A stretch of DNA of 63,560 nucleotides, filler included, from Chrysochromulina tobinii (taxonomy: Eukaryota): the NCBI GenBank assembly GCA_001275005.1. It is 10 parts of 10 records of this genome, joined end to end, with 100 filler letters (N's around TTAATTAATTAA, not from the genome) between each part and the next. Parts side by side here need not be neighbours in the genome. Positions count along the whole stretch, not along the records: positions 22,084 to 32,648 come from JWZX01000019.1; 9 more parts are not named here. One strand, given 5' to 3'. Of this stretch, positions 1 to 63,560 are shown piece after piece. Both the position numbers and the translations under genes were made by a program. The number at the start of each line of letters is the position of its first letter. Within the stretch, counting starts at the first letter, position 1. The notes below the pieces were generated by a model. The model was not told the origin of the DNA, searched no databases, and saw only the letters and a list, made by a program, of their open reading frames with translations.

Positions 1-88
1 CCGGAGTGATTCCAGTACGGCACGACTCCAGAACTGGTCTCTTTTGCGCCGATGAGAGCTTCAAGTGGCCACCGACGGTTACGGACAT
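1..88 (+). repeat. 88-bp direct repeat, second copy at 2568-2655
   Basis: CCGGAGTGATTCCAGTACGG...GGTTACGGACAT is identical at both sites and encodes VIPVRHDSRTGLFCADESFKWPPTVTD in both ORFs. Confidence 0.95.
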
Positions 89-1710
89 GAGTCAATCCGA
101 GTACTCTCCCTCAGCAGGCAAGCAGCGTCTCGACGACACCGGACGGGACGACATCGATGAAGCTGTCCTCAAGGAGCGCGCGGCCAAGCTCGAGGCGAAG
201 GCGGTGGACGCCAAGGCCCGAGCGCAAGCCGCCAGACGAAATATGCTCGCCGATGCGCAGGCAGCCGGCGACGCCTTTGCCGAGCAGCGCCGCATGATTG
301 AAGACCTGGTGAACGACCCGGTCGTCTTTGGGGGACTGGTTGCTTTGCAAGTGGAGCACAACCGATACAGTCTTCCTGGCTCGCCGATGTACGAACGATT
401 CGTAGCGACCAGGGCAGGCAAGCCGCCGCCGCCGTTGCGCATCGTGTTCCATGGCACTGACGACGAGAACATCGAGCCTATCTTGGCAAATGGAATGGAC
501 CCGTCCAGGCGTGGTATGCACGGCCAAGTTCATGGGCCGGGAGAGTACTTTGCGACGTGCGCGCTTACGAGCGTGCGTTTCGCGCTTAGGAACCGACCCG
601 GCCGGCTCACGGGGAGGCTGCTCATCTTTCTTGTGTCGGAGAAGGAGGTTCTGCCCCAGGCCCCTGACGTTGTCGTCGTAAACGACGTGTCGCGCGAGCT
701 GCCTCTGGGCACCGTGACATTTCAAATGGCGGACGCCAAGGTGAGCGAGTTAGATGAGAAGGCCCGAAAGGCGAAGGCCGCAGCTGAGCGCGCGAAGGCC
801 GCAGCTGAGCGCACAAACTCGACGGTGCCCCTGCAGACTCAAGTGCCACCTTCACACACTCAAGTGCCACTTGGCGAGAGCCGCAGCTCCGAGGGCCATC
901 AGGCGTCATCAGGCGTCATCGGGCGTCATCAGGCGTCATCAGGCGAGAGCCGCAGCTCCGAAGAGGCACTGCGACGGGCGCTGGGACGGCGACACGCGCC
1001 TCGGTCGACAGTGACGAACCACAACCACACAGTGACGAACCTCAACCCACTGGGAGGGCGACACGCGCCTCGGTCGACTGTCGTAGCCGTGATGAAGGAG
1101 CTCAAGCGGTTCCATCAAGGCTCAAGGGGCGGCTCGGGGCGCTGTGTTGAGCGCGACGCGACCGATGGCACGGCCGACGACGCCGACGCGGACGACGACT
1201 TTCGTGCCCTTCTCCTCGACGACGCCGACGTGCTCCGCTGGCGCGTGGAGATGCGCCTTCCACCGGACTCGCTGCTCGGGGCACAGCTAGCTGCGCATGC
1301 AGCGCGCTGGGGTGGGGGCGCGGTGGTCGAGCTTGAAGTGCTCTTTGGGGACGACTTTCCCGCGTCGCCGCCCTTTGTGCGTGTCGTCTCGCCGCGCTTC
1401 GCCTTCCACACTGGCCACGTCACCGTGGGCGGCTCGATCTGCATGCAACTCCTCACGACAAGCGGCTGGGACAGCTCCTTCACCGTGGAGGCTGCCCTTG
1501 TGATGGTACGTGATGCCATGCTGAGCGGTCATGGCGCGCTCGACAGCTCGCGTGCTCACTACGGCGCCCAACCCCCTCTCCCCACAGGTACGTGACGCCA
1601 TGCTGAGCGGTCATGGCGCGCTTGACAGCTCGCGTGCTCACGTGCCATATTCAGAGGCAGAGGCAAGGCACGCGTTTCGCCGTGTAGCTAATCAGCACGG
1701 GTGGGTGTGA
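6..1710 (+). CDS. PARP-like (probably mono-) ADP-ribosyltransferase fused to a C-terminal UBE2Q-type E2 domain; intron 1506-1587; 5' end uncertain (first ATG at 87)
   Basis: ART motifs IVFHGT, HGPGEYFA and DVVVVND..ELPLGTVTF. E2 motifs FGDDFPASPPFVRVVSPRF and GHVTVGGSICMQLL (catalytic Cys). Splicing out 1506-1587 (GT..CAG) gives the UBE2Q-like tail VPYSEAEARHAFRRVANQHGWV, with TGA ending at 1710. Confidence 0.85.
874..942 (+). other. Candidate GC-AG exon-echo intron (69 bp, in frame) with (GGCGTCATCA)n body
   Basis: G|GCGAGAGCCGCAGCTCCGA ... CATCAG|GCGAGAGCCGCAGCTCCGA: a 19-bp duplication flanking 10-bp tandem repeats. Confidence 0.5.
1506..1587 (+). other. Exon-echo intron (82 bp)
   Basis: GTACGT...CCCCTCTCCCCACAG. 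Its first 54 nt repeat exon 1588-1641 with 2 mismatches, and it ends in module GTGCTCACTACGGCGCCC..CCCCACAG. Confidence 0.85.
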
Positions 1711-2260
1711 GTACGGTGCTTCACTGCAAACCAGCAAGTTACCTCTCCGTGACCGAGCTAGCGGTGATTGCGTTCATAGAGCGGGTGACGCCTGGGGGAA
1801 GCTCAAGCACTTGTCTATAGTGTCAATCTGTAGTGTCTGAAGTGTCATGCTGAGATGCGGTTCACATGTTACGCCTACCGCGCTGCCGCGCTGCCGGCGC
1901 GGCGGGGATGCACTTGGCCAGCTCTCGGGCATGCCGATTATAATTCATCATCCCGTCCCTAAAACTTGTGATGCACAGAGAAGACGGGACGGAAGTCGAG
2001 GCGGCAGACGGGCGATGCGAAATTTATTCAAGCTATTCAACAAAAGGCGGATGATTCCGAGTACGAATCGGTGACGCGGACGCGAAGCAGAACAAGGAGC
2101 GATGTTGCGGACGAGCCCGCACAGCACAAACGACCACTCACGGCCACGCTTGACGTTGCCATCTCTACTTCATGCTCAACTTACATCTCGAATCGACGAT
2201 GCGCGGGTACGTTGGATTACATTTTAAAAGAGAGAAAGAAAAAGTGTTCACAGGTCCTAG

Positions 2261-3250
2261 TTGCGCGAAAAGCGCCCGTCGCGAAATGTCGATCGGACGG
2301 GCGAGGCGCTTCTACATGTACAGGCGAGAGCGAATTCGCGAGCGCGCGCGAAGCCCCTTGGCCTTGCGGAGCAGGCCATGCAAAAGGCGCGCATCATGCA
2401 AATGCTCATTCGGGGTGATATCTATGAAGCGAGCGAGATGTACGAGGCCGTGATGCGAGCGCGCGAGCGAGAAGGCGAGGCCCGTCAGTCCTCAGTGCCA
2501 CTCTGGGCGCACGAGCTGCGTGTCTATCTGCGAGACGTCGAGCGCGAGTGCGTCGTGGCGCTCTTCCCCGGAGTGATTCCAGTACGGCACGACTCCAGAA
2601 CTGGTCTCTTTTGCGCCGATGAGAGCTTCAAGTGGCCACCGACGGTTACGGACATCAGTCATTCCATGCGACAAGGACGCCCGACTCCTCATCCTCCGGT
2701 GCGGGACCGTCCTCCGCTGCCTCCCCCGAACCGAGGGTGCTGGCACTGGCTTCGTATCTGCGGAGCAGTGGTGCTCTTCTTACTCTATGCTCTTCTTCTG
2801 TATGCCTCTGCCCAAGGAGGTCGATCAGCCGCAAGCCCCTCTGGCTCGGGCGGCGCCCGCGTGCGCATATTGCACCTCAGCCTCGCCGACTCGGACCGAC
2901 GAGCCCGCTTCGTGCTCGAGGAGAACACGGGCTGGGAGATCTTCCTCGCCGGCTGCCGCGAGCGGCTGCAGGTTGAAAACATCCGACGCGTGGCGGACTC
3001 GTCGGGTGGGTTGATCTTGGCAATCGAGGACGTCGTACACGACGATCACCTGGTCATCTACGCCACCGAGTTGGCAGCGGGTGAAGTGGCCAACGGTGAT
3101 GGCACTGTGCCCTTTGGGACCATGTTCGCGCTGCTCGTCCTCTGGTTTGGCATCTCCGTGCCGCTTGTCTTCCTCTCGGCACAGCTACTTTGGCTATACC
3201 GCGCATCCAGCACATTACCTCTCCAAAAACCAAAACAAGAAAAAAGGTAG
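2261..3250 (+). CDS. Chimeric-looking ORF: shared repeat segment + TM helix + KHA/ubiquitin-like domain + nonaspanin (TM9SF) fragment
   Basis: GTVPFGTMFALLVLWFGISVPLVFL resembles a conserved TM9SF helix. WEIFLAGCRERLQV..GGLILAIEDVVHDDHLVI resembles a KHA/beta-grasp domain. Start uncertain. Confidence 0.45.
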   Translation: MREKRPSRNVDRTGEALLHVQARANSRARAKPLGLAEQAMQKARIMQMLIRGDIYEASEMYEAVMRAREREGEARQSSVPLWAHELRVYLRDVERECVVALFPGVIPVRHDSRTGLFCADESFKWPPTVTDISHSMRQGRPTPHPPVRDRPPLPPPNRGCWHWLRICGAVVLFLLYALLLYASAQGGRSAASPSGSGGARVRILHLSLADSDRRARFVLEENTGWEIFLAGCRERLQVENIRRVADSSGGLILAIEDVVHDDHLVIYATELAAGEVANGDGTVPFGTMFALLVLWFGISVPLVFLSAQLLWLYRASSTLPLQKPKQEKR

Positions 3251-3583
3251 GCGACAGGCAGTGCGTGAGTGAAGTGCGGTGGAGTCATGGTGTTAGAATT
3301 CATGTGATGGTTATTAACGGCTGTGGACGAATTCTCTGACGGAAACAAAGCTGAGACATGATTTTTTGTGAAAACTAATAAGCCCCAAGAGCCGAACGGG
3401 CCAGCAAGCCGCATTGTGGTCCCTGCAAGCTACATGTATCATTTGTGCCATCGGAAAGTTGGATGTCGAAAACGTGGTTCGGTCTGCGGACTCTCGGCAA
3501 ATTAAACGCAATTCCACAGGGCTCTTCATCTGATTTTGGAAGCAAATTGCAGAATGCGGTTGCAGAATGCGGTGTAGTTCGTA

Positions 3584-4114
3584 ATGAATCGAAGTTGCAA
3601 CATGGGCCTCCTCATGGCCCTCGTCCCCAGCGCCTTCGGAACAACCCATCTTCGGCAAATCTTCGGGTTCCAACACATGGGCCTCGTACACGCTGCTGGC
3701 CATGCGCCTGGCGGCCATGTCGTGTGCTGCGATGGAGTGTGCAAGTTCGTGAAGGCTCAGCCAGCGCACGAGCAGCATTGGGTAGCTGACGCACATACTC
3801 TCAGCGGCACGTGCAAGTGGTTCTCACGCTCAAAGGGCTACGGCTTTATCCGCGTAAACGTCGATGGCGAATCTGTTCGCGACCTTTTCGTCCACCAAAG
3901 CGACCTGTGCAGCGGTGGGATGTGCGTCGCCCTCATTCCGGGCGAGGCCCTCGAGTTCCGTGTCTCAAAGTCGCTGATGAATGGCAAGGAGAAAGCTGCG
4001 CACATCAGCGGCCCAGGCGGCTCGCCACTTCAAGGCGTGGCCTATAATGATGACTCCGACGAGAGCTGGAGCGCTCTATTCGAACAGGTAACAGGCATTA
4101 TCATACCAAGATGA
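3584..4114 (+). CDS. Cold-shock domain protein
   Basis: GTCKWFSRSKGYGFI (RNP1), DLFVHQSDL (RNP2) and AAHISGPGGSPLQG tail typical of eukaryotic CSD proteins. Confidence 0.85.
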   Translation: MNRSCNMGLLMALVPSAFGTTHLRQIFGFQHMGLVHAAGHAPGGHVVCCDGVCKFVKAQPAHEQHWVADAHTLSGTCKWFSRSKGYGFIRVNVDGESVRDLFVHQSDLCSGGMCVALIPGEALEFRVSKSLMNGKEKAAHISGPGGSPLQGVAYNDDSDESWSALFEQVTGIIIPR

Positions 4115-5332
4115 CCCTAGTGCGCATGACCATGAGTCATGGCCCATTCTAGACAACCTTCATGCACGTGCAAGCATTATGCATAGCTCCGTGTGTCCAG
4201 GTCCATGCGGTAATGAGCAAAAGTGGCCAAGTAGAATTGTAGCCTTAGCTGGAGCAGTAGCGACGCACGGTGCGTGTCGGTGGTAGACGTCCTCGGGCGT
4301 GGCGTGATCGGTGAACGTCGCGCGAGCGCCGTCGAGCAGGCGACCGCGTGGGTGTGCACCTATAGGGGGGGTGTTGTAATGCCTCGGGTGTGCACCCATG
4401 TGGCACCACTGGCATGTGACTCGTCTCTCGTGTGAGCTCAGCTGTCTGATGTGGTCATGGATCGTACATGTGCGGTCGCCAGCACATGCGGTTTCCGAAG
4501 TGCCGACATGTGTCAAAGTCCACAAAGTCCATAACCATATGTCCATCGGTCCCATGTCGATGGTTGCCTGCGGTCGTCCAACATTGGATGTGTGTAATAC
4601 TATGCCAGCTAGCGCGTAGAGGGGTGCTGTACATGGTGCTGTATCGTCTATCGACCGCGGCGCGCGGGCGGATCCGCGCCGTCTAGTTCCACTCTAGAGT
4701 ACCCGGGACGGGTGTACCGCACCGAGTTACATGGGAACATGTGCAATCGCCCCAGATCCTCGGGACCGAGCGTCGCTCCTCCCCCCCGCGGCTAGTACGG
4801 ACAAAACGGAGACCCCCGAGCCCGACCGTCTCGATACTCGAATGAACTAGCATGAACGCGGTTAGTGAACGGTCACTGTGAGAAAAAAAGGACGTTCTCG
4901 TACGTGAGCTCGTTAAGGGATTGAATGTTTAGAAAGCCGCGGGAGCTCGCCATGGCGCGAGCCCCCTATGGTCCCACACAGTAACACACAGTACGGTACA
5001 GGTGGTAATACTGGTGGTGTCAAGGGGATGGTGGTGGGTTCGCTGAAAAGTCGCCGAACACGCGAACGTGTGTTGGCCCTGACTGCTGCGCTGAGCTTCG
5101 TGGGGTTGCTCTTGGGAGCGCCGCCATTTTGTTTTGGCGAGACAGAGATGCCTGGGCGGAACGAAACGTCTGCCGGCGAAACGTTTGCGCCCAGCAGGGC
5201 CCTGCCCCCCCGTTGGATGACGTTTGGCAAGGTCTCACCGTTGGTGTGTGCCCATGCGATAGAGACCGATAGTCTCGGTTGGTTCTTGTAGGCACACACC
5301 ACTGATCGGATATCAACCCTGCCCAGCGGGTG

Positions 5333-5432
5333 NNNNNNNNNNNNNNNNNNNNNNNNNNNNNNNNNNNNNNNNNNNNTTAATTAATTAANNNNNNNNNNNN
5401 NNNNNNNNNNNNNNNNNNNNNNNNNNNNNNNN
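5333..5432. other. Artificial contig spacer; also at 21984-22083, 32649-32748, 38794-38893, 47848-47947, 56087-56186, 57569-57668, 59319-59418, 60862-60961
   Basis: Nine identical N44-TTAATTAATTAA-N44 blocks with stops in all frames; genes are truncated at them. Confidence 0.99.
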
Positions 5433-5620
5433 CACCCATCCCTCCGTACTATCTGGCTGCTGCCAACAGGAGGTGCGCTAGGTCAGTCTGGGACATCACT
5501 GTCGCCGTCCGCCTGGGCAACGAAATCCGGGGCATCAGTATTGATCAGTGTGCTCGCGAATGCGGTGCTACCCCTGGGTGTGCGGCCTTCAGCTACCAAA
5601 ACTCATCCCCCTCGTGGTGC

Positions 5621-8600
5621 ATGCGGTGCTCTGTGATCGGTTCGCTCGGCGATGGCCTCGAGTCCCAAGTTGGCATCAACCACTACGCCATGACCACTAC
5701 CCCGCCGGCACCGCCGCCCTCCCCGCCGGCACCGCCGCCCACGCCCCCCCCCGCTCCGCCCCCTTTGCTCGGTCCGGGCACGCACACCCTGCCGCGCGCG
5801 GGCGCATGGGCCCTCGCGACACTCGTCAAAGCCGAGACGGCGCACCTGCCCGTCAGCCTCAAATGGCCCGTGCCGTGCGCTCGCTCGTACCAGGGTATGG
5901 CGTGGGAGGTGGTGCTGCCTCGCGAGCCTGGCATGCCTCTCGTGCAGGTGCAAAGCTGTACGGCCAGTTCGTGCAACGTGCTCATCCCGAATGACCCAGG
6001 CTTCCAGTACCATTACGCAGTCGCCGACCTCGCTACCAAATATGGCGCGCTCACCCAGAGTCAGTACTTTGATCGCGCCGCGTCGCACTTCTTGACTCAA
6101 GCGTCGTTTGGGCCGACGCGCGCTACCATCGCCAACCTCAGTGCGCAGATGACGCCCCAGCAGCCCCATCTCCTGTCAGCCGGCGCTGCGCCGGCGCCGG
6201 CGCCGCCTGCAATGCGCCAATGGATCCGAGACCAAATGGCCTTGCCGGCTAGCCTGCATCGTACCTACTTCCGGCGACGCTCCAATCCGCGGATCGAATT
6301 GACGACCGAGGTCGGGCGCCCGCGCGGTGCGTGCGAGGTGGGTGCGCGCTGGAATCGCATGGCCATCCGGAGCGACGACGTGCAGAAATCGATCTCTTTC
6401 TCGAGGCGCATCGGATCGAACGGCAGTAACGTGACTGCGATCTACGTCAAGGGCGTCCTACGCTCGGAGGTGAATCTCGCTAACATGATGACTTTAAGTG
6501 GCACAGCCCCTTCTGGTAGCTCGAGGCTTGTGAACGATGCCCTCTTCACCAAGAATTACACCATCTGCAAGGTGGATGAGTGGCGCTTTGGCCGCATCGT
6601 CATGGGCTCGTCGTGCGCTGACTCTGTGATCGCAAACGACCGCATCGACCTGTACAACGTTTTCATGTTCTTCGACGAGCTCGCGCCTCCCCAGCACGAC
6701 TCGTTAGGTGAGGTGGTCGCTACGGTCGAGTGGGATGCGTCGCAAGCAAGCATGGAACAGCTGCGGCCGGCCACGGCGTTCAATGACAACGTGCTCCTGC
6801 TCACGCAGCTGCATGTGCCCTGCCCTCTGAGCCTCGCACAGCAGGTTCGTCCTTCGACGTTTCTCAAGCGTGATGGAATCCATTACATGTACGACCCGCG
6901 CATCGTCACGCTCAACAATGATCTCGACAGGCCCTTCAACTTCAGTGCGATCCCGCTCAATGCCCTCGGGCACCCCTCGGCAACCATGTGCTCCAATACC
7001 CAGAAGACTTTCCTCAACGAGCACACGTGCATCCGCACGCACGGTTGCACACCGGTGGTCTTCGGCAACCCCGATTCGTTCATGCTCAACGAGACGACCC
7101 TCCGCGAGTTTTATCGTTCCACTGACCGGTTCGTCTATGCAATCGACGCGCTCACGCACACGATGCCCGACCATCCGTCAATTCACCCGTGCAGTGGCGA
7201 TCACCGCTGGCGAAACCTCGGTGGTCCGTGCGACGTCAATGGCGGCGCGACGGCGCTCGACAACGTGACGCTTGGGCTTCTCTTCACGGCCCTCAATACC
7301 TCCACGGACGGGAACCTGCGCGTCAAGGACCTGCGTAAGGTTACGTGCACGGGCACCCCCGCCCCGAACGCCATCGGGGCCAAGGTGCAGGTGAACGGCA
7401 CGTGCTGGCAGCACACATACATGCACAACCTCAACGTGTACGACTTCACGTGGTTTTCCACGGCATCAAATCACCCAGGAAACATTGAGAGAGTTCAGTT
7501 CTACCCGATCCAGCGCTTTGCCAAGAATGGTCAAGTGGTCCTTCGGTATCCCGCGTCCCACGGCAATCGGTGGAGGGTCAACAGCGGGAGCAGTGTCAAC
7601 AAGTACATCGGCCGGCTCGGCGACACGATGAAATGGGATTCGTTACCGCGGGAGTTGCGCACGCAGACCCTCGCGCTTGCGTTGGGCGTCGGATCGCAGC
7701 TCAACCCGAGCTTCCCGGGCATCGAAACCTGCGGCTCGCCGGGCGAGGTGGCCGGAGATCCCAAGCTCGGCCAACCCTACTACTTTGGCCACATGGAGTA
7801 CGACGAAGCCCCGTCCTATCTCAACCCGGAGGTCCAGATGCTCGACCGGAGGAACGGTGGTAGTGCCGCGCAGAAGCAGGATGTGTACACGATGCTCGCG
7901 TTGACGGCACCCGACCAGCTGCGCCAGCGTGTCGCGTGGGCGCTCTCGCAGATCGTCGTGATTGGCGAGGGCGGCGACAGCCTCAGGTACGGGCATACCG
8001 AGGCCTGGGTCAACTTCTACGACATCTTTGTGCGCAACGCCTTCGGCTCGTACCGCGACGTGCTGCGCGAGACCTCATACTCACCGGCCATGTCGTACTA
8101 CCTCACCTTCCTTCAGAACAAGGCGTTCGCCGCCCAAAACCCGGGGACGGTGCCCGACGAGAACTATGCGCGCGAGATCATGCAGCTCTTCTCGGTGGGG
8201 CTCTGGGTGCTCAACGAAGACGGCACGAAGACCCTCGATGCGGCGGGCCTACCGGTGCCCACATACACCAACGACGATATCGTCTCGCAGGCCACGGCGT
8301 GGACGGGCTTCACCCGACGCCGGTCCCGCGGCAACCTCGAGCAAATTCAGTTTGTCACTGCAGGTGGGACGGATAATTGGATCGACCCAATGGAAATTGA
8401 GCCGCACTGGCGCGACAAGTTCCCGAAGATGAATCTGTACAAGGGGCACCTGGGCGACGCCCTCCCCCTCTGCACGGACCTCGCGCCGCGGGCCTTCCTT
8501 CGCAAGGGGGCTCGCTATCGCTACCTTGGCCCCAAGCGGAATCCCGACTTGATGCCCGGTATCGACTGGGATACTGCCGACAGTGGCTTTTCGGCTCGGG

Positions 8601-11600
8601 GAACCACCCCTACGCAGGGGCCGCCGGGGCGAAGCCCTTCGGGGGCGGGCGAGGCCAACGCGCCCATCTTTTATCTCGACGCCAACACTTCGTCGCTCTA
8701 CGCCGCCCTGTGCAGTTCGGCCCCGCTCGCGCCCTCCGCGTGCCGCTTCCAAAGTACCGTCGTGCTCGGGGCGAATATCCCATGCTCCGGGTCCGAATGC
8801 GAGGTGGACACGTTGCGCACCGTGGCGATCGTCGTTGGCGACCAGGCGTATTACTACGAGTACGTGCAGCTGGAGTGCGTGATGCTAGCCTTTCACGAAG
8901 ACGGCAGCGGCGTTTTCATCGAGAATGCGCTTGAGAGAGCTTCAGCGTTTCTCGAGCTTGGCGACGAGAAGCTGTGCGTCGACCCGCGCCTACCCTCGGC
9001 CCGAGCGGCTTGCTGCACGCCGCGCTCGTTGGCCTGCTATGAGTACCCGTGCTCGTACGCGGAGGAGCGCACGACCCTCGCATCGGCCAAGATGAAGTGC
9101 GACGCGCACTGGGCAGCCCAGAACGAATTCTCGCCGCCGCCGCCCTCGCCCCTGCCGCCGCCGCCGCGCCTGCCACCGCCATCATACCCGCCGCTGCCCC
9201 CCCTTGCCACCATCAACTGCGCGGTCCAGCCCGTGTCGATCAGCGCCGCTGCCAACCGTTCCCTCGCAAACGTGACGGGCTGCGCAGGCGCCGTGTGGAG
9301 CTCTGGGGCTCCCTCGGCGCAGTACTGCGCCGGGCGGGCGGCTACTGTAGCAGTGAGCGGGCCTCGCAGCACTTCGCCCCCACTTCCGTGGTATTTCGAA
9401 TGCTGTTCGTGGGTCCGCGGCACATGCGTCAACCGCACAGGAATGCCGCCGCCACCCTCGCCGGCGCGTACGCCACCGTCGCCGCCGATGGCCTGGACAC
9501 TGTATCCGTATGACTATCGCGGCACCCTCGCCGAAGCAGTGCCACGGTGTCCCGCTGACAGCCGTCCCGCCAACCAGAGCGAGTGCTGGGCGGCCGCGGT
9601 CGCCGCCATGGACAATGGTGCAGAGCCATGGTTCAACGTGCCAGATCCTTCTGGAGCAATTCGAGTTGCCGTCACGAGCTCAACATCGCGTCCGTTCGGA
9701 TGCCACGTCGACACAACCTCGGCCACGGTGCACTTCAACCCGAACCCGAACCCGACCTCCATAACATCACGCACATACAAGTCAGTGTGCAGCGTTACGC
9801 CCACGGTCCCACTTGCCAATTACAGCCAAGCGAGCCCCACGCTGTGCTCGCGCAAGCGCAAAGAGTGTGAAATGCGTCCATCCGCAGGCCGAGGCTGCCG
9901 GAGGACGGGGTCCATCTCCTCGAACAACGCCTTCGCGCTAGACTACTGGTGGACGGAGGAACGGTGCCGGCTGCAGGTTCAGGTGAACTCTAACGGGCGC
10001 GTGGCCGTCAGGCACCCCGGTGGCAAGTCCACACGTTTTGCGGACACGCAGCAGAACTGGTTCCGGGTGCGCTGGGCTGGCGGCTTCCCGACCCCGGCCT
10101 CGGGCTGCGCCGACACGTGCACGGTCACGCCGGGCGCTTCAGGCGACACGTGCGTGTGCAACGTGGTCGTGGGCACGCAAGCCGTCTTCACCAACCCGCA
10201 AGCGCTCCCCAGCAAGGCGGTGGTCGAGGAGAGTCTTCGCATCGGAGCGCCGGATCCGAGCCACTTTGACGCGGGCACGTACCAGCAGTGCACCTCCCCA
10301 GCGTGTGCCGCCGCGGGCTTCCAGCTCTACACGCGCGGCACCGCGACGCAACCGCAGCTCGACCAGACGGCCATCTTTGCCATTGTCGTCAACGCCACTA
10401 CCGGCTCGCCGCGCACCCTCTACCTGGCCAACAAGGCGTCGTCGGTGTCCATCGCGCACAATGGCTCGGCCAGCCAATTCAGCTTCCGCAATCCGCCTAC
10501 GCACATGTCGCTCAACGACCCGACGCAGCGTGACGCCCTGTACGAGACCGAGGCGCTGCTCGACCATCTGTTCTTCCATCAGAGTGTCGCCCCGTTCGTG
10601 GGCTACCGCTTGATCCAACGGCTCGTCTCGAGCAATCCATCGCCACGCTATGTGGCCGCCGTGAGCGCCGCATTCCGCACGGGCTCGTATGGCAACGTGA
10701 CCTACTCGGGCGAGTATGGTGACTTGGGTGCCATGGTGGCGGCCATCGTTCTCGACGCCGAGGCGCGCTCGCTCGTTCTCACGGCCGACCCGACACATGG
10801 CGGCCTGCGCGAGCCGCTCCTCAAGCTGTTGCACGTCATGAGAGCGATGGAGTACGTGTCACGCGCGCACGCCGAGGTGCAACTCAGCGCGAATCTGATC
10901 AACCTGATCGGCCAGCAACCGTACCGTTCGCCCTCGGTGTTCAACTTCTACCTGCCAGAGTATCAGCCCCCGGGCGCCATCGGGAACGTCGGCCTGGTCT
11001 CACCTGAGGCGCAGCTGGGCGTGCTGCCGTTCGTCATCGGCTTCCAGCAAGCCATGGCTATGCTCTTCCTTGACGGCCTCAATGCGGCTAGCGGCGGCTT
11101 CGGCTCGGTTTCCACCTCTACCTCGTATCCCACGGAGTGGGGCTCGTGGCAGGGCTCGCGCGGCTACCTCAGCTGGCGCCCTTCCAATGCGTCGAGCGCG
11201 GCCAGCGTGGTTGACGAGCTGAGCCTGATGCTCACCGCAGGCCGGCTCGACGAGCACGCTCGCGCCGTCATCACGAGCGAGTACGAGTACTACCGCAACC
11301 GCTCCTCGTGCCCGATCGACCGAACGGCGTCGCTGCGTGGACGGCTCATTCTCGGCCAGAGCTTGTATGCCGGCGAGCGTCTGATCAACTGGCGCGGTGA
11401 GATGATTTGCTTCGGCTATGATGGTGTACCGATGCACATTGGCGCGGATGGCCGCGAGGTATTCTCCGTGCACGAAGGGCGTGAGCGCGGCTACAAACTT
11501 CAGTACAATGCAAACGGCGCTGGCAGCCGGCTTCAACTCTATAACCGCAGGGGCAGCAGCATTTGGCAGGCCAACGCCGATGGGAGGCAGGGCATCAACT

Positions 11601-13612
11601 CTTCATTCAATAGCTTCCTCAACGGCCCTTGCGAAGTTTGGGACACGGATGCACACGACCGGACCTTCAACTTCGCCGAGACCACCAGTGGTCGTGTGTC
11701 TCGCTTTGTTCCGTGCACGGCTGTCAACACGTCCGCGCTCGCGTCACCGCCACCGCCGCCATCACCACAACCATCGCCGCCGCCGCCATCACCATCGCCG
11801 CCGCCACCATCACCATTGCGACCACCACCACCATCGCCGCCGCCACCATCACCATCGCCGCCGCCACCATCACCATCGCCACCGCCACCGTTTCCCCCAG
11901 GCACTGCCAGGCCACCTCCACGACCACCATCGCTGCCACCGCCACCGCCACCATCGCCGCCGCCACCATCACCATCGCCTCCGCCCAGGCCACCACCTCC
12001 ACGACCGCCACATCTGCCGCCGCCGCTACCACCATCGCCGCCGCCACCATCACCATCGCCGCCTCCGCCCTCGCCCTCGCCGCCCGCACCGTCGCCCACG
12101 CCGGCGTCAGTGGCACTGGCAGCGGAGCAGCAGCGCACGATCGCCAGCTACGCGACGCGTATCGCACAAACGCTGATCACGGCGAGCGCGGCGTTCGCCA
12201 CCAGCAACGAGCCGCTCCCGCGCGAAGTGCTCGCGACCAATATGATGGACCAGCCATCGCTCCAACGGCCGTACAAGGCGCTCGTCATCTTCTACTTCGA
12301 TGGCGGCGCCGACACGTTCAACCTGCTCATGCCTCACTCGAACTGCGACGCGCGCAATCTGACCACGCAGTACGTGAACACGCGCACAAATGCGGGGTAC
12401 AACCTTGCAACAGTACTCCCGATCAACGTGCCGCCGGGCTCGCAGCCGTGCAACACCTTTGGCGTGCATCCGAACATGCCGACGCTGCAGCGGCTCTTCA
12501 ACGAGGGCGACGCGTCCTTCACGGCCAACGTGGGTTCACTCATCGTGCCGATGACCAAGACGGAGTACGTCAACAAATTGAAAGTGAGCCCGCCGCAGCT
12601 CTTCGCGCATAACACGCAGACCGCAGGCGCGCAGACGGTGTGGCCGCAGCACACCAGCCCGGGAGGAGTCGTCGGACGCATGTTCAAAGCGCTCCACGAT
12701 CAAGCAGAGGCCACAGGGGCGACGCCTCTCAAGGGCGCGGCCTACTCGATCACGCGATCGCGCGCCATGTTCGGCGGTGGGCCGGTCGAGCCCATCCTGC
12801 TCTCCGCGACCGAGGGTATGCTTCAGTACAAGAGCTCTAAAACGTCCGATGTCGCGTTGAATACCAAAGAGAAGGAGCGACTCCTCGACGCGATGTTCCG
12901 TCTCTCCGGCAAGGAAGTCGCCTCCGTGTTCGGGCAGACGCACAATGAGATGGTGCGCGCGTCCATGCGCGAGTCGGCGCGCGTGACGGAGCTGCTCCGG
13001 AACGCCACGCTCACCCAAGACTGGGCGGCGACTAGGGCGCGGTACACCTGTGGCGGCTGTGCCAACCTTGTCTTGCAGCTGCAGCAGGTGGCAAAGGTCA
13101 TCCAATCGCGCGAAGCGTTCGAGGCGGAGCGTGATGTTTTCTACATCAGCCTCGGGGGCTTCGACACGCACTCGGAGGTCATCAACCAGCTCATCAACAA
13201 TTATGGCGCGATTGACGGCGCCCTCGCCACCTTCGTGGCCGAAATGAAGGCTCTCGGTGTGTGGCAGAATGTGGCGCTGCAGACGCTCTCCGAGTTTGGG
13301 AGGACGATGACGTCCAACGGTCGCGGCACCGATCACGCATGGGGTGCTAACCACTTCCTCATCGGCGGCTCCGTCAACGGCACCAGAATCCACGGCTCTT
13401 ACCCCGAGCTGCGTGCCAACGGCCCCCAATCGATCTCGTCCACTGGCCAGATGCTCCCCTCGCTGCCGTGGGAGGCAATCTGGGAGCCCATCGCCCGCTG
13501 GTTCGGGGTGGAGCCGGAGCGCATGAATCAGGTGATACCCAACCGGCCAGCGTTCAGCAGCTGGTCAGCTCGTATGCCCACGTTCGAACAGGTCTTTGAT
13601 CGGGGCGCATGA
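5621..13612 (+). CDS. Giant DUF1800-DUF1501 fusion protein with Cys-rich and Pro-rich (SPPPP) inserts; likely extracellular; 5' end may be incomplete
   Basis: DUF1800 motifs FLTQASFGPT, DQLRQRVAWALSQI, PDENYAREIMQLFSVGL, SNPSPRYV, LREPLLKL. DUF1501 motifs GGADTFNLL, QLFAHNTQ, LGGFDTH, SEFGRTMTSNGRGTDHAWG. About 8 kb with no stop codon. Confidence 0.88.
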   Translation: MRCSVIGSLGDGLESQVGINHYAMTTTPPAPPPSPPAPPPTPPPAPPPLLGPGTHTLPRAGAWALATLVKAETAHLPVSLKWPVPCARSYQGMAWEVVLPREPGMPLVQVQSCTASSCNVLIPNDPGFQYHYAVADLATKYGALTQSQYFDRAASHFLTQASFGPTRATIANLSAQMTPQQPHLLSAGAAPAPAPPAMRQWIRDQMALPASLHRTYFRRRSNPRIELTTEVGRPRGACEVGARWNRMAIRSDDVQKSISFSRRIGSNGSNVTAIYVKGVLRSEVNLANMMTLSGTAPSGSSRLVNDALFTKNYTICKVDEWRFGRIVMGSSCADSVIANDRIDLYNVFMFFDELAPPQHDSLGEVVATVEWDASQASMEQLRPATAFNDNVLLLTQLHVPCPLSLAQQVRPSTFLKRDGIHYMYDPRIVTLNNDLDRPFNFSAIPLNALGHPSATMCSNTQKTFLNEHTCIRTHGCTPVVFGNPDSFMLNETTLREFYRSTDRFVYAIDALTHTMPDHPSIHPCSGDHRWRNLGGPCDVNGGATALDNVTLGLLFTALNTSTDGNLRVKDLRKVTCTGTPAPNAIGAKVQVNGTCWQHTYMHNLNVYDFTWFSTASNHPGNIERVQFYPIQRFAKNGQVVLRYPASHGNRWRVNSGSSVNKYIGRLGDTMKWDSLPRELRTQTLALALGVGSQLNPSFPGIETCGSPGEVAGDPKLGQPYYFGHMEYDEAPSYLNPEVQMLDRRNGGSAAQKQDVYTMLALTAPDQLRQRVAWALSQIVVIGEGGDSLRYGHTEAWVNFYDIFVRNAFGSYRDVLRETSYSPAMSYYLTFLQNKAFAAQNPGTVPDENYAREIMQLFSVGLWVLNEDGTKTLDAAGLPVPTYTNDDIVSQATAWTGFTRRRSRGNLEQIQFVTAGGTDNWIDPMEIEPHWRDKFPKMNLYKGHLGDALPLCTDLAPRAFLRKGARYRYLGPKRNPDLMPGIDWDTADSGFSARGTTPTQGPPGRSPSGAGEANAPIFYLDANTSSLYAALCSSAPLAPSACRFQSTVVLGANIPCSGSECEVDTLRTVAIVVGDQAYYYEYVQLECVMLAFHEDGSGVFIENALERASAFLELGDEKLCVDPRLPSARAACCTPRSLACYEYPCSYAEERTTLASAKMKCDAHWAAQNEFSPPPPSPLPPPPRLPPPSYPPLPPLATINCAVQPVSISAAANRSLANVTGCAGAVWSSGAPSAQYCAGRAATVAVSGPRSTSPPLPWYFECCSWVRGTCVNRTGMPPPPSPARTPPSPPMAWTLYPYDYRGTLAEAVPRCPADSRPANQSECWAAAVAAMDNGAEPWFNVPDPSGAIRVAVTSSTSRPFGCHVDTTSATVHFNPNPNPTSITSRTYKSVCSVTPTVPLANYSQASPTLCSRKRKECEMRPSAGRGCRRTGSISSNNAFALDYWWTEERCRLQVQVNSNGRVAVRHPGGKSTRFADTQQNWFRVRWAGGFPTPASGCADTCTVTPGASGDTCVCNVVVGTQAVFTNPQALPSKAVVEESLRIGAPDPSHFDAGTYQQCTSPACAAAGFQLYTRGTATQPQLDQTAIFAIVVNATTGSPRTLYLANKASSVSIAHNGSASQFSFRNPPTHMSLNDPTQRDALYETEALLDHLFFHQSVAPFVGYRLIQRLVSSNPSPRYVAAVSAAFRTGSYGNVTYSGEYGDLGAMVAAIVLDAEARSLVLTADPTHGGLREPLLKLLHVMRAMEYVSRAHAEVQLSANLINLIGQQPYRSPSVFNFYLPEYQPPGAIGNVGLVSPEAQLGVLPFVIGFQQAMAMLFLDGLNAASGGFGSVSTSTSYPTEWGSWQGSRGYLSWRPSNASSAASVVDELSLMLTAGRLDEHARAVITSEYEYYRNRSSCPIDRTASLRGRLILGQSLYAGERLINWRGEMICFGYDGVPMHIGADGREVFSVHEGRERGYKLQYNANGAGSRLQLYNRRGSSIWQANADGRQGINSSFNSFLNGPCEVWDTDAHDRTFNFAETTSGRVSRFVPCTAVNTSALASPPPPPSPQPSPPPPSPSPPPPSPLRPPPPSPPPPSPSPPPPSPSPPPPFPPGTARPPPRPPSLPPPPPPSPPPPSPSPPPRPPPPRPPHLPPPLPPSPPPPSPSPPPPSPSPPAPSPTPASVALAAEQQRTIASYATRIAQTLITASAAFATSNEPLPREVLATNMMDQPSLQRPYKALVIFYFDGGADTFNLLMPHSNCDARNLTTQYVNTRTNAGYNLATVLPINVPPGSQPCNTFGVHPNMPTLQRLFNEGDASFTANVGSLIVPMTKTEYVNKLKVSPPQLFAHNTQTAGAQTVWPQHTSPGGVVGRMFKALHDQAEATGATPLKGAAYSITRSRAMFGGGPVEPILLSATEGMLQYKSSKTSDVALNTKEKERLLDAMFRLSGKEVASVFGQTHNEMVRASMRESARVTELLRNATLTQDWAATRARYTCGGCANLVLQLQQVAKVIQSREAFEAERDVFYISLGGFDTHSEVINQLINNYGAIDGALATFVAEMKALGVWQNVALQTLSEFGRTMTSNGRGTDHAWGANHFLIGGSVNGTRIHGSYPELRANGPQSISSTGQMLPSLPWEAIWEPIARWFGVEPERMNQVIPNRPAFSSWSARMPTFEQVFDRGA
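11743..12105 (+). repeat. Extensin-like (SPPPPSP)n coding low-complexity tract
   Basis: CCATCGCCGCCGCCACCATCA-type units between the DUF1800 and DUF1501 parts. Confidence 0.9.
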
Positions 13613-14358
13613 GCCAGATGCAGCCCAACCGGCCAGCGTATCAACAGCTCGTCGGCAAACAACAGGTGTGCAAGAGTGTGCAGGGGAATCGAAGGTGTGC
13701 CCAAGCCACACTTGTCGATGCGTGCCCCGGACCTGCCCGACCAGGGTTATGCTTGACTTCTGGGGGTTGCGCCAGGCAGTGACGTGCGGAGTGCGGCGCG
13801 AAGGGTTAGGGTTAGGTGTGTGTGTGTGGCGAGCACGGAGAGAGTAGACGGCCATCGAAGCCATAGCGGCCCAGTCGTCGCGCCACACGTACGCCCCACG
13901 TTGAAACGTAGGTCGTACGCGCCGTGCCCGAACTCGCTGGTCGCTTATAGTAGACGTTTCGCGTGCGTCTGTCTGTGTGTACGGTGTGTCGTCAGTGTGG
14001 GGGTGCGCGTGTGCGCACAGCGTAGACGCGGCGCTCGGCGGGTTTCACAACCGCCGGCCGCCGGTCGCGGTCGGAACAACGGTGATTCCGCGAGACCGCG
14101 CGCGGGCGCGCGCGCAAGAAAGCTGGACCAAGAACGTGTGCAAGACGGTGAACCGTTGTGAGGTGATCATCGATCTCTTGAAAAAAGCGGGGTTTCCCGG
14201 GGGCTCCGATGAGGCATGAGCGATCATGTCGCGCAGTCGCGGTCCGACACGAAACAGCAACGGCGAACGGGGATACACGTGACTGATCTGTGTACTGTGA
14301 CATCACCCGACCTCAAAGCTCAATCGAATCCTCATCTCGACGAGATCAACACCTCGGT

Positions 14359-17097
14359 TCATCTCGACGAGATCTTCGCTCCCGCCGCCGTCGGCGTAAC
14401 GACGCCGCGCTTCTCACTCTCAGCCACCACCTCCGCAGGTGCGACTGCGAGCAGCACGGCCGAAGCGGCCGCGAGACCGCCCTTGACGAGCGCGGCGGCA
14501 AACTGGGCCTGCGACGCGGGCGCGGAGTCCGTGTTGGCCGTGGTCGAGGCGGCGAGCGCGTCGACGCGGTCGATTCCGCGCAGCACGATGCGCGCGGCGA
14601 GACGCGAGGCAAGTACGGGCCAGTCGGCACGCCTCTCCCACAGGCGCGCGGCCACGTAACGCACGAGCTCGCCTCGACCAGAGCCCGGCTCACCCTCCGT
14701 TGAGGCGACGTCGCGCAGCAGGGTGCCCCACTGGTCTGACGTGGAGGGTAGCGCCTCGACGATGGGCGTCGCGAGCGCCGAGGCCGCCGCCAGCACTCTG
14801 TCGTCCTCATCGTACTTGGAGAGCAGTGGCGAGGAGGCGCGCAGAACGCCAGTCGGGTCGAGCGCCGAGAGCAGCGGCGCGGGGAGCACGGGCAGTCGCA
14901 TGAGCGCGGCGCGCGCGTTGGCGTCGGCGAGGCGCGCGACCTCATCGAGCAGCAGCTCCTGCAGCGGCGATCCCTTGCGTGAGAGCAGCAGGTCGACCAC
15001 CTGAGCGGCGAGCCGTTTGAGCTGAGCCTCGCTGTCGAGGGACAAGCCGCCTGACGAAGCCGAGAAGGAGGAGAAGCCCGCGGCGAGCTTTGCAAGCTTG
15101 GGCGCGTCGGGCACGGGGGAGGCCGCGCCGTCGGCCGCCTCCGTGTTCGCGTACACAAAGGAGCGGAGGGCGCGCGTCGCGCGTGGCGACGAGTCCGTGA
15201 GGACGCGCTGCGAAATGTACGGCAGGCACTCCTTGAGAATGGAATAGTCGGGGTCGTTGATGAGCGCGATGCCCTCGAGCACCGAAAAGGCGCGCAGGAT
15301 GTAGGCAAAGTAGGGCGGGATCTGGAACATGTTGCCCTTCTCCTCGACCAGCTTCTGGAGCCGGCTCGACACCTCGTTCACGTCGATCTTGGCGACGCCG
15401 CCGCCGCCGGCCCACATGGAATAGATGCTCGTGAGCGTATCCACGACTCCCTCAGATTGGATCTCGGCCTCCATGCCAGCCGGCACAAAGCCGAGCGCCA
15501 CGAGGTCGTTCGGCACGCGCGCGTAGTCAGCGGCGGTCAAGTGGGCCACATGCTCCAGAAAGTCGAACTGCAGCCCCTCGGACACCTGCGTGACGAGACC
15601 CCAGTCAAGGATACACAGCCGCCCGTCGGTGGTCCTGAGCAAGTTGCCAGGGTGCGGGTCGCAGTGGAGGAGGCCGGTGCCGAGGAGCATAGTGAGGTAC
15701 GTGTTGAGCGCGACGCCGCACAGCTTGGAGACGTCGTTCGCCTGCGACTTCTCAAGGCGTTCGCCGTCTACCCATTGCGTCACGATCACCTTGGACGTGG
15801 AGAGCCGCCCGACGATCGTGGGAGCGGTGACCACATCCTTTAGGGGAGTGTCTTGGAGCGAGGCGAGGAAGGCGATCGTATTGTCGGCCTCCTTGACGTA
15901 GTCGAGCTCGTCGACGAAACCGCGCCCCCAGTCGTCCACGAGACCCACGAGGTCCGAGTTCATGTTCCGCGCGCGCTTCGTGAGGCCGGCGAGCGCCCGC
16001 AGCAGTACCAGGTCGACAGCGATGCGCTCAGCCATGTCGGGACGCTGGACCTTGACAGCTACCTCGATGGCGGGCTGGTCACCCTGGGCGCGCAATGTGC
16101 CCTTGTACACCTGGCCGAGCGATGCGGCCGCGACGGGTTCGGCTGAGAGCCGCTCGAAGAGCGCGTCCACCTGGCTGGCCTCGCGAAGCCCCCACTCCGT
16201 GGCCATGGTGGCGCGCGCCTGGGCCGACGGAAAGGCTGGCACGCGGTCCTGCAGTCCCGTGAGGGCCGTGATGTACGCGGGCGGCAGCAGGTCGGCGCGG
16301 ATTGAGAGCGCCTGGCCTACCTTGATGAACGTCGGCCCCATCGCTGTCAGCGCCGTCACGAGCTGCTCGGCACGCACGCGCGCGTTGAGCTTGAGCGTCT
16401 CTGGCCCGCGCAGCCAGTCGATAAGCAGCGACAGCCCCCAGCCCGACGCGGGCACGAGACTCTTGAGCAGCGTATCCACCACAAGCAGCGGGCGCGCGGC
16501 GGCGTATGCCGCGCCTGTCGCCGGGTCGTAACGGCCGCTCGGGTACGGTGTCTGCGGCACGGGCTTCGAGCCGCGCCAATCGAGGACGCGAGAGCTGCTC
16601 AAGCCGAGCGCGACTGCGGCTGGCCCGAGCCAATCACGATCGGAGAGCGCGGCCACGAGGCCGGCCAAGGGCGGCGGCTGCGCCTGCTCAAGGAGCGCCT
16701 CGACGACCTCGAGCTGCCGCATCAGTTCGTCTTGGCGTGCCTCGAGCAGTGGAAGCAGCTCCTGTGCCACACTCGGAAGCGAGGCCAGATCGGAGGAGAG
16801 CGAGGCCAGATCGGAGGAGAGCGAGTCCAAGGGAGGCATGCTGAGTGACGGCAGCGGCGGCAGGCTGAGCTCCGCGTTGCGAACAAGTTCGAAGGTTGGC
16901 GCCATCGACGCCCTGACCTCGTTGAGGGTCGGCAGGTGCTCAGGGTCTGGCAGGTTGACGAGGAGCTCAAAGACACTCTCAAAGGGAGACAAGGCAACTG
17001 GTGGGCGGTGACGGCTGGGAATTGCCGTGCTCGGAACGGAGCGATGGTAGCTGACGCTCGCCTCGAACCCGGCGAGAAGGAGCAGCGTGGCTGCCAT
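14359..17097 (-). CDS. ABC1K/UbiB atypical protein kinase, probably plastid-targeted
   Basis: MGPTFIKVGQALSIRADLLP, PVAAASLGQVYK, VAVKVQRP, ELDYVKEA, LHCDPHPGNL, LDWGL. The ATG at 17097 starts a signal-peptide-like N-terminus (MAATLLLLAGFEAS). Confidence 0.92.
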   Translation of the reverse strand: MAATLLLLAGFEASVSYHRSVPSTAIPSRHRPPVALSPFESVFELLVNLPDPEHLPTLNEVRASMAPTFELVRNAELSLPPLPSLSMPPLDSLSSDLASLSSDLASLPSVAQELLPLLEARQDELMRQLEVVEALLEQAQPPPLAGLVAALSDRDWLGPAAVALGLSSSRVLDWRGSKPVPQTPYPSGRYDPATGAAYAAARPLLVVDTLLKSLVPASGWGLSLLIDWLRGPETLKLNARVRAEQLVTALTAMGPTFIKVGQALSIRADLLPPAYITALTGLQDRVPAFPSAQARATMATEWGLREASQVDALFERLSAEPVAAASLGQVYKGTLRAQGDQPAIEVAVKVQRPDMAERIAVDLVLLRALAGLTKRARNMNSDLVGLVDDWGRGFVDELDYVKEADNTIAFLASLQDTPLKDVVTAPTIVGRLSTSKVIVTQWVDGERLEKSQANDVSKLCGVALNTYLTMLLGTGLLHCDPHPGNLLRTTDGRLCILDWGLVTQVSEGLQFDFLEHVAHLTAADYARVPNDLVALGFVPAGMEAEIQSEGVVDTLTSIYSMWAGGGGVAKIDVNEVSSRLQKLVEEKGNMFQIPPYFAYILRAFSVLEGIALINDPDYSILKECLPYISQRVLTDSSPRATRALRSFVYANTEAADGAASPVPDAPKLAKLAAGFSSFSASSGGLSLDSEAQLKRLAAQVVDLLLSRKGSPLQELLLDEVARLADANARAALMRLPVLPAPLLSALDPTGVLRASSPLLSKYDEDDRVLAAASALATPIVEALPSTSDQWGTLLRDVASTEGEPGSGRGELVRYVAARLWERRADWPVLASRLAARIVLRGIDRVDALAASTTANTDSAPASQAQFAAALVKGGLAAASAVLLAVAPAEVVAESEKRGVVTPTAAGAKISSR

Positions 17098-17257
17098 CGT
17101 GCTCAGGGAGGAATTGCCTGGAAACTTCGCAAAAGAATCTTCAAGGCACAAAGATCGCGTTAATAGCGCTTCATACGGCACCTTCACTCGGGTCGGGATC
17201 GGCTTCTGTTGGGATTTGAATAGGCGCGCCGATTTCGTCGAACATCCTCGGGGCCGC
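17098..17257. promoter_or_regulatory. Probable bidirectional promoter between ABC1K and IleRS
   Basis: 160-bp relatively AT-richer gap between two divergent ATGs. Confidence 0.55.
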
Positions 17258-20200
17258 ATGCGGCTCGCACACAGAGCCTCAATCCGCCGCCTCGCCTCCA
17301 AGCCTGACCTGAAGGCCACGCTCAATTTGCCACGTACCGAGTTTGCACTGCACGCCAACCTGGTGCTCACCGAGCATCGGCTCGTGCCACGCCTCGCGCA
17401 CGAGCACTTTTCGCGGCAGGCGGACGCCCGAGCCTCAGCGCCACCGTTTGTGCTGCACGATGGCCCACCGTATGCCAACGGCGAGCTGCACATGGGCCAT
17501 TTCCTCAACAAGGCACTCAAGGATATGATCAATCGCTGGAAGCTCCTGCGTGGCTATCGTATCGAGTTTACGCCCGGCTGGGACTGCCACGGGCTGCCCA
17601 TTGAGCTGCGAGCGCTGCAGCTAGCAGGCGCCGAGGCAGCGCACGAGCTGCCGCCACTGCGCGTGCGAGAGCAGGCGGCTGAATGCGCCCGCCAGACCAT
17701 CGCCGAGCAGCGCCAGTCCTTTGTGCGTTGGGGCGTCATGGCCGACTGGCACGCGCCATACACGACCATGCAGCCGCGGTATGAGGCGGCGCAGCTCGGC
17801 GTGCTGCGTGCCATGCTGCGCCGCGGGCTGCTGTTCCGTGGCGTGCGGCCTGTGCACTGGTCGCCCGCCTCACGCACAGCCCTCGCCGAGGCCGAGCTCG
17901 ACTACGTCGACGCGCATGAGTCATCCGCGGCGTACGTGGCCTTCTCGCTGGCTCGTGATGGAGATCTGCCATATTCACTCATGATGGCCAGTGCGGCGGA
18001 CGCGCTGCCCGCGCTCGTGGTCTGGACGACAACGCCGTGGACGTTGCCCGCCAACCAAGCCATCTGTGCGCGCGAAGACCTCGTCTATGCGCTCGTGCGC
18101 GTCGGAGAGATGACTGTGACGCTCGGCGAAAGCGGCGTGGGCGGCGCGGGCGGCGTGGGCGGCGCGGGCGGCGCGGGCGGCGCGGCCACTGCCGCTGTCG
18201 CTCCCGCTCCGACGTCGCTGCTGCTGGTGGCGGAGGCACGTGTAGGTGCGCTGGGCGCTGCGCTCGGTCGCGAGCTACATGTGTGCCACACTCTCGAGGG
18301 GAACGCGCTGCGCGGCCTCTGGTGCTTGCACCCGCTCTCGGGCCGCCGCGTGCCAGTGCTCTTTGGCGAGCACGTAACGGACACGGCGGGCACGGGTCTC
18401 GTGCACACGGCGCCCGGGCACGGCCCAGAGGACTTTGCGGTCGGGCAGGCACACGGACTCGCAAGCGCATGCCCCGTCGACGAGCATGGCCGCTTCACGC
18501 GCGACACTGACGAGGCGGTTCCCTTTGTGGGCCTGCATGTGCTCAAGGAGGGCAACGCGAAGGTGCTCGAGGCGCTCACGGCGCGCGGCGCACTCGTGCA
18601 TGTGGAGCGCTACCTGCATCGGTATCCATATGATTGGCGCTCCAAAACACCGGTCATCTTCCGCACGACGCCTCAGTGGTTCATCGACCTCGGGCGGCTG
18701 CGTGAGAGCGCGCTGGCTGCGCTGGATGATGTCCAGATGCTGCCGAGCGCCGGGCGCGCGCGCCTCGAGGCCTTTGTGCGCGGGCGCACCGAGTGGTGCC
18801 TTTCGCGCCAGCGCAGCTGGGGTGTGCCCCTACCCGTCTTCTACCACGTCGACACGGGAGAGGCGCTGCTGGACGACGAGGTGCTTGCTCACGTGCAGCA
18901 GCTCATCGGACTCCATGGCTCGGACTGCTGGTGGACACTGCCCGTCGAGGAGCTGCTGCCACCACGGCGCGCGCACGAGGCTAGCTTCTGGATGCGCGGC
19001 ACCGACACGATGGATGTCTGGTTTGACTCGGGCTCCTCGTGGAGCGCCGTTTTGGCCAAGGACCGCGGTGGCGGCGGTGCGGCCGGAGTCCCGAGCAGCG
19101 CCGTCCCGAGCAGCGGCGGCGACGGCGCCGGCAGCAGGGATGGCGGCAGCGGCGGCAGCGGCGGCGGTGCAGGCGGCGGCGGTGCAGGCGGCGGTGCAGG
19201 CGGCGGTGCAGGCGGCGGGCCGCTCGCCGATCTGTACCTGGAGGGCAGCGACCAGCACCGTGGCTGGTTCCAGTCGTCGCTGCTCACACATGTGGGCTCA
19301 CACGAGGGAGGTGGCGCCCCCTACCGCATGATCATCACCCATGGCTTTGTAGTGGACGAGCATGGCGCCAAGATGTCCAAGTCAATTGGAAACGTCATCA
19401 TGCCGAGTCAGCTCCTCGGCCCCTCAAGCATCGATGCGCCCGCCTACAGCAAAGGCGCCGACGGCGACGACGCTCCCGCGGCGACTACTACTACGGCGAG
19501 CGCGGCGGCGACGGGCGCCCAGGACGGCGCCAAGTCGCGTGCTCCACCGGCGCTCGACGCGGCGCTCGACGCGGCGGCGCTCTCCGCGCTGGAGGCACAG
19601 ATCGGCGCGCAGGGCATCCTCGTGCGTGAGCTCAAGGTGGCGGCCAAGGGCGGCACGTCGAAGAAGGCGGAGGTGGACGCAGCGGTGGCAGCGCTGGTGG
19701 CCCTCAAGGCTAAGCTGCCAGTCGAGGCCACGGCGGCCGCGCCACGGGCGGAGGGCGCGGCGCCGAATCATAAGAAGCTGCAGAAGGAGGCGCGCAAGGC
19801 CCGTGACGATCGCGCTCCGTACGGCGTGGACGTGCTGCGGCTATGGGTGGCCACGGCGGATTGGAAAGGTGACGTGGCTCTCGGCGACGCGGTGCTCGAG
19901 CGCTCTCGCGACATTTACCGGCGCCTGCGCAATGCGTGCCGCTTCTGCCTGGGCAACCTGTACGACTTTGATGAGAGCGTTGATGCGCTGCCGCTCGAGC
20001 AGCTGCGGCTGGGCGACCGGCACATGCTGCACACTCTAGCGGAGCATACGCGCGTGGTGCAGGCGAGCTACGACGCGTACGAGCTCAACCGCGTCGTCGC
20101 CGCCACGCTCGCGCTCGCGACCGAGCGCCTGTCCGCCGAGTACTTTCACGCGACCAAGGACCGGTTGTACTGCGGGCACGCAGAGGGCGCCTCGCGCCGG

Positions 20201-20869
20201 GCGGTGCAGACAGTCCTCCATGCCTCCCTCGATACCATCCTTCTCAGCATCGGTCCGATCGCTCCCTTCCTGGTGGAAGAAGTGCACGAGCACCGCGCGC
20301 AGCCACGCCCGCCCCCCCCCATCGACCGAACGTGGGGTGAGCCGCCAGCAGCGTGGCATCAGCCGAAGCTTGCGCGCCAGTGGGCGTTGGCCAGGCTCGT
20401 GGAGGAGCAGGTCACCCTCGTGCTGCACGAGGCGCGCGTCGACAAGCGTATCGCTGGCGGCGGCGAAGCGCTCGTCGAGCTCCAAACGGCGCCGGGTAGT
20501 GAGTTGCACGCGGCACTCGAGTATCTCGGGCCGGAGCTCAACGACCTCCTCGGCGTGAGCGCAACGAGACTGACTGCACTCACCAGTGGCGAGTCGGCCG
20601 CGAGTGCTGTGGTCGACGTCCACGAGCTCGTGTGCAGCTACGACGGCATGCTCAAGGCTCAGGTGCCGCTGCAACACGAGCACGCTCTCCGAATCTGGGT
20701 ACGCAAGACGACGGCTCCCAAGTGCCCGCGGTGCTGGCGGCACGTGCCGACGGCTGCCGTACTTGAGGAGGCCGAGAGTGCTCGCCTCGACGACGGTTGG
20801 CTCTATCGCGGCTGCCCTGGATTCGGACAGGCTGGCTGTCTCAAGGAGGCGGCGCAAGTCGGGTCGTGA
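17258..20869 (+). CDS. IARS2: Organellar (bacterial-type) isoleucyl-tRNA synthetase with WHEP-like insertion
   Basis: LHDGPPYANGELHMGH, GWDCHGLPIE, WTTTPWTLPAN, GTGLVHTAPGHG, DVWFDSG, EGSDQHRGWF, KMSKS, C-terminal KCPRCW. Arg/Ala-rich presequence MRLAHRASIRRLAS. Confidence 0.93.
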   Translation: MRLAHRASIRRLASKPDLKATLNLPRTEFALHANLVLTEHRLVPRLAHEHFSRQADARASAPPFVLHDGPPYANGELHMGHFLNKALKDMINRWKLLRGYRIEFTPGWDCHGLPIELRALQLAGAEAAHELPPLRVREQAAECARQTIAEQRQSFVRWGVMADWHAPYTTMQPRYEAAQLGVLRAMLRRGLLFRGVRPVHWSPASRTALAEAELDYVDAHESSAAYVAFSLARDGDLPYSLMMASAADALPALVVWTTTPWTLPANQAICAREDLVYALVRVGEMTVTLGESGVGGAGGVGGAGGAGGAATAAVAPAPTSLLLVAEARVGALGAALGRELHVCHTLEGNALRGLWCLHPLSGRRVPVLFGEHVTDTAGTGLVHTAPGHGPEDFAVGQAHGLASACPVDEHGRFTRDTDEAVPFVGLHVLKEGNAKVLEALTARGALVHVERYLHRYPYDWRSKTPVIFRTTPQWFIDLGRLRESALAALDDVQMLPSAGRARLEAFVRGRTEWCLSRQRSWGVPLPVFYHVDTGEALLDDEVLAHVQQLIGLHGSDCWWTLPVEELLPPRRAHEASFWMRGTDTMDVWFDSGSSWSAVLAKDRGGGGAAGVPSSAVPSSGGDGAGSRDGGSGGSGGGAGGGGAGGGAGGGAGGGPLADLYLEGSDQHRGWFQSSLLTHVGSHEGGGAPYRMIITHGFVVDEHGAKMSKSIGNVIMPSQLLGPSSIDAPAYSKGADGDDAPAATTTTASAAATGAQDGAKSRAPPALDAALDAAALSALEAQIGAQGILVRELKVAAKGGTSKKAEVDAAVAALVALKAKLPVEATAAAPRAEGAAPNHKKLQKEARKARDDRAPYGVDVLRLWVATADWKGDVALGDAVLERSRDIYRRLRNACRFCLGNLYDFDESVDALPLEQLRLGDRHMLHTLAEHTRVVQASYDAYELNRVVAATLALATERLSAEYFHATKDRLYCGHAEGASRRAVQTVLHASLDTILLSIGPIAPFLVEEVHEHRAQPRPPPPIDRTWGEPPAAWHQPKLARQWALARLVEEQVTLVLHEARVDKRIAGGGEALVELQTAPGSELHAALEYLGPELNDLLGVSATRLTALTSGESAASAVVDVHELVCSYDGMLKAQVPLQHEHALRIWVRKTTAPKCPRCWRHVPTAAVLEEAESARLDDGWLYRGCPGFGQAGCLKEAAQVGS

Positions 20870-21858
20870 CTCTAACCACCACGGCCCTGACACCCACCCA
20901 CGCCCGCGAGGCATCTGCCGTACTGACGCCGCTTTCACCTCTTGCTCCTCGTCTCGATTAGTCTCCAAGTGTCCGGTCGGTCTCCGCTCTCCGCTCGCGT
21001 CGGAGCAGGAGAGAGACCAGCACCAGCGACCAAACTCATCACCTCCACCGGCCAGTATGACATAGTTGCAGTCAAGTAAGGCGAGCGAGCTCAGCCGGGA
21101 GCCGCTGCGGTGAGAGGGTGACACTCAAACTGACGTGACGATCGGACGCACCCGGCGACCCGCGGTCCGCAGATGGTGATTGTTAAGGTGATTGGTGATT
21201 GGTGTCTGTCGTGTGGCGCTCCTTTCCGGTGTGGGCGGCGCGGCGCGCGCGGCCGGCGGCCGGTCGACGGACGCGGATCGGTCCCGGTTCAGTACCCAGT
21301 GATCCACGCGGTACCCGTACGGTATACCCGTATACCGCGTCGTCGGGTACCCGAGTCTCCCGGCTCGAGCGTTTGGATCAATCCTCCGCCCGGCCGGTCG
21401 GCGGTCGAGGCCCCCTAATAAATTATGAAATAATTCACGTAGCGGAATCCGCGGAACATGCATCGACGTCATGCATCGCTCATCCGGTCGCGTCATCGGG
21501 CGCCGCGCAGCGCGCGCAACCGGACGCGGGGTCGGCCCGAATTGAAATACGCGTCCGGCAACGCCGTCGGCTAACGCAGAGAGGTTAAGAGAGGTCGTGC
21601 TTTCTTGGGGTTTTCTTAATCTTAAGATGATTGACGTCGTGGCATACGATAAATCGGACATCAACTTACACATCGTGAGGTAGAAGTCGCGCTGACTGAC
21701 CGTCTCCCATCTTCTTCTCTCACTTTGCACAACCCGAGCCGCCTGCCTTCTGGACTAAGAATAGAGGCCGTCTGAAGGCGGGCGGGCTGCGGGAGACGAC
21801 GCGCACGTCAAGGGAGCTTCTCGCCTTACGCGCGCGCGCCGCGAGGGGGGTGGGGAGT

Positions 21859-21983
<125 letters not shown>

Positions 21984-22084
21984 NNNNNNNNNNNNNNNNN
22001 NNNNNNNNNNNNNNNNNNNNNNNNNNNTTAATTAATTAANNNNNNNNNNNNNNNNNNNNNNNNNNNNNNNNNNNNNNNNNNNNC

Positions 22085-23979
22085 AGCGATGCACTCGACC
22101 TCAACGACCCTCGCCGCTATCGGCCGCTCTGGAAGTCTGTCGGCGCACTGGACGAGCGCCGCCTCGCCGCCACGCATCGCCAACGCCACGAGCTCCAGGT
22201 CGACGCCGAGGCGGGGCAGACGATTCCGCTCTACCGCACCCACTACTCTTCGCCCGCCTACGTGGCATACTACCTGCTGCACATCTTCCCCGAGCTCACG
22301 TTCCACATCAACAGTGGCAAGTTTGACAAGGAGGCGCGCTCGTTTTCGTCGGTGAATAGGACGTGGCGGAATGTCTCCGAACGTGCCACCGGCGACGTCA
22401 AAGAACTCATCCCCCAATTCTACTCGGACCCCGCCTTCTTGAGAAAGGAGAGGGGCGTCCTGCTGCCTCCTTGGTGCGAGGACGTGGTCCTGCCTCCGTG
22501 GGCTGGCGGCTCCAACATCGAGTTTGTGCGCCAGATGCGCGCCGCGCTCGAGTCCGACTTCGTCTCGGCGCACCTTCACCTCTGGATCGACCTCATCTTT
22601 GGCAGCAAGCAGCAAGGCGCCCCCGCTCTCAAGGCGAACAACCTCTTCGAGAGCTACACATACGAGAGCGCGTTGGAGAGCGGCGAGCTCGACGATGCCG
22701 CCCGCGAGCTCATCCGCGCGTGCGCGACCGAATTCGGCCAGACGCCGCCCCAGCTCTTTGCGCGAGCCCACCCTCCTCGGCGACTTCACGTCAATGGGCT
22801 GCCGCAGCCATGGCGAGCGGCCGAGCCGAGCGCCACGCTCATCCAGGCGAATGCTCGGCGCTGGCTGGGCCGGCGTCACATCGTGGCGACCGCGGTCGAC
22901 TTCTTCTTCAATGAGAAGGCCTTCCGCGGCACGGCGGCGCTTTCCATCGAGGTGCCGCCGGTTGACGTCGTGCTGCGCACCGACTACACCGACGGCTTCT
23001 CCTTCGCCTACTCCAAGCGCACTGCCGACTGGATGCTCGCCTTGGCCGCCGCGACGGAGGCGGCCTCAGATGAGCAGGAGATTTGCACGTTCCTGGAGAG
23101 CTGCTTTCGCAGCGATGACGAACGCAGGTATGCACCATCCGAATGCCATCCGTTCGCGAATGCGCTGCGCGAGTACTGTGGCTTCGTCTCGCAGCTGTTT
23201 GCCCAGAACGGTCGTAGCCCTGCGTCGCGAATGAGTGCGGCTGTGCGCCTCAAGAACCTGTCAAAGGCCGTACAGCTGGGTCTCAAGCGAATGCACGCGA
23301 TAGTTGTGCGGATCCTGCCGCCCATGCTGGAGCCAAGGCGATCGGTGCTGGTGCGCGCATTGGTGCTGGATGAGATCACAACTCGCCTCTTCCGCCCGCT
23401 GATCATGCCTCTCATTCAGAGTGTCCATGGCGCCGACGATGCCGCCTATGCGGACAGCGTCGCCCGCTTTGCCCAGCTGCGCCCACACCACTTGGAGGGC
23501 GTCGTCAACCTGCCGCCGCACTTTTGGCTGGGCAGCAGCGACGCCGACGCGAGTAGTCACGTGCCGTACGCAACGGCGATCAAGGCGCTCTCGCACGTCT
23601 CCGCCACGTACTCAACGCGACGAAAGCTCGCCCTCCTGATGGATGTGCTGCAAGCGATCCAGCACCACGTGTGGAGCTACCACGGCATCGCCTCCCCAGA
23701 GGACCAAGCCAACGACAGGCGGCTCCGGCTCGCGGCCGACGAGCTGATCTCGGTGGTCGCGTACGTCCTCTCTCAGGCGCGGCCGGTGCTGCACCTCGGC
23801 TCGGAACTCGCATTCATCGAGCGCTTTGCCGACGACGGGTGCCTGCTTGGCGAGCATGGCTACTGCCTCGCGACGGTCCAGGCCGCCTCTGGGTTCCTCC
23901 GCACGCTGACCTGGCCCCAGATTGAGCTTGGCTTGCAGAATGTGGCGCTTCGCAAAGGAGCGGAGGCGGCGGCGGCAGA

Positions 23980-24012
<33 letters not shown>

Positions 24013-24586
24013 CCACAATGCCCAGCTGTTGCACGGCGACACTGGCGCAGCCGTAGCCGCATCAATAGCCGATGCCAGCAGCTCAGGATCGAACACGCCA
24101 AAACCACCGCGAACATTCGGGCCGAGATACTCTGGAATTGTGGAGCAAATCCGGGCCCGCAAGGCGAACGGAGGCACCCCAGCTGGAAGTAGCTCAGAAT
24201 CGAACGCGCCAAAATCACCGGCACCGCGAACGCTCGGGCCGAAATACTCTGCAATAGTCGAGCAAGTCCGGGCCCGCAAGGCGAATGGAGGCACCTCGGC
24301 TGGAAGTAGCTCAGAGTCGAACGCGCCAAAACCACCGCGACCGCTCGGGCCGAGATACTCTGAAGTCGCCGAGAGAATCCGGGCCCGCAAGGCGAACGGA
24401 GGCACCCCGGCTGATGCAGCGATGAACGCGGACAACACCATGAGACGCATACGCCGCGAGCAGCGGCGGGTCGTGGGAGATCCTCCAGGAGATCATTCGG
24501 GAGATCCTCTGGGAGATCCTCCAGGAGATCCTCTGGGAGATCCTCTGGGAGATCCTCTGGGAGATCCACCGGGAGATCGGATTTGA
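22085..24586 (+). CDS. BEACH domain + IQ motif + VPS9 (Rab5 GEF) domain protein, 5'-truncated
   Basis: BEACH: LDLNDPRRYR, THYSSPAYV, GDVKELIPQFY, DVVLPPWA, ALESDFVSAHLHLWIDLIFG, FGQTPPQLF. IQ: LIQANARRWLGRR. VPS9: LAADELISVVAYVL..SELAFIERF..GEHGYCLATV. Confidence 0.88.
24077..24415 (+). repeat. Three ~114-120 bp coding tandem repeats (SSSESNAPKPPRxxGPRYS..IRARKANGGT), followed by 12-bp GGAGATCCTCYG repeats at 24476-24578
   Basis: Visible in both DNA and translation. Confidence 0.9.
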
Positions 24587-24904
24587 GTACTTCGGTGTGT
24601 CTGGTGTAGCGACGGCCTTGCTTGTGGAGTCTCTGTTTGAGTTTCGGTAGGGAGGGGTCTCTCTCGCTTGCTGTGTGCAGCGACGGATGGGGGGGCGCTT
24701 GACGCTTGAGACATCTTGACGGATGACGCTCCCTGCAGCCTGCACCGCACCCTCGCTCCACGCCATCCCCATCGGCCATGTGTATTCGCGATTGTTCCGT
24801 TACCAAGTGAAACTCGAATCAGTCAAATACAGTCTCAGTCATTAGTATAGCCGAGGCCGACACGCATATCGTCATGCCACATCCGGACTCTCACTCTGGG
24901 GCGT

Positions 24905-26701
24905 TCATGTCTTCCTGGTGCTTCGCGCTTCCCCACGGCTGCTATTCGAGTATTCGTCCTCTTCCCAATCCGAAGGCGGATCCTCAAGCGCGCCGCCGCT
25001 GTCCCGCGACTGCTCGTCATCGTCGTCAAAGGCCTGCATCCAGTTCTTGGGCTGGGCGCCATACTGGGCGCCCGCGCGGCTGTCGTGCGCCTGGGAGGTG
25101 TGCGGCCTCGTTGGTGGCGCGCCCTCCTCGAGATCCTCAAACGCGGTGGTCCAGTCGGCCGCGGCGGCCGCTGCAGCGTCCTTCACAGCGTCCTTCACAG
25201 CGTCCTCGTGGGCGCCCTTCGAGCGCGGGGGCATCGCCCCCGGCAGTTGCCCATAGTGCGGCGAGAAGGTCGCATCCCACAGCTCCGCGGCCATCAACGC
25301 CTCCTCGGCACTCGGCGGCGCCTTGAGAGCCAGCGCCATCGCTTCCACAGCAGCCTGCTCGGGAGTGAGCGCCGTGCCGGGCGCACCGGACTGGGCGTGC
25401 AGGCGCGCACGCGGGGTGGACACCGACATGGGCGCCGCCGTGGGCGTTGCCCGCCCGCCGCCACCACCACCGCCCGCCGACTTGCGACTGCGCGGACGCT
25501 GTCGGCGAAGCGTCCCGCAGAGACATCCTGCACAGCTGAGGGCGAAGGCGAGGATGACGAGGAGAGGCCCGATGAGCTCCATCGCCAGCCGCCGCCCCGA
25601 TCGGATCGCCTCGAGTGCGCCGCCACCCCACGTGAACAGCAGCAGCAGCGCCGTCAGCGTCACGAGCCAGAGCCCTCGACGCGACTGGCGCCACCACGCC
25701 TGAAGCTTATCCGCCGGATGGGCATTCGCTGGCAGGGAGCGGTCCGCGCCACCGCAGTAGATGGACGCTGTGAGTGCGAGCTCGAGGAGGAGCCACACGT
25801 GCATCGGCAGCAGCGCCAAGCGCCAGCTCACGTGCAGGCCACCGTCCCCGAGCAGTGGAGGCAGCACAGTGAGCTGCGTCGTACTGAGCAGCAGCCATGC
25901 GGCGTCACGCGCCCAGCCGCCACTCGGGCTGTCGAGGCGGGTTGGGCGCGCGGCGGGCTGGCACGTGGCCGCGAGCAGCTGGCGCTCGCGCAGCGCCTCT
26001 GGCAGCCCCGACAGCGCCACTCCCCGCTGCACGAAAAGCGGTGCGAAGACATGCAACCAGGCGAGTGGCATCGCGTCAGGCCGAGTGTAACGGTCACGCT
26101 CGGCGTCGGGGCTCGTCTGATGGAGCCGATAGCACAAGAGCACGAGGAAGCTCAGCTGGAGCGCCGCCGTCGGAACGAGCTCACGCACCGCTTCGCGCGC
26201 CGCTGCGGGCGTGTCCGCGCCGGCGCCGATCACGGCCGCCATCGCCGTCGCCAGCGGCAGCGCCAGCCACAGCGGAAGGAACAGCAGCCACCACGGCACC
26301 GCGTCCAAGTAGCCGTCGTAGTGGAGCGCGGCGAGCACGAGGGCGAGGCCGAGCAGCACCACAAGCAGCGCGCCGCCCGCCACGAGCCCCGTTGCGAAGT
26401 AGACCCTCGGAGGCGAGGAGGTCGGCTCAACGGCGCCGACCGTGCGTGCAAAGCGATGAGCCTCCTCGTAGAGATGCAGCACGTCAAGCCCGAACGCATC
26501 GTAAACCTCTCGCCTTCGAGGGTCGCTCAAAATATCGTACGCCTCCGTGACCGCTGCAAACTGCGCCTTTGTGTCCTGGGCTGATTTGTCGGGGTGCAGC
26601 TGCACGGCGAGGCGGCGGTAGGCGCGCCGGACATCGTCGAGCGTCGCGTCCACCTCGCAGCCAAGCGTCCGATACAGGTCGTGCGGCGTGTAAGGCTCCA
26701 T
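24905..26701 (-). CDS. DnaJ (J-domain) multi-pass membrane protein with TMEM185/FAM11-like WxxxFxPLW helices
   Basis: DLYRTLGC..VRRAYRRLAVQLHPDK..EAYDILSDPRRREVYD, then PWWLLFLPLW, WLHVFAPLF, SWRLALLPMHVW. Confidence 0.85.
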   Translation of the reverse strand: MEPYTPHDLYRTLGCEVDATLDDVRRAYRRLAVQLHPDKSAQDTKAQFAAVTEAYDILSDPRRREVYDAFGLDVLHLYEEAHRFARTVGAVEPTSSPPRVYFATGLVAGGALLVVLLGLALVLAALHYDGYLDAVPWWLLFLPLWLALPLATAMAAVIGAGADTPAAAREAVRELVPTAALQLSFLVLLCYRLHQTSPDAERDRYTRPDAMPLAWLHVFAPLFVQRGVALSGLPEALRERQLLAATCQPAARPTRLDSPSGGWARDAAWLLLSTTQLTVLPPLLGDGGLHVSWRLALLPMHVWLLLELALTASIYCGGADRSLPANAHPADKLQAWWRQSRRGLWLVTLTALLLLFTWGGGALEAIRSGRRLAMELIGPLLVILAFALSCAGCLCGTLRRQRPRSRKSAGGGGGGGRATPTAAPMSVSTPRARLHAQSGAPGTALTPEQAAVEAMALALKAPPSAEEALMAAELWDATFSPHYGQLPGAMPPRSKGAHEDAVKDAVKDAAAAAAADWTTAFEDLEEGAPPTRPHTSQAHDSRAGAQYGAQPKNWMQAFDDDDEQSRDSGGALEDPPSDWEEDEYSNSSRGEARSTRKT

Positions 26702-26885
26702 AGGATGGCCCCCGCTCAGGCACGCTCAGGCGCACTCTGGTGGGCGCCGTGATCCAGAAAAACAGGTCGCCATTTTACCTTCGCGCCAATACAGCGCGTT
26801 TTGTCAACATCTCACAGATGTTCACAGCATCCGCCCCGGGGCCAATTTGTAAGTTGTCTGCTCTGGCCTCTGCAGAGTTCCGCCC

Positions 26886-29800
26886 CTACGCATGGTACGA
26901 GCGTTCGAGGTGCATGCCCGCGCTCGGGCCGGCGACCACATGCGCGAGGGTCATCTTGGTGTCCGCGCCCTCCCTCCCCGCCGCCCGGAGCGCCTCGACC
27001 GCCTCACCGAGCAGCTGGCGCTCAAACTCGAGCAGCCGCCGCGCCACCTCCGCTTCCGTGGAGCCATGCTTCATCATCATCGTGCTGAGCGCCGTACCGA
27101 GCGCGCCCCCTCCCATCCCCTCGGCCCCCTCCGCGACGGCCGCGTCGTACCGAGCGCTCAGAACGGCGCCCTCGGCGATGGCGTCGTCGTGGCGCCGCTT
27201 GTGGGCCTCGAGCAGCGCGATCATGTGCTCCCTCGCGAGCGCCTCATCTCGGATGGGCCGCTGCAGGTTGAACTCGCGTCTCCATGCGCCGAGTAGGGGG
27301 CCATCAACGCCCTCGCCCTCTCCATTGCAGCCATCAGCCCCCTCGCCCTCCGCCGTCTTGAGCGCCGTCTTGGGCGCCGTATTGGGCACTTGTACGATGG
27401 CCGCCGCCTCGGCCACCTCGTCCTCGCGCACGAGCATCGCCCGCACCGCCGCGAACAGCGGGCATGCCTCGAGCCGATGATCGGGCACCCACCTGTGGGG
27501 AGTGAAGGGCGTCGTGGTGAGCACTTGCATGCAGCAGAACAGCGGGCATGCCTCGAGCGGTTGATCGGGCACCCACCACGCATGCATCGCTTCGTCACAT
27601 CCGATGGCTGCCTGGGCGGCGGCAAGCTCGATGCGCCACGTGTCAATGGCGGCGGTCGGCGTGGCCTTGCCCTCGCCGCCCCCACCGCCCCCGCCGCCCT
27701 CGCCGCCGCCGTCGCCACCCCATCGGCCCAGCGCGATCGCGAGGAGCTCGTGCGGGGTCACGGGCACCTGTGGGGAGGGGAGCGCGTCGTGGTGAGCACT
27801 TGCATGCGAGGAGCTCGTGCGGGGTCACGGGCACCTGTGGGGAGGGGAGCGCGTCGTGGTGAGCACTTGCATGCGCGCACCTCGGCGGTGTGAAGCACAC
27901 CGCCGGGCGTCGTGGTGAGCACTTGCATGCGCGCACCTCGGCGGTGTGCAGCACCGACGTCGCGTCAAAGAAGCCATAGCGCTCGAAGAAGTCGAGATAA
28001 TCGCCCTCGTCCACCGAGATCGAGATTGCATCTCCCGCCGAGAGCGTGAATTCCGCATGTAACGCCACGCACGTCGCGTCGGCGCCAAGGCGTAAGGAGG
28101 CCACCGGCCCAACCTGATGAGGAAGGCAATCATAGGTCATCATAGGCAATCAGAGGCAATCAAGGTGAGTGGTTCACAGGAGGCCACCGGCCCAACCGAG
28201 GCATGCGCGGCGAGGTCGATGAGCGGGCAGAGGGCGAGGCCGTCGAGGCCCTCCACGCGGCGTGCACGTGTCTGCGTGAGAAGCGCCGCCCAACGGAAAC
28301 GAGCTTCGTCCCAGTAGACAATCGAGAGGTTCAAAGCTGACAGCACAGCCAGTCGCTCCGCCTCCACCCGTCGCCGCCACGCGCGCGCGCGGTGCCACGC
28401 GACGCAGTGCCGCAGGAGGCGCGCCGCGGCGCTGCCCTCCTCCCAAGCGGCCAACATGGCTGATTCGAGCCGCTCGGGCGGCGCCAAGCGCGCAAAGTAC
28501 GCCGCGCGAGCGTCGGGCAGGCAAGCTGGGGCTTCTTGGGCGCGTAGGCATGTGTTGGCGGATGGGCTGCTCGCGTCGTGTCGAGCGGATGGGCTGCTCG
28601 CGTCGTGTCGAGCGGATGTGTCAAGCAGCCGCAGCAGCGCCACGAACAAGCGCCCATCCTCACGCACGGCAACGCTCGCCTCGTCGCTCGCCTTCTCCAA
28701 GCCGCCCAACGCCTGCACGCGCGCCACCACCGCCGCCCACTCGGGCTCCGGCACCTCGGATGCCAAGACGCACGCCGCGAGGGGGATGGAGAGTAGCGTG
28801 TCGCCGCACGCACAGCCGGCGCCGGCATGCAGTGAGGCGCCTCGGGCAGAGTTGGGGCGTACCTGTGGGGAGTGGAGGGCGTCGCGGTGAGCACTTGCAT
28901 GCAGCCGCGGGCAGCGTTGGGGCGTACCTCGAGGGTGTGGGAAGTGGCCAACGTCGCCAGCGCGGCCGTCGCATGCGCGGCGCGGTCATCGGCCTCGAGT
29001 ACAGCCCACATGCGTACCCTCCGATGCGCCACCCACGCCGCCATCGCCTCTCGCCGCACCACCGCCTCGGCCACCATCCCATGCTGTCTGAGGGCCGCGT
29101 TCAACGCCGACGCCTCCCGCGCGAGCTCCGGCGTCTCGAGCCAGCACAGCCTCGCGCACCTGTGGGGAGGGGGGGAGGGCGTCGTGGTGAGCACTTGCAT
29201 GCAAGCAGTCTCGAGCCAGCACAGCCTAGCGCACCGAGAGCGCAGCACGCGACCGAGCTCCGCGAGCTCCGCGTGGTACGCGAAGAGGGCGGCGGCCCCG
29301 GCCGCGGAGAGCGCTGTGCTGGGCACGGGCCGCGAGTCGAGCCACGCACGCAGCCACGCGGGATCGAGGAAGACGACCGCGTCCGCGCCGTGGTGAGCGT
29401 CCGCGCCGTGGTGAGCGTCCGCGCCGTGGTGAGCGTCAGCGCCGTGGTGAGCGTCCGCGCCGTGGTGAGCGTCAGCGCCGTGGTGAGCGTCAGCGCTGTG
29501 ATGAGCATCAGCGCCGGTCGCTCCGCCGCCACGGCCGCTGTCGGCGTCGCCGCTGCCAGCGTCTCCGCCGCTGCCAGCATCGCCGCTGTTGTCAGCCCCT
29601 ACGCTGGTCGTCGGCGTGGTCGTCGACGTGGTCGTCAGCGTGGGTGGCGTCGCGCGCCATCCCGGGCGCCATCGGAGGTCGAGCCGCGTGTCGGCACTGT
29701 CGAGGGTGGCGTTGGCGGGCACGGTGGGCGTCGTCGGCGGGCTCGGCATTGGCAGCCGTGCCGCGAGCGCCGGGCGCGCGCCTGTGGGGAGGGCGAGGGC

Positions 29801-30929
29801 GCCGTGGTGAGCACTTGCATGCGCGCACCTCGGCGGTGTGCAGCACCGCCGGGCGTCGTGCTGAGCACTTGCATGCGCGCACCTCGGAGCATCTCATGCA
29901 GCCCCATGGCGAAGGGGAAGTTGTGATCGACCAGCTGTGCCCATAAGCTTATGGAGCCTGAGCGCGGCTGAGCGCATAGCGCGGCTGGGGCCATGAAGTT
30001 CTGCGAGACGGCGGAGGTCCACTCGAGATTGACGACGGCGTGATGCCAGCCGGCTGGGATGAAGACCATGTCGCCCGCCCCCTGCACGCACCTGTGGGGA
30101 GGCGAGGGCGCCGTGGTGAGCACTTGCATGCGCGCACCTCACGAAGACCATGTCGCCCGGCCCCTTGCACGCACTCGAGCATCGTGAGCTTGCCCGCCAC
30201 CGCGCTCCGCTGCAGCCGCGGATGCTCATCCAAGAACCAGCAAACGGGCAGCTGATGCTTTCCTTGGGCAAAGTGCTCGAGACCGTGCACGGCCATGTCG
30301 GTCTCGGGCGCGAGCATGCACCAGCGCTTGCGCCCGGCCAGGCACACGTTCCACGCGCTCGTGCACAGCGGGTCCACGTGCAGGAAGGTGCCGCTGCGCG
30401 CGCCGCCAAAGAAGCAGTAGCGCGCGCGCTTCGAGCCTGGGATCTCCGCGAGGAGGTCGTCGGCGAAGAAGGAGGGCGGCGCGAAGTCGTCGAGCAGCGC
30501 CGCGCGCTCGCCCTGGAAGCTGCGCTCCACCAGGTAGTATGGCGAGTCGGCCGCGTTGTTCGCTGCGTACTCCACGTACTCGCGCAGCGGCAGCCGCACA
30601 TCATCAGCAAGGTCCATCTCAAAGTCGCCATAGTGCGCCACGAGCGCCTCGGCGCTCGACCACCGCTCGGCTGCGCGCCAGCCCCACGCCTTGGCGGCGC
30701 CGCGCATCACAAAGGGCGTCGTACGCGCGCTCAGGCTCGCCGCGAGAGGCTGCTCCGCCGCATCCACGCGGAGCTCCTCCATCGTCGTCGCCGCCGGTGG
30801 CGCAGCACCCAGGCTATCGACAACGCGGACGGCCTCCTCGCCACGCTCACGAATGTTGTGCAGAGTCGAGCTGCCGAGCGGCTCCAGCCAGCGTCGGGCC
30901 ATCGGCGAGGTTGGCTCCGAGAACTCCAT
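26886..30929 (-). CDS. JMJD6-like JmjC oxygenase fused to a degenerate Rubisco-LSMT-type SET domain; 8 exons: 30929-30175, 30091-29883, 29781-29235, 29159-28928, 28862-28197, 28113-27937, 27767-27577, 27492-26886
   Basis: Exons sum to 3384 nt (1127 aa + stop) with consistent phases. JmjC: GTFLHVDPLCTSAWN, GRKRW, FIPAGWHHAVVNLE. SET-like: RGASLHA..GDTLLSIP, LCPLIDLAAH, AGDAISIS..FFERYGF. Confidence 0.85.
27493..27576 (-). other. Exon-echo intron (84 bp, in frame)
   Basis: 40-bp echo GTGGGTGCCCGATCA.C.GCTCGAGGCATGCCCGCTGTTC plus module ..CTCCCCACAG. Confidence 0.85.
27768..27936 (-). other. Compound intron: two abutting units 27936-27835 and 27834-27768 joined by AG/GT, three module copies
   Basis: Removal gives HTAE|VPVTPHELLAIA. 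A 67-bp tandem duplication spans the acceptor. Confidence 0.85.
28114..28196 (-). other. Exon-echo intron of a second family (83 bp; GATTGCC-repeat body, CCTCATCAG acceptor)
   Basis: TCG|GTTGGGCCGGTGGCCTCCT..GATTGCCTCTGATTGCCTATGATGACCTATGATTGCCTTCCTCATCAG|GTTGGGCCGGTGGCCTCCT. Confidence 0.88.
28863..28927 (-). other. Exon-echo intron (65 bp)
   Basis: GAG|GTACGCCCCAACGCTGCCCGCGGC..module..CCCCACAG|GTACGCCCCAACTCTGCCCGAGGC. Removal fixes the frame into the SET N-terminus. Confidence 0.9.
29160..29234 (-). other. Exon-echo intron (75 bp, in frame)
   Basis: 27-bp echo GTGCGC(T/G)AGGCTGTGCTGGCTCGAGAC plus module. The unspliced ORF reads CARLCWLET-ACMQVLTTTPSPPPHR-CARLCWLET. Confidence 0.85.
29379..29515 (-). 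repeat. 18-bp coding minisatellite (GADAHH)x7
   Basis: Unit GCTCACCACGGCGC(G/T)GAC on the minus strand. Confidence 0.92.
29782..29882 (-). other. Module-family intron (101 bp), near-copy of intron 27835-27936
   Basis: CCGAG|GTGCGCGCATGCAAGTGCTC..CCCCACAG|GC. Removal joins the JmjC frame to the MPSPPT frame. Confidence 0.88.
30092..30174 (-). other. Exon-echo intron (83 bp)
   Basis: GA|GTGCGTGCAAGGGGCCGGGCGACATGGTCTTC..GCATGCAAGTGCTCACCACGG..CCCCACAG|GTGCGTGCAGGGGGCGGGCGACATGGTCTTC. Removal restores LECVQGAGDMVFIPAGWHH. Confidence 0.9.
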
Positions 30930-31152
30930 GTTCACTATGAATACACAGCGACGCGTCGGTATCTCCGGAAAGAGAAAGAGCGGCGAGACCCATGTATGAA
31001 CTCGGGAGGGAGCGCGCCCGCCGACATGGGCGGTGGACCCCCAGATGTCCGCGCGGAACTAGGCGTGAATTTGCGAGGTTGGCGCGAAACTTCGCCTGTT
31101 CAACACAACGCGCTTCGAAGCACGATTTCTTTTTGTGAAGGTGCGTGCAAAA

Positions 31153-32648
31153 ATGCATAACCTCTTGCTGTCTGCAGCGAGCGGCTACCCGGATAGAATG
31201 GACTGCTCGCAGGCCTTGACTGTGGGCAACACCATCATGTTTGACATATCCAAAAGCGATTCCCTGAGCACGGCCTCCTTTGTCGGCAAGGCGTGCGGCG
31301 GCACGTTCACCGCCGGCGAGACGCTCACCGCGACAACAAACGCGCCAGGCCAACACCTTATGGAGCTCACTGGCGGCGCGACGTTCACTGGCGGCAAGTG
31401 CGACGGGTTGCGCATCGACAATGCTAACTCCGCGACCGTCTCGACGACGGGCGCCGGCGCCGGCGCCACGATCGCCCTCTTCCTATTCGATACCTTCTCC
31501 ATCGCGCCCAAGTTTGAGACGGGCGGCTCGTCGGCCAAGGTCGAGCGTCATGTGGCGCCGGAGCCCTTGGCGGACACTTCCGCCTCGCCGAGCCCTAATG
31601 CGTCGACGATCGTGGGCACGGAGCTCACCCACAGCCTCGACGACGGACCCGCGTTCGTCGTCTGCATCTCGGCCGCCAACTTGCCCCTGGCGGGCCGCCT
31701 CACGGCGTGCATCATCAACGACGGCTCATGCCCGAACACGATATCGCGCCCGTACCTGTCCACCGCGGTCGGCGGCACTGGCCTCTACCGCATCCCGGCT
31801 GGCAACTCCACCATCGACCCGTGCGCCTTCTACCGCGCTGCCGCGAGCACGCGCGCCGGGCGTCGTGTCTGGCGTGACTCGCGTCGTGTCGGGCGTGACT
31901 CGATGACGGCCGACGACGGGCTGCGCAAGGGCGCGCGCCAGGTCTTTGAGGTCGCGCTCGAGGAACCCTTCATCGAGGGCAAGGTCGGGGACGCCGACGT
32001 TAAGTACGAGTACTCGTTCCCGTACGGCCAGACGAATGTGAATGAGGATACGGCGGGCGGCGACCCCGTCGAGGAAGCGGCAAAAAGGGGCGGGGTGCCT
32101 CTGCGGTGGGTGGAGCGCTTCGACGGCGCACTCGTGCTGCTCGGGCTCGGGTTGCTCGGGTTCATCTTGGTTGCAGGTTGCTCGGAGCAGGATCGGTGCA
32201 GACCAAACAAGCGCTCCGCGAGTCGGTCGAAAACCAATCGCTCCTACCGTAACAAGTGGTTCGAACTGGCCTTGCTCGCGCACTTGGTCCCGCGCGTCGC
32301 CGACGCACAGAGCAGCGCCTACTTCACCGTCGCCTCCGGCCCATGCACCGTCGATCCGAGCGCCCCGAACTGCATTCGCTCGCCCAACTTTCCGTCGAAT
32401 TACGGCGTCAACGAGGCGTGCTCCATCACGTCGACCGCGCTCGCCATTGGAAGGCCCCTGACAGCGACCTCCTTTGTTACGGAGGCTGGTTACGACTTTC
32501 TCTACATGCCTAGCCACCCGTCAGGGACGTTGACGGCCTTCTCAGGATCGACCGGACCTTCCAATTTCATCTTGGGCCCGGGGACGATCCAATGGTCTTC
32601 AGACAACAGAGCCACCAGTACCGGCTGGCGAGTGTGCGTGCCGCTTGC
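31153..32648 (+). CDS. Mosaic hypothetical protein ending in a CUB-like domain, 3'-truncated
   Basis: CIRSPNFPSNYGVNEACSI..FVTEAGYDFL..IQWSSD..TGWRVC is CUB-like. Upstream segments look unrelated to each other and include internal hydrophobic stretches. Confidence 0.5.
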
Positions 32649-33656
32649 NNNNNNNNNNNNNNNNNNNNNNNNNNNNNNNNNNNNNNNNNNNNTTAATTAA
32701 TTAANNNNNNNNNNNNNNNNNNNNNNNNNNNNNNNNNNNNNNNNNNNNCCGCGCTTGCTGCTGGGCTCCTCCTTGTCCCCCACGAGGATGCCTACCAATG
32801 CGTCAGAACCTGTCCGGGAGCACGGGGATGGGGTGACGCCGCCGCGTTCAGATGCGTGAGTAAGGGAGCTTGACCTCAAGAGGTCGTCGGAGTCGAATGA
32901 GGTCTGCTTCAATATGTGCCGCCTTGGCGCTGCGTGCCGGATGACGACGAGAATACGTAGGACCGGTGACGCGGCTACGCGGCTCCGGCCGCAGGGAGTA
33001 CTTCGATATGGAGCGAGGCGCAGGCGGAGGCGCGGGCGAGCGCACGCTCGAACAGGCGTTCGAGCAGTGCGTAAGCGGGGTCTCGAGTCGGACTCACGCA
33101 AAAGGGTGAGCCCGCACCGCGAGCATACTGCTTGCGCTCCCCCCCTTTCCGAATAAGGGGCACGATTCGGGGATTCAGTGCGATCCCTTGGATTCCCGAA
33201 TCCGATTTGGAAATCGATTCTACGCCGCGACACGTCACATACCTCTTGAAACGCCGCGACACGTCACATACCTCTTGTTACCCGACAAAAGGTACGGCGT
33301 CCACGGCCCCCCCGGGGCCGATGAGTTCGGCAGTGGAATACTTTCGGCTACAAGGCTTCAACTTTGGTTGAAGTCCGCACCAAACGCGTTCAATCGCCTA
33401 TCAGTATGCATCCGCGAGCTGGCGAACCGCCTCCTCGCTATATGCTGGGAAAAGGTACTCGAGGGAGTTCCGACGAATTCTACGAATTCGTAAACTTGCG
33501 GGGCAAGGACGTGTCTGGGATTACCCGACGTCTCTGCATCGCATAGGTTCTTCGCCACCACCCTTTCTCTTCTCTAAAGGGCGGGTTTCCGCCGGGCCAA
33601 TCTTAACATTACCCATTGTACTCGTTACAACGGTGAGGCCTATTCACATACATACC

Positions 33657-34479
33657 TATGGGGTGCAGTGGGAATAATGTTCACAGATCGGGTTAATGTT
33701 CGCTAACTTTGTGACAAGTTCATCGAACATTAACCCAATCTACGAATGCTTATCATTAACTAAGAACACGCCATCCAGCGGGAAGCAAGTTAGCTGTTAA
33801 TGTTCCATGTTCGAGGTTCACCCGACCCCGAGAATGTTAACGCAACGTCCATGTCATGATTCACAGATATGTTCACAGATCACAAAAATGTAACCTTAAC
33901 AATGTTTAATGTTCATGTTAATGTTATCATAACGATAAGTCGATAAACACACCGCACAGAGAATATAACACGCAAAAGACACATAGCATCATCCTCCACT
34001 GCGGCCAAACCTCAAGGCAGCATGCAAGGCAGCTGCAGCGAGATGTGATACTAGTACACATGCATGACCCATGCAATGACCATCTCCCTCAGCAGAGCTC
34101 GTGCTCATGCTTACGCTAGAGCTTGCGCTTGCTAGGGCGCGACCCTCCTGCCTGGCCACGAGGGGGGGAAGGAGAAGCGCCGTTCGGTGCGCTTGCGATT
34201 TGAGCGCCGCAGGGCGCTCGGCGGGGCGTTCACAGATTCGTCGTCTGAACGCGCGTCGCCAGAGTCGTCGTCGTCGTCGTTGCCAGGTTAACAAGTATTA
34301 CATGGATAGGTTAACAAGTATTACATGGACGTATCGTTAACCACGAACTTGGAACATGAAACTATGAACACGCCATCCAGCGGGAAGTAAGTTAGCCCTA
34401 CGGGTTAATGTTCATGAACTCGTGGTAAGTTAGCGAACATTAACCCGATCTGTGAACATTATTCCCACTGCACCCCATA
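33657..34479. mobile_element. Non-autonomous TIR DNA transposon (MITE), 823 bp
   Basis: Perfect 53-bp TIRs (33657-33709 / 34427-34479, TATGGGGTGCAGTGGGAATAATGTTCACAG...), flanking direct repeat CATACC, AT-rich interior with recurring TAATGTTC motifs, no transposase. Confidence 0.9.
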
Positions 34480-34543
34480 CATACCGTCTCGGAACGGTAA
34501 CGAAGTCAGAGTTATTCATAGTGAGCGGAAGCACTCTAAACAT

Positions 34544-37500
34544 ATGAACTCTGATGTTCCTTGCGCAGTGATCCGCTGCGTCACCACGCTGCAGGTGGTG
34601 GGCGAAGGGGCGCTGTCGACCGCCGAATTTCTAGGCGTTCTTGCTGCTCATGCTGAGCTCGAAATTATTTGCGGCCGAGCGCCTCTGCACAGGCCTTCCA
34701 GTGTTGATGCCACATGTACTTGGTGCACCTCTCTCGATGAGATCGTCGCTCCTCATGGTGCGACCCTTCATTTTGCGGGTTCGATGCTTGCATTCGTAGA
34801 CGCAGTCATCAGCACCAATGGTGCAGCGATATCAACAATTCCTGCTGCGCTTCGATTCCTTGTTGTTGAGGCATCGGATGGAGTGAAAGCAGGCGCACAG
34901 GGTTCACCTCTCATGCAATTGATGTTCCCCTTGTGCGAGAGACTACAGTCGCTCGACGGCTTGCGTGAGGTGCTGCTCGCGCGCTGTGACGGAGTGTTGT
35001 GTAACCCCTCGCTCGAGGCGTCCATGGTGCACCAACTCTTGGTAGCAAGGCAGCTCCTGCACCCACATACCGCCACCAACCTCGCCACAGTCTTCTCCAG
35101 CGTCCGCATGCTCACGCCTGCGGCCATCGCAGCCGTGGCAATCACTTGCCTGGAACCCGCCACGGCTCACGGAACGAGTCCAGAAGCTGTGCTGTACTGG
35201 CTGGACGCGCTTGAACATCTTCTGAGCGCCTCGAACCCGCTACATCTGCCGTTATTTGAGGCATCGAACGCCCCCGCGGACGCCGCAACCAAACCCGGCT
35301 TGCGCCGAGACGTCGCGCCAGCCCTCGTCCAAGGGGGCTGCGCAACACGGCATGCCGGGCTGCCGGCCGCGTTCACTGCTCAGCAGACGCTGCACATGAC
35401 GTCTTCCGACAAGTTTGCTACCGATAGTCCTTCCGAGTTGCCAGCGTTCGAGGCTAGGCTCTTCCTGCATTGGCCGCCGTTGCCGCCGACACCGCGGCCA
35501 TCGCCGCCATCGCTTCCGCACAAGCCTCTGGCTGCAGCCGATCACGCATCACTTGACGGCATTCGGATGGCGGTTGGCCACGCAGTGGTGGCCCTGTTGC
35601 ACGGAGCAAGCCGCTGTGGCGAGCTGCCCTTTGTGCTCTCCGCAGCGATCGAGGGCAGAGTCGTATCTGCCATGGCTCCCTCGGCCAAAATCCCAAACAA
35701 GATCGCCACAGCGTCCTACATAGGTCGCCAGGACGTAGCGGTGGTGGGGACAACTGGGGCAGCGGCTGCGGCGGTGGCGGCGGCGGCTTGGCTACAGCTA
35801 TTGCGCGCTGCGCTGGCCGACGCGCTCGAGACGACATTGCTCGAGGCGGCGGACACCTCACCACCGCTCTTGCCGCTTTTAGCCGCGTACCTCGAGCCGG
35901 CCGAGGACGTAGGCATGGCGGCCTTGGATGGCGAGGTGCCCGCGTCCACCATCATCAACAAGGCCGCGCTGATCGGCGGTGGGGGCGTTGAGATGCCATG
36001 GGCCAGCCTGGCGGCCGCCCTGCCGGAGCTGCGTTTGCGGAACTCTGGAGATGCTTCGTTGCTACCTGTGTGGCGGTTCATTCCATCCAAGCTGCAGATC
36101 CTCCTCGACACCCTCAGCCTCGCTCTCGACGCTGTGGGCCGGCAACACAAGCTGATTGAATGTACCATTCGCGCCGATATGGTAGTCAGTAATGGTGACT
36201 ATGGCGGCGATTGCAGTGCAAGTGGGCAAAACTCGCTCAGCATCGCGCGGGTTGTAAGTCGTGCTGGAGCTGCCTTCCTACAGCCTCTAATTTTGGCCAT
36301 GCAGAAGGCTGTGCGAGGTAGTGGGCAGAAGGCTGTGCGACGTAGTGTACAGGTCGAACACTTTGTGTGTGCCGACGAGGTGATGTGCTTCGCAGTTTGG
36401 CTCGGATGTCTTGCTATGAACTCCCAACTGCCAAGCGTCTTCGCGTGCTTGGGAGCAGAGCCCAGCCACGCCGCCACCACCGCCAGCACCTCTGTTGACA
36501 ACGCTGTCACCTCCATGAGCGCCACCAGTGCTGCCGCTGCCGCCTCGCTGCTGCCTCAATCGCGCGAGTTAGCGCTCATACTGCCCGCTCTGGGCGACAC
36601 AGGTCGTGTGGCGTTGAACAAGTGGGCGCACGCTATTGCCACTCGCTGGGTCGCTTCGCTGCCCGTGACGCCCGCTCCCCTAGCCTCTGCCTCCGCCTTC
36701 ACCGTCGGCGCTGTGGCGCTCTCAGTCCATGACGGCGTGCAGATCCGTGGGGCATCTATAATGAGCGGGGTGGGTTCACGGCAGCACTGGCAAGCGATGC
36801 CATTAGATTCCACCAGCGGGGCTGGCGCCACCATTCCGTTGCCACAGCGATCATCTGACGCCTGCGTACTGCGCATTGGGGCCCTGCTTTCAGCCAGCTG
36901 CTACGCTGCCGCCGCCGTTGCCCAGCCAATCGCTCTTGCCACTGTAGCGTCTCACGCCCGCGCCGCCTTTGCTGCTGTACTCGAACCGCTAGTTGCAGCG
37001 GAGGCGGGGCGGGTATTTCAGCCTGATGAATCGCAGCGAATGGGGGATGCGCGTCCGCTCACAGAGCTACCCGAGAGTGCAATTCAGTTGCTCTTCGACC
37101 TTTCCTTTCTCGAGACCGTCCTTCCTGCGGGCGAAGAAAGCGCATGTGGCAGCACACTCGATGCGCAGTATCCCACGCTCGTATCCCTTGTTGGTCAGAT
37201 GGCATCGGTTTCTCATCGAATTGACCCCATTGCTCACACGCTCGTCGACAAGTCGCTCTCCCGTGCAGTTGGCCGCTCCGTCAGTGCTCTGGCGACCATG
37301 CTCCTGCCCCTGGGAAATGCCGCCACGCCCATCGCTACTTCATCAGGGGCAGGTAGCCTAACGAAGATGGGGCACCCGGAGGCGATGGCCGAGCCGCAGG
37401 CCCTCATGAAGCTACCGGCAGCGTGTGCGCGCTACCGCTACCTTCCTGTACAGACGCCGACGCTGCGCTCGAAGCAATTCCATCGCGAAACGTGCAGTAT

Positions 37501-37726
37501 CAGCACCCTCACAGGTCAGGGCGACAGCAGCATAGCTTCGGCTGTTGGTGCAGTGGATGATGGCAGCGGCGCGTCCGAGTCGGCGGTGACAGCTCTGAGT
37601 AAGGGTGTCAAGGAAGGGCTTGATCGGGGCTTAGCCAAAGTGGGGGGGGTACTCTCATCCACCACCCTCGGCGGGCAGTTCTTGGGTGGGTTTGGCACCT
37701 TTCGAGCTTCAACGATGGGTTCTTGA
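34544..37726 (+). CDS. COG1-like helical tethering-complex subunit (N-terminus not identified)
   Basis: C-terminal AIQLLFDLSFLE..IDPI..LSRAVGRSVSALATMLLPL..LMKLPAACARYRYLPV resembles the COG1 C-terminus; 1060-aa ORF. Confidence 0.5.
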   Translation: MNSDVPCAVIRCVTTLQVVGEGALSTAEFLGVLAAHAELEIICGRAPLHRPSSVDATCTWCTSLDEIVAPHGATLHFAGSMLAFVDAVISTNGAAISTIPAALRFLVVEASDGVKAGAQGSPLMQLMFPLCERLQSLDGLREVLLARCDGVLCNPSLEASMVHQLLVARQLLHPHTATNLATVFSSVRMLTPAAIAAVAITCLEPATAHGTSPEAVLYWLDALEHLLSASNPLHLPLFEASNAPADAATKPGLRRDVAPALVQGGCATRHAGLPAAFTAQQTLHMTSSDKFATDSPSELPAFEARLFLHWPPLPPTPRPSPPSLPHKPLAAADHASLDGIRMAVGHAVVALLHGASRCGELPFVLSAAIEGRVVSAMAPSAKIPNKIATASYIGRQDVAVVGTTGAAAAAVAAAAWLQLLRAALADALETTLLEAADTSPPLLPLLAAYLEPAEDVGMAALDGEVPASTIINKAALIGGGGVEMPWASLAAALPELRLRNSGDASLLPVWRFIPSKLQILLDTLSLALDAVGRQHKLIECTIRADMVVSNGDYGGDCSASGQNSLSIARVVSRAGAAFLQPLILAMQKAVRGSGQKAVRRSVQVEHFVCADEVMCFAVWLGCLAMNSQLPSVFACLGAEPSHAATTASTSVDNAVTSMSATSAAAAASLLPQSRELALILPALGDTGRVALNKWAHAIATRWVASLPVTPAPLASASAFTVGAVALSVHDGVQIRGASIMSGVGSRQHWQAMPLDSTSGAGATIPLPQRSSDACVLRIGALLSASCYAAAAVAQPIALATVASHARAAFAAVLEPLVAAEAGRVFQPDESQRMGDARPLTELPESAIQLLFDLSFLETVLPAGEESACGSTLDAQYPTLVSLVGQMASVSHRIDPIAHTLVDKSLSRAVGRSVSALATMLLPLGNAATPIATSSGAGSLTKMGHPEAMAEPQALMKLPAACARYRYLPVQTPTLRSKQFHRETCSISTLTGQGDSSIASAVGAVDDGSGASESAVTALSKGVKEGLDRGLAKVGGVLSSTTLGGQFLGGFGTFRASTMGS

Positions 37727-38929
37727 ATGCACTCACGTAAAGGCATGGCACAGTCCATCGAGGACGACTACTACGCCGCTCCACAGCCCGATCCGCGCGC
37801 GCGCGCGCGCTCGCTCAACATGTGGTCCACCGCAGCGGGTGTGGGGGAATTATGCCGTGTGCACCCAACCAGCATGCGCAAATCGCACAGCTGCTCTGCT
37901 CCCTTCCAAGCCAGTCCCATGACCGGCGCGCGGTGTAACCACTATCATGCAGGCCCTCGTTATGTGAACAGCTAGTGGGTTTCGTCATTTGGTCTGGATG
38001 AATCTTAAGATGAATCTCGACGCTGACTGAGTTCGCCCATCTTTGATAGAGAGAGAGGTCCACACCGTCAGAGAGAAAGATAGTGGGGTTAGCGACAATA
38101 ACCAAAAATCCGAATGCGCGCCTGTCCAGGCCCTTGCTGGCTCGTCCCGGACCGTCCTGGCACGAATTTGGCGGCTGATCAGATGCTCCGGCTGCGAACA
38201 TAGGATATCCCGAGTACACCGCATCCAGATCCTCATGGATGGCCACTCGTGGACGACCAAAACTGAGCTCAGGGATGCGTGATCGGAACAATGGATGCAG
38301 TAGAGGCGTCGAATCACAGGTGCGATGGACCTCACCTTCAATTCATGACGCACCTTCAGCATGTGCTGATAGAACCTGAAGCCACGCCCATTCGTCTCAT
38401 GCCCTGTGTCCCGTCAACTCAAACCGGCCTGCCCTTGCCTTCCACCAGGTTGCAGGTCTTTACCGCGCACGGCAATGCGGTGGCGGCGGCGGCGGCGGCG
38501 ACGGAAGCCAACCTGTGCTCGACACTGTGCCTTCCCAAGGACCTCAAGGTCGGCGACCGCGTGCAGGCGCGAGGGCACGCAGCCTGCGGTTTGGACACGT
38601 GCATCAACCAGGATGGCGTATGCATGCGGTGCTTGTGGAAGGTCAAAGGCGTGCGACGCTGCCGTTCGCCGCACTGCGGTGCTAAGCGCACGCGACAGCG
38701 TGTGTAAACTCACTCAACACGTTCGGACAAGGTGCGGCAGCTCCTTGTCCCCACTGATTGACATAGTCCAGCCGTCGCCGGCCGCTGGCCGTGNNNNNNN
38801 NNNNNNNNNNNNNNNNNNNNNNNNNNNNNNNNNNNNNTTAATTAATTAANNNNNNNNNNNNNNNNNNNNNNNNNNNNNNNNNNNNNNNNNNNNATCGAGA
38901 GGGAGGCTCAGCGGAAGGCTATTGAAGCG

Positions 38930-50900: not shown

Positions 50901-53900
50901 AGCTAGCGGATGGTGGTGCTGGGCCGACCGGCTACGCGACGCTGCGACTGCCCGTGCCCGATCACGAGACGCCTGAGGACCTCTACCAAGCCTTCAGCGC
51001 CTCCTTCCGCTTGCTCCTCGACCCCGACGGTTACGGCGCGAGCTTCAGCTACGGCGACCTCGCGGGATACCGCCACGGCGCGGCCGCCGGTGCAGCCGCT
51101 CGACACGGCGCCACCGCGGCCGATGGCGACACCGAGAGCGGCGATGACCCGTACGACCCAGCGGAGGCGCTCGGCGAGGCGGGCGGCGGCTCAGGTCTGC
51201 GCGTCCTCTTCATCTCGGGCGCGAGATCGGGCGCGAGATCGCGCCAGGTAAAGGCCCTCTACGCAGGAGAGCTGCTCGGCGCATGCCCTTTCCCACAGCG
51301 ACCGGCAAGTGGTCCACTCGGCCCCTGGCACGACGTCGTCGTCACCTATCGCCCCCAACGCGCCGCGCCGCGCCCGGGCTTGCACATCACCCTCGATGGC
51401 GCCGATTGCATCAAGCCGACGTACCTCGCTCACTGGGCGCCCACGCCGTCCTGGCGCTTCGGCCTCGGCGCACGTGCCGCCTCTGACAAGGACCGTCACT
51501 ACGTGCGCGACGTGCATGTGCGCGTGGGCTCACGCGTGCAGTCCCTCGAGACGAATGTGATCGTCTCGGTCAACCTGCAGCAATGGTCGAGCACCTTCGG
51601 ACCGCACGTGAAGCTCGTGGATGGTCTTCTGCCCGTCGATGATCGTCGAGTGATCGTCGATGCGCGGCGTGTGCGCTTCTTGTACCACAGTGAACCGCGC
51701 CTGTCGGGCCTCGAGCCTCGAGTGGGGCCGGCCTCGGGCGGCACGATGCTCACTCTGCACGGCAACGGGCTGCACGGCAACCCTTCGTCCGCTGTCGATG
51801 TGGACGGGGTGCTCGCGTCGACGGGCGAGCTGGCACGTGGCCGCTGGCCCATTGGGAGGCGAACGCATCTTTGCCGACTGAGCCTCGAACCACGATGGGA
51901 AGGTGACGACACGGGTCTGCCCGAGCACACGTCACACGCGCTCCCAGCGAGCTATAGCCCGTACGACGGCACCGTCCGCTGCGAGACGCCCAATGCAACG
52001 GCCGTACCAGCCGAGCTCTCGAGCGCCTCACAATGGCACGTGCGGGTGAGTATCAATGGGCAGCAGTATGGGCCGGACGCGTGGTCCTTTTACCGGTACA
52101 ACGCGTCGACGCAGCTCGTCCATCGCATCACACCGGCGTCGGGCCCGACGGACGGTGCGACACTGCTCCGTGTGCCTGTGGCCGGTCTGAATGCCAGCGC
52201 CGCGTCCGCCGTGCGGGCCGACGGACGGGCCGCATGCCTCTTCAACGGTACGTTGGCCATTGCCACACTGGGCGCAGCCGGCGACGCACTGCACTGCGTG
52301 ACTCCGCCGTCGGAGCTGCCTGGCGATACGATGGTGGAGGTGAGCCTCAACGGGCAGCAGCTCCTTCCGACGGTTACGCATGTATTGGACACGAGCCTCG
52401 CATATGGACGTGGCTCGCCGGAGCGCTTCTTCTATTACACGTCGCCGCGTCTCGAGTCGCTTGAGCCTCTCTCCGGACCGAGCGCCCGCGGCTTCTCGTC
52501 CGTCCTGGTGCGCCTCTCCCCATCCGTCGCTCTGGCCGGCGCGAGCGGCGTCACGTGCCGCTTTGGCAACGAGAGCACGCTAGGAGCTCTGCTGCCAACG
52601 ACCAACGTGCTGCATGCGGCGGCCGCGGCGATGGTCTATGCGCCGCGTGCTCTGCGCCGCGTGGTCGAGCACGAGCGACTGCCCGAGATTGTGGCCGAGC
52701 ACCCCTCGATCCCATCGTCGCTTCGCCGTTCGCCCTTGCCAGGCGGGCCTGCCGAGACGCCTGCTGACCCCACCGCAGGCGCCTACCTTCGCGACCGCCT
52801 GATTGCCAACGGGCTGACGCCCGCCGAGGCGGACGAGGTGCAGTTCGATGCAGACCCGATCGACGGCGAGCGGATGCATGTTCTTGGCGTCTTCCCCGAT
52901 GGCAGGCGTTATGGGCAGCCCCAGTATGTATCTGACGCGGTGCGTGCGGGTCTGAGCGAGAACGATGGCACACAGCGGTGGCTCGCCGCCCATCGGGTCT
53001 TGCAGTGGTACTATCGTGGACGAGCCACATGTGTCGGGTACGGCCCCCCGAATGACTACTGCAATGCGTCGCAGCTCGTGTGTGCAAACACGATGCACCC
53101 AGAGGAGCGAGATTACGGCAATTACGACCAGCAGGCCTCGGCCGTTGCCGTGGCGGTGCACGCGGCTGGCCACGTTCACCCTCGGTGCCCCTTGCTGCAG
53201 CGGTTCGGCCCGAATGCCGCTGCATGGCTCCACAGCGGCGGGACAGACTGGCTCCACTCCACCTTGATCAGCCGCGGGGCGCTTGGGCGCACCCTCTCGC
53301 CACGCGAGGCGGCGCTCAAGTGGCGGGAACACGTGACAGCCGAGTTGGGCACCACCGTCAACTGCACGGTGCCCAACTCGACGCGGGCGGGCGCTGAATG
53401 GGCCTGGTTCTCAGACTTTGAGTGCCAGTCCGAGAGTGCTTGCACCGCGCACGCGTCCGAGAAGCAGCTGCAGCTCGCCGGCGCCGCAGAGATCCACGGG
53501 GGGCAGCTGCGCCTCACCCGCTATGGCTACCCCACGTTGAGTGCCACGGCCATCGGGCATGAGAATCGGCTCAACCCGATGTTCGATGGGACCGCACAGC
53601 GAGAGGTGCAGGAGCGCCGCGTGCAAACACGATTTGGAGGCGGGGCGGTGCTCATCAGCCCGCCGCCCGGGACCCATCTGCTGCAGCTCTACGTCGCGTT
53701 TCGTCTGATCGTCGGTGGCGGCCGGCCTGGCGCGGGTGACGGAGTGAGCATCTCCTACGGCGCTGGGCTACCTCTCGAGACTATGGGTGAGCTAGGCAGC
53801 GGCACCGGGCTGCGGGTCCTCTTCCTCAGCCGCGGTGTACCCGTCGTGCGCGCGCTCTACGACGGCGAGCTCATCGGCAGTGCCGCGTGCGCGCAGCTGC

Positions 53901-54268
53901 GCTCCGGACGCATTACTGACGTGGCCATTCACGCGACCTCCGAGGGCTTGAGCGTGCGCTACGATGGGCAGCTGCTGCTGGATCGCGTCGGCTGGCCTTC
54001 CCGCGCTGCTGGTGGTGGCGGCGGCAGCCGCTGGGCGCCGCAGCCCGGCTGGCAGCTGGGCATCTCGGCCGCCGCCTCACTCGAGCCCGACAACCACTGG
54101 GTGGACGACCTGCGCGTCGAGATGGGCACGCGCGTCGCCGCCACGCCCGTGCCGCTCACGCTCTCGCTCAACGGCCAGCAGTTCGTGAGCGAGTACGAGG
54201 CGCTCCGGTATGACTTTGAGCAGCTGAGTTTGGGCGACTTTGAGATGCCACCGCTTCGCTGGGTGTGA
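47948..54268 (+). CDS. Large IPT/TIG-repeat and lectin-like beta-sandwich surface protein, 5'-truncated, with a 1-bp frameshift near 48466-48469
   Basis: Many P.SGP.GGT.V.I.G..C.F..C..P..SLNGQQ units, plus three segments of the type LRLT..G.S.SYG..GLRV.F..W.FGLGA. ORFs 47965-48570 and 48425-54268 join if one C is removed from CCGCCCCTCG. Confidence 0.85.
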
Positions 54269-54657
54269 ATGTGGCGAGACGTCAGTTTAGGGTTGGCTTT
54301 AGTTAAGATATAAGGAGGTCGTCACTTCACGCTTTAGATACCATAGAGTTGCGTTGAGAACCGTCCAAAACAACCCGTTCATAAGGCATCTCGTCTATCG
54401 AACACTCATCAAGGTTTCTGGGAGAGAACGACCTCACTTGCGAAATTGAGTAGCCCGAGCGAGCGAGTACTCAGTACTTGTGTTGACCGAGGGGAGCGGA
54501 GCCGTCCCCGAGACGGTGGTGGAGTGAGCGTGGGGGGACCGCGAAGAAACTGAACTGAACTGAACTCAAGGTTTCGAACAGGGTACAGCACCATTGCGCA
54601 AAGGCTTTGAAGTCCTAAAATGGAATCTCCCGCGCGGAATCCCTTCTCCACCTTGTC

Positions 54658-55581
54658 ATGTTCACCGGAACCGCGGTCCTCGGCGCACCCTTCAACAGCA
54701 CTCGTTTCCACGGCTTGCCGCACGTGCAAAAATTGCTCGAGGATTCCCACTGCCTTAGCCGCCCGTCGGTGTGCTCAAGTCGGAGCGACATGGTCGTTAG
54801 CCGTGCAGACAGGCAGTCGATCACGGGCTTTGCCGTTGGCAATGCTCCCGAGTGGGCAACAGCGTGCACGTACTGCTCGCACGGCGCGCACATGCTCCCG
54901 CTCTTGATCCAGCACTACCGGGTCAAGAGCCTCGCCGAGATTGGGGTATGCACGGGTATGAGTGTCGTTCACGTTGTGACCAAGGCAACGGGCACCAGCT
55001 CGGGAGCGAACGTGCAGGTGGGCGATGAGGTACGCATGGGCAGGCACGGGGGCGGCCTCGAGCGCTACTACCTCATCGATCCGTGGGGTGGCCCAAAGTG
55101 CAATCCCGGGTGCGGGTGCTCACGCCAGATAAACCAGATCGCCAAGACGTGGCCCGATGTGATCATCCCTCTCCGAGGATACAGCAATCCGATGGCTGCG
55201 CACATTCCGAACGGGACGCTCGATCTCGCGTTCATCGACGCCGCGCACGACTATCGGAACGCGCGCGCCGACATCATCGCGTTCTGGCCCAAGCTCAAGC
55301 CCACGGGCATCCTCGCTGGCCACGACTTTGCCCACTGGCGCAACTATGCCGAGATTCGTCAAGACAAGCTTGCGGCTCGGGGGGCGTATAGCGTGCGCCA
55401 CCGGGTGTCGAGGAAGCCAGGCGCGCAGGCCCCCAAGACGCTGCCGCCCGCGTACGGGGTTGCACAGGCGACGCAAGAGCTCTTTGTGGCGTGCCACATG
55501 CATGTGCGCTGGAACACGTGGTGGGTGGAGCGGGAAACCTGCGAGCTTCATCAGCTGCTGACTGCGGCGGAGATTGCGTAG
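54658..55581 (+). CDS. Class I SAM-dependent methyltransferase (Methyltransf_24-like)
   Basis: LAEIGVCTG, YLIDPW, LRGYS, LDLAFIDAAHDY..DIIAFWPKLKPTGILAGHDF. Confidence 0.85.
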   Translation: MFTGTAVLGAPFNSTRFHGLPHVQKLLEDSHCLSRPSVCSSRSDMVVSRADRQSITGFAVGNAPEWATACTYCSHGAHMLPLLIQHYRVKSLAEIGVCTGMSVVHVVTKATGTSSGANVQVGDEVRMGRHGGGLERYYLIDPWGGPKCNPGCGCSRQINQIAKTWPDVIIPLRGYSNPMAAHIPNGTLDLAFIDAAHDYRNARADIIAFWPKLKPTGILAGHDFAHWRNYAEIRQDKLAARGAYSVRHRVSRKPGAQAPKTLPPAYGVAQATQELFVACHMHVRWNTWWVERETCELHQLLTAAEIA

Positions 55582-56186
55582 AGCAATCGTCAGACGACGC
55601 GGGTACAAGGCTGGTGGCACACACGCACTTTGTGGAATGCGCTCGGTGTGAAGAATGCCAAACGATAAGTGGAGTAAGGAATGACCGGAATTGACTGAAA
55701 GGTATCGGTCTCGGTTTTTGTTTGTCTGAATGTGTTTGGTTAATCACTGGTTAATCTGGAAACGATGAATATGACCGGAAATGTATCTGCCGTGTGTCGG
55801 CTGGCGATCTGTGTCGGCCAGATGGTCTAATTTGGGACAATCTCTCTCAGCAACAGCATGCTCGGTTGCTCGCGCCTTGCTCTCGCTCTCCTCCATCAGT
55901 CCTCACTGCTCGGCTGGGAAGTCGGCGTTGTGGCGCGGTGGATCCCCCCCCCCAAATAGTCAACAGTGAACAGACGAATATGCACTCCAGGAGATTACTT
56001 TACTATCGCGGCGGCCACCTCGACCCCCCCCCACCCCCACCCCTTCTCGCTTTTCTCGTCGTGATTTTTTCCCACGTCGTGTCTCTNNNNNNNNNNNNNN
56101 NNNNNNNNNNNNNNNNNNNNNNNNNNNNNNTTAATTAATTAANNNNNNNNNNNNNNNNNNNNNNNNNNNNNNNNNNNNNNNNNNNN

Positions 56187-57568
56187 GAGGCGGTGGCCGA
56201 GCTCACGAGCGCCGACTCTGCAAGCACGGACGTGAACGTGATCGGCATCGTCGCGCTGCCCGTCGCCACGAGCGCGCCGCCCTTCACGACCACGAGCGCT
56301 GGAGCGGCAACGCCGGTGGGCACGGGCAGCGCAAAGATGGTGGTGCCAGCGGGGATCGTGAGGCTCGCCGACACGAAGACCTGGGAGGCGAGAATGTACG
56401 AGATGCTCGCGCCGAGGACCGTGTTGGAAGCGTACGTGTTCGACAGCAAGGTGACATTTGACAGCAGCGTCGCGAACGGCGAGGCCGCAATGCCGGTGCA
56501 CGTGCGGCCGGCCATCTTGCCGCTGCACGCGAGCCACGAGTAGCCGGCGAGCCAGTTGTCCGTCGTGGAGCCGAAGGCGCCCTTGCAGCTCACCGACGTG
56601 AAGAAGGCGTCGCCGTTGGGGGGTGCGTCCTTGGTGCCCGTGCACGCCGCGCCGGTGGAGGACGGCAGAGGGTTGAAGGTGGCGGAGCCCTCCGCGAGGT
56701 CAGTGGTGGCCACCGCAACGAAGCCGGGGGCACCAAGCACCGCCGTCCACGAGTCCGCGGGCGTGCAGGCGGTGGTGGTGCCGGTGTGCAGAGCGAACTG
56801 CGACGCAGTCGTCAACGTGTCGATGATGTTGTTGGCCGAGAAGTAAAAGTAGCCGGGGTTCGAAATGCTGACAGAGCCCGCCGGCAGCGTCTGAGTGTAG
56901 CTCAGCGTCGAGCCGCAGTCCTCGAAGAGGAGGCCGTTCAAGTGCGGGTAGGCGAGGATACCGTTGCCGAACTTGCCACCCGTGCCGTCGTTGACGTGGA
57001 TCAGCTCGCCCGTGCGCGCGCCAGAGCCGATGCCTCCGCCGATCAAGGTGAACGAGTAGAAGGCCGGGTGCGAGCGCGGGGTCACGTCCTGATTCGAGCC
57101 GACGCCCGAGTCGATCTCCATCGAGTGGTCGCCCGTCAGGCCCTCGATGACGAACAGGAACTGGCCCTTGCCAATGTAGCCCTGGTCCGTGTCGAAGCCG
57201 TCGTCGCCCATGAAGAGCACCGACAGGTACTTGACGTTCACCGTGCCGCCGAAGAACTCGAACCCGTCGTCCACGTTGTACGCCACCTCGCAGTGGTCGA
57301 CGATGGTGCCGGAGCCGACGCCGCCGAAGGTGATGCCGTTGATCTCGTTGTTCGCGCCCACGACCGCGCCGCCGTGCCACACGCGCACGTACTGCAGGGA
57401 GCCCGACGAGTCGGTCGGGTTGCTGCCGCCGTACGTTTTCGCGGTGATGCCCTCGATCTGCGTGGTGGTTGGCATGTTGGTCGGCGCGCTGCCGAGGAGG
57501 ATGAGCCCGCCCCACTTGCCGCGCGTCTCGAGCACGGTATCCGCGCTGGTAGAGTCAGTCGACACCGA
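56187..57568 (-). CDS. Pectin-lyase-like beta-helix domain of bacterial lipoprotein type; internal fragment, open at both ends
   Basis: RGKWGGLILLG, DSSGSLQYVRV, NEINGITFGGVGSGT, DDGFEFFGGTVN, DDGFDTDQG. The N-terminal motif LTIPAGT..LVVVKGGALVATGSATMPITFTS appears at the far end. Confidence 0.85.
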
Positions 57569-58356
57569 NNNNNNNNNNNNNNNNNNNNNNNNNNNNNNNN
57601 NNNNNNNNNNNNTTAATTAATTAANNNNNNNNNNNNNNNNNNNNNNNNNNNNNNNNNNNNNNNNNNNNGACCAACGGTGCACGTGTGACTCCCTTCCAGT
57701 ACTTGAGCAGCTTGGGCGGCATCGTCGCGTAAGGTAGCGCAGGCAGCGTCATCGGCATGCGAGGCATGGGTGGCTTCAACTCGACCGTCACGCACAACGG
57801 GCAAGCAATTGTCCAACGACCGCCGCCACCGCCAGCTGGCGAAGACCGAAACCCTGCGAAGCGGCTTGCGCCGGCGTGATAGCACCGGCCGAGCAGCGCG
57901 GTCCAAACGTCGTTGGGAAGAACCACACGTCCATCAAGCTGGAGCTTGTCCACCTGGACAGAGATCTTCTCCAAACAATCCACGCACATCGCTGCTTGGC
58001 ACTTTTCGCAAGTCGTGTAACGCGGGCAATCGACTGCGGCGCCAAAGTGCTTCTTCGTCATCGCGCATTCTCCAGCCATCCGTCGCACGCCATACGCCGA
58101 CCTCTGATTCGTAAAGGCGCACGAGCGATGGGGCTTGGGTGCCATTCGCTGGGGTCACGTGGCAACCTTGCGAGCGCGAGAACGCGATGCGATGAAGGAA
58201 GACCTAATGAAGAGTTTAATTTTAGCGTTTGACGTGGTGTCACGTTTGGTCTCGATTCCTTACCGCGTAGCACATGGTGGCGGCGGGAAGAGGTGCTATA
58301 AAAGTTGAGCTCTGGTACCGGTAGTCATTCGATTCCAAACCGCGCCCTTCAAAACA

Positions 58357-59148
58357 ATGCCGAAGTCGTTGCGGTCGAAGGCGGCGAGGGCTGCGGCGAC
58401 TAGCAATGGCTCGATTGCAGATCTGGCGCGTCCGACAGGCAGGTCGCCTACGGTGCCTTCAGTGCGTCCAAAGCGAACCAATACTGTCGCGGCAATGGCG
58501 CGTACTGCCTCACAGCACCACGTAGCACAGTATGCGTCATCGGCTGCCTTTGGGCAGAAGAAGACTTCGGATCAGCGGAGACTTTTGCCAGCGGAGTACG
58601 CTGCCCGCAAGAGAGGTGGCGAATTAAGCGACGTGATGGCAGTTGTGTGCCTCATCGCCCACAACGGGGTGTCGCGTCCTGGCGCTTGGGTGGCATTCTT
58701 GCGGGACCACCCACGCGTATCCATCGTCATCCACTCCAACAAGGACTTGCCTACCGAGCTCAAGGCATTTCGCTACCCTTTCGCAGCAGTCAGTGCATGG
58801 GAGGATATTTCGTTGTTCAATCTCATGGTTGGAATGGTGGGCTACGCGGTGCAGACCTACCAAAGGGTCGCCTACATTTACACCTGTCCAGGCGACGGCA
58901 TACCGATCGCAGGTGGTGATGCAATGGAGGATCCGAGGCGGCTGCAGCCCTCTCTGCCACAGGGGGCAAGTCTCCTGGGTATCCCTGCAGTAGAAGAGAA
59001 GCCCACCATGCCCAATTGGGAGCCAGCCAGGGTGAAGGCGATGGCCACGCAGGGTTATCTGCAGCCCATCCCAGCTCGATGTTACGGGTCGATGTGGGTC
59101 GGCCTATCGAGAGCGGATGCCGACCTCTTGATGAGTTTGGCGCCTTAA
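58357..59148 (+). CDS. Divergent GT14/core-2 branching (DUF266-like) glycosyltransferase-like ORF
   Basis: Motif order VCLIAH..WVAFL..SIVIH..SAWEDISL..YIYTCPGDGIPI..GSMWVGLSRADA parallels the GT14 pattern (FLFL..W..FF..SIYVH..WG..LSxSCIP..SQW..L.R.HA). Confidence 0.45.
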   Translation: MPKSLRSKAARAAATSNGSIADLARPTGRSPTVPSVRPKRTNTVAAMARTASQHHVAQYASSAAFGQKKTSDQRRLLPAEYAARKRGGELSDVMAVVCLIAHNGVSRPGAWVAFLRDHPRVSIVIHSNKDLPTELKAFRYPFAAVSAWEDISLFNLMVGMVGYAVQTYQRVAYIYTCPGDGIPIAGGDAMEDPRRLQPSLPQGASLLGIPAVEEKPTMPNWEPARVKAMATQGYLQPIPARCYGSMWVGLSRADADLLMSLAP

Positions 59149-59420
59149 CATCCGAAAATGTGCGCTCAAATTTGTGCGACACTTGCAGCCTGCCCTCGGC
59201 AAAACTCATGATGGGATATAGTCTTAATCCGTGTGGGGGGTCGGGGCGCACCAGACGGGACCCCCAAAGTCGCGCGCCGTAGCGAGCAAGTCACAGTTCA
59301 CGAGAACGTTTGAAAAGCNNNNNNNNNNNNNNNNNNNNNNNNNNNNNNNNNNNNNNNNNNNNTTAATTAATTAANNNNNNNNNNNNNNNNNNNNNNNNNN
59401 NNNNNNNNNNNNNNNNNNGT

Positions 59421-60549
59421 GGAGCACTGTGCGGTCTCGCGTGTGTCGTACCGGGCATCTTGTGTGCATCATGTAGGTTTCCGTACTGAAGTGTGCGTCA
59501 TACGTCGTCCACTCTTTAACTTAGGATCGCACACCACTCTATAAGAGACACACCATTGATAACAGGCAAGAGAATGTGTTTTGGAGCTCGAATTGTGGAG
59601 CTGTGTGGCCTAATGGTTGACAGGTCGATATTCGAGGCGAAGCCGGATTTCGATGCACATCTCCAAAGATCGCGAGACAGCACATAGCTGGAGGGCCATG
59701 GATCGAGTCTAGGGACTATATGGAGTCATACAACACAGAAAATCACGCCATCCCAAGTCACTCTGCATGGCCCTAGTACCGAAATGCGACCAAAACGCGA
59801 CCTCACAGGCCGTACTTGGGGTCACACTGTGACATCTGAGTGGCGACAGTGACTTGAGATGGTGTGGTTCTCTGTGCTGTATGACTCCATATAGTCCCTA
59901 GACTCGATCTATGGCCCTCCAGCTATGTGCTGTCTCGCGATCTTTGGAGATGTGCATCGAAATTGACCTTGGACGATAAGTAGGTCGACATTCGAGCCGA
60001 GGCCGGATTTCGATGCACATCTCCAAAGATCGCGAGACAGCACATAGCTGGAGGGCCCTAGATCGAGTCTAGGGACTATATGGAGTCATACAACACAGAT
60101 AATCACGCCATCACAAGTCGCTTTGCATGGCCCTAGTACCGAAATGCGACCAAAACGCGACCTCACAGGCCGTTCTCGGGGTCACAATGTGACATCTGAG
60201 TGGCGACAGTGACTTGAGATGGCGTGATTTTCTGTCCTGTACGACTCCATATAGTCCCTAGACTCGATCTATGGCCCTCCAGCTATGTGCTGTCTCGCGA
60301 TCTTTGGAGATGTGCATCGAAATCCGGCTTCGCCTCGAATATCGACCTGTCAACCATTTGGCCACACAGCTCCACAATTCGAGCTCCAAAACACGTTCTC
60401 TCGCCTGTTATCGATGGTGTGTCTCTTATAGAGTGGTGTGCGATCCTAAGTTAAAGAGTGGACGACGTATGACGCACACTTCAGTACGGAAACCTACATG
60501 ATGCACACAAGATGCCCGGTACGACACATGCGAGTATGCACAGTGCTCC
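59421..60549. mobile_element. Fold-back / long-TIR non-autonomous element with an internal tandem dimer of hairpins
   Basis: ~340-bp imperfect terminal inverted repeats (GGAGCACTGTG...CACAGTGCTCC). Internal 360-bp direct repeat, each unit with ~115-bp inverted arms. No coding capacity. Confidence 0.85.
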
Positions 60550-61065
60550 CCTGCGCAAGAAGAGTGATGCTCTCCGATCATCTGCCCGGTCGGGATATTT
60601 CATGAGGCGGCTCCGGCATGCCGTGAGCCGCCCATGCGACGCTATCTGCGCTGTCCTGGAGCCATCTGCTGTCCTGCGCGTCGTGCGCTGCGGGCCGTGC
60701 TGCAGCCACATCTGGTTCTGCGACGAGCTGATCGCCGACGCGTTGAGCCCACTGCCCCGATAATGCGGCGCCTCAGCCCACCAGCTGGCTGCGGCGGATG
60801 CTCCGTGCGCGACAAGCCTGGCAGATGCCACCCAGCAAATATCAATGCCAGCCTTCGATTCNNNNNNNNNNNNNNNNNNNNNNNNNNNNNNNNNNNNNNN
60901 NNNNNTTAATTAATTAANNNNNNNNNNNNNNNNNNNNNNNNNNNNNNNNNNNNNNNNNNNNTGGTTGTGAGATTCGTCTGTGTGCCTTTGTGCGTCCGCG
61001 TGTCCCGTGTGTCTCGTGCGTGTCCCGGCTCCCCCCGGTGTCTTTTTACAGCTGCTAGCTAGTAT

Positions 61066-61797
61066 GTGACCAAATTCCAGAGCGGCCGCGTTGCTTACTC
61101 GATAAAAAAGGAAAACCATTCGTTTACTCTGAGCTGCGACCTTCCGGGTCTCGCCTGTCTTTCGTTGGCGCACTCGCCGGCATTTTGCATGCGCTGCTGC
61201 GTCCGCCTGCTCCTCGTCGCCATGCTCGCCACCCAGCACACCGACTTCGAATCCTTCGCCAATGCGCTCGGTGCCCTTCCGAATCAGCCGCCCGTTCCGA
61301 TGGCGTGCGAGCCGTCGCCGAGTCCCATCGATTTTGACGCCAAAGCCATCGTCCAGCACGTGGTCGATGTGCTGCTCAAGCACAGCCCTTCGCCCGCGGT
61401 GCACCTCGAGGTGCTCGGCCGCCGATGGCTCGCGATCGCTCGCAACGAATCCGTGTCCAACCTCACGAGCACGCTCTTGCCTGCCAAGGTCCCTGCCATG
61501 AAGATGCGATACAACGCAGCCCGCGCGGTGCTCGAGCTCATGCCAGTGACGCCAGGCTGCCCCCAGGCGACGATCGCTCTCCTGATGAGCCAGGCGAACA
61601 CGCATCGCTCGAAAGCGGACATCAAAGTCCTGCGGCGCTGCGGCGCTGCGGCGGTGCAGCTCGCCGAGGCCGGCCTCAAGCAGCCCACGTCGGCCACGAG
61701 CAACTCGAAGCGACTGAACGGCGGCTTGGAACACGGGCCTGTGTTGCTCGATGTCGTTTGCGGGGAGGCCTTGGACGAGTGTGTCAAAGGCCACTAA
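61066..61797 (+). CDS. Hypothetical protein
   Basis: Plausible GC3-rich coding bias from about 61190; no recognised motif. Confidence 0.35.
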   Translation: MTKFQSGRVAYSIKKENHSFTLSCDLPGLACLSLAHSPAFCMRCCVRLLLVAMLATQHTDFESFANALGALPNQPPVPMACEPSPSPIDFDAKAIVQHVVDVLLKHSPSPAVHLEVLGRRWLAIARNESVSNLTSTLLPAKVPAMKMRYNAARAVLELMPVTPGCPQATIALLMSQANTHRSKADIKVLRRCGAAAVQLAEAGLKQPTSATSNSKRLNGGLEHGPVLLDVVCGEALDECVKGH

Positions 61798-62039
61798 TGG
61801 GAATTGCACTGCGTGCACACTCGACGCGAACACACACGCGGGTGTTAGTACGAGGTTGCGTGCAGCTGGTGACAACACTCTCACAGCTCATCCCTTCCCT
61901 GCGCCGTGCATGTGCGGGGGTGCCGATTTCGGCCCCTGCTCCGGTGCATTTCCGGGGTGCCCGGTCGTGCATGCATGCAGGCGTTCTCCCGTCGCTGTCG
62001 CGATGCTTGCTGCCGCTGCGCGCGCTCCACGTGCAGCGC

Positions 62040-63458
62040 TCAGTGATTGCCCTTGATGTAAGGGTGATCTCCGCCGCACTTGCAGCAGATATGGTCGTGC
62101 TTGCATGCTTCTCCTCTCGAGCACCCGGACTGCCAGAAATTGAATTCCTTGCAGATGTTCGGGGGGCACTCCACGCGTGGCGTACCTGGAGGGGGCGGGC
62201 CGGGGGGAGGGTGCGGGGTGCCGCGTCCTCCGCCGTTGGCGCCGCGGCCTTGGCCCTTGCCGCCGCGGTTCTTGCCGTTCTTGAGGTTGGCGATCTCGCG
62301 CTCCTTCTGCTCGAGCGTCTTCTTCATGGCGGCTGCGGCCTCATCAGGCGTGCGGTCGGCCGCGCGCTTCTTGCCGTTGCCCGTGCCCGCGCCGCCCAGC
62401 GACTCGCTCGGCTTGTCGGAGGCGGGCAGGCCGGCTGTGGAGTACAGCTCCGGGCTCTTCTCCACGCACTGGAATGTGGCGGCGTCGAGGGAGTACCCCT
62501 TGAGCACCAGGTCGCTGATCCGCTTGTTGATGCGAAGGTCGATCGCGCGAAGCTGCGCGACGGTGAGGTGCGGCTGCTGGTTGCGCAGCTCCTTCATCTT
62601 GGTGATCTGCGTCTCCAGGATGCGTGGCGACCCGAACAAGTCCATCGTCCTTGCGGTCATGTTGCCCGACGCGTCGGTCGTGACGTACCTCGTGGTGCTC
62701 TCCTTGCGGATGAGCTCGGGGTCCGGGGCGGGCGCGCCCATCGTCGTCATGAGGTCGGAGTGGCTGAAGCACGCTGCGACGCTCAGCATGTGTGCGCGAC
62801 GCTCCATCTGCTGGTAAAGGTCCTCGAAGCTGACGATGGTGATGGCTTTGTCCGACGCGTCCTTCGGGACAAAGTCCTTTCCTGCGATGGTGTACACCGC
62901 GTCCGACTTCGTGCTTCTGGAGGCGAGCTCGAGCACGATGTCTTCGAGGACAATGCTCACCGGGCGGCCGTCCTGGAACGCCTTGAACGCCTTCCCGACG
63001 AGCTCGTACTGTACACGTTCGGAGGCGAGGTACGACGCATGGTGCACTTGCTCCGCGTTCTTGTACTGCGCGACGCCGAGAGTGATCGCTGCGGTAGACG
63101 TCACGGAGCCGGCGGGCTGCGTGGCCAGCGCTGCGACAACTGCTGCTTCCTGCGCTGCGCTCAGCTCATGCGCTGCGATGAGTATCTTCTTGAGGATGGC
63201 CGTCGTGTCTCCGACTGACGGCCAGGCGGGGCACGCGATCGCGGGCGTCGCTCCGCGCAGGGTCGACTCCAGCTCCTGGAGCTCGGACGCGACGTAGGAC
63301 TGGTTCCGGAAGCTCGGACGGAAGGACGTCAGGCTTCCGATGGAGTTGATGCCGGCCGCCTCGAAGAGTGGCAGGCCGGCCACTGCCGCTCCGTGGCCAC
63401 TCTGCAGTGCCATCTTGAGGTACTGGAGCATGACGGCCTGGTGCGGAGCTGAAGCCAT
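62040..63458 (-). mobile_element. Gag-like ORF1 of a DIRS/Ngaro-type retroelement (CCCH + zinc-knuckle C-terminus)
   Basis: Coiled coil, basic Gly-rich linker, then ICKEFNFWQSGCSRGEACKHDHICCKCGGDH, the tandem finger typical of tyrosine-recombinase retrotransposon ORF1. No RT or YR visible. Confidence 0.6.
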
Positions 63459-63560
63459 GGGATGGTGGGTGGGTGCAAAAGAGAGCGATGGACGTCCGGT
63501 TTGACTCTGGCGATTGTCTGAGTCTGAGGCGTCGGGAGTGGACGAATGCGCGTCTACCGC

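Follow-up and report, generated by a model that had tools for sequence, protein, structure and literature searches.

The PARP-E2 gene and its 82-nt insert

The window analyzed here is a stretch of 63,560 nt from Chrysochromulina tobinii (GCA_001275005.1), made of ten joined parts. The first of these (positions 1–5332, JWZX01000016.1) carries, at 3–1710 on the plus strand, a gene to which we refer as PARP-E2. Its first exon (3–1505) is open at the contig start on the 5′ side, corresponds to a listed ORF, and encodes a PARP catalytic domain together with a UBE2Q-type E2 domain, of which it holds the N-terminal two thirds, including the active-site Cys within GGSICMQLL. In Pfam searches, exon 1 alone matches PARP (E = 8.4e-09) and UQ_con (E = 6.1e-06; 26.3 bits, slightly below the 27-bit cut-off), and the read-through frame scores 35.5 bits for PARP (cut-off 26.7) and 28.9 bits for UQ_con (cut-off 27). 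An insert of 82 nt with GT..AG ends (1506–1587, plus strand) begins at a codon boundary (phase 0) and is followed by exon 2 (1588–1710), which consists of 40 codons and a stop at 1708–1710.

When the insert is removed, the translation ends in ...SSRAHVPYSEAEARHAFRRVANQHGWV, as it does in the homologues P0002, P0003, P0042, and P0043. This C-terminal tail lines up with the end of two known structures, 1zuo (UBE2Q2) and 2qgx (UBE2Q1), and the homologue P0044 aligns to both through residue 224 of 227. Exon 2 has an intact 40-codon frame with the same stop as the homologues and one residue changed, and the unspliced frame runs into a stop at 1593–1595. Removal of 1506–1587 restores the conserved UBE2Q-type C-terminus, as the preliminary description of this DNA had proposed, and the gene then has the make-up of a UBE2Q-PARP fusion: a PARP catalytic domain, a UBC fold with an active-site Cys, and the UBE2Q C-terminal helix.

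The insert is composed of a duplicated exon start and a 5′-truncated module. The first part, the echo (1506–1559), is the upstream copy of a 54-nt target duplication whose downstream copy opens exon 2 (1588–1641). The two are identical at 52 of 54 positions, and a repeat search recovered them as a direct repeat of 55 nt with 96% identity (1505–1559 and 1587–1641, 82 nt apart). They differ at 1514 T/1596 C (GAT/GAC) and at 1541 C/1623 T (CTC/CTT); since both copies translate to VRDAMLSGHGALDSSRAH, both differences are synonymous, in agreement with what had been noted earlier. The first bases of the echo, GTACGT, would act as the 5′ splice site. At its end stands GTGCTCAC (1552–1559), which recurs as the exon's own copy at 1634–1641 and with which homology to the module begins, such that these 8 nt can be assigned to either the echo or the module. 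In the remaining module tail (1560–1587), a conserved ACGGCGCC block is followed by a C-rich tract and then by CACAG, the 3′ splice site; this tail is found once in the window at up to three mismatches (0 expected). The CTCAC inside GTGCTCAC, ~28 nt from the 3′ splice site, is likely a branch-site motif. Branch-site selection was rejected as the sole cause of the 8-mer, as it needs just a short degenerate motif and not an exact, in-register match of 8 nt.

Two DNA runs hold 1496–1587 and 1563–1656 with 0 differences; thus, the structure of the insert is not an assembly artefact. A search of 1–5332 against Rfam at E up to 1 gave no match, and the RNA fold of 1496–1600 is no more stable than that of shuffled sequences (z = −0.12), which lends itself to no reading as a structured element.

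Transcript evidence and empty sites

The insert is likely spliced out, in that RNA contigs join across it whereas the DNA contigs of X1 and X2 keep 1506–1587. The joined form was found in four of the six RNA runs and the retained form in none of the six; the pieces from X14 and X16 end at 1497 and 1462, respectively, short of the junction. Contigs of X13, X15, and X17 join 1504 to 1587, and shifting this cut by +1 gives GT..AG. Those of X13 and X15 skip exactly 82 nt with GT..AG ends, have the window's form of the 3′UTR, and differ from the window at 2 positions in 340 aligned nt and at 3 in 375 (99.2–99.4% identity). The skipping in RNA is nonetheless not decisive, because two of the joined-form contigs in the four RNA runs represent a related gene copy that is intron-less in DNA, and because none has the exact haplotype of the window: all RNA contigs across the junction have C at 1623, where the window has T. 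The transcript test called for in the preliminary description is thus weaker than the joined contigs suggest.

The empty site is represented by P0042 (994 aa) and P0043 (971 aa), single uninterrupted frames on contigs of 33 and 41 kb that read straight through ...SSRAHVPYSE.... In closely related copies of the gene, the 54 nt occur once and the insert is absent. Could the insert instead remain in the message, this gene copy being a rearranged paralogue in decay, with translation terminating at 1593–1595? The copy in the window is indeed rearranged relative to the full-length form, its exact haplotype is missing from the RNA contigs, and the gene caller reads through to ...RAHYGAQPPLPTGT in four related contigs (P0001, P0035, P0036, and P0037). 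We consider this decidedly improbable, however, given the GT..AG ends, the family-typical length, and the branch-like motif of the insert, the RNA of X13 and X15 that has the window-type 3′UTR and skips precisely the 82 nt, and the second exon, whose frame and stop are preserved with a single residue changed.

A many-copy module family

The family to which the insert belongs was sampled by one metagenome pattern scan, whose pattern required GTGCTCAC and is therefore blind to copies cut further. It recovered at least 129 metagenome loci and at least 118 non-redundant copies with differing flanking exons, such that the family extends well beyond one gene, as had been suspected from the window. 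The family module consists of a core (GCATGCAA-GTGCTCAC), the conserved ACGGCGCC block, a C-rich tract, and CACAG, and the layout in nearly all of the matches listed is a duplicated exon start, the module, CACAG, and the exon. An upstream exon-start duplicate scoring at least 10 is present in 96 of the 118 non-redundant copies among the matches listed. In a gapped analysis of 90 listed copies, the duplicate has a median length of 31.5 nt (range 10–72) and 93% identity; it starts with GT in 79 of these 90, and the preceding exon base is G in 74.

The introns of the matches listed are 65–100 nt long (median 78), and one intron of the 85 listed non-tandem copies reaches 100 nt. By codon-position GC, 85 flanks among the matches listed are sense and 13 antisense; this measure was used in place of a stop-codon strand test, in which 45 of 82 listed copies are open on both strands in this GC-rich DNA. 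Taking the intron out leaves an uninterrupted frame in 20 of 24 listed copies, 14 of those 20 being in phase 0. With its GT-initial duplicate, its CACAG followed by the same sequence, its length of 82 nt, its phase 0, and its sense orientation, the PARP-E2 intron shares these traits of the family. Introners, in the sense of PMC9860276, are intron-generating mobile elements whose many near-identical copies occur as introns in unrelated genes, and the module family shows this feature. A perfect duplicate is found in 24 of the 85 non-tandem copies among the matches listed, which indicates that the family is young.

Within the window, one JmjC-domain gene on the minus strand (27.4–30.2 kb) has six module-bearing introns (30092–30174, 29782–29882, 29160–29234, 28863–28927, 27768–27936, and 27493–27576) and another with a different insert in the same duplicate-flanked layout (28114–28196, minus strand). 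Removal of the seven introns gives one frame of 1170 aa, and keeping them gives 520 aa at most. Intron 27768–27936 contains tandem units of 56 and 67 nt. At the metagenome loci L064, L067, and L078, arrays of module 5′ halves are visible in the sequences.

Truncation of the PARP-E2 copy

Compared with the seven copies in the JmjC-domain gene, the PARP-E2 copy matches from GTGCTCAC to CACAG and at no position upstream of the 8-mer. Its tail (1560–1587) differs from the 28-nt tail of L043 at two positions without a gap (manual count). There is no GCATGCAA directly 5′ of GTGCTCAC in the PARP-E2 copy, where 1544–1551 is exon-derived and has no similarity to the core. In two DNA runs, 8 and 9 other contigs that match from 1552 onward show ...GCATGCAA immediately before 1552. 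The alignments and these contigs bear out the earlier claim that the echo meets the module at the shared GTGCTCAC and that the module is 5′-truncated exactly there.

Among the matches listed, TACGGCGCC directly follows the 8-mer in 10 of the 118 non-redundant copies, and all 10 have the core just upstream, which reads GCATGCAA or GCATGCAT in 8 of them and departs from these by one or two changes in the other 2. The GCATGCAA core is kept in 129 of the 148 pattern matches listed, and no other copy among those matches to the GTGCTCAC-requiring pattern is cut at or beyond GTGCTCAC. Since loss of the core is rare among the matches listed, truncation is not a routine outcome of insertion, and the PARP-E2 copy may have been reshaped later. 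The 54-nt duplicate is also longer than that of any of the 85 non-tandem copies listed (maximum 49).

These comparisons bear on whether a mobile family is involved at all. In a known model, introns arise when an exon piece with an AGGT is duplicated in tandem. A local tandem duplication of exon sequence containing a GT could have made the insert, and 1560–1587 would then have come to resemble the module by convergence, each being a pyrimidine tract with a 3′ splice site; introns here commonly have a C-rich tract that ends in CAG (e.g., 28114–28196). Yet the 28 nt do not come from the exon and are lacking in the intron-less homologues, and the ungapped match to a family copy, with 2 of 28 positions differing, includes the non-pyrimidine block ACGGCGCC. 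The alignments, the match to the L043 tail, and the DNA contigs with GCATGCAA therefore contradict such an origin, to which we give almost no weight.

Microhomology at the junctions

In 19 junctions among the matches listed, the duplicate abuts the core, and the mean overlap is 1.84 nt versus 0.51 nt at random exon positions (P about 5e-5). The overlap is 0 nt in three of these junctions, 1 nt in four, 2 nt in eight, 3 nt in three, and 6 nt in one, and an intact GC is retained in all eight two-base overlaps. In 65 of the 85 junctions listed, 1–46 nt of other sequence lie between the duplicate and the core. For those with a gap of at least 3 nt, a second, stricter overlap test with a donor proxy, measurable in 6 of 48 junctions, gave P = 0.0275. 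A first version of the donor-proxy test (mean 3.17 versus 1.35) was discarded as inflated by a probably paralogous pair (L081/L119) and by trivially short gaps. By eye, the duplicate of L039 runs into a module piece at GTGCT, and in the JmjC intron 29782–29882 the target GCGCGCGC meets the donor's GTGCGCGC.

Overlaps above chance support microhomology joining across the family. The preliminary description had called for junction microhomologies longer than a shuffled expectation; this is what the junctions among the matches listed show, most clearly in the 19 abutting junctions and more weakly in the donor-proxy test. The 8-nt overlap at the PARP-E2 junction cannot be chance.

Origin of the insert

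The insert at 1506–1587 is a member of the many-copy family, and we consider it about an even chance (a probability of roughly 50%) that it arose when the module was copied into a break in the PARP-E2 gene, 54 nt of target being duplicated and the join being primed at GTGCTCAC. In such an event, a DNA end or nascent strand ending in ...GTGCTCAC would pair with the same 8 nt in another family member, copying would run to the end of that member, and synthesis would resume on the gene at the GT 54 nt upstream, leaving the order duplicate-module-duplicate. As copying would have started inside the module, at least the first 16 nt of the core (GCATGCAA and whatever precedes it) would be missing, and the exon's own GTGCTCAC would take the place of the module's likely branch-site motif. 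The C-rich tract and the CACAG 3′ splice site come from the module, and the first GT of the upstream duplicate occupies the required position of the 5′ splice site; splicing of 1505 to 1588 would exactly restore the original reading frame.

The JmjC-domain gene provides information on the template. Intron 29782–29882 contains a stretch that matches the exon end beside intron 27768–27936, and intron 30092–30174 has GAG before the module's GTGCGC, as at the site of intron 27768–27936. Donor flanks were thus carried along, which favors a DNA or pre-mRNA template over an excised intron. An excised-intron (lariat) RNA template was rejected because the copies in this gene carry exon bases from upstream of the donor's 5′ splice site.

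Several points speak against the account of a module copied into a break: neither a donor copy nor an enzyme was identified, the 54-nt duplicate is unusually long and the loss of the core rare among the matches listed, most listed junctions have other sequence between duplicate and core, and overlaps elsewhere are mostly 1–3 nt, as any end-joining route gives. Moreover, end-joining capture, a retroposon-like 5′ attachment, and a later slippage deletion between GTGCTCAC copies also fit, as each gives the same sequence. Thus, of the microhomology-mediated template switching that had been proposed for this junction, the microhomology part is supported by the family-wide excess of overlap, and template switching is one of several routes that would produce it.

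One of these routes would be an ordinary insertion, with a long duplicate and a full module including GCATGCAA, that was shortened by later replication slippage between the exon-derived and the module GTGCTCAC. Mutations commonly delete the stretch between short direct repeats that lie a few bases apart, family introns are much reshaped (the tandem units of 27768–27936 and the arrays of L064, L067, and L078), and the retention of the full core in 129 of 148 listed matches makes a truncation at insertion atypical. Such a precursor, however, calls for a duplicate no shorter than 54 nt in an intron of 98 nt or more, which exceeds all but one of the 85 listed non-tandem copies, and two rare events take the place of one. 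In addition, all four related read-through proteins (P0001, P0035, P0036, and P0037) already have the truncated form of the module, no precursor form being seen among them. We therefore regard later slippage as unlikely.

Quite unlikely, too, is a module that spreads as a SINE-like retroposon. In such target-primed reverse transcription, a nick before GT would prime copying of the module RNA from its fixed 3′ end, a second nick 10–60 nt downstream would set the variable duplication, and the 5′ cDNA end would be attached through microhomology, here at GTGCTCAC, leaving a 5′-truncated copy. The 5′ junctions of LINE-1 and Alu insertions have extra bases and short microhomologies, with variable target duplications and a fixed 3′ end; the family resembles them in its constant 3′ end, its variable target duplications (10–72 nt among the matches listed), its 5′ junctions with extra bases and short microhomologies, and its sense-strand bias in genes. 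On the other hand, there is no poly(A) or simple-repeat tail, as all listed copies end in CACAG, and 5′ truncation of the core is rare among the matches listed; on both counts the family lacks marks of non-LTR/SINE-like retroposons. The copies also carry exon bases upstream of the donor's 5′ splice site and form locus-specific tandem arrays, and an unsystematic look at the window and the loci revealed no reverse-transcriptase partner. In favor of this route, a 2025 survey gives introners derived from non-LTR retrotransposons as ~5% of its classified examples (PMC12130899).

Returning to copying from other family members, a more general scheme may be put forward tentatively, as one possibility that we would not yet favor. 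These introns might multiply although they bring no transposase or reverse transcriptase with them: repair or replication polymerases of the host would copy the ~45-nt splice-signal module of one gene into a break in another by microhomology-primed template switching, with 10–60 nt of the target being duplicated. Because the exon after every copy starts with GT(G/A)CG, the switch back would hit similar exon sites and make the next 5′ splice site, such that the process could be self-feeding.

Significance

Research on intron evolution has yet to account for the movement of introners that lack inverted repeats or short fixed duplications, and recent surveys place many such families under “unknown mechanism.” The footprint of the module family is unusually legible. 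Its target duplications are long and differ between copies, its 3′ end is constant and serves as the 3′ splice site, the opposite junction shows filler and microhomology, donor flanks have been carried along, and close gene copies present one site both filled and empty. The PARP-E2 copy offers the clearest single junction, in which the exon's own sequence can substitute for the missing part of the module, and it hints at how such introns are made. As the family is young and abundant in cultures and lakes, insertion polymorphisms could be used to reconstruct events base by base. Gene callers overlook introns of this kind, and proteins are cut short as a result, as in the PARP-E2 gene.

Comparison with known systems

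In the accessible part of the preprint on Symbiodinium and Polarella glacialis (bioRxiv 10.1101/2020.10.14.339549), the introner-like elements of classes 4/5 likewise carry the 3′ splice site and take the 5′ end of one target-duplication copy as the 5′ splice site; they create an intron in one orientation only, and their removal restores the message exactly. As described there, however, their termini are inverted repeats and their duplication is always 4 nt long (GHNN), whereas the PARP-E2 family has no inverted repeats and duplicates 10–72 nt, a length that differs between copies. Filler and microhomology at the upstream junction are features of the PARP-E2 family and not, in that part of the preprint, of classes 4/5. 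By inspection, the aligned family copies have no inverted termini, which sets them apart from TIR DNA transposons.

Introner family 5 of a Chrysochromulina sp. (TARA MAG), from the same haptophyte genus, has no inverted repeats either, according to the accessible text of Gozashti et al. (2022) (PMC9860276). As given there, its duplication measures 4 bp, and it brings the 5′ splice site with it and co-opts the 3′ one (PMC9860276), whereas the PARP-E2 family does the reverse, with a long and variable duplication. The accessible part of the 2025 introner catalogue lists Chrysochromulina tobinii with 0 families, and a search of 12 of its 14 supplementary files met no C. parva-like genome (PMC12130899). 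The nearest entry in style in that part is fam24 of Emiliania huxleyi, described as “co-opt 5′ carry 3′” with “10bp terminal direct repeats,” which differs in having 5 copies and a fixed short repeat (PMC12130899).

FoSTeS/MMBIR and polymerase-theta end joining, in the accessible parts of the sources on them, likewise leave a short duplication with a templated insert and microhomology at the switch points, copy from nearby related sequence, and can yield arrays through serial back-switches. As described there, however, these events are sporadic rearrangements, unlike the module family, and our literature search found no paper that presents template switching or templated insertion as the engine of a many-copy intron family. 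Target-primed insertion of LINE-1 and Alu shares the fixed 3′ end, the variable duplication, and a 5′ end truncated at microhomology; in contrast to these elements, the module family lacks both a poly(A) tail and a known reverse-transcriptase partner, is rarely truncated, and carries donor exon bases.

New introns in Daphnia are flanked by short repeats from break repair. In these and in introns born by tandem duplication, as in the PARP-E2 gene, a splice site comes from duplicated exon sequence, and repair of a break has been proposed to underlie the event. Unlike them, the family described here has, at more than 100 sites, a specific repeated module as the 3′ half of the intron.

The PARP-E2 Intron and Its Gene

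The PARP-E2 intron lies on the first of the ten contigs that, separated by N spacers, make up the window (positions 1–5332; window base composition 64% G+C, eukaryotic DNA). A repeat search recovered a 55-nt direct repeat (1505–1559 and 1587–1641) that is 96% identical at a spacing of 82 nt. Counted from the GT that opens the 82-nt, phase 0 intron (1506–1587, plus strand), the duplicates share 52 of 54 bases, the mismatches being T at 1514 for C at 1596 and C at 1541 for T at 1623; with codons starting at 1506, both translate to VRDAMLSGHGALDSSRAH. The 28 nt between the duplicates end in CACAG and occur once in the window. Aligned with seven copies in the JmjC gene (27.4–30.2 kb), this stretch shows homology from GTGCTCAC to CACAG and none upstream. 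The 8-mer GTGCTCAC is both the end of the duplicate and the start of module homology (1552–1559), and recurs in the exon at 1634–1641.

Exon 1 encodes a PARP catalytic domain together with the greater part of a UBC fold. Unspliced, the frame ends in ...RAHYGAQPPLPTGT with a stop at 1593–1595; once 1506–1587 is taken out it ends in ...RAHVPYSEAEARHAFRRVANQHGWV, in agreement with homologues inside this lineage and beyond, and in one homologue (P0044) the same ending aligns to the final helix in the solved UBE2Q2/UBE2Q1 structures 1zuo and 2qgx. The nearest named protein is a EukProt entry named Chrysochromulina (Chrpa1 set; 84% identity, best local alignment), and on this basis the organism is treated as a Chrysochromulina-like haptophyte. 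The preliminary description of the insert (a duplicate with two synonymous mismatches, a junction at GTGCTCAC and an E2 C-terminus regained on removal) holds in every point.

A related read-through protein, P0036, ends in ...SSRANYGAQPPLPTGT where others have ...SSRAHYG..., which implies GCTAAC instead of GCTCAC at the duplicate end in that strain. GCTAAC is a textbook branch-site motif, and its occurrence here would fit the 8-mer as a branch region.

The gene itself (3–1710) is rearranged relative to the full-length form P0042: segments GVIPVRHDS..KWPPT and MSQSEY.. precede the PARP domain, and the PARP-E2 linker is missing, part of it sitting in the downstream ORF (2261–3250). A 98-nt stretch that opens the contig (1–98) reappears in that ORF (2568–2665) at 98% identity. 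The gene looks like a rearranged paralogue or a tandem array broken by assembly. An in-frame 69-nt coding repeat (981–1081; 23 residues) is skipped in RNA contigs of runs X13 and X17 and absent from the proteins P0001 and P0035; with ends of GG..CT or GG..AG it is no intron, and represents a copy-number difference between gene copies.

Transcript Evidence for Splicing

Evidence for splicing came from comparing six RNA runs (X13–X18) and two DNA runs with the window. The joined form is found in X13, X15 and X17 (1504/1587, cut +1, GT..AG) and in X18, where it is placed at 1541/1624 with the same 82-nt period. The retained form was absent from the RNA runs that reach the junction (X14 and X16 do not), both DNA runs contain the insert, and neither contains the joined form. 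A serious caveat comes from two homologues, P0042 and P0043. Each passes through the site as one frame (994 and 971 aa, contigs of 33 and 41 kb), so the gene is also present in DNA in an intron-less copy. Marks of this copy appear in the X18 contig (e.g., 1494 G>A, giving EATLVM), and the X17 contig shows its 12-nt and 69-nt differences and 3'UTR indels; both are therefore uninformative on splicing. With 2 differences in 340 aligned nt and 3 in 375 (99.2–99.4% identity), the X13 and X15 contigs are close to the window and have its 3'UTR form, and the related read-through proteins P0001, P0035, P0036 and P0037 show that the DNA there contains the insert. The X13 and X15 contigs thus provide moderate evidence for splicing. 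They skip exactly the insert, although position 1623 is C in them and T in the window, which indicates that they come from another strain. The comparison also reveals the exon T at 1623 as derived, the upstream duplicate having kept the older C.

The RNA contigs also depart from the window in the 3'UTR (1763–1883). Those of three runs jump back by 33 nt (from 1795 to 1763), in two runs 43 nt are passed over (from 1799 to 1843), and at 1883 all three diverge from the window with an identical string of 19 loose letters; either strain differences or further processing would account for this.

Size and Layout of the Module Family

Scanning metagenomes for GTGCTCAC, 10–24 free bases and CTCCCCACAG yielded at least 129 loci. 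The core GCATGCAA (up to 2 mismatches) lies directly 5' of GTGCTCAC in 129 of the 148 matches listed. The other 19 lack it, and most of those listed appear to have unrelated upstream flanks with neither core nor GT-start copy. Counted by downstream exon there are at least 118 non-redundant copies, and 96 of the 118 listed have an upstream exon-start copy scoring at least 10. Gapped alignment covered 90 copies among the matches listed, with introns longer than 130 nt dropped; five are tandem-unit cases, and the remaining 85 were used for most statistics.

Among these listed copies the duplicate has a median length of 31.5 nt (range 10–72) and 93% identity; of the 85 non-tandem copies, 24 have a perfect one. 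GT opens the duplicate in 79 of 90 (consensus of the first six bases, GTGCGC), and the preceding exon base is G in 74 of 90. Introns measure 65–100 nt (median 78), with 36.5 +/- 6.8 nt from 5' splice site to core. Duplicate and filler lengths are negatively correlated (r = -0.67), which points to a minimum intron length of ~65 nt that we infer to be imposed by selection.

Codon-position GC assigned the flanks of listed copies as sense in 85 cases and antisense in 13. Where both flanks are sense (24 listed copies), removal leaves a continuous frame in 20, 14 of them in phase 0. For the JmjC gene (27493–30174, minus strand), removal of seven introns gives one 1170-aa frame, compared with 520 aa at most when introns are kept.

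Six module-bearing introns crowd into 2.7 kb of this gene, the remaining 60 kb of the window having one, and one of the gene's introns carries an exon piece from another intron's site; the pattern suggests local spread inside a gene. A second kind of duplicate-flanked intron (28114–28196, minus strand) has an 18–19 nt copy of the next exon and an insert of ~10-nt repeats like TGATTGCCTC or TGATGACCTC, with no module; four metagenome loci (L015, L080, L120, L121) have similar tracts 5' of their module copies. Elsewhere in the window, 59642–60361 is a tandem repeat of 360-nt period on a short contig, its two units ~90% alike and each holding sequences reverse-complementary to each other.

In PARP-E2 exon 1, GCATGCAA followed by CTCCTCAC (1441–1456) agrees with the module core at 14 of 16 positions; the match lies 65 nt before the intron, within E2 active-site codons. 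In the 150-nt flanks of listed copies, GCATGC is present 30 times outside module cores, with 12.6 expected from the window background, a crude control (Poisson P = 2e-5). This may hint at a resemblance between targets and the module.

Truncation and Junction Microhomology

The PARP-E2 tail belongs to the TACGGCGCC sub-family, which comprises 10 of the 118 listed copies, all ten with the core. The PARP-E2 intron lacks it: exon sequence occupies the 8 bases before GTGCTCAC. Of the other contigs that fit from 1552, 8 in one DNA run and 9 in the second read ...GCATGCAA just upstream, so full-length relatives of this tail are present in the same culture. The 54-nt duplicate exceeds that of every listed non-tandem copy (maximum elsewhere 49), and the overall 82 nt is unremarkable. 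Among the matches listed, which the scan pattern biases, no second copy with a cut at GTGCTCAC or beyond it was found. There is good support for family membership and for truncation at the shared 8-mer.

For the PARP-E2 copy, the chance that one given junction shows an exact 8-nt overlap is ~1e-5 to 1e-4. At 19 junctions of listed copies where the duplicate reaches or enters the core (L099 was set aside, its 9-nt overlap being imperfect), overlaps were 0 nt (3), 1 nt (4), 2 nt (8), 3 nt (3) and 6 nt (1). Their mean is 1.84, against 0.51 at random positions of the same exons; of 100,000 draws, a share of 5e-5 attained the observed mean. The two-base overlaps keep an intact GC in 8 of 8, which homology-blind cutting by two bases would give ~1 time in 10. 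For filler junctions, with unrelated copies as donor stand-ins, a first test (23/65 informative, mean 3.17 vs 1.35) was discarded as inflated by one probably paralogous pair; a stricter one (6/48 informative) gave 1.33 vs 0.56 +/- 0.31 (P = 0.0275). Overlaps are thus longer than chance, so the preliminary description stands against the refutation it named for itself, and outside the PARP-E2 copy they are short. Joining by microhomology is supported for the PARP-E2 copy and weakly supported for the family.

Mechanism of Insertion

Donor flanks, arrays and filler, read from sequence and locus listings, give further clues. Intron 29782–29882 holds a stretch that matches the end of the exon next to intron 27768–27936, 1.9 kb away; 7 of 8 bases agree where its target GCGCGCGC and the donor's GTGCGCGC overlap. 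At intron 30092–30174, GAG precedes GTGCGC, as at the same donor site, which contains 56- and 67-nt units in tandem. Three metagenome loci (L064, L067, L078) carry arrays of exon end plus module 5' half, in another (L039) the duplicate merges at GTGCT with a piece of the module, and several filler strings are common to subsets of copies. Co-copied flanks, arrays and short homologies point to a polymerase copying another family member, flanks included, and switching at short homologies. Excised intron RNA as the template is disfavoured by the carried donor flanks and arrays. A retroposon-like route is compatible with these observations, and we consider it quite improbable. The microhomology joining proposed in the preliminary description is supported by the 8-nt overlap and, weakly, by the family test, and its attribution to template switching stands at even odds: such switching at insertion may have formed the PARP-E2 junction at GTGCTCAC (probability roughly 0.5), and a later deletion that made the core truncation seems unlikely.

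Comparison With Known Introners

Full-text searches retrieved no paper that links introners to microhomology or to long duplications of variable length. The 2025 introner catalogue (PMC12130899), in its available portion, assigns zero families to C. tobinii, and its haptophyte rows (Emiliania, Pavlovales; 12 of 14 supplementary files) hold nothing like the module family; the nearest entry in that portion is an Emiliania family of 5 copies with 10-bp terminal direct repeats. The introner-like elements of Symbiodinium and Polarella (bioRxiv 10.1101/2020.10.14.339549) have inverted repeats and a duplication fixed at 4 nt, and the Chrysochromulina family of Gozashti et al. 2022 (PMC9860276) has a 4-bp duplication and an element that carries the 5' site. 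We rate the module family as a new variant among introners.

Follow-up and report, generated by a model that had tools for sequence, protein, structure and literature searches.

In a JMJD6-like gene of the freshwater alga Chrysochromulina tobinii several introns open with a near copy of the start of the exon which follows them, and the question is how such introns came into being. Most new introns have no known source, and recent surveys credit transposons with mass intron gain; a 2025 screen scored 0 introner families for C. tobinii. The stretch of DNA analysed (63,560 nucleotides, hereafter the window) holds the gene and the features below, where "echo" denotes the copy of the next exon and "module" the acceptor half behind it.

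26886..30929, minus strand: JMJD6-like JmjC gene, 1127 aa after removal of seven introns (Pfam, JMJD6 chains, homologs)
30092..30174, minus strand: echo intron 1, 83 nt; echo of about 32 nt (one mismatch and one extra base), then module
29782..29882, minus strand: intron 2, 101 nt, without a long echo
29379..29516, minus strand: coding 18-nt repeat, (ADAHHG)n, whose unit contains 14 nt of the module core
29160..29234, minus strand: echo intron 3, 75 nt, in frame and stop-free; 27-nt echo (one mismatch) and module
28863..28927, minus strand: echo intron 4, 65 nt; 20-nt echo (one mismatch) and module
28114..28196, minus strand: echo intron 5, 83 nt; 19-nt echo (no mismatches) and second acceptor type
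27835..27936, minus strand: composite intron 6a, 102 nt
27768..27834, minus strand: twin echo unit 6b, 67 nt; 29-nt echo (no mismatches)
27493..27576, minus strand: echo intron 7, 84 nt, in frame; 40-nt echo (two mismatches) and module
27262..27308, minus strand: site empty in the window, with an echo intron in other alleles (allele comparison)

Once the seven interruptions are removed, a single minus-strand ORF of 3384 nt runs from the ATG at 30929 to the stop at 26886, as the first-pass annotation had proposed, and re-reading of all eight units on the minus strand bore out the coordinates and GT starts that it gave, each unit ending in CAG. Its claim of intact JmjC motifs agrees with a Pfam Cupin_8/JmjC match and with matches to JMJD6 chains; the SET domain that it also named was not detected in the exon pieces (Pfam) or in homolog P0006. 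Four distant full-length homologs, aligned over all seven sites, have 0 insertions, as it expected of introns that had been gained. No Rfam match was found in the window, nor at 30900-31200.

The units have GT..AG ends, a branch-like motif and a pyrimidine tract, as U2 introns do, and from its position CTCAC would be the branch point. RNA contigs (four low-depth contig sets) join over 4 of the 7 interruption sites, the two clearest joins being at 28863-28927, where run X17 has an exact join with no other letters, and at 28114-28196 in run X15. The latter run also joins 27936 to the exon, at the site of composite intron 6a, and has a joint of 27306-27492, which connects the site of an allele-specific unit at 27308 with 27492. 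An intron-less allele may be the source of the X15 join at 27493, and a 169-nt skip in RNA may stand for the 102-nt intron where a strain lacks the twin. The predicted junctions were thus seen in part, with no join for 30092-30174, 29782-29882 or 29160-29234 in these low-depth sets, which is not evidence of retention; retention of the first of these would cause a frameshift.

Presence and absence of units between alleles support the view that intron gain is active here. Alleles of the gene differ at three sites, two of the window's units being missing from other alleles and one extra site being occupied at 27308. Allele P0052 lacks the twin 27768-27834 and the 27493 intron and has one echo unit at 27308, P0054 lacks the twin, retains the 27493 intron and has two echo units at 27308, and P0055 has a simpler version of composite intron 6a; intron 28114-28196 is found in four other alleles. 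The acceptor half of the extra unit at 27308 matches an intron 185 nt away, CTGCA is common to exon and donor at its junction, and its tail occurs in 2 of 153 modules among the matches listed, both within the JMJD6-like gene. The evidence supports introns which are spliced, recently gained and scarless, and whose splice donor comes from a long, variable duplication of the target.

Copying can also be followed within the window, in a chain from 27936 to 29882 to 30174. In composite intron 6a a core is followed by a copied piece from where the upstream exon ends, and then come a second core and the tail; intron 2 is a copy of this composite, the exon-derived piece included, and CCGAG before the GT is common to the target of intron 2 and the donor site. 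The module of echo intron 1, beginning GAG-GTGCGC, in turn matches the 3' half of intron 2. The second acceptor type, in echo intron 5, consists of TGATTGCC decamers with a CCTCATCAG end, and unit 6b is a plain perfect tandem duplication of module plus 29 nt of exon. Three related features lie elsewhere in the window.

1506..1587, plus strand: echo intron in a second gene, with a 54-nt echo
874..942, plus strand: candidate GC-donor echo intron, in frame; 19-nt echo, decamer repeats with a CATCAG end
981..1078, plus strand: 29-nt duplication flanking a 40-nt filler, in frame, without intron ends

The echo at 1506..1587 merges into the core through a common GTGCTCAC, and removing this unit lengthens the ORF beyond a stop within it.

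Further module loci were taken from the matches listed by a scan (at least 100 loci with at least 153 unique acceptors, which is not a genome-wide total), and all counts in this paragraph refer to those matches. The pattern is genome-wide, most module acceptors being preceded by a copy of the next exon: such a copy, of 13-55 nt with a continuous length distribution, opens 100 of 129 module introns (control 2%), and an ungapped echo stands at 95 of the 153 unique module acceptors compared with 6 of 1508 mismatched controls. Echoes start at exon base 1 in 85 of 100 cases, and an apparent exon, not another intron, precedes 68 of 79 echo introns. Close core pairs were twins in 7 of 40 cases, two of the seven being parted by a real exon.

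The first-pass annotation had also read the module as one portable element whose 3' end is fixed, and in that form the reading was not supported. Only a core of about 24 nt is common to module introns, while both flanks vary, the upstream consensus being graded and the 5' module boundary variable. Among the matches listed, 60 of 193 cores leave before the pyrimidine-tract acceptor (about 8 are misfiled true acceptors), and about one core in four stops short of the AG; 39 of the 60 return to upstream local sequence, compared with 5%, six of the 39 being misfiled true acceptors. Echo introns are also made with several unrelated acceptor types, and there are mirror-image cases in which the acceptor comes from the duplication (L128, L027 and L132). 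Donors are often local: at least 9 nt of 5' flank is shared by 7 of 63 same-locus module pairs compared with 7 of 8577 (0/5000 permutations, with or without the window). Module units have no terminal inverted or direct repeats and no poly(A), the module forms no stable hairpin (z -1.5 to +1.3), and no mismatch excess at +3..+6 (18/316 compared with 30/686, P = 0.43) points to donor improvement after insertion. The paralog screen among the loci was swamped by module matches, and a clumping test was dropped because the scan may yield contig pieces, itself enough to make clumps. Viral and prokaryote scans gave one match apiece: L137 is a phage-like contig with the module at its end and is likely chimeric, and L138 is a match by chance.

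We lean, by somewhat more than an even balance, towards microhomology template switching as the origin of these introns, with a tandem duplication taking in half of a nearby intron and selection keeping the spliceable products. DNA synthesis would copy 13-55 nt of exon, jump by microhomology to an existing, often nearby, intron, copy its branch-point core and tail, and go back to the beginning of the already-copied exon stretch. This would leave a tandem duplication filled with half an intron, the filler being variable at either end; in exons, selection would be likely to retain duplications that start at a cryptic G|GT donor and have a filler ending in AG, leaving the mRNA unchanged. Each product would be a new donor, its own repeat promoting more slips (twins, nested copies, renewal of the echo), and introns would spread without any element-encoded enzyme. 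The template switch, the part given to selection and a template of DNA (or unspliced RNA) are inferences. In favour of the model, echoes are common and mostly in register at exon base 1, same-locus modules share flank, the 27308 tail is peculiar to this gene, and the 29882 junction shares the CCGAG of the donor's upstream exon, which is absent from an excised lariat. Switching is favoured too by the local return of early-leaving cores, the use of several acceptor types, the exon-core overlaps of 8-9 nt at 1506 and L107, the richness of the window in short tandem duplications (25 compared with 1-4 in shuffles) and the lack of TIR, hairpin or poly(A) in module units. On the broader proposal, of a self-propagating and transposon-free system, active now, in which any intron seeds others through its branch-point half, mostly within genes, our judgement is evenly divided.

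Some observations sit less easily with switching. Junction microhomology is present at the traceable donors (29882, 27308 and 1506) with no excess in 12 sister pairs, these putative pairs having no extra exon-start sharing (3.1 compared with 2.8 nt, P = 0.38), and echo-core overlap is visible in few echoes (6 of 79 among the matches listed), most having a linker of untraced donor. The G at -1 (63 of 79 among the matches listed) is equally explained by donor selection. Copying must also reach beyond the locus, since some sister modules stand on separate contigs (L004/L119 and L026/L111). For generic slippage the 24-nt core is unexpectedly constant, in a sample drawn with that core, and the resemblance of tails between same-locus pairs becomes marginal once the window is left out (256/5000).

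Two routes had been proposed at the outset, and of these template switching fits better and TPRT less well. On another reading, which we consider doubtful but worth keeping in view, intron RNA (pre-mRNA or excised) is reverse-transcribed at a nicked site, through TPRT or RT template switching, and the outcome is a 5'-truncated insert with a long target duplication; RT template switching is a proposed route of intron gain in the available text of PMC3443670. The variable 5' boundary with its graded upstream consensus suits it, as do the echoes in register with the AG (85 of 100 among the matches listed), and same-gene donors would suit a transcript acting in cis, but many cores have no AG end, mirror cases exist, donor exon sequence was used at the 29882 junction and poly(A) is absent; unspliced RNA may even so have served as the template. 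Variable TSDs and 5' truncation, as in SINE/non-LTR insertion, were found, and a fixed 3' end with a poly(A) or simple-repeat tail was not; a weak motif screen found no RT-type motif in the loci or window. An unlikely reading makes the core a very small non-autonomous transposon, mobilised by an HUH (Replitron/Helitron-like) or other enzyme whose insertions have fuzzy ends and duplications of variable length. Conservation of the core is good, and according to the available text of PMC10288648 Replitron-1 inserts with one end fixed, the other accompanied by parental flank, and TSDs that vary; the same text reports one C. tobinii locus encoding a Replitron protein. Against this reading, the modules have neither terminal direct or inverted repeats nor a stable hairpin, both ends vary, unrelated acceptor types leave an identical footprint and donors are often local.

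Still less probable, indeed very improbable, is that the introns are old and only the echoes are recent, produced by conversion or by duplicating the exon start in situ. The twin 27768-27834 is just such a plain tandem duplication, and L049 and L066 share an intron whose echo has 1 mismatch in 30 despite 13 of 52 third-position differences (P 0.01-0.05), and therefore renewal of echoes does happen. However, single-copy empty sites occur at 27308 and at two L066 sites, the four homologs are insertion-free and 68 of the 79 listed echo introns follow an apparent exon. Homogenisation of old introns, which the first-pass annotation had named as a refutation, is thus wrong for the origin of the introns and partly right for the age of the echoes. 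An assembly artefact is scarcely credible: the repeats are GC-rich, and an assembler could have collapsed the perfect 67-nt twin where it is missing, or 27493 in the one contig that lacks it, but a second assembly (contigs L050 and L051) is 100% identical to the window over 27113-28330 and 28783-30531, RNA joins are seen, units are read through in independent alleles and more than 100 loci are involved. In addition, 96% of words are found in 14 DNA runs, which may be of the window's own culture. The duplications, flagged earlier as possible artefacts, are real.

In the available text of 10.1101/2020.10.14.339549 and 10.1101/2022.06.06.494994, introners of Symbiodinium, Polarella (classes 4/5 and 6/8/10) and Aureococcus bring an acceptor with them while the TSD supplies the donor, and share with the present introns the imported acceptor, duplicated target, unchanged mRNA and many copies; the length of their TSDs is set at either 4 or 8 nt, and TIRs are found in the Symbiodinium elements. 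In C. tobinii the duplication is a variable 13-55 nt, there is no TIR, both ends vary, several acceptor types are used and donors are often local. Neither the TIRs nor the short fixed-length TSD of MITE-type introners was found; in the broad sense of introner, similar recently gained introns at unrelated sites are present and end-to-end similarity is not.

Intron gain by tandem duplication is reportedly the subject of the Rogers AGGT model. An intron of the potato RdRp gene was gained by tandem duplication across an intron-exon boundary, uniting an exon copy with a cryptic donor and the 3' part of an existing intron, as the twin 27768-27834 does exactly, and is described in the available text as a single event beside its parent (PMC4974935), whereas in C. 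tobinii 68 of 79 listed echo introns lie away from the parent, the module comes from 0.2-2 kb or further and the introns are polymorphic and occur genome-wide. New introns of Daphnia pulex, at staggered double-strand breaks, similarly show population presence/absence, an adjacent-exon direct repeat and secondary duplications when young, but in the accessible part of PMC4202315 the repeats are 4-12 bp and most fillers have no traced source, compared with 13-55 nt and an intron half as filler here. Replitron-1 of Chlamydomonas resembles the modules in its fixed end, its fuzzy end with parental flank and its variable-length TSD, yet is 0.9-3.6 kb with terminal direct repeats and a transposase, and is not reported as an intron maker in the available text (PMC10288648); neither its size, short terminal direct repeats and end hairpin nor its transposase was seen in C. 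tobinii modules.

If switching is correct, published screens have overlooked a route of intron birth, and the system would escape introner screens which require end-to-end similarity. A further prediction is that counts of intron gain from repeat-based screens are too low and that the age of an intron cannot be read from the identity of its echo. C. tobinii is in culture and its genome is public; gain is apparently under way in it, with target and donor both readable, and since a single gene is enough to follow chains from donor to recipient the mechanism is testable.

The duplication at 981..1078 is an echo-intron footprint without an intron. In the coding repeat (ADAHHG)n at 29379..29516 there are six exact copies of a 14-nt piece of the core (composition expectation 1e-4), and this repeat is likely to be module sequence captured in frame.

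Echo introns, in which the 5' part copies the start of the next exon and a module (the acceptor half of an intron, with a conserved core and a tail) follows, are a real, spliced, polymorphic and genome-wide class of new introns. The window, from Chrysochromulina tobinii, consists of ten pieces with N spacers between them; the piece at 22084-32648 (10,565 nt) carries the gene in which they were recognised, with a DnaJ gene adjoining it, and all eight units placed in it by the first-pass annotation were present in the sequence.

26886..30929 (-), JMJD6-like JmjC gene (main gene)
30092-30174 (-), unit
29782-29882 (-), unit
29160-29234 (-), unit
28863-28927 (-), unit
28114-28196 (-), unit with decamer-repeat acceptor
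27835-27936 (-), unit
27768-27834 (-), twin unit
27493-27576 (-), unit

Taking out the seven interruptions reproduced the 3384-nt ORF (1127 aa), in which a JMJD6-like JmjC domain was recognised, as had been claimed, but no SET domain was detected in the exon pieces or in the homolog P0006. Five of the introns break the frame if retained; the 75-nt and 84-nt introns are in frame with no stop. Comparison of four low-depth RNA contig sets with the window gave joins at four of the seven predicted junctions: an exact join, with no other letters, at 28863-28927 in a contig of run X17, and joins matching 28114-28196, 27493-27576 and 27768-27936 in contigs of run X15, whose strain differs from the window by a few percent. 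The three 5'-most introns (30092-30174, 29782-29882 and 29160-29234) had no join in these four sets. The joins at 28863-28927 and 28114-28196 are good evidence of splicing; the other two X15 joins could come from alleles lacking a unit. Directly upstream of the gene, 30976-31047 had very high RNA-contig depth, with many divergent copies in all four runs; it has one copy in the window and no Rfam match.

Homologs and alleles support the gain of these introns, and the allelic differences indicate that the system is still active. The full-length homologs (four of the seven aligned: P0002, P0003, P0005 and P0006, 964-1175 aa) lack insertions at all seven intron sites, and because the gene calls of that protein collection read through introns, their genes likely have no introns there; the contig that carries P0002 is 13.8 kb long, and those with members of the other clusters measure 7-33 kb. 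Used as a protein query, the twin region matched three proteins, two of them main-gene alleles, and cluster members supplied two more alleles. P0052 has no unit at 27768 or 27493 and P0054 none at 27768. The site at 27308, single and empty in the window and in L050 (a second assembly of the gene), holds an echo intron in both, in P0054 as two tandem units. The tail of the 27308 unit reads like the 28863 and 27493 modules only (2 of 153 among the matches listed), and an X15 contig links the 27493 module to 27306. Assembler collapse could account for the missing units; it cannot explain the extra one. In a second gene pair, L049/L066, presumably ornithine-decarboxylase-like from its motif, the exons differ at 18 of 157 nt, and two echo introns of L049 sit at G|GT sites where L066 is single copy and reads GGC or GGA. 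Since the echo of their shared intron is nearly perfect in L066 and overwritten in L049, echoes can be renewed, and echo identity is no guide to intron age.

An exact 20-mer scan for the core found at least 136 loci. The listed loci and the window held 213 cores, after dropping three loci (duplicate or chance); 153 remained once 21 edge cores, 17 duplicates and 22 that lacked an acceptor had been left out. Among the matches listed, an echo free of gaps was present in 95 of these 153 acceptors and in 6 of 1508 mismatched controls. With gaps allowed, 100 of 129 pyrimidine-tail introns listed had one (control 2%), 13-55 nt long and beginning at exon base 1 in 85 of the 100. Among the same matches 79 echoes, 35 of them perfect, began GT or GC; G preceded 63 of the 79 (28% of 740 control GT sites), +3 was a purine in 74 and +5 was G in 59, and an apparent exon preceded 68, same-tail twins having already been removed as duplicates. 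As the exon copy has the same donor profile as the intron-side copy, the targets were cryptic donors before insertion. Gene models may often keep echo introns as coding, because 16 of 47 framed ones among the matches listed are 3n without a stop. The P0053 protein call, in six alleles, includes three or more module introns that are in frame.

The idea of a single portable acceptor module was not supported: several acceptor types make echo introns, and ends vary. The decamer-repeat acceptor ending CCTCATCAG does so, as do other endings (67 echo introns with the core and 26 without it, including some plain repeats, among the matches listed). Also among these matches, 60 of 193 cores depart before a pyrimidine-tract acceptor, 39 of them going back to sequence just upstream (control 5%; the 39 include 6 misfiled true acceptors). 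At loci L128, L027 and L132 donor and core are carried and the duplication supplies the AG. The same footprint of duplication and filler is seen at 981-1078 (+) with no intron: a 29-nt duplication flanks a 40-nt filler in frame within a coding region, and the filler resembles the beginning of that decamer-repeat acceptor. At 29379-29516 (-), a His-rich coding repeat, (ADAHHG)n, is built on 14 nt of intron core and is absent from the four full-length homologs, which have at most three HH pairs each. Neither a TIR nor a stable fold was found in the module.

Two template switches would explain the structure most simply. Synthesis would copy the exon stretch, switch to a point in an intron that lies upstream of the core, continue through that core and switch back to the beginning of the copied stretch. 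Where a donor is identifiable, junction overlaps are seen (CCGAG at 29882, CTGCA at 27308, GTGCTCAC at 1506, an echo intron in a second gene), and short tandem duplications arise freely in this genome (25 in the window against 1-4 when shuffled). Any donor junction matches a real target by about 4 nt, against 0.8 at random exon positions, a difference that the donor consensus itself implies and that is no independent evidence; 12 sister pairs had no microhomology excess, and linkers are mostly without a recognised donor. Reverse transcriptase may instead copy unspliced RNA, which would yield products identical to those of template switching. Copying of excised lariats into new sites fits worse, because the ends of the intron pieces vary and one junction contains donor exon sequence.

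Module donors are often local. Long 5' flanks are common to 7 of 63 same-locus module pairs, against 7 of 8577 others, among the matches listed and leaving out six adjacent pairs. Intron 29882 holds a copy of the exon end from 27936, and its 3' half matches the module of 30174; allele P0055 has a simple intron form at 27936, with a tail peptide fitting one module only, 29882, among 153 of the matches listed. Against local donors, same-locus tail similarity is marginal once the window is excluded and some sister modules sit on different contigs.

The available parts of published accounts describe introners taking a donor from fixed TSDs of 4-8 nt (bioRxiv 10.1101/2020.10.14.339549; bioRxiv 10.1101/2022.06.06.494994), one potato intron from a duplication spanning an intron-exon boundary (PMC4974935), Daphnia gains with 4-12-bp repeats (PMC4202315) and Replitron-1, with variable TSDs and fuzzy ends (PMC10288648); reviews were also compared (PMC3443670, PMC11282704, PMC8469720). 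Echo introns behave like an acceptor-carrying introner and fall outside MITE-type introners, SINEs and Replitrons as these are defined. In the text available, PMC12130899 gives 0 introner families for C. tobinii, the genome paper (PMC4580454) mentions introns once, and PMC9860276 has C. tobinii among its input genomes and other introner families in marine Chrysochromulina MAGs, with which echo introns may overlap. No description of the pattern was found in the full-text literature searched, which largely excludes subscription journals.

Several further arrangements were seen. Tandem arrays with a period of 45-57, in which the core alternates with 25-35 nt of other sequence, occur in L006, L043, L079, L084, L088 and L090, and L079 and L084 have a common unit. 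L057 and L125 differ by a polymorphic 42-nt insertion that consists of a target duplication and only the final ~10 nt of the module; the core nearby is antisense to a gene whose intron is of the decamer type. L025 and L061 differ by a tandem duplication of a whole intron (94 nt), which one assembly has and the other lacks. A phage-like contig, with an ORF we take to be terminase-like, ends in a full module with acceptor (L137:4495-4554), likely a chimeric contig end. The window itself has tandem arrays at 24080-24413 (117-nt x3) and 59622-60323 (360-nt x2).

What the first reader, a model, noticed from the sequence alone, without database searches (positions are those of the whole stretch)
29782..29882. 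An intron apparently copied within its own gene, carrying a tag of donor-site exon
Seen: intron 29882-29782 (101 bp) is nearly identical to intron unit 27936-27835 (102 bp), 1.9 kb away. It contains CGGTGCTGCACACCGCCGAG (29848-29829), an exact copy of the last 20 nt of the exon preceding the other intron (27956-27937, encoding VLHTAE). That sequence is unrelated to the exons flanking 29782-29882. Both sites share the context CCGAG|G. Intron 30174-30092 also carries the GAGGTGCGC leader from that junction. Inference: the tag gives direction. The intron arose at 27.9 kb and was copied to the 29.8 kb site, either by intron transposition (reverse splicing + RT) or by microhomology-guided conversion.
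Basis: partly seen in the sequence, partly recalled or inferred. Interest (0 to 1): 0.88.

Follow-up and report, generated by a model that had tools for sequence, protein, structure and literature searches.

The report
Intron copied within its own gene
One intron of this algal gene carries 20 bases of exon sequence from beside another intron 1.9 kb away and is absent in a close relative, so it was likely copied from that intron during DNA repair or replication, a rare intron gain whose donor can be named.

Summary
The 101-nt intron (29882-29782) matches 27936-27835 at 96 of 103 columns and holds an exact 20-nt copy of the exon end before the second intron. The tag occurs only at this locus in 241 million metagenome records and lies on single-copy read contigs.

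Read-through proteins of relatives supply the missing test. One relative has a precisely empty 29.8-kb site; 12 of 12 others carry the intron with the tag unit. The empty site is the gene's best match (12/13 nt) to the donor junction. This, hairpin-extending changes and tandem duplications across splice sites favour DNA-level template switching over reverse splicing (inferred).

Variants shared by both sites suggest later two-way conversion, so the tag's direction is certain but the order of origin is only likely. Correction: the intron removed at 27.9 kb in this strain is 169 nt.

The host family (long duplication plus a 40-nt acceptor module, genome-wide) was already noted by this scan on other DNA of this genome (e1-2577349). 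The named donor, the empty site and strain-to-strain intron turnover are new here.

The parts
26886..30929 (-). Host gene, 8 exons, predicted 1127-aa protein with a JmjC/Cupin_8 domain and a SET-like second half
   Evidence: Spliced frame open with 7 introns removed; Pfam Cupin_8/JmjC; homologue P0028 has Pfam SET and P0032 is the same fusion
29782..29882 (-). Intron I2, the copy (101 nt, GT-AG): unit U plus leader plus full module; no long duplication of its own flank
   Evidence: empty site in P0019; splicing inferred, not seen in RNA
29829..29882 (-). Unit U in I2 (54 nt): leader, 5' part of the module, 2-nt bridge, tag
   Evidence: present in 12 of 12 occupied relatives, twice in P0001
29829..29848 (-). 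Exon-derived tag, exact copy of 27956-27937; with the bridge it forms an 8-bp hairpin (5 bp in the exon)
29782..29822 (-). Full 3' module of I2 (branch-site-like CTCAC, pyrimidine tract, CAG); 1 edit from the I1 module, 3 edits from the 27.9-kb modules
   Evidence: the branch-site reading is from recalled consensus
29768..29776 (-). 9 nt of the exon after I2 that equal the bridge region of unit U
   Evidence: weak, post hoc
27937..27956 (-). Source of the tag: last 20 nt of exon 6 (encodes VLHTAE)
   Evidence: motif conserved and uninterrupted in distant homologues
27835..27936 (-). Donor unit I6a+b (102 nt): unit U with a tag changed at two places (10-bp hairpin) plus leader plus module; a whole intron in relatives P0024 and P0025
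27768..27834 (-). I6c: perfect 67-nt tandem duplication of module plus start of exon 7; makes the removed sequence 169 nt
   Evidence: also in P0023, absent in P0024 and P0025
30092..30174 (-). Intron I1 (83 nt): 32-nt duplication of the next exon, GAGGTGCGC leader, module; likely a daughter of I2
   Evidence: absent in 13 of 14 close relatives that reach the site, 1 unclear
29160..29234 (-). Intron I3 (75 nt): 27-nt duplication plus module
   Evidence: read through in P0019
28863..28927 (-). Intron I4 (65 nt): duplication whose end meets the module at an 8-nt shared stretch, after a 7-nt gap
   Evidence: (RNA joint skips 65)
28114..28196 (-). Intron I5 (83 nt): 19-nt duplication plus a second kind of module (GATTGCC repeats, CATCAG end)
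   Evidence: (RNA joint skips 83)
27493..27576 (-). Intron I7 (84 nt): 40-nt duplication plus module; absent in P0024, present in P0025
   Evidence: (RNA joint skips 84)

Best explanation
The 29.8-kb intron carries exon sequence from beside the 27.9-kb intron and sits at a site that is empty in a relative, and it was likely made by DNA-level, microhomology-guided copying (template switching or ectopic conversion) of that intron. Step 1 (inferred): a short intron formed at 27.9 kb from a 4-nt duplication, a GC run and the genome-wide 40-nt acceptor module. Step 2 (inferred; like duplications are shown at I6c and in P0001 and P0025): a slipped duplication across its donor site put the last 20 exon bases inside the intron (unit U). 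Step 3 (match shown, event inferred): a DNA end at the empty 29.8-kb site, which matches the donor junction at 12 of 13 nt, copied the whole intron and rejoined at AG|G, leaving the exons unchanged. Step 4 (inferred): the two copies have since exchanged variants, and the 3' part of the new intron, with 9 nt of leader, seeded intron I1 some 210 nt upstream in this strain only.
For: The tag is exact and locus-specific. P0019, from a 24,140-nt contig that reads through unspliced I3 and so is DNA, has a precisely empty site. 11 long distant homologues are continuous across both positions. All 12 occupied relatives carry unit U. The empty site is the best match to the donor junction among 3,364 exon positions apart from the donor itself; 3 of 116,540 background sites score as well. 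Products that contain exon bases beyond a splice site (U, I6c, the doubled intron in P0025) cannot come from an excised intron. The bridge and the GT insertion lengthen the tag hairpin from 5 to 8 and 10 bp, as snap-back copying would. A family intron in another gene enters the module at an 8-nt stretch shared with its exon. 8 of 10 family events found in 62.7 kb lie within 2.7 kb. I1 is absent in 13 of 14 relatives while I2 is present in 12 of 13, which fits I2 as its donor.
Against: The state of the 27.9-kb intron in the strain with the empty site is unknown (searches found no exon-6 protein from that contig). The tree does not resolve the root (support 41/70), so loss in P0019 is possible. 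A test for module-like words in downstream exons was not significant (2 of 7, p about 0.2), and I1, I3, I5 and I7 show no clear junction homology. The fixed module start in many other loci (loose ends) suggests a dedicated machinery. In this strain the 3' module of I2 is closer to I1 than to the 27.9-kb modules, although 4 of 11 relatives have the 27.9-like type there. Relatives were seen only as translated proteins from metagenome assemblies, which can mix repeat copies (P0004 is a 29.8/27.9 hybrid).
Confidence: 0.55

Rival explanations
1. The module is a tiny non-autonomous copy-and-paste element moved by a Replitron/Helitron-like HUH enzyme or a target-primed reverse transcriptase. It has one fixed end at AG|G and one fuzzy end that drags along donor flank; I2 is an insertion with an unusually long fuzzy end taken from the 27.9-kb copy.
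For: Replitron-1 insertions carry parent-derived flank and variable-length duplications (PMC10288648, section 9 read). More than 1,000 records per DNA run lie on the region, piled on the modules, with loose ends at a common start. Duplications of 19-54 nt flank 8 family units (I1, I3, I4, I5, I6c, I7 and two in another gene).
Against: The module is 40 nt, with no terminal repeat seen and no stable hairpin (z -0.37 to +0.66). 3'-truncated modules and duplications across splice sites need no transposase. No enzyme gene was looked for, because no genome is held.
Confidence: 0.2
2. Unit U was assembled at the 29.8-kb site by repeated switching between its own downstream exon and the 27.9-kb junction (or an older intron there was only converted), and U was then copied back to 27.9 kb. 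The tag's direction holds but the intron's origin is not a one-step copy.
For: 9 nt of U equal the exon after I2, in colinear order with weaker matches (P 0.004-0.08). The leader matches that exon at 7 of 8 nt. P0026 has a 47-nt intron without U at 27.9 kb (1 of 9). Variants are shared by both sites.
Against: The tests are post hoc. The 2 bridge bases are equally explained by hairpin extension. P0026 may be a collapsed repeat. No U-less intron was seen at 29.8 kb in 12 relatives or the window.
Confidence: 0.13
3. The 102-nt intron was excised, reverse-spliced into the same transcript at CCGAG|G, reverse-transcribed and recombined into the gene.
For: I2 matches the relatives' whole 102-nt intron end to end and leaves the exons unchanged. 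Same-gene intron pairs in Oikopleura were read this way (PMC3879977, passage).
Against: It does not use the match between the intron's first bases and the exon after the empty site. It does not explain U, I6c or I1, which need exon bases or duplications. No reverse transcriptase evidence was sought.
Confidence: 0.1
4. The 29.8-kb copy is an assembly artefact.
For: A 46-nt exact repeat joins the two sites, and P0004 shows that such jumps occur.
Against: Same structure in 3 other assemblies, single-copy contigs in 3 runs, and 12 diverged variants in relatives.
Confidence: 0.02

Closest known systems
Nearly identical intron pairs within one gene in Oikopleura dioica (4 pairs; as cited in PMC3879977, passage read; Denoeud 2010 itself not seen)
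   Same: A whole intron duplicated to a new position in the same gene.
   Different: Read there as reverse splicing; no exon tag or empty site is mentioned in the passage. Here the donor is tagged and the site is empty in a relative.
Introners that carry the 3' splice site and take the 5' site from the target duplication: Symbiodinium and Polarella classes 4/5 and 6/8/10 (10.1101/2020.10.14.339549, parts 1-2 of 4 read); Emiliania fam24 with '10bp terminal direct repeats' (PMC12130899 supplement 8, row seen)
   Same: Repeated acceptor-bearing unit; donor GT/GC taken from duplicated exon; mRNA restored.
   Different: Fixed 3-8 nt duplications and, in Symbiodinium, inverted repeats there. Here duplications are 19-54 nt and variable, the unit is 40 nt, copies carry donor flank and cluster locally, and I2 has no long duplication.
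Replitron-1 of Chlamydomonas reinhardtii (PMC10288648, section 9 read whole)
   Same: One fixed end, a parent-derived fuzzy end that identifies the donor, variable-length target duplication.
   Different: 910 bp or longer, 6-bp terminal direct repeats, RG target and a known transposase; not described there as intron-forming.
Intron transfer, tandem genomic duplication and intron gain during break repair (review PMC3443670, passages; SD-MMEJ and MM-BIR in PMC7407515, passages)
   Same: Recombination or duplication at DNA level makes a precisely spliced intron; microhomology and templated insertions.
   Different: Intron transfer is defined between paralogues at the same position; here it is between unrelated positions of one gene through about 12 nt of chance homology.

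Membership tests
Introner (intron-generating repeat family) | Similar intron sequence at many unrelated loci | tested here: met
   For the 40-nt module only: over 1,000 records laid per run with unrelated loose ends; a copy in another gene. The tag is not shared.
Introner (intron-generating repeat family) | Presence/absence at orthologous sites | tested here: met
   I1, I2, I7 and an eighth intron vary among relatives; seen at protein level only.
Introner, MITE-like DNA transposon type | Terminal inverted repeats and a short fixed target duplication | tested here: not met
   No inverted arms at intron ends among the 25 longest of 35 pairs shown; duplications 19-54 nt, none long at I2.
Intron transposition by reverse splicing | Copy spans donor to acceptor and leaves the exons unchanged | tested here: met
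   I2 against the 102-nt unit, whole intron in P0024 and P0025, empty site in P0019.
Intron transposition by reverse splicing | No exon sequence carried unless already inside the donor intron; no need for DNA homology beyond the splice junction | tested here: inconclusive
   The I2 tag equals the exon, not the donor's internal copy (2 changes), but the internal copy may have changed later; the 12/13-nt match extends past the junction.
Intron transposition by reverse splicing | RNA intermediate and reverse transcriptase dependence | not testable with these tools
   Needs experiments.
Replitron | Fuzzy donor-derived end and variable target duplication | tested here: met
   I1 leader shared with I2 and I6; duplications of variable length.
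Replitron | Short terminal direct repeats, terminal hairpin, RG target | tested here: not met
   Module folds no better than shuffles; by reading the sequence, no terminal repeat, and the two bases beside the fixed end are GT or GC on the coding strand.
Replitron | Rep HUH transposase sharing the termini | not testable with these tools
   No genome held.
Intron transfer between paralogues | Donor and recipient are homologous positions of duplicated genes | tested here: not met
   The flanks share about 12 nt and lie in different protein regions.
Tandem genomic duplication | Intron is wholly a duplicate of adjacent sequence | tested here: inconclusive
   Met for I6c and probably U at 27.9 kb; not met for I2, I1, I3, I4, I5 and I7, which hold a module from elsewhere.

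The most novel reading that the evidence does not exclude
Introns in this alga breed without any transposase. DNA repair or replication switches template onto the 3' end of a nearby intron, copies it into an exon with a variable tag of donor flank, and returns upstream, so that a long duplication supplies the donor site. The tags would let one trace intron pedigrees gene by gene across living strains.
Probability: 0.3. Interest if true: 0.85.

Novelty: new variant of a known kind. Interest (0 to 1): 0.64.

Why it matters
How new spliceosomal introns arise, through RNA or through DNA, is a long-standing question, and few gains have a known source (PMC3443670, Table 1). Here one gene offers a named donor, an empty site, a likely second-generation daughter intron, and at least four sites that differ among living strains, so the two routes make different, testable predictions. 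The largest published introner survey lists 0 families for Chrysochromulina tobinii (PMC12130899 supplement 7). If this organism is that species or a close one (not tested), a large family of young introns may have been missed because half of each intron is host-specific.

Tried and rejected
No whole genome is held, so module counts, donor-distance and junction statistics could not be made genome-wide.

The module pattern found nothing in genome contigs and 1-2 loci in viral contigs. L006 is a true module copy and L008 a chance match in coding DNA.

RNA contigs gave no joint at I1, I2 or I3; lack of cover is no evidence. One RNA-run contig matches 29795-29882 with 4 differences and no gap, and may be a relative's variant of either site; I could not resolve it.

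Enrichment of module words in downstream exons was not significant. Module hairpins were not significant. No local source was found for the fillers of I3, I5 and I7, and the I1 filler's 8-nt match at 30853 is within chance.

The mosaic reading of I2 from its 3' end weakened once relatives showed both module types at both sites. P0026 was not used as proof of an ancestral short intron, since it may be a collapsed repeat. P0004 was not used as proof of a deletion. P0018 (38 aa, unrelated) was left out of all counts. P0020 was counted as unclear at I1 and does not reach I2. P0005 and P0021 diverge before the I2 site. The tree did not settle the root.

Nine paper searches showed no description of this family or of an exon-tagged intron copy. 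The module's 16-mer was not in 12 of 14 supplement files of PMC12130899 (2 not searched) or in the one truncated file of PMC9860276. These tables may not print sequences, and the sequence datasets and bioRxiv supplements were not seen.
Full report
1. Setting. The window is ten contig pieces joined by linkers. The finding lies in piece 22084-32648, in a minus-strand gene starting at 30929. Removing seven introns gives an open frame of 1127 aa; retaining the 29.8-kb intron ends it at 403 aa. The first half is JmjC/Cupin_8. A homologue of the second half carries Pfam SET, and the fusion recurs in distant homologues. The locus is held by mixed-culture DNA runs and freshwater RNA runs.

2. The observation. 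The two units align at 96 of 103 columns. The tag is exact (chance about 4e-8). The 24-nt tag pattern occurs in three contigs of the metagenome collection, all this locus, twice each. Contigs of three DNA runs carry upstream exon and tag together, without differences, at single-copy depth; they are probably the source culture, so they check the assembly, not the biology. The 40-nt module, by contrast, is genome-wide: 1,027-1,061 records per run lie on the region, with depth piled on the modules and unrelated loose ends. One correction: RNA contigs of 2 of 4 runs join exon 6 to exon 7 across 169 window bases. The 102-nt unit plus a perfect 67-nt duplication (I6c) must go, in one step or two.

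3. Anatomy. Five of the seven introns, and I6c, begin with a 19-40 nt copy of the next exon, starting GT, followed by an acceptor module. Two more lie at 874-942 and 1506-1587, and a scan of the 62.7 kb found no other clear case (its three further hits lie in a simple repeat). I2 and the 102-nt unit differ: leader, 5' part of the module, a 2-nt bridge, the tag, then leader and full module. I confirmed the footprint here but not its count of related introns.

4. Relatives. Gene callers read into these introns, so proteins from metagenome contigs show them (tabulated). At 29.8 kb, 13 proteins reach the site. P0019 (296 of 311 residues identical to the window over the JmjC part; 24,140-nt contig; I3 read through unspliced) is empty, with exactly the spliced junction. 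The other 12 carry the intron with unit U, P0001 with two copies. At 27.9 kb all 9 proteins carry the intron, 8 with U. P0024 and P0025 have the 102-nt form without I6c, P0023 has I6c, and P0026 has 47 nt without U. I1 is absent in 13 of 14 (1 unclear). I7 is absent in P0024 and present in P0025, and both have an eighth family intron that the window lacks, doubled in P0025. Eleven long distant homologues are continuous across both positions, so both introns are gains in this lineage. The tree does not place the root (support 41/70), so loss in P0019 is not excluded, and P0019's own 27.9-kb state was not found. Variants recur at both sites: the CAG form of the first module in 6 of 12 at 29.8 kb and 4 of 9 at 27.9 kb, the frame-shifting tag form in P0013 at 29.8 kb and P0023-P0025 at 27.9 kb, and both 3' module types at both sites. 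This fits two-way conversion, but assemblers can mix repeats, and P0004, which joins the 29.8-kb exon to the 27.9-kb downstream exon, may be such a hybrid.

5. Mechanism. Shown: exon bases moved from 27.9 kb into the 29.8-kb intron; the empty site matches the donor junction at 12 of 13 nt, the best of 3,364 exon positions apart from the donor, with 3 equals in 116,540 background sites; duplications run across splice sites (U, I6c, P0025); the extra bases in U lengthen the tag hairpin from 5 to 8 and 10 bp (whole units fold at z -2.6 and -3.0); and the 1506 intron enters the module at an 8-nt stretch shared with its exon. Inferred: these are products of DNA template switching of the kind reviewed for SD-MMEJ and MM-BIR (PMC7407515, passages); U arose at 27.9 kb, perhaps kept because 46-47 nt is shorter than the other introns seen here (65-84 nt); the intron was then copied to 29.8 kb; and I1 took its module and 9-nt leader from I2 (1 edit apart). 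Against: the enrichment test for junction homology was not significant, four introns show no clear homology, and the module's constant start suggests a machinery. The bridge also matches the exon after I2 (P 0.004-0.08, post hoc), which keeps alive a history in which U was built at 29.8 kb and copied back.

6. Comparison. Same-gene intron copies are known from Oikopleura and were read as reverse splicing (PMC3879977, passage; PMC4122922 and PMC3514964, passages). Introners that take their donor from a target duplication are known, with fixed 3-8 nt duplications (review PMC11282704, passages). The Chrysochromulina example in the 2022 survey carries its 5' site with a 4-bp duplication, the opposite layout. 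The closest footprint is Replitron-1, with parent-derived fuzzy ends and variable duplications, but its terminal features are not met here. The 2025 survey (PMC12130899: passages, section 6, supplement rows) lists no family for C. tobinii and one Emiliania family with 10-bp direct repeats. Nine searches found no account of this family or of a tagged copy; sequence datasets were not seen.

7. Verdict. It works like intron transfer by conversion inside one gene, within an introner-like family that fails the MITE and Replitron tests. New variant of a known kind; interest 0.64; best mechanism 0.55.

Noticed in passing
window 1506-1587 (+): Family intron in another gene with a 54-nt duplication (2 differences); the module lacks its first 8 nt and joins at an 8-nt stretch shared with the exon.
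   Followed up: partly
window 874-942 (+): Likely GC-AG intron with a 19-nt duplication and tandem 10-nt CATCAG-ending repeats, about 560 nt from the 1506 intron.
   Followed up: partly
window 30143-30174 (-): The duplicated part of I1 reads like the Pro form of the site (one added base), while the exon has Ala; relatives have both forms. It hints at copying between two haplotypes; codons are inferred from proteins.
   Followed up: no
window 29829-29828 (-): The tag recreates a donor site inside I2; using it would add 18 residues in frame.
   Followed up: no
window 27835-27834 (-): An acceptor directly followed by a donor (CAG|GT) would allow two-step removal of the 169-nt intron.
   Followed up: no
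P0024 and P0025 (about window 27260-27310): An eighth family intron, absent from the window, with the same module subtype as I7; single in P0024 and doubled in P0025.
   Followed up: partly
P0004: Joins the exon before I2 to the exon after the 27.9-kb intron: a 1.9-kb deletion between the repeats or an assembly hybrid.
   Followed up: no
window 29361-29516 and 28558-28611: Coding tandem repeats in the same gene (18-nt units encoding ADAHHG; a perfect 27-nt duplication); P0019 has a different repeat at the first place.
   Followed up: no
reads laid: Other loci hold tandem modules with unique spacers, and some mix the two module kinds (tables 5c).
   Followed up: no
L006:410-460: A module copy at the end of a record in the viral collection, after short tandem repeats; probably host DNA.
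   Followed up: no

Follow-up and report, generated by a model that had tools for sequence, protein, structure and literature searches.

Two predicted introns that follow each other directly, with a zero-length exon between them, lie in a minus-strand gene of Chrysochromulina tobinii. From the analysis of the surrounding DNA (a stretch of 63,560 nucleotides including filler, from GCA_001275005.1, hereafter the window), we propose, with a probability of roughly 0.65, that an intron module and the 29 exon bases behind it were doubled by a recent local copy, through a microhomology-guided template switch, and that the resulting 169 nt are likely removed in two steps. Stacks of this kind are likely a recurrent by-product of local copying within a mobile intron family, and not intermediates in the birth of introns.

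Table 1. Features of the host gene and of its abutting intron units, in window coordinates (transcription of minus-strand features runs from high to low numbers; an echo is a copy of the start of the downstream exon)
Feature	Position	Strand	Remarks
Host gene	26886..30929	-	8 predicted exons, 1127 aa
Empty 46-nt target site	27263..27308	-	Starts with GT, ends with GC; likely duplicated around a module in the X14/X18 strain
Single echo intron of the module family	27493..27576	-	84 nt, 40-nt echo
Downstream exon	27577..27767	-	Its first 29 nt recur as the echo
Perfect 2 x 67-bp tandem repeat	27739..27875	.	Copies overlap by 3 nt (CGC) where they meet
Unit 2, young 67-nt unit	27768..27834	-	29-nt perfect exon echo and 38-nt module
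Internal AG/GT junction, zero-length exon, candidate recursive site	27833..27836	-	At 27835/27834; candidate from sequence
Unit 1, older 102-nt intron unit	27835..27936	-	Donor GTGCGC, module ending CCCCACAG
Inner copy of the upstream exon end	27881..27904	-	Predicted 10-bp hairpin; its extension covers the AG/GT at 27881/27880
Upstream exon end, 20 nt	27937..27956	-	Source of the piece in unit 1 and in the 29882 intron
Single echo intron	28863..28927	-	65 nt
Single echo intron	29160..29234	-	75 nt, 27-nt echo
Daughter intron	29782..29882	-	101-nt copy of unit 1, 7 edits, without unit 2
Echo intron	30092..30174	-	83 nt; pre-module filler matches the unit-1 donor junction

The perfect 67-bp tandem duplication that a sequence-only reading had described was recovered by Tandem Repeats Finder at 27739-27875, with a period of 67, 2.0 copies and 100% matches. 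The repeat stops at both sides and is exactly 137 nt long (2 x 67 + 3), so that the copies overlap by 3 nt (CGC) at their junction. The copied segment does consist of the module, its acceptor and the first bases of the exon, as had been claimed, but the exon part is 29 nt long and not about 27. In unit 2 the echo (27834-27806) is followed by a module (27805-27768) that is identical to the module of unit 1, and this module variant is private to the site among the 107 distinct module sequences compared; the echo of unit 1 matches at 6/8 positions only. Both units begin with GTGC, and each is equipped with a separate donor, branch motif (CTCAC) and pyrimidine tract. At the internal junction, the acceptor at 27835, preceded by the CTCAC motif and a C-rich tract, is directly followed by the donor at 27834. 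This AG/GT resembles a recursive splice site and, with an acceptor of this composition abutting a donor, is a candidate for one, as the sequence-only reading had put forward. A single match to the AG/GT-spacer-module pattern is present in the window, and 0 of 100 shuffles had one.

The inner duplication of the upstream exon end and donor, also proposed previously for the first unit, is real: it has a period of 56 and copies the exon end 27956-27937 together with the donor. The inner copy carries a 2-nt insertion and one substitution, two changes that improve pairing of the predicted hairpin. Three features had been overlooked, namely the stop-free character of the 102-nt unit 1, a second internal AG/GT inside it (27881/27880) and the copy of unit 1 at 29882. 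In the predicted fold of the region, the start of unit 2 pairs with the stretch preceding the module of unit 1; the z-score of this fold (-3.4) is inflated by the repeats and was left out as functional evidence. A GGCGGTG hairpin, considered as a family-wide part of the module, was rejected, being present only in the host gene when 108 loci and the window were compared.

A single 67-bp copy expanded during assembly, which had been named as the finding that would overturn the duplication, is a practically negligible explanation. Over 4301 nt, two other assemblies (L002 and L077) match the window at 100% identity, as does a third one (L027) over 3347 nt, and all four members of this cluster show two units; these are other assemblies of one strain and not independent strains. 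Furthermore, two RNA runs, X17 and X15, which derive from one sample of a separate freshwater study, each hold a contig of 97 nt that spans the echo-to-module junction without any difference. As this junction is impossible from a single-copy allele, assembly expansion is refuted. It is true that unit counts vary among assemblies in 7 of the 19 stack clusters with at least two loci (some of them cut by contig ends), and the exact number of units rests on short reads; the refutation concerns the presence of the junction.

To follow the consequences for the protein, we compared the reading frames left by each combination of sites. With the six other introns removed, use of the distal AG gives a protein of 1127 aa and use of the proximal AG alone shifts the frame (925 aa), as had been expected. 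When only unit 2 is removed the frame stays open, because unit 1 is 102 nt long, in frame and stop-free when retained, and the product reaches 1161 aa with 34 residues added. On the other hand, removal of only unit 1 from the pre-mRNA, with unit 2 kept, shifts the frame, and the inner donor at 27880, if it alone is used, cuts the protein short at 883 aa.

The window was compared with all six listed RNA runs and with one of 13 DNA data sets, all in the form of contigs. In X14 (depth 14.9) and X18 (depth 10.5), that is, in 2 of the 6 RNA runs, contigs join 27763 to 27933 by a 169-nt skip with GT..AG ends, which corresponds to the exon join 27937/27767; the upstream exon end 27937-27956 is seen in spliced RNA. 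This join agrees with the earlier claim that splicing must skip to the distal AG or proceed recursively, as both units must go if the frame seen in the related-strain mRNA is to be kept. X14 and X18 are polyA libraries of one study; of 162 positions, 3 in the X14 contig and 2 in the X18 contig deviate from the window, indicating that they come from another, related strain. This strain may lack unit 2 or the whole intron and, since it is possibly stack-less, the join fixes the exon junction and not the splicing path of the window allele. The junction check suggested with the sequence-only reading was hence answered in part: 27937/27767 was found, in the related strain, and the 27937-to-27834 intermediate was absent from the contigs of the six RNA runs, a form of data that drops rare forms. 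X16 and X19, RNA runs of the same culture type, have no contig across the stack junction; X16 yields one unspliced contig (27909-28179, depth 3), which is evidence neither for nor against splicing. An 88-nt contig of X15 (4 differences, 2 gaps) begins at 27936, but the start of a contig is uninformative and this one may come from the 29882 intron. Elsewhere in the gene, RNA contigs skip the echo introns at 28927-28863 (65 nt, X16, low depth) and 28196-28114 (83 nt, X14), showing that echo introns can be removed as predicted.

The introns of this gene belong to a family of many copies with similar sequence at unrelated sites. Family statistics, array units included, refer to 123 distinct acceptor sites, which come from non-redundant DNA of about 429 kb that had been selected by pattern. 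The acceptor is followed by GT at 105 of the 123 sites, GC precedes ATGCAAG at 120, and an echo is found at 87. Family introns carry their acceptor and recruit their donor from the duplicated target. Their constant part starts sharply at the palindrome GCATGC and ends with CCCCACAG; start and end are not reverse complements, and by inspection terminal inverted repeats are absent. Strong echoes reach ATGCAAG in 32 of 76 cases, in 29 of which the GC is supplied by the exon, as in unit 2. Single echo introns measure 57-96 nt in 30 of 32 cases (135 and 139 nt in the other two), and their echoes are 13-41 nt long and perfect in 6 of the 32, with no short fixed duplication of 3-9 bp.

Within the window the module core occurs nine times, every time inside the host gene (0 of 100 shuffles). 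The nine copies are confined to one 4-kb gene, between 27493 and 30174, and three introns share a common pre-module junction; this clustering and the common junction suggest local hopping within one gene. The intron at 28114-28196 has an 18-nt echo and represents a second family, with short repeats of the TGATTGCC type ending in CCTCATCAG, so echo anatomy is not confined to one module. A further sub-family of about 75 nt starts with GTACGCTGATTGCC and has its own donor (L062, L081, L011, L021, L044). In L062, which thereby mirrors the echo introns, the repeat corresponds to the upstream exon end and provides the acceptor. Pieces of the GTACGCTGATTGCC sub-family recur as fillers at other sites.

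Position 27308 offers a comparison between an empty and an occupied site. The window has one copy of the target there and no module, and in the X14/X18 data the loose ends of two module contigs match window positions 27278-27307 (29/30) and 27265-27294 (30/30). The X14/X18 strain therefore likely carries an 84-nt, in-frame echo unit at 27308, a presence/absence polymorphism deduced from two 30-nt loose ends. A site that is empty in the window and likely occupied in the relative speaks against the need for a predecessor intron; an exact loss of the unit from the window allele is possible. The depth of the unit in X14/X18 is 19.7, similar to that of its flanks, in polyA libraries, and it may be partly retained in mRNA. 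The family is apparently active, with strain polymorphism.

To find further stacks, metagenome contigs were scanned for the acceptor-GT-spacer-module pattern, which returned 108 stretches (80 with full flanks) in 38 groups. When a full module was demanded on each side, 82 arrays in 27 clusters remained, of which 25 were classified and two, being incomplete, were left out. There are hence at least 27 distinct stacks of 2-4 units, this locus included, a floor drawn from a pattern-selected sample in which the pattern itself demands AG/GT and many matches lie at contig ends. A local echo is present on the first and last unit in 13 of the 25 classified stacks, on the last unit only in five (including this locus), and a clear last echo is lacking in the remaining seven. 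In 10 of the 25 stacks the neighbouring modules are identical, and in 17 they differ by at most two edits, compared with 0.09% and 1.1%, respectively, of random module pairs from 66 single sites. This comparison indicates that stacks are mostly local copies. In viral contigs the stack pattern had 0 matches.

Copies in this family keep traces of their parents. The 29882 intron carries the 20-nt exon piece of 27956-27937, a piece confined to the host gene, which identifies unit 1 as its parent, copied without unit 2. Unit 1 and this daughter differ by 7 edits and the two tandem copies by 0, and unit 2 is therefore the younger. Among the stacks, five have a last spacer that matches the local exon in the first 5, 7, 5, 7 and 7 nt only. 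These matches of 5-7 nt exceed the null mean of 2.7 (4 of 500000 draws), for a set of five picked by eye among the seven stacks without a last echo, L079 and L087 having been dropped for local echoes with indels. The last spacer and filler of L040 are the native echo unit of L043; L043 is the parent, the daughter is represented by L040, L004, L045, L058, L059 and L101, and the 7 nt behind the acceptor are common to target and parent. Inserts of this sort contain more than a single unit of their donor. A parent was found for one of the five foreign spacers. The score of another, L038, is reached as well by 7% of unrelated exons, and its spacer may be a decayed local echo. In L049 (also L052, L064, L072 and L099), a circularly permuted 48-nt unit lies between 24-nt direct repeats, and fillers of family introns trace to other family members. 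The foreign spacers and L049 together indicate a donor in which AG is followed by an echo and a module, that is, a tandem array or a circle. It is because they carry such parent barcodes that the stacks are useful.

We propose that the copy at this locus was the cis form of the event that generates the echo introns of the family. A DNA end, broken or nascent, that lies 20-45 nt inside the exon would switch at GC to the GCATGC start of a module; copying would run through CAG and resume at the GT of the exon, the start of which would be duplicated in the process. With a distant donor the product would be a new echo intron and, with the neighbouring module as donor, a stack, whose echo-module-echo repeat could then grow or shrink by slippage to 2-4 units. 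Unit 2 has the anatomy of a single echo intron, and would accordingly stem from an ordinary birth event in which the neighbouring module served as donor. The order of events here would be unit 1, the inner duplication, the copy to 29882 and then unit 2. The exact repeat, the CGC overlap, the private module variant and the 26 further stacks all argue for a local copy. Against it, the modules of three of the five stacks that share this layout are separated by 3-7 edits, as would fit a distant-donor insertion or an older age.

How the two units leave the transcript is a separate matter. The signals make removal of both units in two steps, in either order, slightly favoured over any other path, given that each unit has complete signals and that single echo introns measure 57-96 nt in nearly all cases. 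The origin could be the same with splicing in one step, donor 27936 pairing directly with the distal acceptor 27768, and the inner AG/GT being a tolerated passenger or an occasional, frameshifting alternative acceptor. This is a serious possibility, at somewhat less than even odds: the full skip is the sole product seen, the predicted fold brings the start of unit 2 to the region before the first module, and two of the 32 single introns do reach 135 and 139 nt. One-step splicing would nonetheless have to pass over a branch motif and acceptor in unit 1 that are identical to those of unit 2 and closer to the donor, and to span a length well outside that of the other 30 introns; moreover, the join was seen in polyA contigs, from which intermediates would be missing.

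Other origins of the stacks were weighed against the local copy. The sequence-only reading saw in the stack a birth intermediate, whose precise loss of unit 1 would found the echo family and so offer a second route to it. Indeed, deletion of 27936-27835 would leave a canonical, in-frame 67-nt echo intron, and GTGC starts both units; such a loss could refresh echoes at old positions. But refreshing an echo at an old intron position is all that such a loss could do, as no new position can result. The duplication needs a module already at the site, the polymorphic 27308 site has no predecessor in the window allele, and an allele lacking unit 1 is absent from the four assemblies (all of one strain). 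We therefore consider both the intermediate and the second route very improbable. Somewhat less so, and still improbable, is a tiny non-autonomous Replitron/Helitron (HUH) DNA transposon that inserts before GT with target duplications of variable length and re-inserted beside itself. Replitron-1 combines a fixed dinucleotide end with a fuzzy one derived from the parent flank and with duplications of variable length, and the C. tobinii genome has yielded one Replitron protein (as described in PMC10288648); the GT behind 105 of 123 acceptors, the fillers from family members and the palindromic GCATGC start would suit such an element. The element would be only about 40 nt long, however, and its constant part consists of splice signals, whose fixed end is accounted for by selection for splicing; the Replitron-1 signature is itself called possibly non-canonical in PMC10288648. 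Stacks could also be footprints of copying from a circular intron, as RNA or DNA, or from a tandem donor, with priming on a few bases after the AG, copying back through the module and sometimes past one unit. The five last spacers that are foreign beyond their first 5-7 nt, the L040 unit native at L043 with its echo and filler, and the permuted unit of L049 point this way, as do the 97-nt contigs of X15 and X17, which amount to one full cycle of the 67-nt word with flanks uncovered, and the full-length intron circles described in yeast and human cells (PMC10996645). Yet tandem DNA arrays are common (13 of the 25 stacks carry echoes throughout) and would give the same products without a circle, tip clipping of linear molecules, or a longer array, can yield the 97-nt contigs, and the five spacers, chosen by eye from seven, include one with a parent and one, L038, that may be a decayed local echo. 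We hold this origin to be unlikely, at about one-in-four odds. Slightly less likely again is its fullest form, in which an echo intron, once excised and circularised, would itself be the template for microhomology-primed copying that spreads the family, stacks would be rolling-circle footprints, the echo a parent barcode, and dozens of genes would be recursively spliced at newly made zero-length exons.

The host gene encodes a JmjC/Cupin_8 domain in exons 1-2 (Pfam), with no domain assigned to the remainder; a SET domain in the C-terminal part of the protein was considered and discarded for want of Pfam support. A search for longer proteins resembling exon 5 found none, which is weak evidence. 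An Rfam search over 27400-30300, with E up to 1, gave 0 matches, and the units therefore contain no known snoRNA or other RNA. At 29379-29516 a coding tandem repeat (18 nt x 7.7 copies) encodes ADAHHG repeats and has a weak match, under the Pfam cut-off, to a Plasmodium histidine-rich protein. Immediately downstream of the host gene, a single-exon gene (24908-26701) encodes a DnaJ and PF10269 membrane protein with 92% identity over 36% of its length to a Chrysochromulina tobinii protein, the relative being shorter (433 aa); an exact-match look-up of the DnaJ protein returned no name. Upstream, the summed contig depth of 30976-31100 is high in DNA and RNA runs, and this segment is probably another dispersed repeat. 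Other tandem repeats in the window lie at 24080-24413 (117 nt, 3 copies) and 59622-60323 (360 nt, 2 copies, 95%).

How new introns arise is still open for families without transposon hallmarks, and a culturable alga offers a test case. Copies here record their parents in a captured exon piece, in foreign echoes and in fillers, so that lines from donor to daughter can be traced, and these records allow DNA, pre-mRNA and an intron circle to be tested as the possible donor. In addition, the stacks supply dozens of natural, very young AG/GT sites on which stepwise handling by a short-intron spliceosome can be tested. Taken alone, the single locus is a modest case, zero-length exons having already been published for fission yeast.

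Recursive splicing at zero-length exons is known from the ratchet points of Drosophila. Two zero-length exons with recursive splicing have been described in Schizosaccharomyces pombe (bioRxiv 10.1101/226894), and the likeness to our case lies in a 3' splice site followed by a 5' site, a short intervening sequence and a unicellular eukaryote; in contrast to S. pombe, the candidate site here came about recently as a side effect of copying the end of a mobile intron, and such sites lie at 27 loci or more. Fungal stwintrons, as presented in PMC7138796, likewise comprise two U2 units that are removed consecutively, in one case also in one step, but there one intron sits inside a splice element of its partner, whereas our units abut and their elements are intact. 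Replitron-1 of Chlamydomonas (PMC10288648) shares with the family a fixed dinucleotide end, a fuzzy end traceable to the parent and a variable duplication; Replitron-1 (3.6 kb) and Replitron-N1 (about 910 bp), however, have terminal direct repeats and are not introns. Intron gain by tandem genomic duplication and by staggered-break repair is reviewed in PMC3443670. As in tandem genomic duplication, direct repeats give rise to the splice sites here, and a head-to-tail AG/GT copy can be removed precisely. In the classical model pure exon is copied and a new position results, whereas the copy here includes a branch point and pyrimidine tract and falls at an existing position: 38 of the 67 nt are intron module, and the site was already held by unit 1.

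Another parallel is with introners. Full-text literature searches, in which titles and abstracts and few subscription papers were covered, returned nothing on long-echo or stacked haptophyte introns. In the accessible portions of PMC9860276 and its supplement, C. tobinii and C. parva appear only in the assembly table and two module motifs had 0 matches, and the available main text of PMC12130899 has no mention of Chrysochromulina, tandem or microhomology. An introner of a marine Chrysochromulina sp. is described with a 4-bp duplication and its own 5' site (PMC9860276). For Symbiodinium and for Polarella (classes 4/5 and 6/8/10), introners are reported that bring the 3' site with them and obtain the 5' site from a target duplication (bioRxiv 10.1101/2020.10.14.339549; PMC9860276), with target duplications given as 3-8 nt (bioRxiv 10.1101/2020.10.14.339549) or 3-9 bp (PMC9860276). 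They share with our family the short multi-copy introns, the carried acceptor, the recruited donor and the kept frame. As described, these introners have fixed duplications of 3-9 bp and many have terminal inverted repeats, whereas the echoes here vary from 13 to 41 nt; furthermore, in contrast to them, the fillers of this family come from parent copies, and its units form head-to-tail stacks.
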